Both the position numbers and the translations under genes were made by a program. A stretch of 63,499 nucleotides of DNA, the filler included, from an uncultured bacterium (GTDB lineage Bacteria; CAZSTA01), in NCBI GenBank assembly GCA_964609495.1. It is 5 parts of 5 records of this genome, joined end to end, with 100 filler letters (N's around TTAATTAATTAA, not from the genome) between each part and the next. Parts side by side here need not be neighbours in the genome. Positions count along the whole stretch, not along the records: positions 25,976 to 38,792 come from CAZSTA010000101.1; 4 more parts are not named here. The stretch is one strand, 5' to 3'. The notes under the pieces were generated by a model that was not told the DNA's origin, made no database searches, and saw only the letters and a program-made list of their open reading frames with translations. Shown one piece after another: positions 1 through 63,499 of this stretch; position 1 is the stretch's first letter; each line of letters opens with the position of its first letter.

Positions 1-1
1 C

Positions 2-766
2 TCTCTTCACCAGTTGGGGATTATAAGGCATCGGCAGGGAAACTATGCGTCTGCGAAGAAGCTCTATGAGGAGAGCTTGCGGATAGCAAAGCAGTTAGAG
101 GATAAGAGCGGTATTGCTTACTCCCTTGGTCAGTTGGGGAATATCCAATATGATCAGGGGAACTACGAGGAGGCGGAGAAGCTCTATAAGGAGAGCTTGC
201 GGATAGCAAAGCAGTTATGGGATAAGAGCAGTATTGCTCTCTCCCTTCACAATTTGGGAAGGTTACATCGAGAGAAGGGAGGATATAAACAAGCTTTGGA
301 GAAATATTTACAAGCAGGAGCTATATTCCACGAATTGCATTCGCCTTATGAGAATTTAGTATTACGACGGATAAATGAGATTAGGAAGGAAGTAGGAGAC
401 GAGCAATTTAGCAGATGGGTAGAGGGGTTATTAGCAGACTTGGAGATCAGTTCGGAGGAGACAACAGAGACGGAAGAAGAGAGCGATGAGAAGTTTATGT
501 ATGATCTTACAAGGGCAATATTAAAGATTATAGTTCAGGGAGAAGAAGAGGATAAAGCACAGTTGGATAAACAGTTAGGGGAGTTTGAGAAGCAGATACC
601 ACCAGAGATAGGTGGTGGGTTAAGACGGTATATAGCGGTGTTGCGGGGGATGCTGAGAGGAGAGGATGTATCGGAGATAGCGGATGGCTTGGTGGAGCCG
701 TTTAAGGGAATATATGAGCAGGTGAGGAACTCTCTCTCCTCTGAGAAGAAAGGGGAGAGAAACTAA
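2..766 (+). CDS. TPR-repeat protein, 5'-partial (runs off window start)
   Basis: 40-aa TPR repeats (GNYEEAEKLYKESLRIAKQL.DKS.IA.SL..LG) visible as 120-bp DNA repeats; frame open from position 2; acidic linker and helical C-terminal domain. Confidence 0.8.
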   Translation, partial: SLHQLGIIRHRQGNYASAKKLYEESLRIAKQLEDKSGIAYSLGQLGNIQYDQGNYEEAEKLYKESLRIAKQLWDKSSIALSLHNLGRLHREKGGYKQALEKYLQAGAIFHELHSPYENLVLRRINEIRKEVGDEQFSRWVEGLLADLEISSEETTETEEESDEKFMYDLTRAILKIIVQGEEEDKAQLDKQLGEFEKQIPPEIGGGLRRYIAVLRGMLRGEDVSEIADGLVEPFKGIYEQVRNSLSSEKKGERN

Positions 767-830
767 GGAGATAAACTCTATCTCAATGTCCCCTCTCCCC
801 TCGTGGGAGAGGGCTAGGGTGAGGGGGAAA
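730..830 (+). repeat. Interspersed BoxC/triplex-like repeat, copy 1 (overlaps TPR stop codon)
   Basis: TATCTCAATGTCCCCTCTCCCCTCGTGGGAGAGGGCTAGGGTGAGGGG shared with copies at 21586, 38709, 48501, 51460. Confidence 0.8.
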
Positions 831-849
831 TAATACGGAACTATAGAAT

Positions 850-1317
850 ATGGACGAGAAAATAAAGGGCATAATCGACAATCTAAAAGAGAAATTACCT
901 TCCATCCTCGAGGAGCGACCAGTTATCCTAGCCTACCTCTACGGCTCGACCGCGGTGGGCAATCCCACTCCTCTGAGCGATGTGGATATCGCTCTGGTTA
1001 CGAAAGAGAAGATCTCTCCCCTCGAGAGGTTCGATCTGGAGATGTCCCTCGAGTGCGAGTTGATCGATAAGCTTGGCATCTCCAATCCTGACGTGAGGAT
1101 AGTAAACGATACTCCGATCATCTTCCGCGGGAGAGTTGTTACCGAAGGAATCCTACTCTACTCCAGAGATGAGGATAAACGGGTGGACTTCGAGGTCGCC
1201 ACCCGAATGAGATACTTCGACTTCAAACCCGTGTATGATCGGATGATGGATGAGTTTATGAAGAGATTAAAGGAAGAGGGGTTATTCTTTGGCAAACGTA
1301 GAGAAACTGAAAGATAG
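850..1317 (+). CDS. mntA: Minimal nucleotidyltransferase antitoxin (MntA-like, type VII TA)
   Basis: GS-x10-DxD motif (GSTAVGNPTPLSDVD); overlaps downstream HEPN gene. Confidence 0.85.
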   Translation: MDEKIKGIIDNLKEKLPSILEERPVILAYLYGSTAVGNPTPLSDVDIALVTKEKISPLERFDLEMSLECELIDKLGISNPDVRIVNDTPIIFRGRVVTEGILLYSRDEDKRVDFEVATRMRYFDFKPVYDRMMDEFMKRLKEEGLFFGKRRETER

Positions 1318-1719
1318 CTTTGATAATCTCAAGGAATACACAGATAAGTTAAGGATATTGGCTAGATATCCTCAGGATGAATTCTTGGGCGATTTCACTA
1401 AGGTAAATAGCGCTAAATATCTCTTGCAAATATCTATCGAATTCTGTATAAATATAAGCAATCAGATCATATCATCTGAAGGATTTCGCAAACCTAGAGA
1501 TTATTATGATGCGTTTAAGGTTCTAAATGAGAAGGGCATCTTTCCCAACGATTTTATGGATACTTTGGGGAATATGGTTAGATTTCGCAATCGTTTGGTT
1601 CATCTCTATAATAAAATAGATGATGAGATGATATTGAGATCGTTCAATTTCGCCTAGTAGATTTCGATCTCTTCAAGTCTTATATATTCGATTTTCTGAA
1701 GAAGGAAGGCGATATTTGA
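1289..1719 (+). pseudogene. hepT: HepT-like HEPN/DUF86 ribonuclease toxin, frameshifted near 1635
   Basis: R-x4-H motif (RNRLVH) followed by LY; ORF ends at 1657 but the expected tail (EIVQFRLVDFDLFKSYIFDFLKKEGDI*) continues in another frame to TGA 1717-1719. Confidence 0.75.
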
Positions 1720-1988
1720 AGAGGAAGGAGCGATTATTAGTGAATGGAGAAGAAGAGAAAAAAGAGAGGCATATCGCTATCAAATGCTGGAATTGTAAAA
1801 AGAAGTTCACTGTATCCGTGAAACCAACTGATGAGGAGAATGCACCCCAAACATTGCTCCTTACTTGTCCTTTCTGCGGTAAGGAGAATGAGATAAAAGC
1901 CAAGGGTTTTATAACGGACTCTATAAGAATCTATCGAGTTATTGGGGAGTATGAGGGTATAGAACCAAGTCAGTTAGAGGAGGAATAG
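1716..1988 (+). CDS. Small zinc-ribbon protein
   Basis: Two CxxC pairs (CWNC, CPFC); TTG start overlaps the restored HEPN stop. Confidence 0.6.
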   Translation: MKRKERLLVNGEEEKKERHIAIKCWNCKKKFTVSVKPTDEENAPQTLLLTCPFCGKENEIKAKGFITDSIRIYRVIGEYEGIEPSQLEEE

Positions 1989-1994
1989 AGTGAT

Positions 1995-2462
1995 ATGGAA
2001 GAAGGGAATGAGGAAGACGAGGTAATAGAGGGCATACCCCCTAAGGAGGAGGATGTCTTTTGGAAGAGAGCTATGCGGGAGATGGCGAAGAGGTCCATCG
2101 ATTCCATAGATAGCTCCGCTAAGAATCTAGTGGTAGCGATAACGGTATTAGTAGGTTTATACTTTAACGCTCTCCCCTTCGATGATCTCAAGGAGAAGTT
2201 CTTCACCTCCTCCTTCGATCTAGCAATAGCCTCTATTATTGTTCTTCCGATAGCTCTGTGGCTCATCTCCCTCCTCTGCGCTATCTTTGTGCTGTTCACT
2301 AAGAGCTATGAGGTAAATGTGGATGTCCTCGGAGAACCCAAGAGGGTCTTCTATGATATAGCCAAGCGGAAATACCGCTGGTTGAAGGCAGGACTGATCT
2401 TACTGATAATAAGCTTTCTGCTGATCATAATGAATATCTATATCTATCTTAGGGTAATCTGA
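1995..2462 (+). CDS. Small 3-TM membrane protein, resembles Pycsar PycTM-type effector
   Basis: D..AK.L before TM1, second TM, then IAKRKYRWLKAG before the last TM. Confidence 0.5.
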   Translation: MEEGNEEDEVIEGIPPKEEDVFWKRAMREMAKRSIDSIDSSAKNLVVAITVLVGLYFNALPFDDLKEKFFTSSFDLAIASIIVLPIALWLISLLCAIFVLFTKSYEVNVDVLGEPKRVFYDIAKRKYRWLKAGLILLIISFLLIIMNIYIYLRVI

Positions 2463-2545
2463 CGAAGACATACGAGTATGATGCGGCTAAGAAGCCCGAT
2501 AGAGCGTTCGCTAGAAAATATAAATTTAGGAGGAGGTGAAAAGGA

Positions 2546-3118
2546 ATGAAAAGGCACAGTCTATTTATCAAGGTAGCTGTAACGGGATCTTTATTGTTGC
2601 TTCTACTCGTTAGTGTCAAGGCGGTTGCCTCAGAGGAGAAACGAGTTATAACTGGGGAGGCCGACGGATTGACCCTCAATTACAGCCAAGAACTTTATTG
2701 GGATGAAACGCAGTTCAATCGTAAATATGATGAATATTCCGCAGATGAGGCCAAGTATCTGGAAGATTTTGTGGAAAGCTTCACAACCAAATTTTTGAGC
2801 TCTGATCTTGAGGCTACCGACTGGGCTATCTCCTTCAGATCAGGATATGAGCTCAAAACTGGTAAAGCCACCTATTCTACCCTGTTTAAGTGCAAAATTC
2901 ACGGAGCAGCCAGTGGAACAGCAGAGGACCCCTATTATAGGACTGAATGGTTACTGATACCAATTTTAGGAAGAACTATCGATCTATATGCTTTCAAATA
3001 CATAACGGATAGAACGCTTGCCTATGAAGGAGAAATTGACCATATATCGACAACGATCACCTTTAGATTTCTAGAGCCTATAAATCATTGTCACTACCAT
3101 ATTTGGTATAAGCATTGA
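2546..3118 (+). CDS. Secreted hypothetical protein
   Basis: Strong SD GGAGGTG, signal peptide, C-terminal HCHYH motif. Confidence 0.7.
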   Translation: MKRHSLFIKVAVTGSLLLLLLVSVKAVASEEKRVITGEADGLTLNYSQELYWDETQFNRKYDEYSADEAKYLEDFVESFTTKFLSSDLEATDWAISFRSGYELKTGKATYSTLFKCKIHGAASGTAEDPYYRTEWLLIPILGRTIDLYAFKYITDRTLAYEGEIDHISTTITFRFLEPINHCHYHIWYKH

Positions 3119-3212
3119 AGGTTAGAGCAACGTAAGGGTCTATATAAGGAGCAGGAAGTTGAGGTTTTCTGTCGAACGATCATTTAGGTATTTCAAGCTA
3201 CCAGATCGTTAC

Positions 3213-3248
3213 AGGCGTCGAGTCCTCTTGACCCGACGCCTATTTTTT
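3213..3248 (+). terminator. Intrinsic terminator between convergent genes
   Basis: AGGCGTCG...CGACGCCT stem followed by ATTTTTT. Confidence 0.6.
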
Positions 3249-3273
3249 ATCGAGGGGTATAGAGATTATATTT

Positions 3274-4440
3274 CTAAATCTCCGATACTGCGTACTTCCG
3301 CTTCCCTCTCATAAGATAGGAGAATATCCCAAACATACCAGCTAGCAATATGGACATAGCTCCGATCCCTATCCTCATATTGAAATCCTCGGCTACTAAT
3401 CCCACTAGGTAGGGGAAGAGCATCCCTCCTATCCCTCCACTAGCGAAGCATATTCCGAACACCGTTCCTGAATAGCGAGGGAAGATTGAACCAACATAAG
3501 CCAGGATCGTGGGAAAAGCGCCGGAGAAGAATAATCCAACTAAAGCAAAGGATATAAGAGTAAATACATAGTTAGAGGTAAGAATAGAGGCTATTATGGA
3601 GAGGAAACCTCCGGCGGATATGATGAGCAGGAGTCGTCCCAAGGGCATAATCTCCGATAGATAACCACAGGAGAAGCGACCGATCGTCATCATCACCCAG
3701 AAGAGGGAAAGCGAGAAACCAGCCAGAACTGGATTAGCTCCTAATCCCTGGAGATAAGTGGACATCCAACCAGTTATCGCTATCTCCGCTCCTACATAGA
3801 AAGCCATACTGAAGTTGATGAGGATGAATATCCCCTGGCTGAGTAGGTTGCGCGCCGCTGGCAAATTGATCTTATCCTCCTGTCTGATGCTGGGGATCTT
3901 CTCTCTGGTGAAACCCAGAAAGATCAGGAAACCAAGCCCCGAGGCGATATAGTAGGTAATATGCCAATTGGCATATCTCGATATCATATATCCTGCTAGT
4001 AAAGGAACAAGGACCGCTCCTATACCGAAGGCGACCTGCGACATATTGAGGAAGAATCCCTTCCGATCGCTATTTATATCCGCGACTAGAGCGCTAGCCA
4101 AAATCTCTACCGACCCACCTCCCAATCCCATTATGAATACGAAGAGGAGAGCCAAACTGAAATTTGGAGAGAGACCGAAGGCTAGAAGGCCGGAGGAGAG
4201 GAGAAGTAAGCCTCCTCCAAATATGATTCTCTTGCCGAAGATATCAGCTCCGATTCCTCCTAGTATCACCGAGACGATGAAACCAGTGAACTCGAGGGTG
4301 AAGATAAGCCCTCGCCTAGCCAGACCGAGGTTGAAGGTCTCAGCTATAGCTGAGAGGGAGGGTCCTAAGGAGAAGAGGGAGAACGCGTATAACCCCAAGG
4401 ATGCGAAGAGAATAAAGGTTAGTGTCTTTTTATTTGTCAC
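3274..4440 (-). CDS. MFS transporter (TsgA/FucP-like)
   Basis: About 12 TMs, motif-A GIGADIFGKR, YVGAE motif. Confidence 0.85.
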   Translation of the reverse strand: MTNKKTLTFILFASLGLYAFSLFSLGPSLSAIAETFNLGLARRGLIFTLEFTGFIVSVILGGIGADIFGKRIIFGGGLLLLSSGLLAFGLSPNFSLALLFVFIMGLGGGSVEILASALVADINSDRKGFFLNMSQVAFGIGAVLVPLLAGYMISRYANWHITYYIASGLGFLIFLGFTREKIPSIRQEDKINLPAARNLLSQGIFILINFSMAFYVGAEIAITGWMSTYLQGLGANPVLAGFSLSLFWVMMTIGRFSCGYLSEIMPLGRLLLIISAGGFLSIIASILTSNYVFTLISFALVGLFFSGAFPTILAYVGSIFPRYSGTVFGICFASGGIGGMLFPYLVGLVAEDFNMRIGIGAMSILLAGMFGIFSYLMRGKRKYAVSEI

Positions 4441-4451
4441 AAGTCATCTCC

Positions 4452-5474
4452 TTAAAATTTATTTTGAATTTTAACTGGCTGACCAGTGCGCACCGATTCT
4501 AATCCAGCAGTGAGAGCCGCGATCGTCTTAGCTCCCTCCTCCACATTCACTAGAGGAGTCTCATCCTTCTCGATACAATCTATGAAATGGGCTATCTCCT
4601 TTCGGAAGGGATGTCCTCTCGTCTCTACAAGTGGCACGATAGTAAAACCGCTTTGGCCCTCAATTCCTTCATTTATATAGACTTTGCATTCCATCTCCTC
4701 AATATTGCTCATCACTGTTCCCTCTGAGCCATACACATTAAGATTAACGATATGCTCTGGAACTCTTCTAATCCCTGCGGTAACCCAGATCTTACCTAGA
4801 CAACCGCTCTCGAACTTATATAGACAGAGGTAGTTATCAGTTAGAGGGAACTCAGGGATCGACTTTTTATTGGCATAAGCGAAGACTTCCTCAACCTCCC
4901 CTACGACCCAACGAGCGAGATCGAGGGGATGAACTGCTCCTCCTAACAAGATATCCTGGGGATTTTGGGGATCGATTCTCCAAGGAGTATTTTTATAGAC
5001 GCTCCTCATATCGTGGATATAATCCCCTTCTACGCAGAAGAGATCTCCTAATTTTCCTTCTTGGCATAATTTCTTAACGAAGCGGAACTGGGGAACGTAG
5101 CGGTTGACATTGCCTACTTGGAATTTCAATCCTGTCTCTCGAACTTTTTCGACTAATTTGATAGCATCCTCTAAAGTAATGCACATCGGCTTTTCACAGA
5201 GGATATGTTTTCCCCTATTCAAGGCGGATAGGCAATGTTCAGCATGAAGGTGATCAGGAGTGCAGATAGATACCACTTGGATATCATCTCTAGCTAGGAG
5301 CTTCTTATAATTCCTAGTGATAAAGGGGATGTCGAATTGTTCTCCGACTATTTTCAAGGCTTTCTCACTAACATCACAGATGCCTTTGACCTCGACCCCC
5401 TCTATATGATTATAAGCATCTATATGCGCTCTCCCAACGCCTAATCCTATTACTCCCGCCCCTATATTATCCAT
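4452..5474 (-). CDS. Gfo/Idh/MocA family oxidoreductase
   Basis: GVIGLGVG Rossmann motif, CEKP, HPLD. Confidence 0.9.
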   Translation of the reverse strand: MDNIGAGVIGLGVGRAHIDAYNHIEGVEVKGICDVSEKALKIVGEQFDIPFITRNYKKLLARDDIQVVSICTPDHLHAEHCLSALNRGKHILCEKPMCITLEDAIKLVEKVRETGLKFQVGNVNRYVPQFRFVKKLCQEGKLGDLFCVEGDYIHDMRSVYKNTPWRIDPQNPQDILLGGAVHPLDLARWVVGEVEEVFAYANKKSIPEFPLTDNYLCLYKFESGCLGKIWVTAGIRRVPEHIVNLNVYGSEGTVMSNIEEMECKVYINEGIEGQSGFTIVPLVETRGHPFRKEIAHFIDCIEKDETPLVNVEEGAKTIAALTAGLESVRTGQPVKIQNKF

Positions 5475-5475
5475 A

Positions 5476-7728
5476 TTAGCTCCTCTCTACCTCATAGAAT
5501 CGAACCTCGTATAACGCCCCATTATCCCCAATGAACTCTATCTCGCCATCTCTCTCCAATTCCCCCATGTTTAGGACTACCTCCTCCTTATCTTTATCGA
5601 ATATCTCTACTTTCCAAAGTCTATTTGATGATGAGCGGTAAGCTATGTTCATCTTAATTTTCTCGTTCTCCTCCACAGTATAACTGAGCTTCAGCTTCAG
5701 ATCTCGATATTTCAAGTTCTCTATGGCATAGGTCTTGCCAACTTGAAGTAGTTGCTCTGGCAAGCAGGGGGCGAGAATAAAGCATATCGAATCCATCTCT
5801 TGGGTCTCTCTAAAGCCGATGATGTTTCTCACTAACAAAACCATACCAGTTGCTCCCCAACCATATCCCTCAGAACCCCATTTATCCTGATAAGGCCAAT
5901 ATTCGCAGGAGATACCGGGTAAAGATTCCTCTCCTAGATAGATATTTCGATCCCACTTCCGATACACCCTATCCACCACTTTGTAGGTTATAGTGGAAGC
6001 TACATCTCGTTGTTTCGCCTGCCAAGTGCTCTCCAAAGCAACGAAGGAGAAGGTGGGCCATATAAAGGGTTCAGCTCTATCTATATTTTCGAAATATGAC
6101 GTTAATTCCTCGATTTGCTCATCGGTAGCTATCTGGCAGAATACCGGGGCTATTTGCATAGTATCCCTAAACGATGACCATACTCCATTTTCGCTGTCAT
6201 AATCTCTGAACCATCCATTTTGCCACATATTGAGCGTCTTATTCGTGAAATCCTCGGCTAGCGCTTTCCACTTCTCCTCATCGAAGCTCAAATCTAACTC
6301 GGAGGCGAAGAAGCTCATAATATTGGATGCCTGGGCGAAGCTAGCCTGAAGATCGACTGGGCGATATTGGGTTACTAAAACCCCGCCATCTACCTGGTAA
6401 CCAAAGCGCCTCGATTCATCTTGACCACTCTCCCAACTACAGAGGTAATACAACCAGCCCTCTTCATCGCTTCTATTCTTTAACCACCATTCAAGATAAG
6501 CGATAAGATAGGGATATATGTCTTCGAGCCATTTCTTATCGGGGAATCGGCAGTATATCGAGTGAATACAGTGAAAGGGGAATACCCATTCGGGTGCAGT
6601 GCCACATGCTTCGCCATTCTCAGCGATCATATTGTATGATCCATCCTCTCGGCTACAAGGGATATTGGGAGCAGGGGCATCCGCGAAAGTTCCTAGCAGG
6701 ACTTCCTTAGCGATCTCTTCATCTCCATAGCTCAATAACAGCATATCCAGAGCAGCTTCAGCCAAANNNNNNNNNNTCCCCACGGGTTTATGGACGCACA
6801 TCCGCAACGTTTCCATATCATATACCCAACCACGTCGCCAGTGATCGGGCCAATCCCCAGTTAGTCCAGCCGCGGTATTCCAGAAGCGATTATCATCAGC
6901 TAATCTGATCAGGTGAAGCTTGGTGAAGTTATCGAGAGTTTTATCAGTCTCTTCAAGAGCTTCCTCCTCGGTGTATCCTCTGCCCAGGGCAAATATCTGC
7001 TGGATGATATCTCCAGCACTTATATCCAATTCATACGTAACCATTCCAAAGAAGGGATATTCATCAGTCCGTCCCACTCCTGAAAAGGAGAAAAACCCCT
7101 TCTCGCCTATCTTGGCATATCCTTTGTCGAGCCATTCTCTGATCTTATCCTCGGAGATATCCATACCATAGGAGGACATCCTGCCACTGCTCTTCAGCGC
7201 AAAGGCGACTCCCTCAGAATATCCTTTGGTGATAAGAGCTTCTTTATCTTTATCGTATCTTCCCGTCAGTCCTTGTTCCCATAGACCGCTGAGTTTATTG
7301 TATTTTGAGTAACAGTGAATGGCAGAGAGAATAGCCTTAACTCTCTTAGTCCCCAGATTTTTAAGCTCTACCCAACAGGCGAGCGCATTTTCAAAAGCTA
7401 AGAAGAACTTATAGCTTACCTCAATATCTCGATAGGTGAAATCATAGCTCACTATGTTCTTGCTATGGTAACGAGAGACAAGATGAACATCCGCATAAGA
7501 AAAATCACTAGGCTCGTAAAAGCGGTTTCTACCCACCTTTATCGCCATATTGAGATAGGAGGAGTAGAAGTGAATCCAGCCGTAAGAACTAGGTAGGCCG
7601 GGATATAACCAGCCGAATCCACAGGAGGGGCGACTGCGGATCAATCCACTGCGATTTAGTTTCCAGCAATGATAGGGATTACCTATGTAGCCGTGAGGAG
7701 TGTAGTCATCAAGTGGGAAATCTGCCAT
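5476..7728 (-). CDS. (alpha/alpha)6 glycoside hydrolase, GH63/MGH1-like (spans 10-N gap at 6767-6776)
   Basis: WESGQDES motif, PVDLQA, C-terminal EY...GYGW. Confidence 0.6.
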   Translation of the reverse strand: MADFPLDDYTPHGYIGNPYHCWKLNRSGLIRSRPSCGFGWLYPGLPSSYGWIHFYSSYLNMAIKVGRNRFYEPSDFSYADVHLVSRYHSKNIVSYDFTYRDIEVSYKFFLAFENALACWVELKNLGTKRVKAILSAIHCYSKYNKLSGLWEQGLTGRYDKDKEALITKGYSEGVAFALKSSGRMSSYGMDISEDKIREWLDKGYAKIGEKGFFSFSGVGRTDEYPFFGMVTYELDISAGDIIQQIFALGRGYTEEEALEETDKTLDNFTKLHLIRLADDNRFWNTAAGLTGDWPDHWRRGWVYDMETLRMCVHKPVGXXXXLAEAALDMLLLSYGDEEIAKEVLLGTFADAPAPNIPCSREDGSYNMIAENGEACGTAPEWVFPFHCIHSIYCRFPDKKWLEDIYPYLIAYLEWWLKNRSDEEGWLYYLCSWESGQDESRRFGYQVDGGVLVTQYRPVDLQASFAQASNIMSFFASELDLSFDEEKWKALAEDFTNKTLNMWQNGWFRDYDSENGVWSSFRDTMQIAPVFCQIATDEQIEELTSYFENIDRAEPFIWPTFSFVALESTWQAKQRDVASTITYKVVDRVYRKWDRNIYLGEESLPGISCEYWPYQDKWGSEGYGWGATGMVLLVRNIIGFRETQEMDSICFILAPCLPEQLLQVGKTYAIENLKYRDLKLKLSYTVEENEKIKMNIAYRSSSNRLWKVEIFDKDKEEVVLNMGELERDGEIEFIGDNGALYEVRFYEVERS

Positions 7729-7814
7729 TATTTATAACCTCCTTGCCCTATAATTACGTCTATATAATTGTTGGTCGAATTAGATCCTTTGATTTAGTTA
7801 CTTAGATGACTCAG

Positions 7815-8861
7815 CTATTCTCTTCGACCATATTTATGACAAGCAGTGATATAAGTCTCTAAATTTTGTAGAGGGATATCATGCGTTATCCCTCCAGTGG
7901 CGTTGAAGAAGAATCCTGGACAGTGTCCGGCAATATCAACACATCTTTTTACCTCTGCTATTACCTCTTCCTCTGTTCCTATAGTCAATACTCTCGTGGA
8001 GATATTACCGATGATCACCTTGCTATCCCCGTAATTATCGGCTATGTATTTGAGATCTACTGTGGGTTCTAGTATGAAGCCATCAACTCCGGCTTCCGCT
8101 AGATCGTCAACAAGAGGGGTGAAGTTCCCATCGGAGCAGAATAGCACTTTTATCCCTTTATCTTTGAGAGGTCTCCAGATCTTGGGATACCAGGGAAAGA
8201 TATACTCCCTCAACCAATCTGGATTAAATAATGGTCCTTTACTCATAGCTAGATCATCATGGCTTATAAATACCCTCATATCATCATCGACTTGAGCCCA
8301 AGCTGTGATATCCCTTATGGATACCTCGGCAAAGCCTTCTAGCACCTTCGCGAATCTCTTCGGATCGCTAGCGGCCGCCAAAGCGAAAAGCTCTAAGCCA
8401 AAGATCATTATCGGCCACATAAATAGGGTGGTGTAATATCCTCCAGGGACTAACACATAGTTCCCATAGGCTTCCTTAACTCGACCATAGTCCTCAGCGA
8501 ACAACTGTTTCACTCGAGCGAAGCTCATCTTCTTCTGTTCCTTCAGGGGATCATAGCTTAATACTTCCTCTACTGTTTTGAAAGGAAAGCTCATTCGCCA
8601 GGTGCTCCCTTGCCATCCCCACTCCGTCTTTTCGTAGTGACTGACTTCCTTCTCCGTCTCAGGGATGATTCCTCCATAGGTATACCATATAAGGTCGAGA
8701 TCTATTTTGCGATAGGTCTCAGCTAAAGCCTTCTCCGGGGCTTCATAGGGATCTACCCCTGAGATCTTCTTGACATATTCGGTATGGAATATATACTCGA
8801 TCTGAGGAACGCGATCTGTCCTCTCCAGATTGATAGCCTTTAGGGCTCTCTCTTTGCTCAT
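7815..8861 (-). CDS. Uroporphyrinogen decarboxylase/MtaA-CmuA family protein
   Basis: MSKERALKAINLERTDRVP, HDDLA, CSDG, GNI, GFFFNATGG. Confidence 0.8.
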   Translation of the reverse strand: MSKERALKAINLERTDRVPQIEYIFHTEYVKKISGVDPYEAPEKALAETYRKIDLDLIWYTYGGIIPETEKEVSHYEKTEWGWQGSTWRMSFPFKTVEEVLSYDPLKEQKKMSFARVKQLFAEDYGRVKEAYGNYVLVPGGYYTTLFMWPIMIFGLELFALAAASDPKRFAKVLEGFAEVSIRDITAWAQVDDDMRVFISHDDLAMSKGPLFNPDWLREYIFPWYPKIWRPLKDKGIKVLFCSDGNFTPLVDDLAEAGVDGFILEPTVDLKYIADNYGDSKVIIGNISTRVLTIGTEEEVIAEVKRCVDIAGHCPGFFFNATGGITHDIPLQNLETYITACHKYGRRE

Positions 8862-8883
8862 TATTCCCTCACGTTCGATTAAA

Positions 8884-10203
8884 TTAACCTTTAGCTTCTC
8901 TAAGCTCTCTTAATCTCTCCTCCATAATTTTCACTATATTCGGATGATCACCTATAACATTATCTTGTTCAGTTGGATCCTCTACTAAGTTAAAGAGTTT
9001 AGAATCCTCTGCTTGGGGCATCTTGATATAACTCCATTCAGTATCTCTAACACAGATGAATTTATTGTTCCCGCATATTATATGATCGAGTCCGTCCTTT
9101 TGTTCTCCAGTAACTAGAGGCCACAAGTCCTGACCATCCATTTCCTCTGCCCCTTCGATACCGAGGATATTGAGCATAGTTGGAGTTATATGATGGTTAT
9201 ATACCAGGGGCTTTATCCTCTTCCCCGCATAGTCTCCGTCTGGATGCTTAACGAGTAGAGCTATCCTAAGCAAGGGTGAGTGAAGGGCGCTTGGGACCTT
9301 CTTGATTATCTTATTCTCGCCTAAAGGGTGTCCGTGATCGGAGATGAATACCAATAAGGTATTATCCCATAGATCTAAATCCTTCACCTTCTCGATGAAC
9401 TTGCCAAGCCATCTATCGAGCATCGTTACCTCACCGGCATAAAGAGCTCTGATATATCTAAGCTCATCCTCACTCAGGTATCCGATATCCCCTCCCATTG
9501 GGAAGATGATCTCTTTACCTTTATAACCAGGATAGTATTTATCAACATAATAAGCAGGAGGATCCCAAGGCTCGTGAGGATCAAAGGAATCTAACCAGAG
9601 GAATATTTTATCTTGCTTGTAATTATCCTCCAGCCATTTCATACCTGCTCCGAAGACGCTGGGGGCGAAATAATCATCTTCGCTTTCTCTATCGGCTACA
9701 TTCTTCAGATACTGAATTAATCCTCTAATCGTTCCTTTGTCCATTTCAGGCTTGAGGTAATGATCTAGGTCAATATTCTCAAGGGGTTTGGTTTTGTAGG
9801 GATCGGCTTCTTGTCCTCTTATCCATTGCCAAGAAGAGAAGCCTCGATGAAAATTCATCCGAGGCTTGAACATATGATAGGTATCGGTTATTAAAGCGGA
9901 GATATATCCTTCCTCGGTGAGTCTTTCGGCTATTGTGACATCTTCTTCATACAAAGGTTGCCAACCGGGTAATTTGACTCCTTCTCCCTTCCAGGGATGC
10001 CAATCCTTAAAGGGAAAGGTGCGATTACCGGTCATAAGAGCCCTTCGGACTGGTATGGTAGGCAATGCCTCTGGGTAGACTCCTTCGAAGAGAACGCTCT
10101 CCTTAGCGAGCGCATCTATGTTAGGAGTTTCTATCCAATCGTTCCCGTAGCATCCTATATGATCAACTCTTAAGCTATCGGCCATAATTAATATGAGGTT
10201 CAT
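8884..10203 (-). CDS. Sulfatase-family protein with Thr at the nucleophile position
   Basis: N-terminal DSLR.DH, TPNIDALA, PTIPVRRALMTG, DPHEPW, SDHG. Confidence 0.85.
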   Translation of the reverse strand: MNLILIMADSLRVDHIGCYGNDWIETPNIDALAKESVLFEGVYPEALPTIPVRRALMTGNRTFPFKDWHPWKGEGVKLPGWQPLYEEDVTIAERLTEEGYISALITDTYHMFKPRMNFHRGFSSWQWIRGQEADPYKTKPLENIDLDHYLKPEMDKGTIRGLIQYLKNVADRESEDDYFAPSVFGAGMKWLEDNYKQDKIFLWLDSFDPHEPWDPPAYYVDKYYPGYKGKEIIFPMGGDIGYLSEDELRYIRALYAGEVTMLDRWLGKFIEKVKDLDLWDNTLLVFISDHGHPLGENKIIKKVPSALHSPLLRIALLVKHPDGDYAGKRIKPLVYNHHITPTMLNILGIEGAEEMDGQDLWPLVTGEQKDGLDHIICGNNKFICVRDTEWSYIKMPQAEDSKLFNLVEDPTEQDNVIGDHPNIVKIMEERLRELREAKG

Positions 10204-10394
10204 AAATATGCCCCCTAGGTTTTAATGAAAGTCTGTGTTCAATTATATCATACTTTAACTACTTCTTCAATAAAAAAAGCAAGTTTTAGGGTATGGATAG
10301 TCTTAGAGTATAAAAACTCCCCTAATTTGAAGAAGAGGGAAGTTTGAATTACAGATGATGAAAATTGGTTATGATAGATAGAAAGAAGCTCAGG

Positions 10395-11567
10395 CTATTT
10401 CTTCAATATGAGCGAAAGTATTATTGATACTACTGTCAGTATGATACCCATCATAAGCAATGCTGTTGTTAAAGAATATATATCTACAAAATGTCCTATT
10501 AGTGGAGAAAGAGTCATAAATAATAAGCTATTGAGCATATTCTTAATTGATAAAACTGTTGCTCTCTTTGAAGAAGGTATTCTTGTATTTATATAATCTT
10601 CAAGTAATGGTGAAAAGTATCCGCTTGCTATTGATTGGATAAATATAAATAAAAATCCTAAAATCAATACAAATTGGGATTCTAGAATAAAGGACAATGC
10701 TAAAAGTAACGGAATTAACAGGAGAGAATTCTTCATCCCAATTTTCTCCTCAATTTTATGCGCTTGTTTTGAGACAAATCCGCCTACTAAATTAAGTGCT
10801 GCATAGATAAATCCAAAATAGAAAAGAGGCATAGCTATTAATTTGAGATATGGTTGCCATAGCCAAAACCCAATATGAAAAAATAGCCAAATTATCGCGG
10901 CATAGAGAACAAAATAACTTGCATTTCCTATAAATGCTTGCCTGAAGCTTCTTCCTAAATGCAGGAGATATGATTCTTTTTCTTCTGACTCCTTGAAGAA
11001 AGGAGGTTCTTTTAATGTAAGTTGTACAACGAATGCGAACAATCCAGCAACAAAGTATGCCCACCATGCATAAGCCATACTTAATTGAGAAATTAAACCC
11101 CCAAGAATACCAGCAAGAGCCATAGATAAGGAAGCATACCATTTCATTTTGCCGATTATTTTCTTAAACTCTTGTTCTCTTTTCAATCCTTTCAAGGTAT
11201 CATATAAAATTGCTACATCTGTCCCAGAGACAAAGGAAGAAGAAATTCCACCTATAGATATTGCTATCAAGACTATGATAAATGAATTGGAGAATATAAT
11301 TATAGGTATAACGGGAATCCCAACTATTGATGCTATAACTAAGCTCCATTTACGACTTATTTTATCACTAAATACTCCAGTGGGAATCTCCATTAACAAA
11401 GCAACGAGCGCATAGGCCGATTCAATTAAGAAAAATTGTTTCATGGTAAACCCTTTTGAAAGTAAGAATAAAGTGTATATAACTAAATGAAACTGAGCAT
11501 TTGAGAAGAAATTCATTAGATAAAGTTTTTGGATATTCTTCTCTAAAGATTTGTTTTCCATTCTCAT
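10395..11567 (-). CDS. MFS transporter
   Basis: EIPTGVFSDKISRK, SG...ILYD, RATVLS; lower GC than neighbours. Confidence 0.85.
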   Translation of the reverse strand: MRMENKSLEKNIQKLYLMNFFSNAQFHLVIYTLFLLSKGFTMKQFFLIESAYALVALLMEIPTGVFSDKISRKWSLVIASIVGIPVIPIIIFSNSFIIVLIAISIGGISSSFVSGTDVAILYDTLKGLKREQEFKKIIGKMKWYASLSMALAGILGGLISQLSMAYAWWAYFVAGLFAFVVQLTLKEPPFFKESEEKESYLLHLGRSFRQAFIGNASYFVLYAAIIWLFFHIGFWLWQPYLKLIAMPLFYFGFIYAALNLVGGFVSKQAHKIEEKIGMKNSLLLIPLLLALSFILESQFVLILGFLFIFIQSIASGYFSPLLEDYINTRIPSSKRATVLSIKNMLNSLLFMTLSPLIGHFVDIYSLTTALLMMGIILTVVSIILSLILKK

Positions 11568-11620
11568 TTTTAAGCTAAATGTAAGGATCTGAAAGTAGAA
11601 AAACCTCTTTATAAGCGAAC

Positions 11621-12283
11621 TTAAAGATATTTATCTCCAACCCTAAACTCTCTTAAACAATCCTTCACTTCTTGATCCGTAAGATCATACCAATTTTGGT
11701 AGGAGGAAGCGACCGCAAAAGGAAGATTCTCTGGATGGACATAGAGCGAAACTAATTGATCGACCTCAGGTCCAATTAGCTTTGTCGCAGTCCCTGAAGC
11801 GGTAGGAACAGCGACGATAACTTTTTTGGGCTTTTTCTTCTTTACCGATTTGACAGCCACAAACATACTCGAACCAGTTGCCAAACCATCATCGATCAAG
11901 ATCACAGCTTTGCCGGAGAAATCCACCCTTTCTCTTCCTCTTAGAAATCCTCTTTTTCGGTCTTCTACTTGCCTTTTTGCTTTTTGAGTTTGAGCCTCGA
12001 TAACTTCTTTTGGAAGATCTTCTGAATATGGCCCTAAATATACTGTGCCATCCTCAGCTACTGCTCCAAATCCTGCCTCTGTTGTCCAGGGGAACTGAAT
12101 TTTACGGGCAATAATTAAATCAAAAGGTGAATCTAAAATCTTAGCGACCTCTTTTCCCACTGGCACTCCTCCAGCCGGGATAGCAAGAACTACTATGTTT
12201 TCTAATCCCAATTCTTTCAATTTTTGGCCTAATTTTTTTCCTGCCTCGGTTCGATCCTTGTATAAAGTTGGAGGATATAGCAT
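11621..12283 (-). CDS. Phosphoribosyltransferase family protein
   Basis: DRTEAG, AIPAGG, PRPP-binding VILIDDGLATGSS. Confidence 0.9.
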   Translation of the reverse strand: MLYPPTLYKDRTEAGKKLGQKLKELGLENIVVLAIPAGGVPVGKEVAKILDSPFDLIIARKIQFPWTTEAGFGAVAEDGTVYLGPYSEDLPKEVIEAQTQKAKRQVEDRKRGFLRGRERVDFSGKAVILIDDGLATGSSMFVAVKSVKKKKPKKVIVAVPTASGTATKLIGPEVDQLVSLYVHPENLPFAVASSYQNWYDLTDQEVKDCLREFRVGDKYL

Positions 12284-12345
12284 TATATCATCTCCTCCTA
12301 TAGATGTTTCTCAAGCCATTGCTCTAAATCTCTCATAAGATGTAA

Positions 12346-12370
12346 GGCGGTAGATCGAGATCTACCGCCA
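12346..12370. terminator. Stem-loop downstream of TPR gene
   Basis: GGCGGTAGATC...ATCTACCGCC inverted repeat; no long U-tract. Confidence 0.4.
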
Positions 12371-12420
12371 TCATCTATCGTTATTTTAATAAGCACTGGC
12401 AACAATTGATACGTTGCTGT

Positions 12421-12940
12421 CTATTTTCCTCCTTTCAATTCTTCGAGCCACTCCATAGCATCCTGTATCCAGTACTCATCGGTCTCAAGCTCTAGATACT
12501 TCTCTAACTGCTTAATAGCCTCTTGAATCTCCCCCCTATCCTCATATATCATCGCCAAATTGTAGTAGGGAGAAGCATAATTTGGATTCAGCTCGATCGC
12601 CTTATTATACCACTCCATAGCCTTGTCATAATCACCCATATCGTGGTAGGTAAGACCCATATCATTATAGGTGTATATGTAGTCGGGATCGATATTAAGC
12701 GCAGCATTATACTTCTCTAACGCCTTCTCATACTCCCCCACATCCTGATAGACCAATCCCAAATTGCGATGGGCGTGGAAGTAGTTCGGATCTTGCTCAA
12801 GTGCCTTTTCATACCACTCTATAGCGTTATCATAATCCCCAAGCTGATAGTAGGTCCGTCCTATATCGTTATAGGTAGGCACATAGCTGGGATCGATATC
12901 CAGGGCTTTTTCGAACTGCTCCCTAGCCTTCTCATACTCA
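12421..12940 (-). CDS. TPR protein, 5'-partial (contig end)
   Basis: Canonical 34-aa TPRs (YNDIG..YYQLGDYDNAIEWYEKALEQDP). Confidence 0.85.
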
Positions 12941-13040
12941 NNNNNNNNNNNNNNNNNNNNNNNNNNNNNNNNNNNNNNNNNNNNTTAATTAATTAANNNN
13001 NNNNNNNNNNNNNNNNNNNNNNNNNNNNNNNNNNNNNNNN
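12941..13040. other. Artificial contig spacer
   Basis: N-run with TTAATTAATTAA six-frame stop linker. Confidence 0.97.
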
Positions 13041-13493
13041 GCCCTCGCTTATAAATTCAGCTATCTCGATTATGGGGATGAATCCAGGGAGATAGACAAG
13101 GGGCTTCCCGAGTGGAGTAAAAAATGGTATGGTGGAGGATGGAATAAAGTTCTCTCTCTACATATAGGGGTGGAGGCGAATCTTATAAAGAATTTATATC
13201 TAAGAGCTGGAGCGATTCAAAACTTTTACAGCAGTCTTAGTGAGGAGAGAAGCATTGAAGAGGATAGATTGCTGAGGGAGAGCAAGAAGAATTACTCCAC
13301 CTACTGGACGGATTGGACGTTTGGGCTGGGATATAAGATAAATGATTTTATGCAGGTGGATTTAGTTAAGCAATGGATTAGCGGTAATTCTAGATCTGAG
13401 AAACAAAGGAATCCTTTAGAAGAAAGATATGAGGAGAAAGATAGCGAATATAAGAACATAGATCTAGCTTTAGCTATTTCCTTGAGGCTTTAG
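13041..13493 (+). CDS. C-terminal part of a probable outer-membrane beta-barrel protein (5'-partial)
   Basis: Frame open from contig start; amphipathic strands (LYLRAGA, WTFGLGYKI, MQVDL, terminal LALAISLRL). Confidence 0.55.
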   Translation, partial: ALAYKFSYLDYGDESREIDKGLPEWSKKWYGGGWNKVLSLHIGVEANLIKNLYLRAGAIQNFYSSLSEERSIEEDRLLRESKKNYSTYWTDWTFGLGYKINDFMQVDLVKQWISGNSRSEKQRNPLEERYEEKDSEYKNIDLALAISLRL

Positions 13494-13498
13494 GACGC

Positions 13499-13527
13499 TT
13501 GACAAGCCAGATTCCTTCTGGTATAAT
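13499..13527 (+). promoter_or_regulatory. Sigma70 promoter
   Basis: TTGACA-17-TATAAT with extended TG. Confidence 0.75.
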
Positions 13528-13554
13528 CTATTCCCAGTAGATTACAATTGGATA

Positions 13555-14256
13555 ATGACTATCGAAAGAGCAGACCAAAATAAAGAAAATACAACAAGAA
13601 AAGTTTCCAAAAAGTGGCTTTATGTAATTGGGTTAGTCGTTATTTTAGGAAGCGAGTTTATATTACGTGATGTTTTTCTTCCAGAGCATGCGAAAGATAT
13701 TCAGATTGGAATAATCGTTCTATTAGAATGGCTGATTCTTTTATTATTACTTGTTTTCTGGATCCCTAAAATCGAGAGCAACAAATTAGGAAGTATTGGA
13801 TTTGGAAAGTTCAAATGGAAATATCTAGGGATGGGTATTCTTACCTACCTCCTACTTATGATAGTTTGGACTGGTAGTGCTTTTGCTCTGAAGGCAATTA
13901 GACTTGAAGGATTAGTGAGTCTCCAGCCAGAGATAAAGGAAATAAGCTTTCTTATTCGCTTTAGTCTATTCCTTACTGGGACTTTTCTTGAGGAGATATT
14001 CTACCGGGGATACGTCATTGAAAGATTAATTTCGTTGACAGGAAAAAATTGGTTGGCAGGACTCATATCCTGGGTAGCTTTTACTTTTGTTCATCTCAAG
14101 TTTTTCGGTCTGGGACCAACGTTAGAGGTGGGAGTTATTTCAGCAGGACTTGTAATTCTTTACCTTATGAAGCGAAGCATCTGGCCATGTATCATAGTTC
14201 ATGGAATAAATGATGTATTCGGCCTCTTAATAGCACCCTTAGTGGTGGTGCCATAA
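13555..14256 (+). CDS. CPBP (CAAX protease/Abi) family intramembrane protease
   Basis: EEIFYRG, FTFVH, HGIND motifs. Confidence 0.9.
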   Translation: MTIERADQNKENTTRKVSKKWLYVIGLVVILGSEFILRDVFLPEHAKDIQIGIIVLLEWLILLLLLVFWIPKIESNKLGSIGFGKFKWKYLGMGILTYLLLMIVWTGSAFALKAIRLEGLVSLQPEIKEISFLIRFSLFLTGTFLEEIFYRGYVIERLISLTGKNWLAGLISWVAFTFVHLKFFGLGPTLEVGVISAGLVILYLMKRSIWPCIIVHGINDVFGLLIAPLVVVP

Positions 14257-14307
14257 TAGAGCATCAGTAGATCACAAAGTCAATATTTATTCACTGACAA
14301 ATCCATT

Positions 14308-14787
14308 TTGAAATCTACCGAGAATAATATGAAAACGACTGGGTATATTATGAAAAATAATGATAAAAGACAGGGCAGTGATGCTTCTAACATAACAAAC
14401 AGGATAACGAGTAACTTGAAGAGAGTGCTATTGGTTATTGCAGGAACATTTTTTGTAGGGCTCGGAATTATTGGAATATTTTTGCCCCTTTTGCCCACCA
14501 CCCCTTTTCTCTTACTCGCCGCGGCGTGCTATGCTGGAAGCTCAAAAAGATTTTATAATTGGCTCTTAAATAACAAGTGGTTTGGAAATTATATCAAGAA
14601 TTATCGAGAAGGAAAAGGGGTTCAATTAAAAGTAAAGGTTTTAACCATCTCTCTTTTATGGATAACAATAGGATATTCAGCTACCTTTGTGGTTCCCGTT
14701 CTTATAGGCAAGATCGTCTTGTTTCTAATCGCTATTGGCGTTACTACCCATATCCTCTCTATCCGAACTTTAAAAGTCAGAAAATAA
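14308..14787 (+). CDS. YbaN/DUF454 membrane protein (true start possibly 14329 or 14350)
   Basis: GIFLPLLPTTPFLLLAAAC signature. Confidence 0.9.
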   Translation: MKSTENNMKTTGYIMKNNDKRQGSDASNITNRITSNLKRVLLVIAGTFFVGLGIIGIFLPLLPTTPFLLLAAACYAGSSKRFYNWLLNNKWFGNYIKNYREGKGVQLKVKVLTISLLWITIGYSATFVVPVLIGKIVLFLIAIGVTTHILSIRTLKVRK

Positions 14788-14821
14788 AGTCATCCACTTT
14801 GGAATCTAACGAGGTCCGATA

Positions 14822-16570
14822 ATGAGTTCATCTCGACGCATATTAAAGTATGTAACTCCCTATAAATATTATATTTTAGCCTCGATAATATGCACAATTT
14901 TAGCAGCTGTGCTTCAACTAGGACTCACGGTTATAGTTAGGGACTTCACTGATAAAGTAGTTGGGGAAGGAAACTTGGCGGCTCTAAATTTGATAATTTT
15001 TGAGGCGTTAATCATAGTTTTAGGGAAAAATATCTTCTCCTATGGGCAGATATATCTGATGTCATACGCAGGTCAAAGGGTGGTAACTGATCTACGCAAG
15101 AAGATGTTTGAGCATATCCAGAGGCTATCCCTGGATTTCTATGCTAAGTGGAAAACCGGGGAATTGATCTCCCGAATTATGAACGATGTAAATGTCCTTC
15201 AGACCGCGTTGGTGAATCAATTCATATACCAGCTCCTGCAAGCGATGCTCCTCTTAGGAGTCCTAATTTATGCCTTCATGATTCACTGGAAGCTGGCTCT
15301 GATATCCTTTATGACCATGCCATTTTTAGCCTATGCCTTAGCTCGTTTTGGGAATTGGATAAGGCGAGTGGGGATGCAGAATCAGATGAAGCTTGGTGAT
15401 ATCTCCTCCCTCCTTCAGGAAAAGATAGCTGGGATAAGGATAGTTAAGGCTTTCGTTATGGAGGATAAGGAGATAGAGAAATTTTCCGAAGAAGTCGAGT
15501 CGAACTTCAACTTTATGATAAGGAGGACGAAGCTCTTTGCGGCTCAGGTTCCGGTGGTCGGATTGATCGCAACTTTGGGTGTAACTGTGATAGTATGGTA
15601 TGGCGGCTATGAGGTGGTTCGAGGCTCCCTGACCTTGGGCAAGTTCCTCCAATTTATAACCTGCTTAGCGTTTGGGGTAGAGCCAATAAATTCGCTCAGT
15701 CGGGTTTACGGAGTTTGGCAAGCGACCATCCCTGCTCTGGATAGGATATTTGAGATAATGGATATCACCTCTGAGGTCGAGGAGAAACCCGATTCATTCG
15801 AGCTACCTTCAGCCCAAGGAGAAGTAGATTTCCAGAATATATCCTTCTCCTTCAATGGGGATGATTACGTATTGAGAGATGTCAATCTCAAGGTCTCACC
15901 TGGCGAGGTAATAGCTTTAGTAGGTCCTAGCGGAGCAGGAAAGACAACGACGGTCAATCTGATCCCTCGCTTCTATGATCCTACTAAGGGAAGGATTTTG
16001 ATAGACGGAGTTGATATAAGAGAGGTCAAATTATATTCTCTCCGCCGACAGATAGGGATAGTTCCGCAGGAGACTATCCTCTTTTCAGGCACGATCCGCG
16101 ATAACATAGCCTACGGTAAACCCGAGGCTACGGATAGAGAGATAAGGGAGGCGGCTAAGGCTGCTAATGCTCACGAGTTCATTATGAATCTCGAAGGGGG
16201 ATACGAGGCTAGAGTTGGCGAGCGAGGAGTCAATCTATCTGGAGGACAGAGACAGCGTATAGCTATCGCTAGAGCTATCCTTCTCTCTCCGCGCTTCCTT
16301 ATATTAGATGAAGCTACCTCCTCTCTTGATACCCAGTCAGAGGATTTGGTTCAAGAGGCTCTCTCTCATCTGATGAAGGGGAGGACTACCTTCATCATCG
16401 CTCATCGCTTGAGCACGGTGATCGATGCCGACAGAATAATTGTATTGGATGGGGGTAGAATAGTGGAGATGGGCTCTCATAGAGAGTTGATAAATAGGGG
16501 TGGGCTATATAGCGAGTTGTATAGGAATCAATTCTTAAGTCAAGAAAAGGAGCAAGTCGATGTTAGATAA
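14822..16570 (+). CDS. msbA: ABC exporter, MsbA-like lipid flippase
   Basis: TMD plus NBD; GPSGAGKT, LSGGQRQR, ILDEATS; heads an envelope glycan operon. Confidence 0.75.
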   Translation: MSSSRRILKYVTPYKYYILASIICTILAAVLQLGLTVIVRDFTDKVVGEGNLAALNLIIFEALIIVLGKNIFSYGQIYLMSYAGQRVVTDLRKKMFEHIQRLSLDFYAKWKTGELISRIMNDVNVLQTALVNQFIYQLLQAMLLLGVLIYAFMIHWKLALISFMTMPFLAYALARFGNWIRRVGMQNQMKLGDISSLLQEKIAGIRIVKAFVMEDKEIEKFSEEVESNFNFMIRRTKLFAAQVPVVGLIATLGVTVIVWYGGYEVVRGSLTLGKFLQFITCLAFGVEPINSLSRVYGVWQATIPALDRIFEIMDITSEVEEKPDSFELPSAQGEVDFQNISFSFNGDDYVLRDVNLKVSPGEVIALVGPSGAGKTTTVNLIPRFYDPTKGRILIDGVDIREVKLYSLRRQIGIVPQETILFSGTIRDNIAYGKPEATDREIREAAKAANAHEFIMNLEGGYEARVGERGVNLSGGQRQRIAIARAILLSPRFLILDEATSSLDTQSEDLVQEALSHLMKGRTTFIIAHRLSTVIDADRIIVLDGGRIVEMGSHRELINRGGLYSELYRNQFLSQEKEQVDVR

Positions 16571-17426
16571 AGGGGCCTCTATATTCATAACAGGAATCTC
16601 CGGACAGTTAGGGATAGCTCTAAAGGAAGTCTTGAAAGGATATAATGTAAAGGGTTGTGGGATCGAGGATTCGGACATATCGAAGCCGCTGGAGACGATC
16701 GACTTGATAAGTGATTTTAATCCTGATCTTGTGATCCACGCGGCCGCTTATACCGATGTAGATGGATGCGAGACAAATCCTGATCTCGCCTATAAAGTCA
16801 ATGCTTATGGCACTAGAAACGTTGCTTTAGCCTGTCAGAAATGCGAAGTCCCAATGGTTTATATAAGCACTGATTACATATTCGATGGGAGGAAGAGAAG
16901 TCCGTATATCGAATTCGATGAGCCTAATCCTCTAAGCGTATATGGACGGTCTAAGTTGGCTGGAGAGGGGATAGTCTCCTCTCTTCTGAATAGATATTAC
17001 ATAATAAGGACCTCTTGGCTATTCGGCAAGGGTCGCAACTTCGTGCGGACGATATTGAGACTCGCCTCGGAACGAGATGAGTTATCGATTGTGAACGATC
17101 AGATCGGCTGTCCGACTTATGCCTTAGATCTAGCTAAGACCATAAGTGAGATCATAAAGACCGATCTGTGGGGGGTATATCACGCCTCTAATAACGATAG
17201 AGCTTCGTGGTTCGAGTTCGCTTGTGCCATATTGGAATATGCAGGAATAGGGGGAGTTAAGGTTATTCCGATAACTACCGAAGAGCTGGGACGTCCAGCA
17301 CCAAGACCCAGCTTCTCCGTTACGAGAAATTATTGCCTCCAGATGCAGGGTATGGATAATATGAGGAGCTGGAGGGAAGCCCTGAAGGATTACCTAGAAG
17401 ACGAATTGAAGCAAAGAGATGCTTGA
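16560..17426 (+). CDS. rfbD: dTDP-4-dehydrorhamnose reductase
   Basis: GISGQLG, HAAAYTDVD, ISTDYIFDG, YGRSK. Confidence 0.93.
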   Translation: MLDKGASIFITGISGQLGIALKEVLKGYNVKGCGIEDSDISKPLETIDLISDFNPDLVIHAAAYTDVDGCETNPDLAYKVNAYGTRNVALACQKCEVPMVYISTDYIFDGRKRSPYIEFDEPNPLSVYGRSKLAGEGIVSSLLNRYYIIRTSWLFGKGRNFVRTILRLASERDELSIVNDQIGCPTYALDLAKTISEIIKTDLWGVYHASNNDRASWFEFACAILEYAGIGGVKVIPITTEELGRPAPRPSFSVTRNYCLQMQGMDNMRSWREALKDYLEDELKQRDA

Positions 17427-18306
17427 TCTATCCATTTCCATAGTTAGCTATAACACTAGGGAATTGCTGAGGAACTGCCTAAAGTCCATCTTTGAGACTA
17501 CTAAGGGGATAGAATTCGAGGTTATCATAGTGGATAATAATTCTCGTGATGGCAGTCAAGAGATGGTCGCCAAGGAGTTCCCCCAGGTCAAGCTGATCGC
17601 TAACGATAGTAATCGGGGGTTTGCAGGGGCTAATAATCAAGCTATCAAGGAGAGTAAGGGGAGACATATACTCCTTCTAAACAGCGATACTATCGTTTTG
17701 GAGGATACCTTAGAGATATGTTGTTCCTTTATGGATGAACACCTCGAGATAGGACTCTTGGGATGTAAACTACTTAATCCAGATGGAACTTTGCAACATT
17801 CCTGTCGTGGCTTCCCCTCCTTTCTAACTCTGTTCTTCGAATCGACCTTCCTCGATCAGATATTCCCTCGCCATGGAGTTATCGGTCGTTATCAGATGAG
17901 ATATTGGGATCACGATGAGATAAGGGAAGTGGATCAGCCGATGGGCGCTTTTATGATGGTTCGGAGGGAGGCGATAGAGGAGGTAGGATATATGGATGAG
18001 GGATATTTTATGTTCTTTGAGGAAGTTGACTGGTGCTATCGAATCAAGGATAAAGGATGGAAGATAGTCTTTATTCCTCAAGCCGAGATCATCCATTATG
18101 GAGGGCAGAGTATCAGAAAGGCGCAGTTATCTATGTTCTTTGCTTGGCATAAGAGTCGCTTGCGCTTCTTCGCTAAACGTTATAAAAACCTGCCTCCTTC
18201 GTTAGTTAAGGGCTCGGTGGTGGCTCTCGGCTTACTTCAGCCAATTATCATTTTAGGGGTTTTAATTGGGGGAAGTAAGCTGATAGGCAGGCTATTAAGG
18301 TTATAG
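17419..18306 (+). CDS. GT2 glycosyltransferase (WbbL-like rhamnosyltransferase)
   Basis: IVSYN, VDNNS.DG, GFAGANN, LLNSD, FEEVDWC. Confidence 0.9.
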   Translation: MLDLSISIVSYNTRELLRNCLKSIFETTKGIEFEVIIVDNNSRDGSQEMVAKEFPQVKLIANDSNRGFAGANNQAIKESKGRHILLLNSDTIVLEDTLEICCSFMDEHLEIGLLGCKLLNPDGTLQHSCRGFPSFLTLFFESTFLDQIFPRHGVIGRYQMRYWDHDEIREVDQPMGAFMMVRREAIEEVGYMDEGYFMFFEEVDWCYRIKDKGWKIVFIPQAEIIHYGGQSIRKAQLSMFFAWHKSRLRFFAKRYKNLPPSLVKGSVVALGLLQPIIILGVLIGGSKLIGRLLRL

Positions 18307-18317
18307 AGGAAACAATT

Positions 18318-19172
18318 ATGCTTCCTTATATCAGNNNNNNNNNNNNNNNNNNNNNNNNNNNNNNNNNNNNNNNNNNNNNNNNNNNNNNNNNNNNNNNNNN
18401 NNNNNNNNNNNNNNNNNNNNNNNNNNNNNNNNNNGATCTTTTATTTTTCACTGGGGATGACATTGTATCCACTCCAGTAGTGCTGGAGGAACACCTAAAG
18501 ATACAACAAAGCAGTGATGAAGATATAGCGGTAAGCGGAAAGACCATGGGTTGGCCCGATTTCGAGGGGACTCCTTATCTAAGACATTCTCGAAGAAAAT
18601 CCGCTCTCAATCATATCTTTATGAGTCGCAACAAGGATAACTTACCCTTCAACTTCTTGACCACTACTAACTGCACTATCAGAAAGAAGAATATAATTGA
18701 GGCCGGTTTTTTCGATGAGGATTTAAGCAAATATGGTTGGCAGGATATCGAGTTCGGCTATAGATTGAAATCTAAAGCAAAGGTAACTTTGAAATTTGCG
18801 GAGAAGGCGATAGCCTATCACCATCACTACGTCGATTTTTCTGCCAACTGTAAGCGTTTAGAACAAGTTGGCAGAGCGGCGGTCATAGTATATAGAAAAC
18901 ATCCAGACTTAAAGACCTTCTTGGGAATCCACCTGGGGAATTTCCTTACCGATGCACTTTTTTTCCCAAAAGGATATACTACTCGCGCTTTTCTCCGTCT
19001 AATATCTCGATTAGAGGGAAGAGGACCTCGTTTTTTACTCTCAGTTTGTTACGAGTTAGTATTTAATCACTACTATCTAAAGGGAGTAAGGGAGGGCTTC
19101 GAGATAGAAAAGGAGAGAGGAGATAGAGAGAAGCAAAGATCTATCTCCAGTGCGGAGACCTCCGAGGAATAG
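18318..19172 (+). CDS. GT2 glycosyltransferase (spans 100-N gap)
   Basis: GDD, GFFDE, GWQDIEFGYRL, AIAYH. Confidence 0.75.
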   Translation: MLPYIXXXXXXXXXXXXXXXXXXXXXXXXXXXXXXXXXXDLLFFTGDDIVSTPVVLEEHLKIQQSSDEDIAVSGKTMGWPDFEGTPYLRHSRRKSALNHIFMSRNKDNLPFNFLTTTNCTIRKKNIIEAGFFDEDLSKYGWQDIEFGYRLKSKAKVTLKFAEKAIAYHHHYVDFSANCKRLEQVGRAAVIVYRKHPDLKTFLGIHLGNFLTDALFFPKGYTTRAFLRLISRLEGRGPRFLLSVCYELVFNHYYLKGVREGFEIEKERGDREKQRSISSAETSEE

Positions 19173-19203
19173 ATCCAATGATATTGAAGAGGGAAATATC
19201 ACT

Positions 19204-20448
19204 ATGACTTTCGAATTTCCAAAACAGGCGAAAGAATATAGATGGCTGGAGATAGGATTGCTTATAATCGCCTTCTTCACTCCCTTATATGAGGGGATGA
19301 TTTACGTTGGGATCCTCATAATGTTTGTATCTTTTACCCTTAATTGGATTAAAAGAAATAAAGGGAAGCCCTTCCCCTCAACACCCCTAAATTACCCCCT
19401 TCAATTTATGATCTTAGTAGCCTTCCTATCGGTAGTGAATTCTGAGATGGTTTGGGAAAGCTTCACCGCTGTATTAGTATTGGCGGGAGGGCTATTTATA
19501 GTCTATCATTTGATAGCTATCAGCCTCGATGAGCGACTCCTTAAAAATATGGTATTCGCCTCGGTGATAGCGGGAAGCATCGTCTCTATAATAGGAATTG
19601 CTCAATACACTCTTGGCGAAGCAGATCGCGCTTTTTCCACTATGCACAGAGCTACTGTTCTAGGTGGATATTTGGTAATTATCCTGCCGATAACCGCTAG
19701 CTTATGGCTCTCGGCTGAGTCCACAAAAAGCAAGTTGTGGTTAGGGATAGCGACGGGGTTAATGGGATTATGCTTGGTCTTCACCTATGCTAGGAGCGCT
19801 TGGTTAGGGATAGCATCTGCAGTCATCGCCTTAGCTTTTATAAAGAAAAGGAAAGCTCCCGTTATAATTTTAATATTAATATTGGTCATTATAACTTTAT
19901 CCCTACTTTCCCCCTCCTTTGTTCAGCGTCTAATTAGCATAACTGATACTGAGGAGGAAACCATCACCGATCGCTTCGATGCTTGGCAAGGGTCCTTAGC
20001 GATTATTCGAGCCCATCCTCTAACTGGAATCGGATTAAACTCCTTCCCCTATGTCTATCCTCGCTATATGCCATTTACCGGGAGGAGAAATTTAGTCCAT
20101 GCCCATAACATCTTCTTTCAATTGGGAGTCGAAATGGGTTTACTCAGCGTTCTCAGTTTTATATGGTTATTGATCGTTATCTTTGGACAGGGAATTAGCG
20201 CTTTAAGAAATATCTCCGCAAAGGAAATTTTTGCCGGCAACAAAACTCAAGGTTCAAAAGTTTCCTTTCCATATCTTGAGGGGTTAATAGGTGGAATCTT
20301 AGCGGGGTTAGTGGGCTTTATGATTCAAGAGCAATTCAATTTCGGTCTTGTCCTCAATGATATCGTCATCTTCTTTTGGGCTAATATCGCTCTATTGATG
20401 GCTGCTTGTCGGTTGGCAAAAGTTAAGCATAGGAATTTTAATAATTGA
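19204..20448 (+). CDS. O-antigen ligase family protein
   Basis: Multi-TM; TYARSAW, HPLTGIG, HAHN. Confidence 0.85.
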   Translation: MTFEFPKQAKEYRWLEIGLLIIAFFTPLYEGMIYVGILIMFVSFTLNWIKRNKGKPFPSTPLNYPLQFMILVAFLSVVNSEMVWESFTAVLVLAGGLFIVYHLIAISLDERLLKNMVFASVIAGSIVSIIGIAQYTLGEADRAFSTMHRATVLGGYLVIILPITASLWLSAESTKSKLWLGIATGLMGLCLVFTYARSAWLGIASAVIALAFIKKRKAPVIILILILVIITLSLLSPSFVQRLISITDTEEETITDRFDAWQGSLAIIRAHPLTGIGLNSFPYVYPRYMPFTGRRNLVHAHNIFFQLGVEMGLLSVLSFIWLLIVIFGQGISALRNISAKEIFAGNKTQGSKVSFPYLEGLIGGILAGLVGFMIQEQFNFGLVLNDIVIFFWANIALLMAACRLAKVKHRNFNN

Positions 20449-20454
20449 GTAAAG

Positions 20455-21543
20455 ATGAAAAACATATTATATATCTCCCACGATATGACCTTGACTGGAG
20501 CACCGATAAGCTTATCCCTCCTCATAAAAGGTTTAGATCGAGACAAATTCAATCCGATCCTCGCTTGCCCGGTGGATGGACCTCTAAGAGAAGAGCTAGA
20601 TAAAGTAAAGGTAGATTTTGAATTGATAGGCAGAGATAGCTTATCGAATATATCCATAGTCAATAATATACTTAGAGTTATAAAGAGGGAAAATATAGAT
20701 ATAATTCATACTAATACAGTTATCACTACTTATGGAGCAATAGCTGGCAGACTAGCGAAACTTCCAGTAGTATGGCATATTCGAGAAGATCTCTCCCAAG
20801 GATTATGGAATAAAATCCTGATAAATATAATAGGCTCTCTAGCTGATAAGATAATCGTAATTTCTAAGAAGATGGGGGAGGTCTTTGGAAAGTCCAGTGA
20901 TAAGCTAGAGGTTATATATAATGGAGTAGATCTATCTCGATTCCATCTGGGTATAAATGGTAAGCAGTTAAGGGATAAATTGAGTTTAGACTATGATATC
21001 CCTATAGTGGGCTGGATAGGTAGTATGGAGCCAAGAAAGGGATGCAGGTATTTTTTGGAAGCTGTTGCTGAAGTCATCAAAGAGGGGATCGAAGCTAAAT
21101 TCCTTATGGTTGGCGATTCTCTTCCGATATTCGCTGGATATAAACAGGAGATGGAGGAATTAGCCGAATCCTTAGGGATAGGCAAAGAAGTGATATTTAC
21201 TGGCTGGCGTAGGGATATTCCTCAAGTTATGGCGACCTTAGATCTTTTCGTGATGTCATCTTTACAAGAGCCTCTAGGAAGGGTGCTTATCGAGGCAATG
21301 GCTATGAGAAAGCCGACGGTTGCCACGAGGGTGGGAGGGATACCAGAGGTAGTTGAGGAGGGAGTCACAGGCTTGCTGGTTCCTCCTGGGGATTCGAGCG
21401 CTATAGCAGAAGCCATTATATCCTTACTAAATGATAGAGATAGAGCAGAGAAGATGAGTATAGCTGGAAGAGAAAGAGCGGAGAAGATGTTCAGTATGGA
21501 AAGTTATGTGGAGAATGTGGAGAGGGTATATGACTCCTTTTAG
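20455..21543 (+). CDS. GT4 glycosyltransferase
   Basis: IYNGVD, EPLGRVLIEAMA (E-x7-E). Confidence 0.92.
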   Translation: MKNILYISHDMTLTGAPISLSLLIKGLDRDKFNPILACPVDGPLREELDKVKVDFELIGRDSLSNISIVNNILRVIKRENIDIIHTNTVITTYGAIAGRLAKLPVVWHIREDLSQGLWNKILINIIGSLADKIIVISKKMGEVFGKSSDKLEVIYNGVDLSRFHLGINGKQLRDKLSLDYDIPIVGWIGSMEPRKGCRYFLEAVAEVIKEGIEAKFLMVGDSLPIFAGYKQEMEELAESLGIGKEVIFTGWRRDIPQVMATLDLFVMSSLQEPLGRVLIEAMAMRKPTVATRVGGIPEVVEEGVTGLLVPPGDSSAIAEAIISLLNDRDRAEKMSIAGRERAEKMFSMESYVENVERVYDSF

Positions 21544-21585
21544 GAGAGGGGTTAGAGGTCAGATTATAGGTCTTGAGCTTACTTT

Positions 21586-21700
21586 AAATCACCCTTCCCT
21601 AACCCCTCCCGTCAAGGGAGGGGAAACTAATCTTATTAAGAGGGCGAGCTTATCTGGATGTTCCCTCTCCCCTCGTGGGAGAGGGATAGGGTGAGGGGGT
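21586..21700 (+). repeat. Interspersed BoxC/triplex-like repeat, copy 2 (plus degenerate half at ~21533-21560)
   Basis: CACCCTTCCCTAACCCCTCCCGTCAAGGGAGGGG...CCCTCTCCCCTCGTGGGAGAGGGATAGGGTGAGGGG. Confidence 0.85.
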
Positions 21701-21733
21701 AATACGAAGTATAGACTTAGAGTGAGGGGGAAA

Positions 21734-23806
21734 ATGGAATCTTCTGAAAAACAAGTTTTATTCTTGAGCAATGGTTATGCCGAGGATTTGATGGCGGCTA
21801 GAGTCGTCGCTCACTTGAATAAGATGTCCCCAGAAATCAAGGTCAAAGCTTTGCCAGTAGTGGGAGAGGGGAGAGCGTATTTCCCCACTAGAGCGGAGCT
21901 TCTTGATCCTCGGAGAATGCTACCCAGTGGTGGGTTTCTCCTACAAAGCGGAAAAGAGATCATCGCTGATCTTAAAGATGGATTGTTACGCTTGATCTGG
22001 CAACAGGGAAAAACCTTGCGAAGAGAGAGTGAAAATATAGATTTAGTTGTAGGAGTAGGTGACTTCTATCTGATTATACTGAATATGTTATTCGTTCATA
22101 AACCGATGTTCTTTATTCCCACTGCCAAATCGGATTATATATGTCCTCATTTCTTCATCGAAAAATGGATTATGCGTCACTTTTGCCAGTTAGTAGCTCC
22201 TAGAGATGAGAAAACAGCTCGCTCTTTAAGGAAAGATCGAATTAAAGCCGCCTTTGTGGGAAATTTGATGATGGACTGTATTGATCCACTGAGCGGGAAT
22301 AACACGAGGAAGCTTGAGATAGATGAATCCTCAAGAGTTATTGGAATTTTACCAGGGAGTAGAGAAGAGGCTTATCTAAATTTATCCAAGATACTCAGGG
22401 TTGTTGATTATGTTAATACCGCCGCCAAGGATAAAAAGCTGACTTTTTTAATGGCTTTGGCCTCCTCCCTCGATCTTGAGCGAATTCGAGAGTCTGCTCT
22501 CAAAGTAGGTTGGGAACTCGATATTGAAACAGAAGATATAGCCCATCTTAGCGGAAATTCAGGAGCTTCTATAATCGCAGTCAAAGGGAGATTTGGAGAG
22601 GTATTGCGCTCTTCTAAGATAGCGATCGGCTTAGCAGGAACAGCTAATGAACAAGCGGTAGGGATGAGAGTCCCTACTGTTGCCTTTACAGGATATGGGC
22701 CTCAAACGACTCCTAATAGATTCAAGGATCAGAATAATCTACTGGGCGAGTCCCTCTATGTAGCTGAAGGAGATGAGGAGGAGATCGCTTCCCAAATTTG
22801 GGATATATTGAACGATCCTGCGAGGATGGAGACGATGAGGCGGGTGGGAAGGGAGCGTATGGGTGAGCCAGGGGGAACTAAGCGCGTCGCCGAATTGATC
22901 GGAGAACTGCTCAAACGGAAGGAAGATATTAAGGTTAAAGATGTGCATTATAGAGGAGAGGAAATGTTAGATCTGTCTATCGTAATAGCTAGCTATAATA
23001 CCAAAGATTTGCTTGAGAATTGCTTGCAATCCCTCTTTGAGCATACTAAGGATATCGAGTTCGAGGTCTGGGTGGTGGATAATAATTCGAGTGATGGCAG
23101 TATAGAAATGGTCAAGAGGGAATTTCCCCAAGTTAAACTCATAGAGAATAAAGATAACTTGGGATTCGCTAAAGCTAACAATCAAGCGATCGGGAGAAGC
23201 AACAGTAGATATGTTCTGCTATTGAATAGCGATACTACACTTGTTGATAATTCGCTCAAACTTATGATTTCCTTCCTCGATGAGAGATTAGCTATAGGGG
23301 CTTTGGGATGTTCGTTAATAAGACCTGATGGGAAATTACAATCTATCGGTAGAGGCTCTATTCTACTCGGAAGAAATAAACCTAAAGCGGTTAATTGGGT
23401 CGAAGGCGCTTGTCTGATGCTCAGGAGAGAGGCACTGGAGGAAGTCGGATACCTGGATGAGAACTTCTTCTTCTATAGCGAGGATATGGATATGTGTGTG
23501 CGGATAAGAAAAGGCGGTTGGAAAGTATTCTCCCTGCCTCAAGCTAAAGTTGTCCACTATGGGGGAGGAAGTAGCAAGAATATTAATAGCAGACTAACTA
23601 TCGAGGGATATAAAAGTGGATATTATTACTGCGAGAAGCATTATGGGGAATTTGTGTTGAAGTTATACAAAGGTATAGCTCTATTCGATCTCGAGTTGAG
23701 GATGAAATATTGGGGGTTAGTGAGACGTTTTAGTAAGGGAAGAAGAGAGGAAGCTGAGAAGAGATTGAAGACCTATGAAGAAGTTAAGAAATTGACTACC
23801 ACATAA
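21734..23806 (+). CDS. Lipid-A-disaccharide-synthase-related protein fused to a GT2 glycosyltransferase
   Basis: N-part LSNGYAED, LPSGGF, LPGSR, AGTANEQ; C-part from Met 22964 (MLDLSIVIASYN) is a paralogue of 17419-18306. Confidence 0.75.
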   Translation: MESSEKQVLFLSNGYAEDLMAARVVAHLNKMSPEIKVKALPVVGEGRAYFPTRAELLDPRRMLPSGGFLLQSGKEIIADLKDGLLRLIWQQGKTLRRESENIDLVVGVGDFYLIILNMLFVHKPMFFIPTAKSDYICPHFFIEKWIMRHFCQLVAPRDEKTARSLRKDRIKAAFVGNLMMDCIDPLSGNNTRKLEIDESSRVIGILPGSREEAYLNLSKILRVVDYVNTAAKDKKLTFLMALASSLDLERIRESALKVGWELDIETEDIAHLSGNSGASIIAVKGRFGEVLRSSKIAIGLAGTANEQAVGMRVPTVAFTGYGPQTTPNRFKDQNNLLGESLYVAEGDEEEIASQIWDILNDPARMETMRRVGRERMGEPGGTKRVAELIGELLKRKEDIKVKDVHYRGEEMLDLSIVIASYNTKDLLENCLQSLFEHTKDIEFEVWVVDNNSSDGSIEMVKREFPQVKLIENKDNLGFAKANNQAIGRSNSRYVLLLNSDTTLVDNSLKLMISFLDERLAIGALGCSLIRPDGKLQSIGRGSILLGRNKPKAVNWVEGACLMLRREALEEVGYLDENFFFYSEDMDMCVRIRKGGWKVFSLPQAKVVHYGGGSSKNINSRLTIEGYKSGYYYCEKHYGEFVLKLYKGIALFDLELRMKYWGLVRRFSKGRREEAEKRLKTYEEVKKLTTT

Positions 23807-23829
23807 TTTATAGATTGCGTAAAAGAGGG

Positions 23830-23858
23830 TTGCTAGGATATAAATAATATGGTATAAT
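23830..23858 (+). promoter_or_regulatory. Sigma70 promoter
   Basis: TTGCTA-17-TATAAT with TG extension. Confidence 0.6.
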
Positions 23859-23964
23859 AGGAATAGAACGAGATATAGCTTTTATACGAGGAGGTGAGGA
23901 AAAGAGTATCTAAGTATAAACCTTTTAAAGATCGTTCCCGAATTAAAAAGGAGGTATCTTAAAG

Positions 23965-25227
23965 ATGAGGAGACTTGTTTTTATTCTCAGTCTAGCTTTG
24001 TTAATAGCCCTAGTTGCTAGTGTTGCTTACGGCGAAGAGAAGATAGTTCTAAACACCATTAGTGGCCCAGACCCAATGGGGCAAATGGCGAAGGAAAATG
24101 CGCTATTTGAGAAATTAACCGGCATCAAGGTGAATGTTACCACCGTCCCCTACGGTCGAGAGCAGAGAACCAAGCTGGTCACAGCCTTTATGGCTGGTGG
24201 CACAGCCTATGATATGTATGTCATCGACTGCGTAGAGGTCCCCGAATACGTAGAGGCGGGCTGGGCTTTGGATGTAACCCCCTGGGTTACCCCTGAAATG
24301 GAGAAGGATATATTGCCCTTCGCTAAGGATGGAATGATGTATAGGGATAAGTGGTATGGCCTGCCCTGGGTATCGGAGTGGAAATCATTCGTCTATAACG
24401 CTAAGAAGCTCCAAGATGCTGGGTTCGCCGAGCCACCTAACACCTGGGAGGAGTTCGTCGAGCAGTGCCAGAAACTCCAGAATGCTGGACTAGTGAGGAA
24501 ATACGCTACTGCCTGGTCCTGGGCTCAAAAGGAGTGTATAATCTGCGATTTCGTCCCCTTAGCCGTTACTTTTAAGGGAGAATTCTTTGATAAGGACCTC
24601 AATCCTCTCTTCAACAAAGGTGGCGCAATCGAGGCCCTCCAGTTTATGATCGATACCATTGATAAATATGAGATCACCAACCCCGCTTCTCTAACCTATA
24701 CTGAGAGCGATGTGGATCAGGCGATATATGCGGGAGATATCGCCTTCTGCTTCAAATGGGGCTTGCCATTAGTTCCTCTAAATGACCCTGAGGTATCGAA
24801 GGTGGTAGGGGAGTGCATGATCGGGCTTACTCCTTCAGTGGATGGAAAATCTACTGTGGCTTGCTCTGGGCCTATGGGCTGGTCCATCTCTCCCGGCTCG
24901 AGGGATAAGGAAGCTGCCTGGAAGTATATCGAGTTTAGAGCAGGGCTTGAGGGAGCTAAGCGGAATGCTGTAAATTACGGCGTCGTGCCTGGTTGGGCTT
25001 CTCTATATACCGATCCCGAGGTGCTGGAGACCATACCCGGCTTGGATCTGATGCTGGAGCAGGGTAAACATATCGTCAACAGGCCTCGAGTGCCCTGGTA
25101 CTATGAGTTCTCAGCGGCACTACAGCTTGAGCTTCATAATGCGCTAACCCACAAGAAGACTCCCCAGGTAGCTATGGATGATGCGGTAGCGAAGGCTTTA
25201 GAGATCAAGGCTGAGTATGAGGAGTAG
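23965..25227 (+). CDS. Carbohydrate ABC transporter solute-binding protein (family 1)
   Basis: Signal peptide, FEKLTGIKV, YGLP, PPNTWEE; no permease follows. Confidence 0.88.
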   Translation: MRRLVFILSLALLIALVASVAYGEEKIVLNTISGPDPMGQMAKENALFEKLTGIKVNVTTVPYGREQRTKLVTAFMAGGTAYDMYVIDCVEVPEYVEAGWALDVTPWVTPEMEKDILPFAKDGMMYRDKWYGLPWVSEWKSFVYNAKKLQDAGFAEPPNTWEEFVEQCQKLQNAGLVRKYATAWSWAQKECIICDFVPLAVTFKGEFFDKDLNPLFNKGGAIEALQFMIDTIDKYEITNPASLTYTESDVDQAIYAGDIAFCFKWGLPLVPLNDPEVSKVVGECMIGLTPSVDGKSTVACSGPMGWSISPGSRDKEAAWKYIEFRAGLEGAKRNAVNYGVVPGWASLYTDPEVLETIPGLDLMLEQGKHIVNRPRVPWYYEFSAALQLELHNALTHKKTPQVAMDDAVAKALEIKAEYEE

Positions 25228-25240
25228 TAATTAATGGGTT

Positions 25241-25290
25241 GCAGTCAACGGATTATAAGCGCCTTATCCTCTGCTAAATCCGTTGACTGC
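25241..25290 (+). terminator. 14-bp perfect stem-loop after SBP gene
   Basis: GCAGTCAACGGATT...AATCCGTTGACTGC; lacks a U-tract, so may be a stability hairpin. Confidence 0.55.
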
Positions 25291-25292
25291 TC

Positions 25293-25433
25293 ATTTAAGT
25301 GAAGGTGGGGCATAGTTCAACAAAGAATCTCTCTGTAACCATCCTATTAAACTATAGCCTTATCAGCATTATCTGATTCAAGTTTGCTCTATGACAGCGA
25401 TTAGAAATATTTATACCCCACCTTCACCTAAAT
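25293..25433. mobile_element. MITE-like element, 141 bp with 22-bp terminal inverted repeats
   Basis: ATTTAAGTGAAGGTGGGGCATA / TATACCCCACCTTCACCTAAAT (20 of 22 complementary); no ORF in the provided track. Confidence 0.45.
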
Positions 25434-25561
25434 ATTCATTATAAGCGAAAGTGATAGTTGGGCATAAGCGAAGTATTTCGGTTATTTTAAGTTACGAAAT
25501 AGCACCGAATTGGTATTGCTATAAATTTATTTTTATATCAAAATTGAATGGGGTGTAAAGA

Positions 25562-25875
25562 ATGAAAGCTGCAATTCTTTATTGGACAAAATCTGGTAAT
25601 ACAGAAAAAGTAGCACTAGCTATTAAAGAATGCATACAATCGATTGGGGTAGAGGTTGAATACTTGAGAGTAGATGAGGCGAAAGATTTAGACTTTTTTG
25701 ATTATGACTTAATTTGCCTTGGCTTTCCTTCGTATAGTTGGCAACCTCCTAAACCAGTAGATAATTTCTTATTAGATCAGTTCAATAGATATCATAAAGA
25801 ACGAGTGAAAGTTGGCGCACCAAAGCTGCCGGGAAAAAACGTGATTATTTTCTGTACATATTCCGGACCTCATAC
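25562..25875 (+). CDS. Flavodoxin-like protein, 3'-partial
   Basis: YWTKSGNTEKVA FMN-binding loop, GFPSY, FCTYSG. Confidence 0.85.
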
Positions 25876-25975
25876 NNNNNNNNNNNNNNNNNNNNNNNNN
25901 NNNNNNNNNNNNNNNNNNNTTAATTAATTAANNNNNNNNNNNNNNNNNNNNNNNNNNNNNNNNNNNNNNNNNNNN
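25876..25975. other. Artificial contig spacer
   Basis: N-run with TTAATTAATTAA. Confidence 0.97.
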
Positions 25976-25994
25976 ATTTTTTTGTTAATTCCTC

Positions 25995-26023
25995 TTGACA
26001 ACAATCCGATTTTTTGGTATACT
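25995..26023 (+). promoter_or_regulatory. Sigma70 promoter of trpL-trpS
   Basis: TTGACA-17-TATACT with TG extension. Confidence 0.8.
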
Positions 26024-26060
26024 ACAAATAGCAGACAGTTTGATTCGGGAAAGGATGGGT

Positions 26061-26153
26061 ATGTTTAGAATGTTGGTTTCCTCAGCCAATTTAATACTTT
26101 GGTGGTGGCGTTGGCGAGTGGGGGAAGTATGCCCATCCGGCTTAAGGTGCTAG
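26061..26153 (+). CDS. trpL: Trp-rich leader peptide (30 aa) upstream of trpS
   Basis: Hand translation MFRMLVSSANLILWWWRWRVGEVCPSGLRC*; SD AAGGA at 26051-26055; 4 Trp codons at 26100-26114. Confidence 0.85.
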   Translation: MFRMLVSSANLILWWWRWRVGEVCPSGLRC

Positions 26154-26179
26154 CCAAAAGCTAATTTTCGCCAAATATA

Positions 26180-26217
26180 AGCCACGGGATACTTCTCAGA
26201 GTCCCGTGGCTTTTTTT
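26180..26217 (+). terminator. Attenuator terminator 1
   Basis: AGCCACGGGAT...GTCCCGTGGCT followed by T-run; 5' arm can alternatively pair with 26135-26144. Confidence 0.85.
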
Positions 26218-26232
26218 GATGCCAGATTTTAC

Positions 26233-26273
26233 AGCCACGGGTTTTTCGGAAAACTCGTGGCTTTTTTTATTTT
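26233..26273 (+). terminator. Attenuator terminator 2
   Basis: AGCCACGGGTTTT-TCGG-AAAACTCGTGGCT followed by T-run; same outer arms as terminator 1. Confidence 0.85.
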
Positions 26274-26293
26274 ATAGAAGATAAAGAGGAGGT

Positions 26294-27334
26294 ATGAAGT
26301 TGAAAGGTCGGATATTGACTGGACACAGACCAACAGGAAGAAGACATCTAGGACATCTAGCAGGGACCTTGCAGAGTTGGGTCAAATTACAGGATGAATA
26401 TGAATGTTTCTTTATCCTCGCCGATTGGCATGTGTTAACTACCGATTATTCGAATTCGGGCAGGATAGGGCAGAATATCATAGATACGCTTATAGATTGG
26501 TTGGCAGCGGGAATCGATCCTGCGAGAAGCACCATCTTCCTCCAGTCGGGGGTGCCAGAGCATGCTGAGTTAACCTTGCTCTTCTCTATGTTAGTCACCG
26601 TATCTCGATTGGAGCGCAATCCCACCTATAAAGAGCAGAAGCAGGAACTCGATCTAGGGGAGCGGGCTTCCTTGGGGCTTCTCACCTATCCAGTGTTACA
26701 AGCGGCGGATATTCTGATTTATAGGGCTAATGTGGTGCCAGTTGGAGAGGATCAACTGCCTCACCTGGAGTTGAGTAGAGAGATCGCTCGACGCTTCAAC
26801 AATATCTACGGAGAGCTATTTCCCGAGCCTCAATCCCTACTAAGTGCTACTCCTAGACTATTGGGGATCGATGGAAGGATGATGCATACCAGCTATGGAA
26901 ATACTATTCCTCTTTCGGCTCCTCCTGAGGAGGTGCGAGAGAAGGTGATGAGTATGACCACCGATCCAGAACGAATACATAAGAGCGATCCTGGTCATCC
27001 AGGGGTATGCAATGTCTTCTCCTATTACCAAGCTTTCCAAAAGGACATAGAAGAGCAAGTTAGGGATGAGTGCGAGAAGGCGAAGATAGGTTGTGTGGAG
27101 TGTAAGCGGAGATTAGCTGAGTTCTTAGTGGAGAAACTACAGCCATTCCGGGAGAAGAGAGCAGAACTTATTGATCAGCCAGATAGGGTGATTCAAATCT
27201 TAGCTGAGGGAACACCAAAGGCAAGGAAGGTCGCTAGGGAGACGATCGAGATGGTTAGGGAGAGGATGAAATTAGATTATACTGCCCAGTGGAATGTTCT
27301 GCCTCCGGCGAAGAATTTGAGTATGTATTTTTAG
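26294..27334 (+). CDS. trpS: Tryptophan--tRNA ligase with atypical KMSKS loop
   Basis: TGHRPTG, HLGH, YPVLQAADIL, VPVGEDQ; KMSKS position reads MMHTS; C-x20-C-x6-C-x2-C. Confidence 0.95.
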   Translation: MKLKGRILTGHRPTGRRHLGHLAGTLQSWVKLQDEYECFFILADWHVLTTDYSNSGRIGQNIIDTLIDWLAAGIDPARSTIFLQSGVPEHAELTLLFSMLVTVSRLERNPTYKEQKQELDLGERASLGLLTYPVLQAADILIYRANVVPVGEDQLPHLELSREIARRFNNIYGELFPEPQSLLSATPRLLGIDGRMMHTSYGNTIPLSAPPEEVREKVMSMTTDPERIHKSDPGHPGVCNVFSYYQAFQKDIEEQVRDECEKAKIGCVECKRRLAEFLVEKLQPFREKRAELIDQPDRVIQILAEGTPKARKVARETIEMVRERMKLDYTAQWNVLPPAKNLSMYF

Positions 27335-27430
27335 GGCTGTATAATGGCGAGTCGAGTCTCCTACTGGGCTCGCCTGAACTTAGAGGAGATAGCTAGAGAG
27401 AAACCATTTTAATTTTTTTGGTATTTACCA

Positions 27431-27459
27431 TTGACAAATCGGTAATACTAAGATATAAT
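27431..27459 (+). promoter_or_regulatory. Consensus sigma70 promoter of the DUF72-mtrB-trp operon
   Basis: TTGACA-17-TATAAT. Confidence 0.8.
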
Positions 27460-27487
27460 ATAAACTCAGGATTTCTCAAAACGTTGG

Positions 27488-27527
27488 GAGTTAGATAGAT
27501 GAGACGAGTTGTAAAGCTATGACTGAG
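27488..27527 (+). promoter_or_regulatory. Candidate TRAP site over the DUF72 initiation region
   Basis: GAG-T-TAG-A-TAG-AT-GAG-AC-GAG-TTGTA-AAG-CT-ATG-ACT-GAG. Confidence 0.5.
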
Positions 27528-28298
27528 ATTTTTTCGGGATGCTCTGGATGGTATTATGAGCATTGGAGAGGGAAATTCTATCCAGAATCGCTTGGTAAGA
27601 GTAAGTGGTTGCAGTTCTACAGTAAGGAATTTAATAGTGTAGAACTTAATAATACTTTCTACCACTTCCCTCGAGAGAGGAACTTAAAAGCCTGGTATTC
27701 CAAAGTCCCTAGCGATTTCAAATTCTCGGTGAAAGCCACTAGGTCGATAACTCATACGAGGAAGTTCTCGAATACTGAAGCTCTTATCAAGGATTTCTAT
27801 TCGGCTTTGGAGTTTCTAGGGGATAAATTAGGTTGTATCCTATTCCAACTCCCTCCTCAGCTTAAGAAGAATCTCGATATATTGGCTAAAATTGTTGAGC
27901 AGTTGGATAAGGAGAAGAGCAACGTCTTGGAATTTCGTGATCCCTCATGGTTTTCTGAAGAGGTATATGAGATACTGAGGGATAACAATATTGGTATGTG
28001 TTCCCTCAGTGCTCCCCGATCTTCGGGATTGCCCGAGGAAATTATAACAACTTCCGATACATACTATATCAGATTTCACGGTAGGGATGATTGGTATAGT
28101 TACAACTACTCCGAGGAAGAATTAAGAAGATGGGCTGAGAAGATTAAGGCTCTCGAAGTTGGAAGTAGAAACAGAGATAATTCAAAGATAACTCCGCCTG
28201 AGAAATTGAAGATATTCATCTATTTCAACAATGATTACGAGGCTTATGCTCCTGAGAATTGCAAGCGCTTGAGGGAACTCATAGTTTCAGCTATCTAA
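27519..28298 (+). CDS. DUF72 (YecE/UPF0759) family protein
   Basis: GCSGWYY.HW...FYP, VELNNTFY, LFQLPP, EFR..SW, YIRFHG, YFNN. Confidence 0.93.
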   Translation: MTEIFSGCSGWYYEHWRGKFYPESLGKSKWLQFYSKEFNSVELNNTFYHFPRERNLKAWYSKVPSDFKFSVKATRSITHTRKFSNTEALIKDFYSALEFLGDKLGCILFQLPPQLKKNLDILAKIVEQLDKEKSNVLEFRDPSWFSEEVYEILRDNNIGMCSLSAPRSSGLPEEIITTSDTYYIRFHGRDDWYSYNYSEEELRRWAEKIKALEVGSRNRDNSKITPPEKLKIFIYFNNDYEAYAPENCKRLRELIVSAI

Positions 28299-28337
28299 CT
28301 AAGCAGTCAAATCTTTAATAAAGTAGGTGAGAAAGGA

Positions 28338-28571
28338 ATGGCAGAAGAGACAGCAGTTTTAGCCGATTTTGTAGCTATCAAAGCTTTGGAGAATGGAGTG
28401 ACCATTATCGGTATCACTAGAGGTAAGGAGAGCAGGGTCCATCATACGGAGAAGCTTGATGCCGGCGAAGTTATGTTCGCTCAATTCACCGAGGATATCT
28501 CAGCCATAAAGATTAGAGGCAGATCCGAAATCACGAGTAAGTATGGTAAAATTACGACTGGGGGTGAATAA
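28338..28571 (+). CDS. mtrB: trp RNA-binding attenuation protein (TRAP)
   Basis: DFVAIKALENGVTIIGITRG...HHTEKLDAGEV..AQFTE..SAIKIRG aligns without gaps to Bacillus MtrB. Confidence 0.95.
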   Translation: MAEETAVLADFVAIKALENGVTIIGITRGKESRVHHTEKLDAGEVMFAQFTEDISAIKIRGRSEITSKYGKITTGGE

Positions 28572-28573
28572 GG

Positions 28574-28756
28574 GAGGTGAGAAGGGTAATATAATAGATT
28601 AGATAAGATTAGATGAGCAGATAGATTAGGATATCCGAAAACCTAAGATATTTATCAACCGAGCTCATCTTAATCAAAAATCCGAGATATTCACAGCTTA
28701 GAGATCATCCGATCTTTAAGGTGTGAACTATAGATCGACAGCTCGGTTTTTCATTT
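28574..28756 (+). promoter_or_regulatory. TRAP-dependent attenuator (NAG array, antiterminator, terminator)
   Basis: TAG-AT-TAG-AT-AAG-AT-TAG-AT-GAG-CAGA-TAG-AT-TAG at 28595-28629; 28608-28619 pairs with 28663-28675; alternatively 28657-28665 pairs with 28740-28748 followed by TTTCATTT. Confidence 0.8.
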
Positions 28757-28842
28757 GGAAGAGATCGCGATCCTACTTAGGAAGCCATCATCGAGCGGAT
28801 TAAAACTTCTGTAGTCGAGTTTAGAAAGATTGAGAGGAGGAA

Positions 28843-30324
28843 ATGATGTATAAACCAACCTTCGCTGAGTTTAAGAGATTAGCTGAGCACGGGAATTTGA
28901 TACCCATTTACAAGGAGATACTTGCCGATCTGGAGACCCCGGTATCCGCCTTTAAGAAGCTTCGAGAGGGAGAGAAGTTCGCCTTCCTTCTTGAGAGCGT
29001 GGAAGGTGGGGAGAGGGTCGCTAGATATTCTTTTCTGGGGAGCGATCCCTTCTTAATCGTTCGGAGTAAAGGGGATAAGTGGCTAATAGAGGAGAATGGA
29101 GAGAAGAGAGAAGAGAAATCGGAAGATGATCCCCTGAGATATCTTGAGAGGATGCTCAAGAGGTATAAGCCGATCGCTCATCACGAATTATCGGAGTTAC
29201 CACGCTTCTATGGTGGCGCAGTGGGATATCTAAGTTATGATATGGTCAGGTACTTCGAGAAGTTGCCCGATCTATTGGAGGACGATCTTCACTTCCCCGA
29301 TTGTGCCTTCCTCTTAACCGATACCATTTTGGTATTCGATCATGTAAAACATAAGATCAAGATCGTAGCTAACGTTTCGGTCGACTCTGATCTCAAGAAA
29401 GCTTATCATAAGGCCCTCGATAAGATAGAGGCGATAGAACATAAATTGAAATCTCCCCAGCCTTATCCCAACGATCATCAGCCTAAGCCCCTGAAGGTGG
29501 AATCCAACTTCTCCCGAGAGGAATTCATCAGGGGTGTGGAAAAAATTAAGGATTACATCCGGGCAGGGGATATCATTCAAGCTGTCTTTTCCCAGAGGTT
29601 CGCTACTACCCTCTCCAACGATTCCTTCGATGTCTATAGGGCTTTGCGCTCCATTAATCCCTCCCCCTATATGTTCTACTTGAAGTTCGATGATTTCAGT
29701 ATCTTAGGTTCTTCTCCCGAACTTTTGGTGCGGGTCGAGGACGATCGAGTCCAATATCGTCCTTTGGCAGGAACTAGGAGGAGAGGGGAGACACCGAAGG
29801 AGGATAAACAATTGGAGGAGGAGTTACTTGCGGACGAGAAGGAGCGGGCGGAGCATGTGATGTTAGTCGATCTAGGGAGGAACGACATCGGTCGAGTCTG
29901 TGGCTACGGGACCGTCAAAGTCTCCGAGTTGATGGCGGTCGAGCGATATTCCCATGTGATGCATATCGTCTCGAACGTTGAGGGGCAACTCAGACCGGAT
30001 AAGACTCCTTTTGATGCCCTACGAGCTTGTTTTCCCGCGGGGACGGTAACCGGAGCTCCGAAGATCAGAGCTATGGAGATAATAGAGGAACTGGAACCAG
30101 TGAGGCGCGGTCCTTATGCGGGATCGGTGGGATATCTGGGATTCTCTGGGAATCTCGATACCTGCATCACTATCCGCACCATTATCGTCAAGGGTGATAA
30201 AGCCTATGTTCAGGCTGGAGCGGGAATCGTCGCCGATTCCGATCCCGAAAGCGAATATCAGGAAACGGCGAATAAGGCTAAAGCCTTGCTAACCGCGATC
30301 GAGGTGGCGGAAAGGGGGCTTTAG
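28843..30324 (+). CDS. trpE: Anthranilate synthase component I
   Basis: [42 protein letters not shown]. Confidence 0.97.
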
Positions 30325-30326
30325 AG

Positions 30327-30944
30327 ATGATCCTAATGATCGATAATTACGATTCTTTTACTTACAATCTGGTCCAGTATCTGGGCGAATTGGGGGCTGA
30401 GCTCTCCGTCTATCGCAATGATAAGATAACCGTGGAGGAGATGAAGAGCCTCGATCCCGATCGGATCGTTATCTCCCCAGGTCCTTGCACTCCTAATGAG
30501 GCTGGGATATCCAACGAGGTAGTCGAGGAGTTCGCGGGGAGAGTCCCGATCCTTGGTGTCTGTCTGGGGAATCAATGTATAGGGCAAGTCTTTGGGGGCG
30601 AGATAGTGCGAGCCCAGAGATTAATGCATGGAAAGACCTCTGAGATCCATCATGATGGTCTTTCGATCTTCTGTGGCTTGCCGAACCCTTTCATCGCCAC
30701 TCGTTACCATTCTTTAGCGATAGATAGGGATAGCGTTCCTGATTGTCTGGAGGTAACTGCTAGGGCTGAGGATGGGGAGATAATGGGAGTGAGGCACAAG
30801 AAATATGCTGTAGAGGGGGTCCAGTTTCATCCCGAGTCGATATTGACTCCGATGGGGAAGAGACTGCTGGCTAACTTTTTGCATAGGGATTTCTCGGATA
30901 AATTGCCTTTGAGTGCTGAGAATATCGAGGTTACTATCAGATAA
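30327..30944 (+). CDS. trpG: Anthranilate/ADC synthase glutamine amidotransferase
   Basis: [31 protein letters not shown]. Confidence 0.96.
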
Positions 30945-30964
30945 GATTAGAGGAGGTCGGGTAA

Positions 30965-31978
30965 ATGATCAAAGAGAGTATTAGAAAGGTAGTTGAGAGG
31001 GAAGATTTAACTTTGCCAGAAGCCCAGCAAACTATGGAGGAGATTATGAGCGGAGAGGCAGCTCCTGCTCAGATAGCTTCCTTTATCACCGCCTTGCGAA
31101 TGAAGGGAGAGACGGTAGAGGAGATCTCGGGCTTTGCCAAGACTATGCGCTCCAAAGCTACCCAGATCAAGACAGAAAGAGAACCACTCATTGATACCTG
31201 TGGAACAGGAGGGGATGGAGCTAAAACCTTCAATATCTCCACCGCTACCGCTTTCGTCGCAGCTGGAGCAGGGATCGCAGTTGCCAAGCATGGAAATCGC
31301 TCGGTATCAAGTAATTGTGGAAGTGCAGATGTCCTGAAGGAGCTAGGGGTCAATCTAGAGCTGAGTCCAGAGAAAGTCGGAGAATGCATCGATGAGGTCG
31401 GTATTGGCTTCCTCTATGCGCCTCTTCTCCACAAAGCGATGAAGTATGCCATCGGTCCCAGAAGGGAGATGGGGATAAGAACGGTCTTTAATATCCTGGG
31501 TCCCCTGACAAACCCTGCGGGAGCTAAGAGACAGATAATGGGCGTCTTCGATATAAATCTGACCGAGGCTTTAGCGGAAGTCCTTCAAAATCTAGGAGGA
31601 GAACATTGCTTCGTTGTCCACAGCGAAGATGGCTTGGACGAGATAACCATCACTGGGGTCACTAAGATATCGGAGGCTAAGGATGGGAAGGTCGATACTT
31701 ACTATCTAGATCCTAGAGAATTAGGCTTCAAGCTTGCCTCCCTGGAGGAAGTGCGCGGAGGAGATGTCAAGAAAAATGCGCAGATGCTCTTGGATGTTCT
31801 AGGTGGAGAGAATGGACCTACGAGGGACATAGTTCTATTGAACTCCGCAGCCGCTATAATCGCGGGAGGGAAGGTCAATGATTTCGCTGAGGGGCTAGAG
31901 TTGGCTAGGGAATCTATAGACTCAGGAGAGGCTATGCGAAAGCTTTCTGCTATGCGAGAGTTCACAAACGCCGTTTAG
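30965..31978 (+). CDS. trpD: Anthranilate phosphoribosyltransferase
   Basis: DTCGTGGD, KHGNRSVSS, GPLTNPA. Confidence 0.97.
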   Translation: MIKESIRKVVEREDLTLPEAQQTMEEIMSGEAAPAQIASFITALRMKGETVEEISGFAKTMRSKATQIKTEREPLIDTCGTGGDGAKTFNISTATAFVAAGAGIAVAKHGNRSVSSNCGSADVLKELGVNLELSPEKVGECIDEVGIGFLYAPLLHKAMKYAIGPRREMGIRTVFNILGPLTNPAGAKRQIMGVFDINLTEALAEVLQNLGGEHCFVVHSEDGLDEITITGVTKISEAKDGKVDTYYLDPRELGFKLASLEEVRGGDVKKNAQMLLDVLGGENGPTRDIVLLNSAAAIIAGGKVNDFAEGLELARESIDSGEAMRKLSAMREFTNAV

Positions 31979-32013
31979 GCACATAATATTGAGAAGAAGG
32001 GGAGAATAAGGAT

Positions 32014-32793
32014 TTGATCTTGGACGATATTATCGCGCATAAAAAAGAGGAGGTCGCAGAGAATAAGAGGAAAGTCCCTCTTTCTGTGTTGAAAGCTAAA
32101 TTAATGGGACTGCCTCCTACTCGTCCCTTCGCCGAGAGGTTGAAGAACTCGCCTCCTATCAAACTGATAGCGGAGATCAAGAAAGCCTCCCCCTCCCGAG
32201 GGGTCATCAGGGAGGATTTCAATCCAATCGCTATCGCTCAGATCTATGAGAAAAGTGGAGCCTCTGCTATCTCAGTCCTCACCGACGAGAGGTTCTTTCA
32301 GGGTCATCTTTCCTCTCTCCGCCGTATCAGTTATAGAAGTAAAGTTCCCCTTTTGCGCAAAGATTTTATCATAGATGAATATCAGATCTATGAATCCCGA
32401 TTATGGCGTGCCGATGCGATCCTCCTCATCGTATCCGTTCTAGGAGGAGAGAAGGTTGCGAACTTCATAAAGCTCGCCTCTGACTTAGGTTTAGATTGCC
32501 TGGTGGAAGTTCACAATGAAGCGGAGTTAGAGGAAGCTTTGAGGGCTTCTGCTGACATAGTAGGAATCAACAATCGTAATTTGAAGGATTTCACTGTAGA
32601 TCTCAATACCACTTTCCATCTTCTAAAGTTTATCCCTGAGAATAAAATAGTGGTAAGTGAAAGCGGGATTTCCACTAGGGATGATGTCCTCTCTTTAGAG
32701 GAAAAGGGGGTAAATGCTATCCTGGTGGGGGAAGCTCTCATGAGAGAAGCTGATATCCAGCGCAAAGTGGAGGAGTTGTTAGGGGTTTCATAG
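32014..32793 (+). CDS. trpC: Indole-3-glycerol phosphate synthase
   Basis: IAEIKKASPS, LRKDF, GINNRNL, SESGI. Confidence 0.97.
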   Translation: MILDDIIAHKKEEVAENKRKVPLSVLKAKLMGLPPTRPFAERLKNSPPIKLIAEIKKASPSRGVIREDFNPIAIAQIYEKSGASAISVLTDERFFQGHLSSLRRISYRSKVPLLRKDFIIDEYQIYESRLWRADAILLIVSVLGGEKVANFIKLASDLGLDCLVEVHNEAELEEALRASADIVGINNRNLKDFTVDLNTTFHLLKFIPENKIVVSESGISTRDDVLSLEEKGVNAILVGEALMREADIQRKVEELLGVS

Positions 32794-32797
32794 GAGT

Positions 32798-33442
32798 ATG
32801 GATATGGGAGTTATGGAGAGGATCGAGGCTGAGGCGAAGAAGATGTTCGTAGAAGCTAAGCCCACTCACGATTGGGATCATATAAAGCGCGTTCTTCATC
32901 TAGTGAGGCGGATGGGGGCCGAAGCTCAGGCGGATCTTCAAATTCTAACCGCGGCCGCGCTCCTCCATGATATAGGACGAGTGGAGGCTGATAAAAGTGG
33001 TGAGTGCCACGCAGAAAAAGGGGCGGAGATGGCGGAAGGGATATTAGAGAAATGCGATTTTCCCTCTGAGAAGAGGAAGGCGGTTATCCATTGTATCCGT
33101 AGCCATCGTTTTCGAGATGATAATGTTCCTAAGACTTTAGAGGCGAAGATCTTATATGATGCGGATAAATTAGACGCGATAGGAGCTATCGGGATATGTC
33201 GAGCTTACTCCTATGCTGGTGAGAATGGTCAGCGTCTATATTCCGATTTTGAGGAGGAGGTCCGTTTAACTAAGGTTGTAGATCACAGCGAGCATACCCC
33301 GGTGGTGGAATTCAAGGTTAAACTGAGCCATATTAAGGATAAGATGCTTACTCCTATGGGGAGGAAGCTCGCTGAGGAAAGACATAAATATATGGTATCC
33401 TTCTTCGAGAGGCTGAAAAGGGAGATCGAAGGCGAACTTTGA
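32798..33442 (+). CDS. HD-domain phosphohydrolase (YedJ-like)
   Basis: HDWDH..RV, LLHDIG, DADKLDAIGA. Confidence 0.9.
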   Translation: MDMGVMERIEAEAKKMFVEAKPTHDWDHIKRVLHLVRRMGAEAQADLQILTAAALLHDIGRVEADKSGECHAEKGAEMAEGILEKCDFPSEKRKAVIHCIRSHRFRDDNVPKTLEAKILYDADKLDAIGAIGICRAYSYAGENGQRLYSDFEEEVRLTKVVDHSEHTPVVEFKVKLSHIKDKMLTPMGRKLAEERHKYMVSFFERLKREIEGEL

Positions 33443-33676
33443 GCGAGGAGGTGATAACTGCTAAAAACTTGCCAAATGAGAATTTTCCCTCCAAGCATCC
33501 ATAAAAGCAGAAGATAACGGCTTCACTCTTGGGTTTTGTAAGCTAGGTTAGGAGCGGTAGAGGGAGGAGAAGTTACCCTAGTTGAGAAGAGCAAATGCGT
33601 TGGATGTGAAAGTCGAAATGTAGGTGTAGTTAAGTTTATAAGTTTAAGGAGAATAGAAAAAGGAGGAAAAATTAGC

Positions 33677-35038
33677 ATGGATGATATAAAGACCATACTT
33701 CCGGAGAGTGAGATGCCTGATGCTTGGTATAATATAGCGGCGGATATACCCCGACCTCTGGCTCCAGCTCTGCATCCGGTTACTCAAAAACCGCTTACTC
33801 CGGATGATCTTGCCCCTATATTCCCGATGGGGCTCATTATGCAGGAGGCTAGTCAAGAGCGCTGGATAGATATCCCTGGGGAGGTGATCGATATCTATCG
33901 TATGTGGAGACCTACTCCTTTACACCGCGCCCGAAGGTTAGAGAAGTTCTTAGATACTCCAGCTAAGATCTACTATAAGAATGAAGGAGTAAGCCCTCCA
34001 GGGAGCCACAAGCCCAACACTGCTGTCGCTCAAGCTTACTACAATAAGCAGGAGGGGGTAAAACGACTGACTACGGAGACGGGAGCAGGACAGTGGGGAA
34101 GTGCCTTGAGTTTCGCCTGTAACATCTTCGGGCTCGACTGCACAGTCTATATGGTTAAGATCAGCTATGACCAGAAGCCCTATCGTAAGTCTATGATGCA
34201 CACCTGGGGAGCCGAGGTTATATCTAGTCCTACCTATGGAACCAAAGTCGGAAGAGCGATCTTGGAGAAGGATCCTGATTCTCTAGGAAGCCTAGGGATA
34301 TCTATTAGTGAAGCGGTGGAGGATGCAGTAACCCATGAGGATAGTAGGTATTCTCTAGGGAGCGTTCTGAATCACGTCATTCTCCATCAGACGATCGTCG
34401 GCTTAGAGGCTAAAAAGCAATTAGAGATGATCGGTGAGTATCCGGATATCCTCATCGGATGCGTTGGAGGGGGAAGTAATATGTCCGGTTTCACTTTTCC
34501 TTTCGTCCAGGACAAGCTTCGATATGGGAAGGAGATGCGAGTCATCGCTGTAGAGCCTACCGCTTGTCCGACTCTAACTAAGGGGCTATACAAATACGAC
34601 TACGGAGATACCGCTCAGATGGCTCCTATAGTGATGATGTATACCCTAGGGCATGACTTCATCCCCCCAGCAATCCACTCCGGGGGATTGCGTTATCACG
34701 GAGATGCTCCCCTGTTATGTTTGCTCTACGATGAAGGGATCGTTGAGGCGGTGGCTTATCATCAGAATTATGCTTTCGAAGCTGCGATTATCTTCGCCAA
34801 ACAGGAGGGAATAGTTCCTGCTCCTGAGACTGCCCATGCCATCAGATCAGCGATCGATGAAGCTTTGAAGTGTAAGGAAAGCGGTGAGAAGAAGACCATC
34901 ATCTTTAATATGAGCGGTCATGGGCATTTCGATCTTGCGGCCTATGATGCTTACCTAGCAGGAGAACTGGAGGATTATGAATATCCAGAGGAGAAGATCG
35001 AGGAGGCTCTTAAGAACCTACCGAAGGTAGAGGTTTAA
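33677..35038 (+). CDS. trpB2: TrpB2-type tryptophan synthase beta
   Basis: [35 protein letters not shown]. Confidence 0.95.
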
Positions 35039-35047
35039 GCTGATAAA

Positions 35048-35082
35048 GGCATCGGATCTGGAGAATTTCTAGGTCCGATGCT
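35048..35082 (+). other. Intra-operon stem-loop after trpB2
   Basis: GGCATCGGATCTGGAG...TTCTAGGTCCGATGCT, no U-tract. Confidence 0.5.
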
Positions 35083-35110
35083 ATCCCTAGGAGAAAATCA
35101 GGAGTAAAAA

Positions 35111-35749
35111 TTGACCAGGATTAAGATATGTGGAATCACTAATTTAGAAGATGCCCAAATAGCAGCGGAGCTAGGGGCTGATGCCTTAGGCTTTATCTTC
35201 GCTCCCAGCCCCCGCCAAGTTAGCCTTCAAAGGGCGAAGGAGATAATCCAAAAACTTCCCCCTTTTCTGACCAAGGTGGGCGTGTTCGTCAACGAGGAGT
35301 TGAATACCGTAGCTCGGGCTATGAGCTACTGTGGATTAGATGTGGTTCAGCTTCATGGGGAGGAAACTCCTGACTACTGCCGTTCGTTGGGGGAGAGGTG
35401 GAGAGTTATAAAGAGTTTCCGAGTTAAGGATGGAGATAGCCTCCTGCCTCTTCCTGATTATGAGGTGAGCGCCTATCTATTAGATACTTATGTAAAGGGT
35501 ATCGCCGGAGGAACGGGAAAGACCTTCAACTGGGAATTAGCTCGGGAAGCCAAGCGATTCGGAAGAATAATACTAGCCGGAGGTCTCAATCCAGAGAATA
35601 TCACTGAGGCTATAGAAACGGTTAAGTGCTATGCGGTAGATGTTAGCAGTGGGATAGAAGCTGAGAGGGGAAAGAAGGATTTTGATAAGATGAGGCTGTT
35701 CATCAAAAGGGCAAAGGAAGCCTCTTTGAATATCGCTTTTGAAATATGA
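35111..35749 (+). CDS. trpF: Phosphoribosylanthranilate isomerase
   Basis: KICGIT, VQLHG.E, GGTG, LAGGL, VDVSSG. Confidence 0.97.
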   Translation: MTRIKICGITNLEDAQIAAELGADALGFIFAPSPRQVSLQRAKEIIQKLPPFLTKVGVFVNEELNTVARAMSYCGLDVVQLHGEETPDYCRSLGERWRVIKSFRVKDGDSLLPLPDYEVSAYLLDTYVKGIAGGTGKTFNWELAREAKRFGRIILAGGLNPENITEAIETVKCYAVDVSSGIEAERGKKDFDKMRLFIKRAKEASLNIAFEI

Positions 35750-36303
35750 AGATAATCGAATTAACTGCTCCTCTGAGAGATGAGGACATAGCTAAGCTTA
35801 GGAGTGGCGATAGAGTATTGTTAAGTGGGGTGCTCTACACCGGTCGGGACTCTGCTCATAAGAGACTGATCGAGGCGATAGAGAGAGGAGAAAAACTACC
35901 CTTCGATCTCCGGGGACAGATAATCTATTACGTAGGACCTGCTCCTGCTCGACCAGATCAGGTGATCGGTCCTGCGGGTCCTACTACTAGCGGGCGAATG
36001 GATTTATACACTCCACCCTTACTGGAAAGAGGATTAAAGGGAACGATTGGGAAAGGGACTCGCTCTAAGATCGTTAAGGAAGCCCTAAAAAAGTATAAAG
36101 CCCTTTACTTCGCTACTCTAGGGGGAGCTGGGGCTCTGCTCTCTCGTTCCATCAAAAAAGCCGAGGTGATAGCTTATAAGGATTTGGGAACAGAGGCGAT
36201 ACGCCTCTTGGAGGTGGAGGATTTTCCCGCTATAGTGATAAATGATATGTATGGAGGGGATCTTTACGAAGAGGGAGTGAGAAAGTATAGACGAGGAAGT
36301 TGA
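35746..36303 (+). CDS. Fe-S hydro-lyase (fumarase/tartrate dehydratase) beta subunit
   Basis: LSG..YTGRDSAH, YYVGP, GPTTSGRM, IGKG. Confidence 0.92.
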   Translation: MKIIELTAPLRDEDIAKLRSGDRVLLSGVLYTGRDSAHKRLIEAIERGEKLPFDLRGQIIYYVGPAPARPDQVIGPAGPTTSGRMDLYTPPLLERGLKGTIGKGTRSKIVKEALKKYKALYFATLGGAGALLSRSIKKAEVIAYKDLGTEAIRLLEVEDFPAIVINDMYGGDLYEEGVRKYRRGS

Positions 36304-36331
36304 ATTATCATACTTTTAGGAGCGTTAAACT

Positions 36332-37537
36332 ATGATAGAGGATACAATAGTATTACCCGATAAGCAAGGACATTTTGGTCCCTATGGGGGGAAATTCGTC
36401 CCCGAAACCTTGATGCCCGCTTTAGAGGAGTTGGAACAAGCCTATCTGGAGGCTAAAGAGAGTGTGGGATTTCAGAGGGAATTAAATTATTACCTCAAAC
36501 AGTATGCTGGTCGTCCAAGCCCTCTCTACTTCGCCGAGAGATTGACCGAAAAATTGGGAGGAGCGAAGATATACCTTAAAAGGGAGGATCTGAATCATAC
36601 TGGCGCTCATAAGATCAATAACACCTTGGGACAGATACTCCTAGCCCAGAAGATGAAGAAGAGGAGAATAATCGCGGAGACCGGAGCTGGACAACACGGA
36701 GTCGCTACCGCTACGGCAGCAGCTATGTTCGGTATGGAGTGCGAGGTATATATGGGTGAGGAGGATATCGAAAGACAAGCTCTGAATGTCTTCCGAATGC
36801 GCCTTCTAGGAGCCAACGTAATCCCAGTCTCCGCTGGGAGTAGAACCTTAAAGGATGCGATGAACGAGGCAATTAGGGATTGGGTCACTAACGTCGAGAA
36901 CACCTATTATCTCATCGGCTCTGTCGCTGGTCCTCACCCCTATCCGATGATGGTAAGAGACTTTCAAGCGATAATTGGTAAGGAGGCTAAAGAGCAGATC
37001 ATAGAGCAGGAAGGGAGATTGCCGGACTATTTGATAGCCTGTGTGGGAGGGGGAAGTAACTCTATGGGACTATTCTATCCCTTCTTCGAGGACGAAGAGG
37101 TGAAGTTCATAGGTGTAGAGGCGGGAGGATTAGGTCTGGCCACTGGAAAGCACGCGGCTTCTTTGAAAGCTGGAAAGCCAGGGATACTTCATGGCGCTTT
37201 CAACTATGTCCTTCAGGACGACGATGGTCAAATTCTCACCACTCATTCTATATCGGCGGGCTTAGATTATCCGGGCGTTGGTCCCGAACACTGCTATTAC
37301 AAGGATATAGGTAGAGCTGAATATGTGGCGGTTACTGATGAGGAAGCTTTAGAGGCCTTCCAATCGCTTACCCAGATAGAAGGTATAATTCCCGCCTTAG
37401 AATCTGCCCATGCTGTAGCTTATACCAAGAAGTTAGCCCCTGAGCTGGATAAAGACGAGATAATTATAATCAACGTTTCAGGAAGAGGAGATAAGGACGC
37501 TTACACGGTAGCTAAAGTCTTGGGGGTGGAACTATGA
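36332..37537 (+). CDS. trpB: Tryptophan synthase beta chain (TrpB1)
   Basis: [34 protein letters not shown]. Confidence 0.98.
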
Positions 37538-38331
37538 ACAGGATCGATGAGAAATTCGGGACTTTGTTGAGGGATGGAGATAAGGCTCTGATGCCCTATG
37601 TAACCGCTGGCTATCCAAGATTAGCCCTTACTAAATCATTGGTGTTAGAGCTGGAGGAGAAGGGAGCAGATATGATCGAATTGGGAGTTCCTTTCTCCGA
37701 CCCGATTGCCGATGGTCCCACTATCCAAAAAGCCTCCCAAGTTGCCCTAGAGAATGGAACAAATTTGAAGAAGATCCTGGCGGTGGTGGAAGATATACGT
37801 CGAGATAGTTCCCTGCCTATAGCTCTTATGAGCTATTACAATCCCATATATGGATATGGCTTAAAGGAATTAGTTCAGGCTGCTAAATCGGTAGGGATCG
37901 ATGGCTTCATCATTCCCGATCTATCTCCCGAAGAGGCAGGGGAGTTCAAAAGTTATACTGACAAAGCTGATTTAGATTTGATATTCCTCTTAGCTCCTAC
38001 TAGCTCTCCTCATCGGATGAAGCTATTGACCGATATGACAAAGGGGTTTATCTATTGTGTCTCCTTAACTGGGGTGACAGGAGCTAGAGAATCTTTGTCT
38101 AAAGGATTAGAGGAACTAGTATCTAGGATAAGAAGCATCACCTCGAAGCCGATCGGAGTTGGCTTTGGAATATCGACTCCGCAACAGGCAAAGATGGTGG
38201 CAGAGTGGGCAGATGGGGTTATCGTAGGTAGCGCGATAATCAGATTGATCGAAAAGGAACGATCCGAAAAGAAGCTTTTAAATTCGGTGGGGAATTTCAT
38301 CAAGAGTTTGAAGGAAGCGATGATTGGTTGA
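37534..38331 (+). CDS. trpA: Tryptophan synthase alpha chain
   Basis: [34 protein letters not shown]. Confidence 0.98.
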
Positions 38332-38434
38332 ACGTTCATTCACCTGCCATCTAGGGATTATTAGCGTTGGTTGAGAGAACAATATGCTGATCCGAAGTAG
38401 CCGCTCCGATATTTTACTTATTCAATAGCAGGAG

Positions 38435-38549
38435 GATATAAACATCGCCTATATCACTCTTACTAGTTGCCTACTAAACATTTTATTGCGGCCCAATATC
38501 CCTTCCCTTCTGCTCTCTTCTTCTCATAATACATCCTTGATATCTCATT
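38435..38549 (-). pseudogene. IS110-family transposase C-terminal relic
   Basis: Hand translation NEISRMYYEKKRAEGKGYWAAIKCL, frameshift, RQLVRVI*AMF matches the typical IS110 C-terminus. Confidence 0.6.
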
Positions 38550-38708
38550 TTTAAGTAGTTTCAAAATTTTTTGTCTGAGATGTTTGAGAGCATATTAGAT
38601 CTTGAACTTATCTTAGATCACCCTCCCTTAACCCCTCCTGTCTTGGTCCTTGCCGAATTAATAGGACTATTGAAGATTTTTCTCCTGTTAGATCTCGAAC
38701 TCTCCTTA

Positions 38709-38792
38709 GATCACCCTCCCCCTTCCCCCTCCCATTGAGGGAGGGGGAACTAAAGAGAGCAGTCTTATCTCAATGTCCCCTCTCCCCTCGTG
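38709..38792 (+). repeat. BoxC/triplex-like repeat, copy 3 (cut by contig end; partial copy at ~38593-38640)
   Basis: CACCCTCCCCCTTCCCCCTCCCATTGAGGGAGGGGG...TATCTCAATGTCCCCTCTCCCCTCGTG. Confidence 0.8.
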
Positions 38793-38892
38793 NNNNNNNN
38801 NNNNNNNNNNNNNNNNNNNNNNNNNNNNNNNNNNNNTTAATTAATTAANNNNNNNNNNNNNNNNNNNNNNNNNNNNNNNNNNNNNNNNNNNN
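38793..38892. other. Artificial contig spacer
   Basis: N-run with TTAATTAATTAA. Confidence 0.97.
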
Positions 38893-38934
38893 CCTCCCCC
38901 AGGGAGGAGAAACTCTTAAATTCTTATATCACCC

Positions 38935-40815
38935 TTATTTTTGTTTAATGAAGTATTGTTCTGGGTAGGTATTGGCAGGAGTAAGGTAAGGCCAACTGGA
39001 AGCAGCCTGCTCAGGAACATTGCGGAAGTTATTCTTCACTATGAAGATCGAAGGAGTGTCCCCTACAGTCCCAATTTGATAGCAGAGTTCCGCCCTCCAG
39101 CGGAGGAAGTCCTTAGCTGCTTTAATTCTCTCTTCTTGACCAATTGCTGTCACATAGTTATCGTATAAATTGAAAAGTTTGATGAAATCCTCCGGAGGTG
39201 TTTCTCCCTTTTCCCCTTTCGTGTTATACCACAACATCCATTGAGGAGCATTTGCATCCCAATATACAGAGGGGAGAAACTTTTGCGCATTCACTGCAAA
39301 TGCTGCATCGGTACTCCATACGAATACATCGACAGTGCCCATCTGTGTGCGTTCTTCAAGCAGGTCTCGACTCTCGCTCTTAATAAACACCTTGATTCCT
39401 ATCTGTTCCCAATAGTCCTTTATCAGCTCACTTGCTTTAATCCACTCAGGGAGGAAGGAACCTACATCAACAGTCAGCAACAGAGTTTCCCCATCAGAAC
39501 GAAGTCTAAAGCCCTCGGCATCTTTTTTACTTAAGCCTATCTCATCTAATAGGCTATTTGCTTCTTCCGGGTCATATTCAGCATATTTAGCCGCAAATTC
39601 TTCTTCGTAATAAGGACTCAAGGAGACAACCGTTGATTGTCTGGACACAGCTATCCCCAAATAACAAAGGTCATTTATCTCCCCACGATCTATGGCCAAG
39701 GAGAGGGCGATACGGAACTTTCTATTTTGAAAAAGCTCGCGCAAAACAGGGTCCTTACAATTTAGGTTAGGATGAAGAGTGAAACTAGAGCCGTGGTCTG
39801 ATACCCATTTCAGAACTCGGTAATCACCTTTCTCTCTGTTTTCCATATAAAGAGGATAGTTTGCCACCATCAGATGTCGACCTTGCATCTCTACCTCGCC
39901 ACTTACTATCTTCATCCCAACTATTTCCGTGTTTTCCACTATATCCAGAGCGATTCTGTCGATATAGGGAAGTTGATTGCCTTCTGGATCCACCTTATAG
40001 TAATATGGATTTCGCCCATATACAACTCTCGTTGGAGTAGCGCTTTCCACTATCCAAGCTGTAAGGTGAGGACGCTCTGTGTCCCATTGCATGAGTGCCC
40101 AATCACTATGTGACTTAAACAGCTCATACCAGAATTCAAATTTTTCTTCCTTCATTAACTCTTCCAATTTATCCATTGATGTGTACTTGGGATGAAATTG
40201 CTTCAGGTAGTGCTTGGGTTTATCGGTCATATACAGGCCACCACTATCAGCTGTACTTTCCAAAAACAATCCCCAAGGTTCAGCGAAATGAAATCTTATT
40301 GTGTAGTCATCCAGTTTCTCTAACTCTCCCCCTTCTTTTATCCACTTAGGCTTAACAGGGGTAAGTTCATCGTTGAGGAGATAGTCCTCATACCAAAACA
40401 TAATATCATCAGCAGTGAAAGGTTCCCCATCTGACCATTTTATACCTTTTCTTAAATAAAAGGTATAAACCTTCCCGTCTGGGGAAATCTCCCAGCTTTT
40501 AGCTATATCGGGGACTAGGGGGTAACCGTCAGCACTCCAGTGGGTAAACCCTGTACTATTCAGGCGTGGCCAACTTACATCGCCAAATGATACAGCTAGT
40601 CTATGCCAGGTCCCTCCGTATTGTCCAATCTCCTCCACCGGCTCTATTATCACGGGCTCCTCGGGAAGTCTTTCCTCCACTGGGGGAAGTTCACCTGCTT
40701 CCACTAGTGGCTTCAACATAGGAGCTTCGTTATACTCCGTCTCAGCATACAAGGGAACTGAGACAAGCACCAACATAACTACCAGACAAGTAGCAAGTAT
40801 TAAATTCTTTTTCAC
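38935..40815 (-). CDS. ABC transporter solute-binding protein, family 5 (oligopeptide/sugar type)
   Basis: Signal peptide, EAPML..LV..GELPPVEERLP, KWSDGEPFTADD, GNQLPYID. Confidence 0.92.
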   Translation of the reverse strand: MKKNLILATCLVVMLVLVSVPLYAETEYNEAPMLKPLVEAGELPPVEERLPEEPVIIEPVEEIGQYGGTWHRLAVSFGDVSWPRLNSTGFTHWSADGYPLVPDIAKSWEISPDGKVYTFYLRKGIKWSDGEPFTADDIMFWYEDYLLNDELTPVKPKWIKEGGELEKLDDYTIRFHFAEPWGLFLESTADSGGLYMTDKPKHYLKQFHPKYTSMDKLEELMKEEKFEFWYELFKSHSDWALMQWDTERPHLTAWIVESATPTRVVYGRNPYYYKVDPEGNQLPYIDRIALDIVENTEIVGMKIVSGEVEMQGRHLMVANYPLYMENREKGDYRVLKWVSDHGSSFTLHPNLNCKDPVLRELFQNRKFRIALSLAIDRGEINDLCYLGIAVSRQSTVVSLSPYYEEEFAAKYAEYDPEEANSLLDEIGLSKKDAEGFRLRSDGETLLLTVDVGSFLPEWIKASELIKDYWEQIGIKVFIKSESRDLLEERTQMGTVDVFVWSTDAAFAVNAQKFLPSVYWDANAPQWMLWYNTKGEKGETPPEDFIKLFNLYDNYVTAIGQEERIKAAKDFLRWRAELCYQIGTVGDTPSIFIVKNNFRNVPEQAASSWPYLTPANTYPEQYFIKQK

Positions 40816-41073
40816 TTCTTTTCCCTCCTTTGTAAAATTAGTTTTTTGAGGATATTACTCTTTGCTCGTCTTTATATCTCTTCTGAGTTATGCGGAAAAA
40901 TCACCTCCTTCCTACTATAATTATACAGTAACCTCGGGCTTTGATGAAGAGCTATTGTAGAACTAAGGTATCAGCACACTAATTACAGCTCTATCACAAA
41001 ATCAGAAGAAGCTCAAATACTTTTAGTGTTGGAAAGAATGATAAGAAAGTGGCGATAATTCCAGAGATAGGGA

Positions 41074-41762
41074 ATGATCGCTACTGTTAAAGCTAAAACA
41101 GCTCTTTGACATACTGAAAAAAATCACCGAAGAGATCTTATCAGAAAAAAAAGGGGCGTCCTTCTTCCCCTCCCCCTGGTCGTTCCCTATCCGATGAGAC
41201 AGTGGCTCTATCAGCTCTCATGATACTTCTCGCTATACCCTCAAAGGTTGGTCTATCAATCTTCTTCACCAGAAGCTTACTGCTTATCATGATCCTACTT
41301 ATCGACAACTGCTCGGAGTTAGACTATCTCAGATACCCTCTCGGAGAACACTCAATAATCATTCTCATCATCCGTCAGTCAAAGCCTTCTTAGAGAAGCT
41401 CTTACGTCGCCTCCTTACCCGTCTCCTCAACAGTCGTAATCTCTCTCTAATAGCTATAGATATGACTGATATCCCTCGCTCCCGCAAGGATCATCTAGCT
41501 AAGTGGGGGAGCTACTTCGGAGGATAATATCTCCTATAGATACAAACTACATCTTATAATTACTAGAGATGGAGTAATAATCGCTTTCTTCTTAACTACG
41601 GCGGAGAAGAGGGGATCGAAAATAGCAGGGAAGCTCTTTAATCAAGTGCGAAGATGCTTATCGAGGAGGAAGAGGAGAAGAATGAGAGTGGGAACAGCTG
41701 ATGAGGGATATGATGCTAATATTGTTTCCAAGACTAACTTTCTATTTGCACTTAGCATCTGA
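41074..41762 (+). pseudogene. Degenerate DDE transposase (IS4/IS5/IS982-like)
   Basis: Fragments LIAIDMTDIP...AKWG, YKLHLIITRDGVIIAFFLTTA, ADEGYD broken by stops and frameshifts. Confidence 0.7.
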
Positions 41763-41848
41763 ATTATGTATGCGAAGAGTATCCAAATTCTAACTACCCA
41801 TTTTTAATGCAACACCCAAATACATTATAAACAAAAATGAATGATTTG

Positions 41849-44800
41849 TCAATTGTTTTTGAAAATGTTCTCATCATTGAAATTATGAGCTTTTATTTTA
41901 TCTAAAGCAATTCTTGCCGCATCTCGCATATCTCTATCCTCATCTTTTAGTGCCTCTATCAAAGCATCAATTGCCTGTTGAGCCTTTAGCTCCCCTAAAG
42001 CTCTAGCTGCTCTAGCCCGCACGTTATTGTCCTCATCCTTAAGAGCTTCGATGAGGGGAGAGATAGCTTGCTCTGCTTTTAGTTTCCCTAAAGCCCTAGC
42101 TGCTCTAGCCCGCACGTTATTGTCCTCGTCCTTAAGAGCTTCGATAAGAGGAGAGGTGGCTTGCTCTGCTTTTAGTTTCCCTAGAGCTCTAGCTGCTCTA
42201 GCCCGCACATTGCTATCCTCATCCTTAAGAGCTTCGATGAGGGGAACTATCGAGCTTTCTCCGATTTTTGCTAAAGTCCTAGTCGCTCTAGCCCGCACGT
42301 TACTGTCCTCATCCTTAAGAGCTTCGATAAGAGGAGAGATAGCTTGTTGTGTCTTCAATTCTCCCAGTGCCCATGCTGCCCTAGCCCGCACGTTACTGTC
42401 CTCATCCTTAAGAGCTTCGATGAGGGAGGGAATTGAACTTTCTCCAATTTTCACTAAAGCCCGAACTGCCCTAGCTCGCACATTCCTATCCTCATCCTTA
42501 AGAGCTTGAATGAGGGGAACTATCGAGCTTTCTCCCATTTTTACTAAATCCTCAGCCGCGCTAGCTCGCACATCCCAATATTCATCCTTAAGAGCTTCGA
42601 TAAGAGAGGAGACGGCTTGTTGTGCTTTTAGCTTTCCTAAGGCCCTAGCTGCTCTAGCCCGCACATGCCAATCCTCGTCCTTAAGAGCTTCGATAAGGGG
42701 AAAGATAGCTTGTTGTGCTTTTAGCTTTCCTAAGGCCCTAGCTGCTCTAGCCCGCACATGCCAATCCTCGTCCTTAAGNNNNNNNNNNNNNNNNNNNNNN
42801 NNNNNNNNNNNNNNNNNNNNNNNNNNNNNNNNNNNNNNNNNNNNNNNNNNNNNNNNNNNNNNNNNNNNNNNNNNNNNNTTAAGGGCTTCGATAAGAGGAG
42901 AGGTAGCTTGCTCTGCTTTTAACCTTCCTAAGGCCTCAACTGCCCCAGCCCGCACATAACTATCCTTATCTTTAAGGGCTTCGATAAGAGGAGAGGTAGC
43001 TTGCTCTGCTTTTAACCTTCCTAAGGCCTCAACTGCCCCAGCCCGCACATAACTATCCTTATCCTCAAGAGCTTTAATAAGAGGAGGTATTGAGCTTTCT
43101 CCAATTTTCGCTAAGGCCCGGGCTGCCCTAGCCCGCACATAATTACTCTCATCCTTAAGAGCTTCGATAAGGAAGGGCATTGAGCTTTCTCCGATTTTTG
43201 CCAAAGCTCGTGTTGCCCTAGCACGCACATTCCAATCCTTATCCTTGAGGGCTTGGATAAGGGGAGAGATAGCTTGTTGAGTCTCTAGTTCCCCTAGGGC
43301 CTGAACCGATTTAGCCCGCACATTCCAATCCGCATCCTTAAGAGCTTGAATTTCAGCAAGAAGTTCTTTTGTTCCCTCATCTCCTATTTTCTCTAAAGCT
43401 TCTGTTGCCCTATCGAACACATTTCTATCCTGATCTTTAAGAGCTTGAATAAGGAGCTCTACTGCTCTCTCATCCCCTATCTTGCCTAAAGCTTCGGCTA
43501 CAATAGATCGGATAGAACTATCCTTATCATTTAGAGCTTGAATAAGGGGCTCTACCGCTCTCTCATCCCCTATCTCTCCCAAAGCTTGCGCTGCTCCAAA
43601 TCGTATATTCTTATCTTTATCCTTGAGAGCTTTGATAAGGGGCTCCACCGCTGGTTCTCCTATCTTACTTAAAGCTAACGAAGCATATTTTTCAGTAGAT
43701 TTCTTATCCCGATGTTTAAAAGCTTCAATAAGAGAAGCTATTGCTTTCTCTCCTCCTACTTCAGTCAGTAGTTCTATTACTGATAGTTCTATATTGCCCC
43801 TGCTTTTAATTAACTGAATTATCGAATCTACCAATTGATCAACTTTATCAATAGAAATCCTCAAATCGAGTTGATTATGATATTGCCAAACCTTATCCAA
43901 CAACCCCGGAGGAATCGGATCTTTATATCTCTCGAAACTAATCAATGCCAGCTCGAAATCATCTAATACTTGAGCTATTTCCACATCATTTTCAAATTTA
44001 TCCTTTATATAATCACGAAATATATCATGATATAGATCCCACTTCTCAACTTTATTTAATTTTCTGATATATCGTGTGTCACCAGATGATAGATGAGTTA
44101 GCGCATCATCAATATCTTTTTGAGTATAGCTAAAACCTGTAACTCCTATAGCTTTACATAGTTCTATATTATCCATTGGTCTTACAGCCAATCGTTTTAG
44201 TATCTCCTGTTCTAAAGATTTACCATCTCCCAGCACATTCCATATCCTATCGTGAAGTGCTTCTAAGCTGATTTTGCTATACTTACTATAGAAATTCCAA
44301 TCTAGGTGTTGCTTATTATTCTTATTGAGATCATCCCATAGGATATAACCCAGTAGATTAATATAGTATGGCTCTCCTTTAGTCTTCTCTAAAATATCTT
44401 CTTTTACATCATCGTCTATAGTTATATCTGTTCTCTCCATACCCTCCTCTATAATCGAGCTTGTTTCCTCCTCCGAGAGATTTCCTAATATCTGAATCTG
44501 AGGAGGGGATATGAAATATCTGTGACTAAGGAAATCAAGATTATATCCTGCTAGGGGAAAACCATTTTCTGGCCTTATACTAAAGATTAATAGAATAGGT
44601 AGTTTATCACCTACTATCTTCTTTATCGAGTTTGTTATCACTTCTAGAACACGTCCTAGAATATTCTCAAATCTAGGAAGAAGAAATTCATCAACCCGAT
44701 CAAAAATTAGTATAAAGATCCTATCTCCTAACTTGTCTTTCTTCTTCAAATCCTCATAAAAGCCTAATATCTTTTCGAAGAAAAACTTAGCTGCGTTTAA

Positions 44801-45244
44801 ATCGTCATCTGGAACTTCTTCCCTTAGCTTTGAGAGATCTGTAGATACATCAAAAGAAATTGGTTGTTCCAATGCAGAAGAAATTTGTGTAGATATAGTC
44901 TCTGATAGATTTCTTAAATCTTCCTCTTCAAGCCTCCATTTTACAGGAAGTTTATTAATAAATTCCTTGTAAAGAGAACGAAATAGACTGGAGAAGGAAT
45001 CATACTCTTTCATATCAGCGAAGATTGCAATAGATTTGTCAGAGCTATCTATCTTTTCAAATTGATATAACAAGCTTGATTTTCCTATCCCAGCTTTTCC
45101 CATCACAACCCAACTTTTGAGTTTTTCCCCTTTTCTTGCTTTGTCAATATATAGTCTGAAAGTGTTTATTATCTCTCCACGGCCTACAAAATTATCTTTT
45201 GCTGGCTCAAATGGAGTAAAGGGATTTTCCATACTCCCCATCAT
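41849..45244 (-). CDS. STAND-like ATPase with C-terminal HEAT (PBS-lyase) repeats (spans 100-N gap)
   Basis: NPF...FVGR, Walker A GKAGIGKS, Walker [13 protein letters not shown], then about 20 31-aa [20 protein letters not shown] repeats. Confidence 0.85.
41900..43750 (-). repeat. 93-bp coding tandem repeats (HEAT)
   Basis: Near-identical TCCTTAAGAGCTTCGAT / GCTCTAGCCCGCAC units. Confidence 0.85.
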
Positions 45245-45314
45245 CCTCCCTAAACTTCTCTTAACATAATCTCGAAAGCGATAGTTCTATATCATCATCA
45301 CATAAACTAACTAT

Positions 45315-45343
45315 ATTATACTCTAATTAAGGCTTGATGTCAA
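45315..45343 (-). promoter_or_regulatory. Consensus sigma70 promoter of the ATPase-HEAT gene
   Basis: Reverse strand TTGACA-17-TATAAT. Confidence 0.75.
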
Positions 45344-45366
45344 GAATCTGATATCCGCAAATAATC

Positions 45367-45395
45367 TTTACTTTTCTCTGATAATATGTTATAAT
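45367..45395 (+). promoter_or_regulatory. Divergent sigma70 promoter
   Basis: TTTACT-17-TATAAT with TG extension. Confidence 0.6.
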
Positions 45396-45458
45396 CTCTT
45401 TAGGATTATAAATTTGCGCGCGCTTGTTTTTCGCTGAAGGTTTTATAAGGAGGAATCT

Positions 45459-47447
45459 ATGATGTTTAAGAGAATGGTCATAGTTAGATTTATCCTTATT
45501 TTATTTCTAGTAGCTATCAGCAATCTTCAACTCTTTCCAGCTCTAGCGGCAGGAAGTTCTGAAGAGGCGGCTCTGGGAGTAAAGAATATGGTGGCTAATC
45601 CTAAACCTAGTTTTAAGGTTGATATTTGGACGGATAGGGGTGATGGCGCGCTATATAGTAAAGGAGAAGAGATAAAGTTACATTTCAAGGCGGATCGCGA
45701 TTGTTATGTGATGATCTTCGACCTCACTCCTAGCAGTGAAGTGAAGGTTATATTTCCCACTGAAGGTGATACCAGCGCCTCTATTAAGGGTGGTAAGGTA
45801 TATACGATCCCTTCGAAAGAGGATAGCTTTAAATTAATGGCTGTTGAACCTGAAGGAGTAGAGGCTTTTAAGATCATAGCCACTAGCGCCCCAATGCAGA
45901 TTCGGAAGGAAGATCTGATTGAGGGACGCGATGTATTTCCGACAGTTAGAGAAAATGCTCAAAATTTCATCTTTCGTCTCAAGGATGCCTTAGAAGTCCT
46001 GCCCTTTGAGGATTGGGCAGAGGATACGCTCTTGATCAGTGTAGGCAGGCTCTCTCTCTTATCTACGGCGCCTGAACCTCTTTCGCCTGCTCCAACTGAG
46101 ATCGTGGTTCGACCCGAGTTAGGGGGAATATTTATATCCTCAGATCCTTCTGATGCTGATGTATATATAAATGGTAAATATCTAGGAAGGACTCCCTTCG
46201 ATACAGATAACCTCCTAGCAGGCGAATATCGAGTAAAAATGGTGAAGAGCGGATATTGGAATTGGGAAGAGACAGTTACGATCAGGGAGGAAGTTAAGAG
46301 TAGATTGGATATAAAACTAGCTCCTAAGCTAAGTGAGGTAGCCGCGATGGAGGGGGAGGGGATGGAAGTCCAACAGGTTGAAGTTCAGCCCTATCAAGCT
46401 ACCGGTTCTCTTACTATCACCTCTGAGCCATCTCAATCCGCGGTGTTTCTGGAGGGAAGTTATAAGGGGGAAACCCCTATAAATCTTAAGAATTTGCAGA
46501 TAGGACGAACTTATCATCTTAGGATATCTAAGATGGGATACAAGGATTGGGAGGCTGATGTTAGTGTTAAGAGAGAACAAACCGAGGTTATCAATGTTAA
46601 GCTATTATCTGGGGGATATGAGCAACAATCTAATATAGGTGTTTATAGCGTTGAAAGTGGCGTCTCCCAGGTCATACTTGCTCCTAAATCGGTGAGATCA
46701 TTAACTGTGAAATCTAATCCTTCAGGAGCGGCTGTATATGTTGATGGCGTTTATATGGGAAGTACCCCTCTCGCTATGACCGGATTCATAGCCGGGAATT
46801 ACTATACTATAAAGTTGATTAGGAATGGATATGAGAACTGGGAGCGCACGATCGTTATCTATGAAGACGGAGTGGGAGAAGTGAACGCGGAACTTATACC
46901 TATCAAAGAGGTACAGGTAGAGGATTATTCCTCCGGTCCTATTCAGCTTGAGCTATACACCCCGGAGTCGGAGATCAGCACGGTAGCCTATCAGCCTTAT
47001 GATTCTCCCCAAGCCGCCTCGGTTACTATAGATATATCTCAGGTGAGATTGGAGATTATCCCTTCCCCTCGAGATAATCGCTACTGGGGAGCTAAGATAA
47101 GTTATAGATTATCACGAGATGCGTTTGTTACCTTTAGTATATATGATTCAGTCAATCGATTGGTAAAAGGTTGGCCCGAGGAATTTCAATCGGCTGGCTC
47201 TAATTCTCTGATCTGGGATGGACAGGATAAACGAGGAAAATTCGTAGGTAAAGGTGATTATATATATCGCCTCGAGGCGGTGGATGCCGCGAGTGGAGAG
47301 AAGATAAAGACTACGAAGGAGGGGATCTTTCGGATAGGGGATCCCCGCCTTCAGGAAGAAGAAGCCCGAAAGGCTGCTCCTGAGCAAGAATTTCCCTACG
47401 CTATGGTCGGCTTAGTCCTTATTGTTCTCCTAGTTCTACTGTTATAG
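45459..47447 (+). CDS. Exported DUF4384-like + 3x PEGA + FlgD-Ig protein with C-terminal membrane anchor
   Basis: Signal peptide; VDIWTDR..G..Y..GE; S.P..A.VY..G.Y.G.TP x3; WDGQDKRG; hydrophobic C-terminus. Confidence 0.75.
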   Translation: MMFKRMVIVRFILILFLVAISNLQLFPALAAGSSEEAALGVKNMVANPKPSFKVDIWTDRGDGALYSKGEEIKLHFKADRDCYVMIFDLTPSSEVKVIFPTEGDTSASIKGGKVYTIPSKEDSFKLMAVEPEGVEAFKIIATSAPMQIRKEDLIEGRDVFPTVRENAQNFIFRLKDALEVLPFEDWAEDTLLISVGRLSLLSTAPEPLSPAPTEIVVRPELGGIFISSDPSDADVYINGKYLGRTPFDTDNLLAGEYRVKMVKSGYWNWEETVTIREEVKSRLDIKLAPKLSEVAAMEGEGMEVQQVEVQPYQATGSLTITSEPSQSAVFLEGSYKGETPINLKNLQIGRTYHLRISKMGYKDWEADVSVKREQTEVINVKLLSGGYEQQSNIGVYSVESGVSQVILAPKSVRSLTVKSNPSGAAVYVDGVYMGSTPLAMTGFIAGNYYTIKLIRNGYENWERTIVIYEDGVGEVNAELIPIKEVQVEDYSSGPIQLELYTPESEISTVAYQPYDSPQAASVTIDISQVRLEIIPSPRDNRYWGAKISYRLSRDAFVTFSIYDSVNRLVKGWPEEFQSAGSNSLIWDGQDKRGKFVGKGDYIYRLEAVDAASGEKIKTTKEGIFRIGDPRLQEEEARKAAPEQEFPYAMVGLVLIVLLVLLL

Positions 47448-48446
47448 TTCGACTGGCATTCCTGTCCTTAGAGAGGTGGTTATCGCTTCGACCACTTCTA
47501 CCGCTTTTTTACCTTCCTCTCCAGATATCAAAGGTTCTCGATCCTCCAGCACGCACTTCACGAAATAGGTGATCTCATCCCGCAATATTCCGACTATCTC
47601 ATTATGAACTGGGGGCAGATAGGTAGTATCTAAGAACCTCTGCAAATCCTTGGTAAAGATCTGAAGTCCCTGATCGCGTATGTGGACAAAGATCGATCCT
47701 TCCGTTCCCACTATCTCCAGGCGAGCGTCGAGGGTGGAGATGGACCAATCAGGCATAATCCAAGAGACCTCCAGATTGGCTATCGCTCCATTTTGAAAGC
47801 GCATCGTAGTCAGAATAGTATCCTCTACCCCTAAATCAGTTAAGGCTTTAGAGCAAGATTCTGCATATACTTTGGTTATTTCGCTGGCTATACACCAGCG
47901 CATAATATCTATGTCATGCACTCCGAGATAGAATAATACCGAGGTTCGTCCTCCGATACGGCGACCATTCGATATCAAGTTATTGCGCCTCGCTACCATA
48001 TGCACTATATCCCCTAGCTCACCGTTCTGGACTATATCTCTAGCCTGAACATAGCGAGGATCAAAACGCAAGGTATGTCCCACCATTAGTTTGACCTTGG
48101 CTTTCTTAGCGGCCTCAATAATAACCTGAGCATCCTGAGAGCTAGTAGCTAGAGGTTTCTCTATAAGGATATGCTTTCCCGCCTCAGCCGCCGCTACGGC
48201 TGGTTCGAGGTGAATCTGATCGGAGGTGCAGATGCTAACCGCTTGAATATCATCTCTCTCGAGAAGTTTCCTATAGTCATTATATCCTTCTACTCCCAGA
48301 TCTCGGGAGATGATATCTACCCTTTCAGGATTTATGTCAACTACTGCTGCCAATTCGCTCGTTGGCATCTGAGATAATATCCTAGCGTGTAACTCTCCCA
48401 TCTGTCCGACACCGATGACGCCTACTTTCAATCTTTCATAACCCAT
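47442..48446 (-). CDS. Gfo/Idh/MocA family oxidoreductase
   Basis: GVIGVGQMG, IEKP, GHTLRF, HDID. Confidence 0.9.
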   Translation of the reverse strand: MGYERLKVGVIGVGQMGELHARILSQMPTSELAAVVDINPERVDIISRDLGVEGYNDYRKLLERDDIQAVSICTSDQIHLEPAVAAAEAGKHILIEKPLATSSQDAQVIIEAAKKAKVKLMVGHTLRFDPRYVQARDIVQNGELGDIVHMVARRNNLISNGRRIGGRTSVLFYLGVHDIDIMRWCIASEITKVYAESCSKALTDLGVEDTILTTMRFQNGAIANLEVSWIMPDWSISTLDARLEIVGTEGSIFVHIRDQGLQIFTKDLQRFLDTTYLPPVHNEIVGILRDEITYFVKCVLEDREPLISGEEGKKAVEVVEAITTSLRTGMPVEL

Positions 48447-48500
48447 ATATCAGTCCTCCTGTTCTAAGTGGTTTCAAAGAAGTTTCAGGGAGAGTTCTTT

Positions 48501-48610
48501 AAATCACCCTCCCCTAGCCCCTCCCATCGAGGGAGGGGAAAATAAGAGAGCAGTTTTATCTCAATGTCCCCTCTCCCCTCGTGGGAGAGGGATAGAATGA
48601 GGGGGGATAC
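48501..48610 (+). repeat. BoxC/triplex-like repeat, copy 4
   Basis: Full two-hairpin unit as at 21586. Confidence 0.85.
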
Positions 48611-48646
48611 CAAAGAAGTAATTCCAACCAGCCTTGTTTTCCCAAA

Positions 48647-50155
<1,509 letters not shown>

Positions 50156-50196
50156 TCAAAAATCGGCTTAAATATAACTGTCAGTCAATTAATCAC

Positions 50197-50225
50197 ATTA
50201 TATTATGTTATAAGAACGATGTCAA
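50197..50225 (-). promoter_or_regulatory. Consensus sigma70 promoter of glpK
   Basis: Reverse strand TTGACA-17-TATAAT. Confidence 0.75.
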
Positions 50226-50433
50226 GGGTTATCATAAAGATCATCCCTCTTTGAAGGAAATTTTTCAAAAGAAAGAGTAGAAATATGAACTCAAGTCGGA
50301 GGGGGGAAATGTTTGATATACAGAATAGTGAGATATGATTGTTGAAAATATTTATTTTTATGGTATAATTATGGATAATCGGAGAAGTTTGAAATGTTTC
50401 TCGAAACAATAAAATATAAAGGAGTTAATCACA

Positions 50434-51286
50434 GTGAAAAATAAAAAGTTGGGTAGTATGGCTGTGGGGACAGTTATTTGCGTTTTGGTAGTCATTGCAC
50501 TTGTCTTGGGAGCGCTTCCCCTCTCCGCATCGCCAACAGAAGAAGATCAAGAAGCCCTACAAATGATTTTAGCAAATGTTGGAATCAAAGAAGCAGACTT
50601 GAAAGTTTATAAGGATTTAAATGCCTGGAGATTTGGAGGGGGAAATAGTATTGCATATGAGTCTGGCAGGATCATCGCCCTAAGGATTAAGAAATCCGAA
50701 TTTAATGATCTGAAGTTGGTAGCTCCTCTAACCAATCTTCAAGGACTCGATCTAGGGGATAATCAGATAAGCAAGATAGAAGGTTTGGAGGAGTTGACCA
50801 ATCTTCAAAGACTCTATCTAGTAGATAATCAGATAAGTAAGATAGAAGGCTTAGAGAAGTTGATTAACCTTCAAGAACTCTCTCTATGGGAGAATCAGAT
50901 AAGTAAGATAGAAGGTTTAGAGAAATTGACTAATCTTCAAAGACTCGTTCTAGCAGGTAATCAGATAATCAAGATAGAAGGCTTAGAGAAGTTGACTAAC
51001 CTTCGAGAACTCTATCTAGGGGAGAATCAGATAAGTAAGATGGAAGGTTTGGAGAAGTTGACTAGCCTTCTAACACTTGCTCTGAAAGGGAATCAGATAA
51101 GTAAGATAGAAGGTTTGGAGGAGTTGACCAACCTTCAGTGGCTCGATCTAGAAGAGAATCAGATAAGTAAGATAGAAGGTTTGGAGAAGTTGCCCAACCT
51201 TCGAACACTCATTACACTCACTCTAAGGGGGAATCAGATAAGTAAGATAGAAGGTTTGGAGGAGTTGACCAATCTTCGAACACTCT
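50434..51286 (+). CDS. Secreted SDS22-like leucine-rich-repeat protein, 3'-partial
   Basis: Signal peptide; 22-aa LTNLQ.L.L..NQISKIEGLEK repeats (66-bp DNA repeats). Confidence 0.9.
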
Positions 51287-51386
51287 NNNNNNNNNNNNNN
51301 NNNNNNNNNNNNNNNNNNNNNNNNNNNNNNTTAATTAATTAANNNNNNNNNNNNNNNNNNNNNNNNNNNNNNNNNNNNNNNNNNNN
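51287..51386. other. Artificial contig spacer
   Basis: N-run with TTAATTAATTAA. Confidence 0.97.
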
Positions 51387-51459
51387 CCCTCCCTTTTGGT
51401 TTTTGAACTTATAATCGGGGGTATCATATTCTTAGTTCTTCATTAGGGAGTTAAAGACT

Positions 51460-51572
51460 AATTCCCCCCTCACCCTGGCCCTCTCCCACAAGGGGAGAGG
51501 GGACATCGAGATAGAGCTTATCTACTCAGTTCCCCCTCTCTCAATGGGAGGGGGATAGGGGGAGGGCGATTT
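51460..51572 (-). repeat. BoxC/triplex-like repeat, copy 5 (inverted)
   Basis: CCCCCTCACCCTGGCCCTCTCCCACAAGGGGAGAGGGGACATCGAGATA is the reverse complement of the unit. Confidence 0.85.
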
Positions 51573-51713
51573 ATGATGTCAGATCCCCTTTTATATGCTC
51601 CCCTGCCTCTATATCTCAGTTTACAAAAATACCTTGATGTGATATAATTAATTTGTGGAATTGTTGGAATTAGGTCAAAGTAAAAACAAAATTCAAAAGG
51701 AGGTTTAACTGTT

Positions 51714-53828
51714 ATGTTTCTATACGGCGCTCAATTCTTTAGACCACCTAATCCGCCTCGTGCGGAGAGGGCTAGAGATCTAAAAAGGCTAGCTGAGGAA
51801 TTAAAATTTAATGTTATTAAGATCTGGCCTATGTGGAATTGGTGTAACCCCGAAGAGGGGATATACGTATTTGATGAGGTGGAAGAGATATTCGCTGAAT
51901 GCGACAAATTAGGAGTGAAGGTAGTAGTAAATACCATTTTGGAGAACGCCCCTTATTGGCTTGATAGGAAGTATCCTGAGGCAAGATATGTAAACGCCAA
52001 CGGTCGGGCGATAACCTTGGGAGGCAACTCCAACACTCAATCGGGGGGACATCCCGGCTTATGCTTAGATCATCCAAGAGTTAAGGAAGCAGCCGCTGAT
52101 TTCTTAATAAACTTAGCTAAAGTGGCAAAGCCGCACCCCTCGATGTTCGTTTGGGATTGTTGGAATGAACCTCATAATGAGCCAGTGTGGTGTACCAGCT
52201 TCTGGGGAAACGCAGGCGATATGGTCTTCTGCTATTGTCCCAATACTCGGAAGGAGTTCGTCAAGTGGCTTCAGGATAAGTATAACGATGATATCGAGGC
52301 TCTGAACGAGGCTTGGGTCAGGAGATTCGTCTCTTGGGATGATGTTAATCCACCAGTGAGGCATGGAACTTACGCCGACTGGCTCGATTGGAGAAGATTT
52401 ATGCTCGATAGCATGGCTGATCAGATGGAGTTTCGATATCGGACTCTGAAGGAGATAGATCCTGATCATCCGGTTATGAGCCATGCTGGAGCTACCCCTC
52501 CGATGGACCCTGGCACTATCACCGCCGCTGATTGTTGGAAGTTAGCTGCTCCTATCGATAAGTGGGGAACTTCTATCTTTCCCAAGTGGTTCACGATAAC
52601 TCCTGCTCAATTCGCGATGCGCCTTGACATAACGAGGAGCAGTGCCGGGGGGAAGGAGATATGGATAAGCGAGCTTCAGGGAGGCATCGGAAAGATTAGG
52701 GGTATATTCGCCAGCCCTCAGGTTGAGCCTAACGATATTCGCCTCTGGAACTGGACAGGAGTAGCTTACGGAGCTAAGGCGATTATGTATTGGTGCTATC
52801 GAGCGGAGGCGACTTCAACTGAATCCTCCGGTTATGGTTTAGTGAGAAGGGATGGCTCGATAACCCCTCGCGCGAAAGAGGCGGAGAGAAATTGCCAACT
52901 GCTTCAGAAGTACTCGGATATAATAGCTGAATATAAGCCTGAACCTCAGGTTGCCATCCTCTATGATCCTGATAATATGATCTTGAATTATGCGATGGAG
53001 GGCAATGAAGAGGTGTTCACTTCCTCCTACAAAGGATACTATCAGGCGGTTTGGGAGAGCGATCTCATAGCTGAATTCACAAGGCCTGAGCAGTTAAGCA
53101 CGCTCTCTCATAAAGTGTTGATCACTCCCTTCCCTATGATCATAAGCGAGAAGACGGCGGAGGGCATTCGCAGGTTTGTTGAAGGAGGAGGGACTCTTAT
53201 AGCCGAGACCAGCTTTGGATTGTTTGATATCAACGGAATGCAAAATCAGGCTGTCCCCTTCAAGCTGGAGGATGTCTTTGGCGTTAAGGAGGACGAGGTC
53301 CTTTACACGAACCCTGACACCTATCCGTCTGCTAAGGATATCTACCATTCTCCAAGGCTAACTTTCGAAGTTCCAGACTTGCCTTACAAAATTGAATTCC
53401 AAGCTAGGGTATTCGTTACACCTCTGCATCTAACTACTGCCGAATCTCTCGCTCGTTATGGGGATATGGATGTTGTCGCTCACAACAAGTTTGGCGAGGG
53501 AGAGGTCTTCTACTTCGGAACCAGCTTGGGGAATAGCATCTTCTCGGGTGATCGTATCGCCAAGGAGATAGTCAAGAAACTTCTAAGGGATAGGTGTAAA
53601 CCAGTGATCAGCGGTTACAGAACTCGTCCCCGCTTGCTCTCGACTGATAAGGGGACTTTACTGGTGGTTATAAATGACGCCAAGACCGCTGTTACCGAGG
53701 ATATCACTTTACCAGCTTCCTATAGTTCGGCGGAAAACATCCACACTAACACGGTGGTGGATGTTGAGAATAACAAACTCACGGTCAGCATAGGGGCTGA
53801 GGATGTTACTGTTTGGCATTTATCATAG
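51714..53828 (+). CDS. GH42 beta-galactosidase-like protein
   Basis: W...NPEEG.Y.F, WNEP acid/base, WISELQGG nucleophile, trimerisation domain. Confidence 0.85.
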   Translation: MFLYGAQFFRPPNPPRAERARDLKRLAEELKFNVIKIWPMWNWCNPEEGIYVFDEVEEIFAECDKLGVKVVVNTILENAPYWLDRKYPEARYVNANGRAITLGGNSNTQSGGHPGLCLDHPRVKEAAADFLINLAKVAKPHPSMFVWDCWNEPHNEPVWCTSFWGNAGDMVFCYCPNTRKEFVKWLQDKYNDDIEALNEAWVRRFVSWDDVNPPVRHGTYADWLDWRRFMLDSMADQMEFRYRTLKEIDPDHPVMSHAGATPPMDPGTITAADCWKLAAPIDKWGTSIFPKWFTITPAQFAMRLDITRSSAGGKEIWISELQGGIGKIRGIFASPQVEPNDIRLWNWTGVAYGAKAIMYWCYRAEATSTESSGYGLVRRDGSITPRAKEAERNCQLLQKYSDIIAEYKPEPQVAILYDPDNMILNYAMEGNEEVFTSSYKGYYQAVWESDLIAEFTRPEQLSTLSHKVLITPFPMIISEKTAEGIRRFVEGGGTLIAETSFGLFDINGMQNQAVPFKLEDVFGVKEDEVLYTNPDTYPSAKDIYHSPRLTFEVPDLPYKIEFQARVFVTPLHLTTAESLARYGDMDVVAHNKFGEGEVFYFGTSLGNSIFSGDRIAKEIVKKLLRDRCKPVISGYRTRPRLLSTDKGTLLVVINDAKTAVTEDITLPASYSSAENIHTNTVVDVENNKLTVSIGAEDVTVWHLS

Positions 53829-53974
53829 TGATTTCCTCGCTTGTCCCTCGGGGTTTAGAAGATAGATAATTGGAGATCAGGTTTGCTCGCTCAACATCTT
53901 CTATTTTCCAATTCCAGAGAAGGAGGAGCTGGGGTGAGATACCTACCGGTCGTTAAATCGGAAGGTGAGAAGTT

Positions 53975-56461
53975 ATGGAGGGGAAATTTCTAGGTGGTAA
54001 GAGATATAAGATCCTAGATAAGATCGGTCGAGGGGGAATGGCCACGATATATCTGGGTGAACAAGTAATCCTGGAACGTAAGGTAGCTATAAAGCTTATG
54101 CGGCCCTCCTTTATCGAAAATGAGAATCTAGTCCAAAGCTTCATCCACGAAGCGCAAATGGCGGCCCACCTGAGTCATACTAATATCATTCATATCTATG
54201 ATTTCGGATATGAAGAGGGACAGCTCTATATGGTTATGGAGTATGTGGATGGCCCAGATCTAAAGAATCTTTTGGCTCAGGAAGCTCCCTTATCCCCTCA
54301 GAGAGCCATTAAGATCGCTATCCAGATTTGTGAAGCCCTAGACTACTCCCATAACTTCTCCGACAATCTGGTTAAAGGGGGAGTAACTCACCGAGATATC
54401 AAACCTGGGAATATACTCTTGACTGATGATGATTTAGTCAAGATCAGCGATTTCGGTATCGCTCAGGTATCCTCTTCTTTGCTATCCCCAGAAGAAACGC
54501 CTTCAGGCCATACGGGAACTCCAGTTTATATGTCTCCAGAGCAAGCTAGGGGAGAGATAGTCGATCACCGAACTGATATCTACTCCACAGGTCTTATTCT
54601 CTCCGAGATGCTCACTGGGGAGCCACCTTTCTTAAGTCACGATATCCGAGCAGTGTTACATAAGCATGTCTATGAGCTTCCTCCTTCTCCTAGGAAGAGA
54701 AATCCTTTCGTTCCCGAGGAATTGGAGAGGATCATTTTTAAAGCGTTATCTAAGCGGAGGGAGGATCGCTATCAAAGTGCCGAACAGATGGCCGAGGATA
54801 TGAGAGCGATCGATTTATCTTCCTTCGGTTCCCTGGAGATAACCTCCGTCCCCTCTCCAGCTCGGATCATCATCAACGGGGTGAGATGTTCAAGAGAAAC
54901 ACCAGCTCTCTTCGAGGGTGTTCCCGAGGGAAGCTATGAGTTGGAGATACGCAAGGGCGATTATGATATTTTTCGCAAGGAAATAGAGGTAAAACCTGGA
55001 GAGCCGAGGAGGGTAAAAGCCCTGCTAACCGCTGAGGAGGGTCTTGGCTCGATAAAGGTTAGCTCCGATCCAGGTGGAGCAAAGATATACATAGACGAAA
55101 GTTATCAAGGTTCGACTCCTCCTAGGCAGGATATTCTATCCTGTCGCGTCTCCTGGTTAGTAGAAAATTTAGAACCAGGCAAGCATATACTTAGAGTCGC
55201 TAAAGATGGATATCGCGATTATGAGGAGGAAGTCGAGATTAGATCTGGGCAGGTGGAGAGTATAAATTGTGAATTGATACCCCTTATCTCCAGAGATATT
55301 TCTATGAGTAAAGATGATACCTTACCCAGTCTTGAGAGACAAAAGGAGTTAGAAGCCTTTTTAGAGGAGAAAATCCTAGATATAGTTGAGGAGGAAGACC
55401 TAGATGAGATAATAGATGTTAAGAAAAATAAACGCAGAAGCTCTATAAGGTTTGCCATCCTCGTCTCTCTATCTTTTTTGATCCTGTTTTTATCCCTATT
55501 AGGCATATATTACTATCGAGGGTCTCAGGTCAAAGAGGAGGTAGAGATGATAGCTATTTGTTCTCTTCCCCTTGAAGCTAGGGTGTTTATGGATGAGGAA
55601 TACCTAGGAAAGACTCCTCTAACCTTAAAGCCACCGCCTTTGGGTGAGCATCAACTCAGGTTATTTCTGCCCGGCTATGAGAGTTGGAAGGGAGAATTAA
55701 AGACCGAGGGAGATTCGGAGATATATGTCGTTCTTAAAGAGGATGAAGATTCCCCCGAGGTATTAGGAGTCGGATCGACAATCCCTACTCCTGGTCAACC
55801 ACTTGTCTTGAAAGCTATCATCAAAGATAACTCATTTGTCGAGAAAGCATCCCTCTTCTATAGAAGATTGGGAGAGAAGGATTGGCGTGGCTCTCAAGAT
55901 TTCGAATTGATCTCCTCCGAGGATAATGAGTATCAAGCAATCGTTCCCTCTAGCGAGTTAGGAAATGGCATCCAGTATTATTTGGAGGTAAGCGATGGGG
56001 CGAACTCGACTAGATTTCCGAGTAAGGATTTGATAGCGGTTAAGCTCGAATCTCCCGTTATGATCGCTTCAACCGATAGGATTGGCGGAGAGGAACAAGT
56101 TGCTCTTAGTCAACCAAAGATAGTATCGCCTCCGGTGGAAAGTAAGCCCCCTTTAAAGATCTCCGTAATACCAATAGCGTCCGCCCAGGAGGCGAAAGAG
56201 GTGCCCCCACCTCCTCTCGAATCACCCGAGGTCGGAGATGAGGGGAGATTCAGCTCACTTAAGATCGATTCCAAACCTGTGGGAAGTAAGATATATTTGA
56301 ACGATGAGTTTTTAGGATACGCTCCTCTCCTCAGATATCATCTTTCCTCCGGTCGATATAGGGTGAAGATCGCCAAAGATGGCTTCCACAATTGGCAGGC
56401 TATGATCAAGATCAGAGAGGGAGAGGATATGAATTTAGATGTTGAGCTTAAAGCCTACTAA
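53975..56461 (+). CDS. Hanks-type Ser/Thr kinase with PEGA domains and one TM
   Basis: GRGGMA, VAIK, HRDIKPGN, DFGIA, YMSPEQ; 2 PEGA, TM, then PEGA and Ig-like segments. Confidence 0.9.
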   Translation: MEGKFLGGKRYKILDKIGRGGMATIYLGEQVILERKVAIKLMRPSFIENENLVQSFIHEAQMAAHLSHTNIIHIYDFGYEEGQLYMVMEYVDGPDLKNLLAQEAPLSPQRAIKIAIQICEALDYSHNFSDNLVKGGVTHRDIKPGNILLTDDDLVKISDFGIAQVSSSLLSPEETPSGHTGTPVYMSPEQARGEIVDHRTDIYSTGLILSEMLTGEPPFLSHDIRAVLHKHVYELPPSPRKRNPFVPEELERIIFKALSKRREDRYQSAEQMAEDMRAIDLSSFGSLEITSVPSPARIIINGVRCSRETPALFEGVPEGSYELEIRKGDYDIFRKEIEVKPGEPRRVKALLTAEEGLGSIKVSSDPGGAKIYIDESYQGSTPPRQDILSCRVSWLVENLEPGKHILRVAKDGYRDYEEEVEIRSGQVESINCELIPLISRDISMSKDDTLPSLERQKELEAFLEEKILDIVEEEDLDEIIDVKKNKRRSSIRFAILVSLSFLILFLSLLGIYYYRGSQVKEEVEMIAICSLPLEARVFMDEEYLGKTPLTLKPPPLGEHQLRLFLPGYESWKGELKTEGDSEIYVVLKEDEDSPEVLGVGSTIPTPGQPLVLKAIIKDNSFVEKASLFYRRLGEKDWRGSQDFELISSEDNEYQAIVPSSELGNGIQYYLEVSDGANSTRFPSKDLIAVKLESPVMIASTDRIGGEEQVALSQPKIVSPPVESKPPLKISVIPIASAQEAKEVPPPPLESPEVGDEGRFSSLKIDSKPVGSKIYLNDEFLGYAPLLRYHLSSGRYRVKIAKDGFHNWQAMIKIREGEDMNLDVELKAY

Positions 56462-56479
56462 CATTTTAGGGATAGATGT

Positions 56480-58186
56480 ATGGTTAGAATATCTCTGGCT
56501 TTGATAATCTTATCTATTCTGCACTCCTCGGCGTTCGGGATGGATATAGGAAGTAAAGTGGCTACTTTCACTCTTCCGAATACGAGAGGGGAATTAGTGA
56601 AGCTCTCGGATTATGAGGATAAACGGAAGATAATATACTTCTGGTCCATAGCTATGCCTATATGCCAGCAAGAGATGATCGAATTAGATGATTTTTACCA
56701 GAGGTTCAAAGATTCGATAATAGTCATAGCTATAGCTGAGGAAGAGGATGAAAAGGACAAGGAGAAGGTAAGAAAGTTTGTTAAGGAGCGAGATATCGAC
56801 TTTCCAGTGCTATTTGATGAGGGAAGAGTAAGTGAGCTTTACCATACGGATTGGATCGTTCCCTATCTATATCTAGTTGAGGAAGATGGACTTATCTCCT
56901 ACGAGCGAAGAGGAGTTCCTTATCCTATAGAAGATGATCTAGAGAAGATAATACCCAAGGGAGGGGTAAATATATCGTCTGAGCCACCTGAGGCAGAGGT
57001 TTATATAAATGGAGTATATCGAGGAAGGACTCCGATTCTCATCACGGGATTAATCGTAGGAGATTATCAAGTGCGATTGAGTAGGGAAGGTTATGTGGAT
57101 TGGAGTCAAGAGGCAAGGATATCGAATGGGAAAATCGATCGATTAAATATCAGATTGGAGAGGGCGAAAGCTTCCCTGGAGATAATATCTACTCCTCTGC
57201 AAGCGGAGATCTATATCGATAGGGAATATTATAGTCTCTCTCCTGCTTTGATAGGGGAGTTATCACCTGGGACCTATCTGATCGAAATTGTGAAGTTAGG
57301 ATATGATGAGTGGAGGGGGAATGTGGAACTCTCCCCTGGGGAGACCAAAGGGTTAGAGGTTACCCTGAATATACCGACTAGTAGCTTTCGAATCGTCTCC
57401 TTTCCCCCTTCCTCCAGCGTCTATTTGAACGATGAATATAAGGGAGAGACCCCTCTATATATCGAGAGGATACCGGTGGGGATTTATCAGTTGAGGGTAT
57501 CCAAGCCGGGATATGAAGAGTTCACCGATATCATCGGGATAAACGCGGGAAACGAAAATTCCCGAAGGGTATATCTTCATAAAGCCGCTTATTCCAAGTT
57601 GGTGATAACCTCCGATCCTGAGGGGGCAGAGGTCTATTTAGATGGTGAATTTAAAGGGAGGACTCCCCTGATTGAGCTTCAATTAATGCCGAGAGGTTAT
57701 GAGATCAAGGTTGTGAAAGAGGGATATATCTCTTGGTATGAGAGTATCGAGTTGTTCCCTGGAAGGTCTAGGAAGTTGGAGATCAAGCTAGATCGAGATC
57801 AGAGGTTCATTACCCCAGTCGATTCTTGTGAACAGGCGAAGGATTATTATGAGAAGGGCAAGGCTTATCTGGATGAAAATAAACTGGAAGAGGCGATAGA
57901 AGCCTATGGTGAGGCGCTGGAGATCGCTCCTAATTGTGTTGAAACCTATCGGGGCTTAGGCACAGCTTATGAGAGGCAAGGGAAGCTGGATGAATCTGCT
58001 TTTTGGTATGAGAAGGCTATAGAGATCGCCTCTTTAGACCTCGATCTCTATTATGAGTTAGGTCGAATCTATATAGCTCAAGATAGAATTGAGGAGGCTA
58101 TAGAGCTATACAACAGAGCCTTGAGTATAGATCCAGAAGATCCTCAAATAAAAGGGGCTTTAGATGAGATATATCAGGTGAAGTGA
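56480..58186 (+). CDS. Exported redoxin-like + 4x PEGA + TPR protein
   Basis: Signal peptide, FTLPN..G..V.LSDY, FWSIAMPIC, FPVL.D; PEGA x4; C-terminal TPRs. Confidence 0.8.
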   Translation: MVRISLALIILSILHSSAFGMDIGSKVATFTLPNTRGELVKLSDYEDKRKIIYFWSIAMPICQQEMIELDDFYQRFKDSIIVIAIAEEEDEKDKEKVRKFVKERDIDFPVLFDEGRVSELYHTDWIVPYLYLVEEDGLISYERRGVPYPIEDDLEKIIPKGGVNISSEPPEAEVYINGVYRGRTPILITGLIVGDYQVRLSREGYVDWSQEARISNGKIDRLNIRLERAKASLEIISTPLQAEIYIDREYYSLSPALIGELSPGTYLIEIVKLGYDEWRGNVELSPGETKGLEVTLNIPTSSFRIVSFPPSSSVYLNDEYKGETPLYIERIPVGIYQLRVSKPGYEEFTDIIGINAGNENSRRVYLHKAAYSKLVITSDPEGAEVYLDGEFKGRTPLIELQLMPRGYEIKVVKEGYISWYESIELFPGRSRKLEIKLDRDQRFITPVDSCEQAKDYYEKGKAYLDENKLEEAIEAYGEALEIAPNCVETYRGLGTAYERQGKLDESAFWYEKAIEIASLDLDLYYELGRIYIAQDRIEEAIELYNRALSIDPEDPQIKGALDEIYQVK

Positions 58187-58310
58187 TGATTTATTGCTCT
58201 CTCCTCCTGTTCCCAGCTAGATACATCCTCCTTCTCATTTTCCGGTCTCCTTAGTTAATATATAGCATACTGATAGGCCATATCTAGAATATCAAAAGGA
58301 GAGAATCGGT

Positions 58311-59093
58311 ATGAAAGAATACGACCGAGTTGACGCTGCCTTCTACGACTACTACTCTACCGGACTAGAAGGTGATGTGGAGTTCTATGTCGAAGAAGCT
58401 CAAAAAGCCGGCTCTCCGGTCTTGGAGATTGGTTGTGGGACAGGTCGTATTCTGATTCCTGTTGCTGAGTCAGGCCTCACCATTGTTGGCCTCGACTATG
58501 CTCCAGCTATGCTCTCGATAGCCAGGAAGAAGATCTCCAGACTCAGCACTGGAACTCAACAGCGCATCGAGCTAGTAGAAGGTGACATGCGTAATTTCTC
58601 GTTGGGTCAGCGTTTCAAACTCATTATGATCCCTTATCGAGCCTTCCTCCACCTGTTGACTCCCGAGGAGCAACGACAAGCACTGGGTTGCATTCGTGAG
58701 CACCTGACGGACGATGGACATCTAATCCTCAATATCTTCGATCCAAGACTGGATATCATCGTCGCACATTGCGGACCCTCCGGAGCTACTATGAATAAGG
58801 ACTCGGAGTTTATTCATTTTGATAGAGGGCATCGGGTTATGGTCTGGGATAGTCGTCAATACGACCCTGAGCATCAGATGATCGAGCAGTATTTCATCTT
58901 TGAGGAGCTAGACAATGAGGGGAGGGTGATCTCAAAGACCTATAGTTTATATACTCTTCGCTACATTTATCGCTATGAGATGCAGTATCTATTAGAGCTG
59001 TGCGGCTATAGAATCGAAGCCTTGTATGGAGACTTTCAGCGCGGACCTTTCCGATACGGTGGTGAGCAAATCTGGGTTGTCTGTAAAAGTTAA
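58311..59093 (+). CDS. Class I SAM-dependent methyltransferase
   Basis: VLEIGCGTGR, GLD...ML, GDMRNF. Confidence 0.92.
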   Translation: MKEYDRVDAAFYDYYSTGLEGDVEFYVEEAQKAGSPVLEIGCGTGRILIPVAESGLTIVGLDYAPAMLSIARKKISRLSTGTQQRIELVEGDMRNFSLGQRFKLIMIPYRAFLHLLTPEEQRQALGCIREHLTDDGHLILNIFDPRLDIIVAHCGPSGATMNKDSEFIHFDRGHRVMVWDSRQYDPEHQMIEQYFIFEELDNEGRVISKTYSLYTLRYIYRYEMQYLLELCGYRIEALYGDFQRGPFRYGGEQIWVVCKS

Positions 59094-59198
59094 TCTCCTA
59101 TAATACGACACGAACGACTGATGGTAAAATTGCTTACGCAACTTCGTTTGTGTCGATCACGTTATAGGTCATTACAAATCTGCGGGAGTAATTTTTCT

Positions 59199-59978
59199 GT
59201 GAATACCGATCTAAAACGATATGAACTCTTCGGCTGGGACTATGAGCATCACAGTCCATTAAGCAAGCGAGAGGTGGCCTGGTATAAGAGATTTGCACAC
59301 AGAATAGGTGGGCCCGTGCTTGAGCTAGCCTGTGGAACAGGACGATTGTTAATCCTCATCGCCAAGGAAGGTTATTAGGTAGTCGGTGTTGACTTGTCTA
59401 TGAGTATGCTTCATTTAGCCAGAGAACGAATCTCTCTACTCCCTCTGGAGATCCAAGGACTCATTCAATTGGACAATACGGATATGTCTAATTTTCGATT
59501 CGACCGGAAGTTCGGTCTCATCTTTATAGCCGACAATTCATTTCGCGAGCTTAAGAGGAGAGAGCAACAGCTTTCATGCTTAAAATGTGTTTATCACCAT
59601 TTGTGGTCGGGAGGAAAATTCCTCGTGACGGAACGTCGTTTTGACCCCACAAAGTTCGTAAACGGTCGGAGAGATATACCTTGGTCAGAACCAATCCGCC
59701 ATCCGGCTACCGGTGATTTAGTAAGACGAAAGGTTGAAATCCAATTGACTGAGAATGGGAAATGGATACGGGGGACGATGTTTTATAAAACTACCCACGC
59801 CAATGGAAGCGAAACGGTTGAGGAATGTTCCTTTGAAGCTCCTGTTATGTTCAAGGACGATTACATTTCCCTTTTTTCTGAAGCTGGTTTTTCCCCAAGT
59901 GTTTTTGTAGGCTATGAAGAGCAAGAAGATGACGGAGAGAATCCGTTTCTTTGTTTTGTGTGCGATAAGGATGAATGA
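59199..59978 (+). pseudogene. Class I SAM methyltransferase with in-frame TAG at 59376
   Basis: VLELACGTGRLL...EGY*VVGVDLS..ML; both ORF pieces share one frame; GTG start with GGGAG SD. Confidence 0.8.
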
Positions 59979-59995
59979 TTTGCACCAGAAAAAGA

Positions 59996-60137
59996 TTAGA
60001 TACCACCAGAGCGAAATACCGAGATCATCAGCCATATTCCGAATATAACTGCGATAAGAAAGCCAAACACTCCTAAGATTGGGTATCCCCTTATAAAAGG
60101 GCCAATCTTCGACTGGATAATTAAGGAAGAACTGATC
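59996..60137 (-). pseudogene. C-terminal relic of a UbiB/AarF (ABC1) family membrane kinase
   Basis: Hand translation ISSSLIIQSKIGPFIRGYPILGVFGFLIAVIFGIWLMISVFRSGGI*. Confidence 0.55.
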
Positions 60138-61626
60138 TAATAATTTGTCCTGCTTTAGCTCCGTTATATTCCACTCTATCCAGCGATAGCACGCCGTTTA
60201 CAAGGACATACTCAATTCCTTCAGGATAATTGACCGGGTCTTCGTAAGTAGCGGAATCCTTGATCTCGGCAAGATCAAATATCACTAGATCGGCTATTGC
60301 TCCCTCCTTTATCACTCCTCTCCCCTCAAATTTAAATCTCTTCGCGGGAAGATAGGTCATCTTCCTGATCGCTTCTTCTAAGGTCAACATCTTCTCCTCT
60401 CTCACATATCTAGCTATCATTCGAGCAAAAGTGCCAAAAGTTCGAGGGTGAGCAGATTCTAACGGTTTCCCCTCCGCTATATCGGCATCACTTCCGATCA
60501 TTACGTAGGGTTTGCTTAGAATTGCTTTGATATTATCCTCTGACATTATACCTCTGAATATCGAAGGGATACCTGTTCCCAGCATCTCACCGCCTAATAG
60601 GGCTAGCTCTATAGCGGCTTCCCTTGGCAGAATTCCCCAATCCTCGCTTATCTGGGCTAAGCTCTTACCAAAAATATCGGGTTTGACATCCGAGAAGATC
60701 ATAATATCCTCGGGAGGAATAAAATCGCGGAATAATTCGTCCAGCTCTATCTTAACCTGCTTTCTGCTCTCAGGATCGGTTAGGTTTCTCCTCATCGCCT
60801 CATTTTCAAATACCCAATAGGGGAACAATTGAGTTAGAATAGCCTTGCCACTATCATAAGGGTAGGCATCCGCACTGATATCAATTCCCTCCGATAGGCT
60901 CTTATCTATTAAGTCGAGTAGCTCTTTATTCTTTGACCAGTTCGCCCTCCACGCGGTTTTGAGATGAGATATTTGAAGAGGTATCCCTGTCCTACGACTG
61001 ACCTCGATGACCTCCCTTGTTGCCTCTACCGTCTCGGTCTCCTCACTACGTCGGTGAGAGGCGTGAAGTCCACCACATTCAATTACAACTCGGCAAAGCT
61101 CGATGATCTCCTCGGTATCAGCATAGTGGGCTGGGACGTAGCGTAAGCCCGTGGATAATCCTAAAGCCCCCTCCCTCATAGCCTTTCTGACTAGGGATTT
61201 CATCTCTTCCATCTGCTCAGGATCGGGTTTATCAGGAGACATCCCCATAACCTCTTTGCGAAGGGTGGTATGACCAAAGAGAAGACTATAATTAAAAGCT
61301 ATCCCTTTCCCCTCAACTCTCCTGAAGTGTTCGCCGATATCTAAGGGAGATTCCCCGCAATTCCCCCCTATAACCGTGGTTATTCCCTGGCGGATGAGAT
61401 GTTCATCGATCTCCTTACGAAATATGCCAAATTCATAGTGAGTATGGACGTCAATGAAGCCGGGAGAGATGATAAGCCCTTCGGCATCGATCACCTTCTC
61501 GGCGTCATCACCGAGATTGCCGATATTGATTATCTTATTCCCCTTTATTCCCACATCTGCCTGATAACTCTCCTCGCCAGTTCCGTCTATTATGTTTCCA
61601 TCTTTGATGATTATATCATACATCAT
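60121..61626 (-). CDS. N-acyl-D-amino-acid deacylase (amidohydrolase)
   Basis: PGFIDVHTH, GNCG, STGL.Y.P, SHLK, GSD, HPR.FG. Confidence 0.9.
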   Translation of the reverse strand: MMYDIIIKDGNIIDGTGEESYQADVGIKGNKIINIGNLGDDAEKVIDAEGLIISPGFIDVHTHYEFGIFRKEIDEHLIRQGITTVIGGNCGESPLDIGEHFRRVEGKGIAFNYSLLFGHTTLRKEVMGMSPDKPDPEQMEEMKSLVRKAMREGALGLSTGLRYVPAHYADTEEIIELCRVVIECGGLHASHRRSEETETVEATREVIEVSRRTGIPLQISHLKTAWRANWSKNKELLDLIDKSLSEGIDISADAYPYDSGKAILTQLFPYWVFENEAMRRNLTDPESRKQVKIELDELFRDFIPPEDIMIFSDVKPDIFGKSLAQISEDWGILPREAAIELALLGGEMLGTGIPSIFRGIMSEDNIKAILSKPYVMIGSDADIAEGKPLESAHPRTFGTFARMIARYVREEKMLTLEEAIRKMTYLPAKRFKFEGRGVIKEGAIADLVIFDLAEIKDSATYEDPVNYPEGIEYVLVNGVLSLDRVEYNGAKAGQIIRSVLP

Positions 61627-61664
61627 AAGCGATCCTTTCTTTGAGACCCTTCCGCCTCCCCTTT

Positions 61665-62486
61665 TTATCTCCCCCAATCGCGTGCGTAGCGGAAATCCCG
61701 ATCTATCGTTCTCTTCGATACTTTAGCGATAACTGGCAGTCGCCTTTTATACTGGGAACTCCTCACCTTCTCGTGAACTTTTAGGACGAAATTCTCAGCG
61801 AATCCAGCATCTATAAGCTCATCTAAGCTATACCTTTCATCTACCATTAGGTGAAGCAATCTATCCACATCCTCATAGGTGAAGCCCAATTCGCCCTCAT
61901 CCGTCTGACCGAGCCAGAGATCGGCGCTGGGTTTCTTCCCGATGATTCTCTCAGGAACACCTAGATGCCTTGCTAATTGACGAACTTGAGTCTTGTATAT
62001 ATCACCCAGGGGATTAATAGCTGAGGCCATATCGCCGAAGAGCGTTCCGTATCCCAACAATAACTCCGTCTTATTACTAGTGCCGATGACAAGCGCTCCC
62101 CACTCAACCGATTGATCATAGAGGATCGTCATCCTCTCCCGAGCCATCTTATTACCTCGACGTATGTTATCCGCATCGGGAAAGATCGCAAAGTAGCTAT
62201 CGATCATCGGGGTGATCTCCAATTCTCTATAATTAATTCCTAACTCGTTCACCACCACTAAGGCATCTTCCCTGCTCTGAGGATTACTGGTTTTATAGGG
62301 CATTATCACCGCCATAACGTTCTCTGGACCTAAAGCTCTCTTAGCCAGATAGGTTACCGTAGATGAGTCTATCCCTCCCGATAAGGCTATTATCCCTCTG
62401 GTAAAGCCCACTTTATATATCTCATCCTGGATAAAGCCTACTAATAGGCGCTCCAATAACTCAGTATTTACGTCTAAGCCGCTCAT
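61665..62486 (-). CDS. nadE: NAD+ synthetase (synthetase subunit)
   Basis: SGGIDS, GN..AR.RM, GTSNKTE, PSADLW..QTDE. Confidence 0.95.
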
Positions 62487-63321
62487 CCTGAATCCTCCTT
62501 AGCTCGTTAATAGTCAGGTTCAAATTCTCATCTCTTAACATAGGCGAGACCATTCTCTCGCGCCTAATGACACTATCATCTATCTCGGCTATAAATAAAC
62601 CCTCCGCGAAGAACTCAGCTTTGAGAACTTCTTTACATGAGGGATCGATTATCTCCGATCCTCCCCAGAAGTTCACTCCATCCTCATATCCAACTCGATT
62701 GACATATATTATATAGACTGTGAAGAACTGAGCATAAGTTCTATTCAACCTCTCCCAACTCTCAGCACTGGAGAGTTTAGGTTCAGTTGATATCCCTCGC
62801 CCGGGACTACAGGAGATATTTATCAGATAATCAGCCCTATCCTGCACCGCGATATAGGCGGCCGAAGGATGCCAGAAGTCCTCACAGATCAGAAGCCCCA
62901 TTCTGCCGAAATCGGTATCGAAAGCCTTGATGTTATCTCCCCTAGCTAAGTATCGCAACTCGTCGAACATCCCATAGGTGGGGAGATAAACCTTGCGATG
63001 AATATGCTTTATCTCCTCGTTCTGGATATAGATCGCGGAATTATAGAAGCGACAATGCTTCGATTCCTCAACAAAGCCGAATATTAGAGCCAGATCGCGA
63101 GCCTCTGATCTTAGCTCCTCTATTATCTTGCTATCTAAATCCAGGGCGACATCCGTCACCAAATCTTTCAGATGATAACCAGTAAGGCTCAATTCTGGAA
63201 AGATAAGAAGATCTACATCCTCTTCCTTAGCTCTAGCGATATAATCTATATGTTCCTTCAAGTTCTCATTTATATTTCCCAAGGTGGGTTTAATTTGAGC
63301 TAACCCTACTCTGAATTTCAC
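62461..63321 (-). CDS. Nitrilase-family glutaminase partner of NadE
   Basis: [29 protein letters not shown]; overlaps nadE start. Confidence 0.88.
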
Positions 63322-63499
63322 TTAGTCGTCCTCCTCAAAGTTATTATCTAATACCTTTGAATCTTAGCAAATTTAATTATCTTTGTCAATAATATTGCTA
63401 AATTTCTTGAATTATGCTATAATTTCGAATATATAGGAGTGGATGGAAGTATGTAAAATTTCGTGCTAGTAGATTTTTACTAAGAAGTCAAGATGTGAT

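Follow-up and report, generated by a model that had tools for sequence, protein, structure and literature searches.

In the E. coli trpL leader, a short reading frame with clustered Trp codons is followed by an intrinsic terminator before the structural genes, and the exclusive pairings 1:2, 2:3 and 3:4 have an order of stability that favors termination unless the ribosome stalls. The his leader of Salmonella and E. coli has six segments, A to F, forming a chain of alternative pairings in which one displaced helix propagates to the next and only the last helix is a terminator. In the B. subtilis trpEDCFBA leader, an array of 11 (G/U)AG triplets with 2-nt spacers is recognized by TRAP, the product of mtrB (a gene that lies behind folE/mtrA); this array overlaps the 5' strand of an antiterminator, which itself overlaps the terminator. 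An attenuator of S. coelicolor trpRS1 has reportedly been described. Classical attenuators have already been predicted before Streptomyces trpS genes, for example before trpS2 of S. avermitilis, an auxiliary paralog (PMC1262725, available portion). In the B. subtilis rtpA operon, according to the available part of another report (PMC4027176), anti-TRAP translation responds to uncharged tRNA-Trp via a leader-peptide coding region. In view of these two reports, as far as their available portions go, the contrast drawn in the initial annotation between an E. coli solution and a Bacillus solution is too sharp.

The window we analyzed, 63,499 nucleotides long, is made of joined contigs; the contig of interest, C101 of the genome, begins at 25976, after a linker of N and TTAATTAATTAA at 25877-25975. 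Sequence inspection, Pfam and scans for promoters and terminators recovered every element of the initial annotation at its place, and we consider it rather probable that the locus holds two independent tryptophan switches, both of known kinds. The organism stands alone at phylum level among the genomes compared, its RecA matches do not exceed 74% identity and belong to mixed phyla, and all six named relatives of its leader-preceded TrpS are Chloroflexota, so that a Bacillota host is not borne out. Comparative support comes from one 96%-identical relative, L006, in which the same five genes occur in the same order. The first switch comprises the following features:

25995 to 26023, plus strand: trpS leader promoter, TTGACA-17-TATACT with a TG extension (11 of 12 matches; conserved in L006)
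26061 to 26153, plus strand: putative leader peptide ORF of 30 codons, read from the sequence, with AUG at 26061 (or 26055) and UAG at 26151-26153
26053 to 26137, plus strand: hairpin 1:2 (fold, -28.4 kcal/mol)
26122 to 26197, plus strand: antiterminator 2:3 (fold, -25.7 kcal/mol)
26179 to 26217, plus strand: terminator T1 (3:4), stem 26179-26212, then 7 U (folds, -21.8 kcal/mol)
26203 to 26241, plus strand: alternative hairpin 4:5 (fold, -17.7 kcal/mol)
26233 to 26268, plus strand: terminator T2 (5:6), stem 26233-26262, then 7 U (consensus scan, 13 pairs; -18.7 kcal/mol)
26300 to 27334, plus strand: trpS paralog (PF00579, 1.6e-61; TIGR00233, 295 bits against a cut-off of 176.75)

The leader peptide reads MFRMLVSSANLILWWWRWRVGEVCPSGLRC, with Trp codons at 26100-26108 and 26112-26114 (WWWRW), and an AGGA at 26052-26055 lies 5 nt upstream of the AUG at 26061. 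Among the 99 short frames of the genome with at least three Trp in four residues, this frame is the only one followed by a strong terminator. The leader folds with z = -4.53, and none of 200 shuffles folds as well. Hairpin 1:2, whose 5' arm contains both the SD and the start codon, keeps segment 2 sequestered. The antiterminator is built from GGAAGUAU, CCC and GGCUUA on one side and the T1 5' arm and loop on the other, yielding a 2:3 duplex of -22.8 against a shuffle mean of -12.9 (equalled by 6 of 2000 shuffles and by none of 200 CDS windows). The 3' arm of T1, CCCGUGGCU, pairs in hairpin 4:5 with the 5' arm of T2, AGCCACGGG. The consensus terminator scan lists T2 alone; T1 is known from folds. 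Hairpin 1:2 is thus more stable than 2:3 and 2:3 more stable than T1, while 4:5 comes near T2.

From this anatomy, we propose that a sigma-70-type promoter starts a leader about 265 nt long, which would encode a 30-residue peptide with four Trp codons within codons 14-18. A shortage of charged tRNA-Trp would stall the ribosome at these codons, and a second one could sit behind it on the SD/start region. Thereby freed, segment 2 (26122-26145) would pair with T1 at its 5' arm and loop; the T1 3' arm, freed in turn, would pair with the T2 5' arm, which is identical to that of T1, and with T1 and T2 disabled the extra Trp-tRNA synthetase would be made. Since the two terminators share arms, one stalled ribosome could disable both. 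When Trp-tRNA is plentiful, the ribosome would reach the UAG and cover segment 2, or 1:2 would re-form, and both terminators would form. The RNA 3' of a ribosome placed at the Trp codons adopts 2:3 and, when extended to 26250, 2:3 plus 4:5, which is also the lowest-energy fold of 26116-26250 (-45.5). If pairing across the stalled ribosome is allowed, the minimum-energy fold remains 1:2 plus T1, so that the model requires steric exclusion or else a second ribosome; T2 beats 4:5 at equilibrium, hence the rescue of T2 must be kinetic.

The short ORF with clustered Trp codons, the intrinsic terminator before the structural gene, the exclusive pairings and the order of their stabilities all recall trpL. 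Differences are found in the number of Trp codons (four) and the length of the peptide (30 residues), in segment 1, which here includes the SD and start codon, and in the presence of two terminators joined by the 4:5 pairing; in addition, a tRNA synthetase rather than biosynthesis would be controlled, and the leader does not match the Rfam Trp_leader model. The chain of alternative pairings is reminiscent of the his leader; here, however, 3:4 and 5:6 are both terminators with U runs. The ribosome-mediated attenuator claimed before trpS in the initial annotation has its full anatomy in silico (ORF, Trp codons, alternative folds and terminators), with L006 providing the sole orthologous leader. 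In L006, the WWWRW motif is kept and the ORF is still open in spite of four base changes, with three N-terminal residues changed. However, nucleotide identity is about 95-96% over this leader and 93.9% at the third-codon positions of trpS, so that conservation says little; the comparison yields zero scorable compensatory changes.

The regulated trpS is a second paralog in this genome. Its start is likely the TTG at 26300 (an alternative ATG at 26294 is not kept in L006), and its KMSKS loop reads MMHTS, that is, xMHxS where KMSKS is normal. The other copy is of the KMSKS type, has no leader and follows an M50 peptidase gene within an operon. The earlier proposal that charging controls the synthetase would thus hold for the extra copy alone. 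The next-closest TrpS relatives, from L011, L007 and L008 (67%, 60% and 58% identical, respectively), are all preceded at the same place by Trp T-boxes that carry a UGG specifier together with a UGGC bulge, which indicates a gene class regulated by tRNA-Trp charging; the predicted leader peptide occupies the position of these T-boxes. We found no T-box at the trp locus, even at E up to 10, and none of the six T-boxes of the genome, which precede ileS, thrS, cimA, leuA, tyrS and pheS, is Trp-related.

Could the Trp-rich ORF be a by-product of another RNA switch, such as a T-box in altered form or a different leader that binds a tRNA or a protein, with GGUGGUGGCGUUGGCG kept for RNA reasons? The T-boxes of the trpS relatives have a conserved core also reading GGGUGGCACC, UGGC occurs twice within the Trp-codon stretch, a GGU repeat gives Trp in one frame of three, and no further leader-peptide attenuator turned up in a crude scan of the genome. 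We nevertheless hold this to be unlikely: the T-box model is unmatched here in the genome-wide search as well, the ORF is equipped with an SD and a start codon and is still open in L006, Trp codons, segment 2 and stop are spaced in keeping with the ribosome model, and NAG triplets form no array in this leader (score 2.0, which 1306 of 2000 shuffles attain). It is quite improbable that the leader is a separate small gene, encoding a Trp-rich micropeptide or small RNA, with trpS expressed by leak-through or from an unseen promoter and without Trp control. Tandem strong terminators are typical of gene ends, and the T2 region shows sub-threshold similarity to sRNA models that carry a terminator; yet the interval from T1 to trpS has no promoter-like site, the long complementarity between segment 2 and the 5' half of T1 and the shared arms of T1 and T2 would be left without a role, and the location directly 5' of a trpS with T-box-bearing relatives would be a coincidence. 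Finally, Trp-containing leader peptides can sense free tryptophan in the ribosome exit tunnel, as with tnaC in E. coli, but an arrest peptide inducing trpS at high rather than low Trp is most improbable, given four clustered Trp codons 9-23 nt 5' of the antiterminator strand (a hunger-sensing layout), intrinsic terminators where tna control uses Rho, and no obvious use for synthetase induction at high Trp.

A ribosome-mediated attenuator thus remains our preferred reading of the trpS leader. The second switch lies immediately downstream:

27431 to 27459, plus strand: consensus promoter of DUF72-mtrB, TTGACA-17-TATAAT (12 of 12 matches)
27488 to 27508, plus strand: five GAG/UAG triplets in the DUF72 5' UTR (score 4.0, reached by 5 of 2000 shuffles)
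27519 to 28298, plus strand: DUF72 gene (PF01904, 7.9e-70)
28338 to 28571, plus strand: mtrB, TRAP subunit of 77 aa (PF02081, 7.1e-34; solved TRAP structures, 1e-43 to 2e-20)
28574 to 28629, plus strand: predicted TRAP binding array (triplet score, folds)
28607 to 28675, plus strand: trp antiterminator (fold; duplex -16.4, equalled by 15 of 2000 shuffles)
28657 to 28756, plus strand: trp attenuator (fold, forms with the array masked)
28843 to 30324, plus strand: trpE (Pfam)
28843 to 38331, plus strand: trpE, trpG, trpD, trpC, HD-domain gene, trpB-like PALP gene, trpF, fumarase C-terminal-like gene, trpB, trpA (Pfam)

MtrB scores 116.8 bits with its NCBIfam model, 0.2 bits below the equivalog cut-off of 117, and its EKLD Lys and AIKIRG Lys/Arg, presumably the RNA-binding residues of TRAP, align with solved TRAP. 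The array has NAG triplets at 28574, 28579, 28582, 28595, 28600, 28605, 28610, 28615, 28622 and 28627: a well-spaced core of seven (UAG UAG AAG UAG GAG UAG UAG, 28595-28629), from which the other two to three (GAG, GAG, AAG at 28574-28584) are set 13 nt apart. This chain reaches a score of 6.0, where shuffles average 2.94 (12 of 2000 attain it); its triplets are unchanged in L006, where one spacer base differs, and triplet clusters follow mtrB in L006 and in all six other mtrB-trpE loci. To form the antiterminator, the strand GAUUAGAUGAGC of the array pairs with GCUCAUCUUAAUC. The attenuator arises from pairing of AACCGAGCU with AGCUCGGUU, which enclose a 17-bp hairpin (28690-28727); UUUCAUUU comes next. 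The mtrB-trpE spacer thereby shows in silico the anatomy of the proposed TRAP attenuator, with its array and its overlap of antiterminator and terminator.

The consensus promoter would transcribe DUF72 and mtrB and probably serves the trp genes as well; no promoter-like site was detected on the plus strand between mtrB and trpE, and the six promoter-like sites of the region are not above the chance expectation from shuffles (5.3). Trp-loaded TRAP would bind 9-10 (G/U/A)AG triplets in the 271-nt spacer 5' of trpE and block array pairing with 28663-28675; the attenuator stem (28657-65 with 28740-48) would then form and transcription end before trpE. The DUF72 5' UTR triplets, which overlap a mini-ORF of 7 codons with a stop that overlaps the ATG of DUF72, are possibly a TRAP autoregulation site. 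Triplets, spacers and overlapping structures resemble the B. subtilis trp leader, with these differences: mtrB lies directly upstream, apparently in the same transcription unit and behind DUF72, the array has 7+3 triplets, and the attenuator is branched.

The shape of this attenuator is atypical, as a 7-9-bp stem closes a 74-nt structured insert before an interrupted run of only 5 U, and it escapes the consensus terminator scan. TRAP might then bind the array and act mainly on translation or mRNA stability, or weakly, the long-range stem being no working terminator. In favor of this, weak attenuators that depend on TRAP itself also occur in B. subtilis and B. halodurans, as far as the available part of the source tells (PMC3064811). 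We regard this reading as unlikely: the array shares bases with a 12-bp antiterminator, the 3' strand of which extends into the 5' arm of the stem, and both arms and the U run are identical in L006, where the insert has five substitutions and a 1-base deletion.

Termination in response to TRAP thus remains our preferred reading of the trp leader. As initially annotated, no T-box was found at the locus, and no anti-TRAP scored above the family cut-off in the genome. The latter differs from the rtpA operon of B. subtilis, which resembles the present case as a TRAP organism reading tRNA-Trp charging by translating leader Trp codons; there, in the available portion of the report (PMC4027176), a leader peptide acts on anti-TRAP translation initiation and a T-box on transcription, whereas here a classical transcription attenuator would act on the synthetase. 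S. avermitilis trpS2, judging from the accessible part of its description (PMC1262725), shares the predicted leader-peptide attenuator before an auxiliary trpS, but belongs to another lineage and TrpRS subtype; the present gene lies beside a trp operon apparently under TRAP control, and T-boxes precede its relatives.

Each switch is singly of a known kind, so that the initial impression of an undescribed architecture applies to the combination, which occurs in none of the 120 further trpS upstream regions and 80 further TRAP loci that we examined; our literature search found no description of such a pairing. Within 2.9 kb, a Trp-rich leader peptide thus seems to control the spare trpS, and TRAP the adjoining trp genes.

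Contig C101, whose position 1 corresponds to window position 25976, opens with the locus. In the window, C99, a second stretch and C101, at least three contigs in all, are concatenated, with runs of N and a linker carrying stops in six frames (N/TTAATTAATTAA) between them. The linker at 25877-25975 separates features that are not adjacent in the organism (the first contig ends before 12941); the two switches considered here are physically linked on a single contig. C101 is no outlier in its genome, with a GC content of 46.4% versus 43.9 +/- 1.6% for the bin and a tetranucleotide distance at the 78th percentile. Genes were assigned with Pfam and promoter-like sites with a consensus scan, as follows.

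25995-26023, promoter-like site TTGACA-17-TATACT
26294-27334, trpS
27431-27459, promoter-like site, perfect TTGACA-17-TATAAT
27519-28298, DUF72 gene
28338-28571, mtrB (TRAP)
from 28843, trpE, trpG, trpD, trpC
up to 38331, HD-domain gene, second trpB-like gene, trpF, fumarase C-terminal-like gene, trpB, trpA

The region holds six promoter-like sites where 5.3 are expected, no excess over chance, so the two listed count only by position. Within the trp operon we also observe three extra genes: the HD-domain gene (32798-33442), a trpB-like gene, the second here, for a 453-aa PALP enzyme (33677-35038) and, between trpF and trpB, the gene for a fumarase C-terminal-domain protein (35746-36303). The best non-self match of RecA is 74% identical and the names retrieved come from mixed phyla, hence no taxonomic placement is given. 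A kin search returned no kin either in the 'relatives' scope, where 40 of 40 genomes were merely of the same domain, or in the phylum scope, which held this genome alone.

Ahead of trpS, a leader ORF of 30 codons begins at AUG 26061 (alternative AUG 26055), with AGGA 5 nt 5' of the former, and ends at UAG 26151. It encodes the peptide MFRMLVSSANLILWWWRWRVGEVCPSGLRC, with four Trp within codons 14-18. Folding of the leader yields five alternative hairpins, including two tandem terminators, T1 and T2.

26053-26137, hairpin 1:2, -28.4 kcal/mol
26122-26197, hairpin 2:3 (antiterminator), -25.7 kcal/mol
26176-26214, terminator T1 (3:4), -21.8 kcal/mol; 26179-26217 with its tail of 7 U
26199-26245, hairpin 4:5, -17.7 kcal/mol
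26231-26264, terminator T2 (5:6), -18.7 kcal/mol; 26233-26268 with its tail of 7 U

The predicted energies rank as expected of a classical attenuator. The 264-nt leader as a whole folds at -91.9 kcal/mol (z = -4.53; 0 of 200 shuffles equally stable), and the complementarity between segment 2 and the 5' half of T1 (-22.8) is matched in 6 of 2000 dinucleotide shuffles and in no window out of 200 taken from the trpS coding sequence. Hairpin 2:3 begins 9 nt past the last Trp codon. When RNA is made available from 26116 or 26122 on, as with a ribosome stalled at the Trp codons, 2:3 forms in folding; if the same RNA extends to just 5' of the T2 3' arm, the minimum fold is 2:3 plus 4:5 (-45.5). A ribosome at the stop codon, whose footprint in silico spans GGCUUA, leaves T1 alone to form.

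These folds suggest how one ribosome might gate two terminators: displacement of the T1 5' arm would free the T1 3' arm, which would then sequester the 5' arm of T2. Such a displacement chain would explain why the arms AGCCACGGG and CGUGGCU are common to T1 and T2. Two features of the folding constrain this model. Allowing base pairs to form across the masked ribosome leaves 1:2 plus T1 as the minimum fold. The model thus needs steric exclusion, or else a second ribosome sitting on the SD/start region; the 39 nt that separate the AUG from the first Trp codon may give it room. Furthermore, T2 beats 4:5 at equilibrium, so protection of T2 would have to be kinetic.

No Rfam match to Trp_leader (RF00513) or T-box (RF00230) was obtained at the locus, at gathering score or at E <= 10. 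The whole window has no Rfam match at gathering score, and the ten sub-threshold matches of the locus at E <= 10 reflect terminators only. Nor does the trpS leader contain a TRAP-type array; its triplet score of 2.0 is equalled or exceeded in 1306 of 2000 shuffles. Runs of at least three Trp in four residues occur at 129 places in the genome, 99 of them in frames of up to 70 codons; among these 99, the trpS leader alone has a strong terminator within 260 nt. A crude genome scan for leader-peptide attenuators of other amino acids gave three weak matches (Ile and Arg runs), none convincing. The leader-peptide attenuator proposed before trpS in the initial annotation is thus borne out as predicted anatomy, with the ORF, clustered Trp codons, terminators and exclusive antiterminator all present in silico.

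The gene behind this putative attenuator is a second trpS of the organism. (Statements on the second trpS, T-boxes and anti-TRAP refer to a metagenome bin that is 99.45% complete with 4.26% contamination.) The other copy, on contig C38, is 54% identical, follows an M50 peptidase gene at a distance of 15 nt and has no leader and no Rfam match upstream. It had been proposed that charging status controls the synthetase: the predicted attenuator before trpS agrees with this, but such control would apply to one of two trpS copies, the other being without a leader.

Both TrpS proteins pass TIGR00233 (window copy: 295 bits, cut-off 176.75). The C38 copy reads GRKMSKSYGN where the window TrpS reads GRMMHTSYGN, with HLGH instead of HLGN; MMHTS thus occupies the KMSKS position, and this predicted Trp-tRNA ligase lacks both catalytic-loop lysines. 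Its clade shares the form (T/M)MH(T/A/S)S for KMSKS and H(L/I)GH for HLGN, as seen in the window, in related loci L006, L007, L008 and L011 and in protein clusters P0393-P0510. Among the nearest 120 clusters at 90% identity, 115 carry xMHxS (TMHTS in 81) and three carry KMSKS or KMGSS; all six of those named after an organism are Chloroflexota. Among representatives of 50%-identity clusters, the top 150 contain just three sequences of xMHxS type, all fragments.

A metagenome scan with TrpS, in which 80 loci were kept of 572 relatives, produced a single close locus, L006. Its TrpS is 96% identical, and it has the same leader and the same trpS-DUF72-mtrB-trpE-trpG order. Four base changes in the first leader codons alter three residues and keep the frame; the remaining leader changes are confined to loops, spacers or the U run. 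The Trp codons are kept in a leader 95.1% identical to that of the window, versus 93.9% at trpS third codon positions, and since the two values are close this conservation carries little weight. The DNA occurs in marsh and sediment habitats, and a search of sequencing runs for the stretch turned up none recorded as RNA. Contigs from four DNA runs represent near-identical strains only; one of them, from run X9, is 202 nt long and shows four differences from 26073-26274.

The next-closest TrpS relatives, L011 (67%), L007 (60%) and L008 (58%), all have the MMHTS motif. In each, a T-box above the Rfam gathering score lies directly 5' of trpS, with GAA-UGG-A at the specifier position and a UGGC bulge. 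The leader peptide therefore occupies the place of another kind of tRNA-Trp sensor. The six T-boxes of the present genome precede ileS, thrS, cimA, leuA, tyrS and pheS, and none is for Trp. Anti-TRAP is present in B. subtilis and is not universal among TRAP systems; here the sole genome match to PF15777 (23.8 bits, cut-off 32 bits) lies inside a 375-aa frame. The earlier remark that T-box and anti-TRAP are missing therefore holds, the locus being without a T-box and the genome's anti-TRAP match falling under the cut-off.

MtrB matches PF02081 with 115.9 bits (cut-off 21.3; 7.1e-34) and solved TRAP chains at 1e-43 to 2e-20; its score against the NCBIfam equivalog, 116.8 bits, is 0.2 under the cut-off of 117. 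In an alignment with solved TRAP, K39, K58 and R60 fall in the motifs hhsEKLd and savKiRg, and we take these Lys/Lys/Arg residues to be the RNA-contacting ones, following the B. subtilis literature. K39 and K58 are invariant in 36 aligned TRAP sequences. A subgroup of homologues (P0003, P0005, P0006, P0012 and P0014), among the closest relatives of the window's MtrB at 71-76% identity, reads AIKIEG or AMKIEG, with Glu for the Arg of KIRG.

TRAP targets typically comprise about 9-11 (G/U)AG triplets with 2-3-nt spacers. The mtrB-trpE spacer contains the following triplets.

28574-28584, GAG, GAG, AAG, 13 nt 5' of the core
from 28595, 5-nt period, UAG, UAG, AAG, UAG, GAG
28622 and 28627, UAG, UAG

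The core thus has seven triplets, including one AAG, and one 4-nt spacer. Judged by dinucleotide shuffles of each stretch, the best chain of the spacer scores 6.0 versus a shuffle mean of 2.94 and is reached in 12 of 2000 shuffles; in a genome-wide ranking, swamped by GAG-rich coding DNA, the trp leader falls outside the top 40. In the unbound RNA, GAUUAGAUGAGC (28607-18) pairs with GCUCAUCUUAAUC (28663-75) as a predicted antiterminator (-16.4; equalled in 15 of 2000 shuffles). Masking of the array instead yields a stem of AACCGAGCU (28657-65) and AGCUCGGUU (28740-48) that encloses a 17-bp hairpin and has UUUCAUUU after it. The array therefore overlaps, in silico, an antiterminator competing with a terminator; the latter has an atypical shape and is not called a terminator by the consensus scan. 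Weak, TRAP-dependent attenuators are mentioned for B. subtilis and B. halodurans in passages of one study (PMC3064811). In L006 the triplets and both attenuator arms are identical, with one spacer base changed and a G-G mismatch of the inner hairpin replaced by C-G. With MtrB, a triplet cluster and overlapping antiterminator and terminator, the in silico anatomy supports the TRAP attenuator previously suggested before trpE. The consensus scan finds no promoter-like site between mtrB and trpE, so mtrB is probably co-transcribed with the trp genes, 5' of its own target.

Similar triplets occur elsewhere. The 5' UTR of DUF72-mtrB (27488-27521) has five GAG/UAG triplets, a score reached by 5 of 2000 shuffles, overlapping a 7-codon mini-ORF (ATG 27499) whose TGA overlaps the DUF72 ATG; going by sequence, TRAP could throttle its own operon there. 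On another contig (C208:5288-5333), 9-10 UAG/GAG triplets spaced by 2 nt come after a promoter-like site and extend to the ATG of an ORF for a long coiled-coil protein (>317 aa, running to the contig end); this may be a further TRAP-type site or a chance occurrence. On the minus strand at C173:60, an ATG is preceded by a comparable cluster.

Between trpS and the second promoter-like site (27335-27430) we found no canonical terminator. A hairpin at 27346-27374 is without a U run, and one of its U-G pairs is U-A in L006. Read-through into DUF72-mtrB is thus possible.

How common is this arrangement? TRAP is widespread, with 1303 protein clusters; in species-representative genomes it occurs in at least 594 stretches, mostly of Bacillota, with titles that also include Aerophobetes, Armatimonadota and Synergistetes. 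A check for mtrB adjoining trpE elsewhere was positive: trpE follows within 6 kb in 5 of 80 TRAP loci (L088, L089, L101, L124 and L144) and also in L002, from a separate search, and all six have triplet clusters 3' of mtrB. Neither trpS nor DUF72 was found within 6 kb of mtrB in any of the 80. TrpS is present in 46 of 50 TRAP-bearing genomes; five matches of 49-54% identity, when inspected, lie right behind an M50-type gene, as does the C38 copy. Across 47 TRAP genomes, a T-box adjoins trpS in at least seven other matches (31-46% identical) among the 150 of 431 T-box matches listed. A uniform test of 122 stretches upstream of trpS found a Trp-run frame with a terminator in the window and L006 only, after dropping L085, where the match is spurious and falls within an M50 peptidase gene. 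The search for Trp-rich uORFs 5' of trpS beyond the window was thus positive for L006 and negative for every other stretch tested.

Passages of PMC1262725 predict classical attenuators before trpS2 of S. avermitilis and state that, in Firmicutes, no aminoacyl-tRNA synthetase gene was known to use classical attenuation. For B. subtilis, parts of PMC4027176 describe induction of anti-TRAP transcription and translation by uncharged tRNA-Trp, the translation response being attributed to a leader-peptide coding region. Our literature search, with comparative reviews outside its scope, found no description of TRAP with a leader-peptide-controlled trpS; an earlier mention is possible.

The reading of the locus as carrying two Trp sensors is well supported by its predicted anatomy, and each sensor is of a known kind. 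What is new is their co-occurrence, an apparent exchange in which a leader peptide takes over from a Trp T-box, the predicted coupling of two terminators, and a TrpRS of unusual subtype. A more far-reaching proposal, which we consider rather unlikely as a whole, is that the locus forms a self-contained two-input Trp circuit without anti-TRAP. Here a six-segment double-terminator attenuator would replace the Trp T-box before a Chloroflexota-type TrpRS without both KMSKS lysines, and antiterminated transcripts running on into DUF72-mtrB and the trp genes would carry the charging signal to biosynthesis and TRAP dosage.

Tryptophan regulation is a textbook case of a single problem for which bacteria have adopted a variety of RNA switches. 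The genome studied here relies elsewhere on T-boxes and TRAP, yet has a putative leader-peptide attenuator at the very position where related genes carry a Trp T-box; if true, nature would here have clearly swapped one sensor of charging for a second. Two terminators that share arms suggest a simple gating of two terminators by one ribosome, with possible use in design, and the populous TrpRS clade without KMSKS lysines merits biochemical study.
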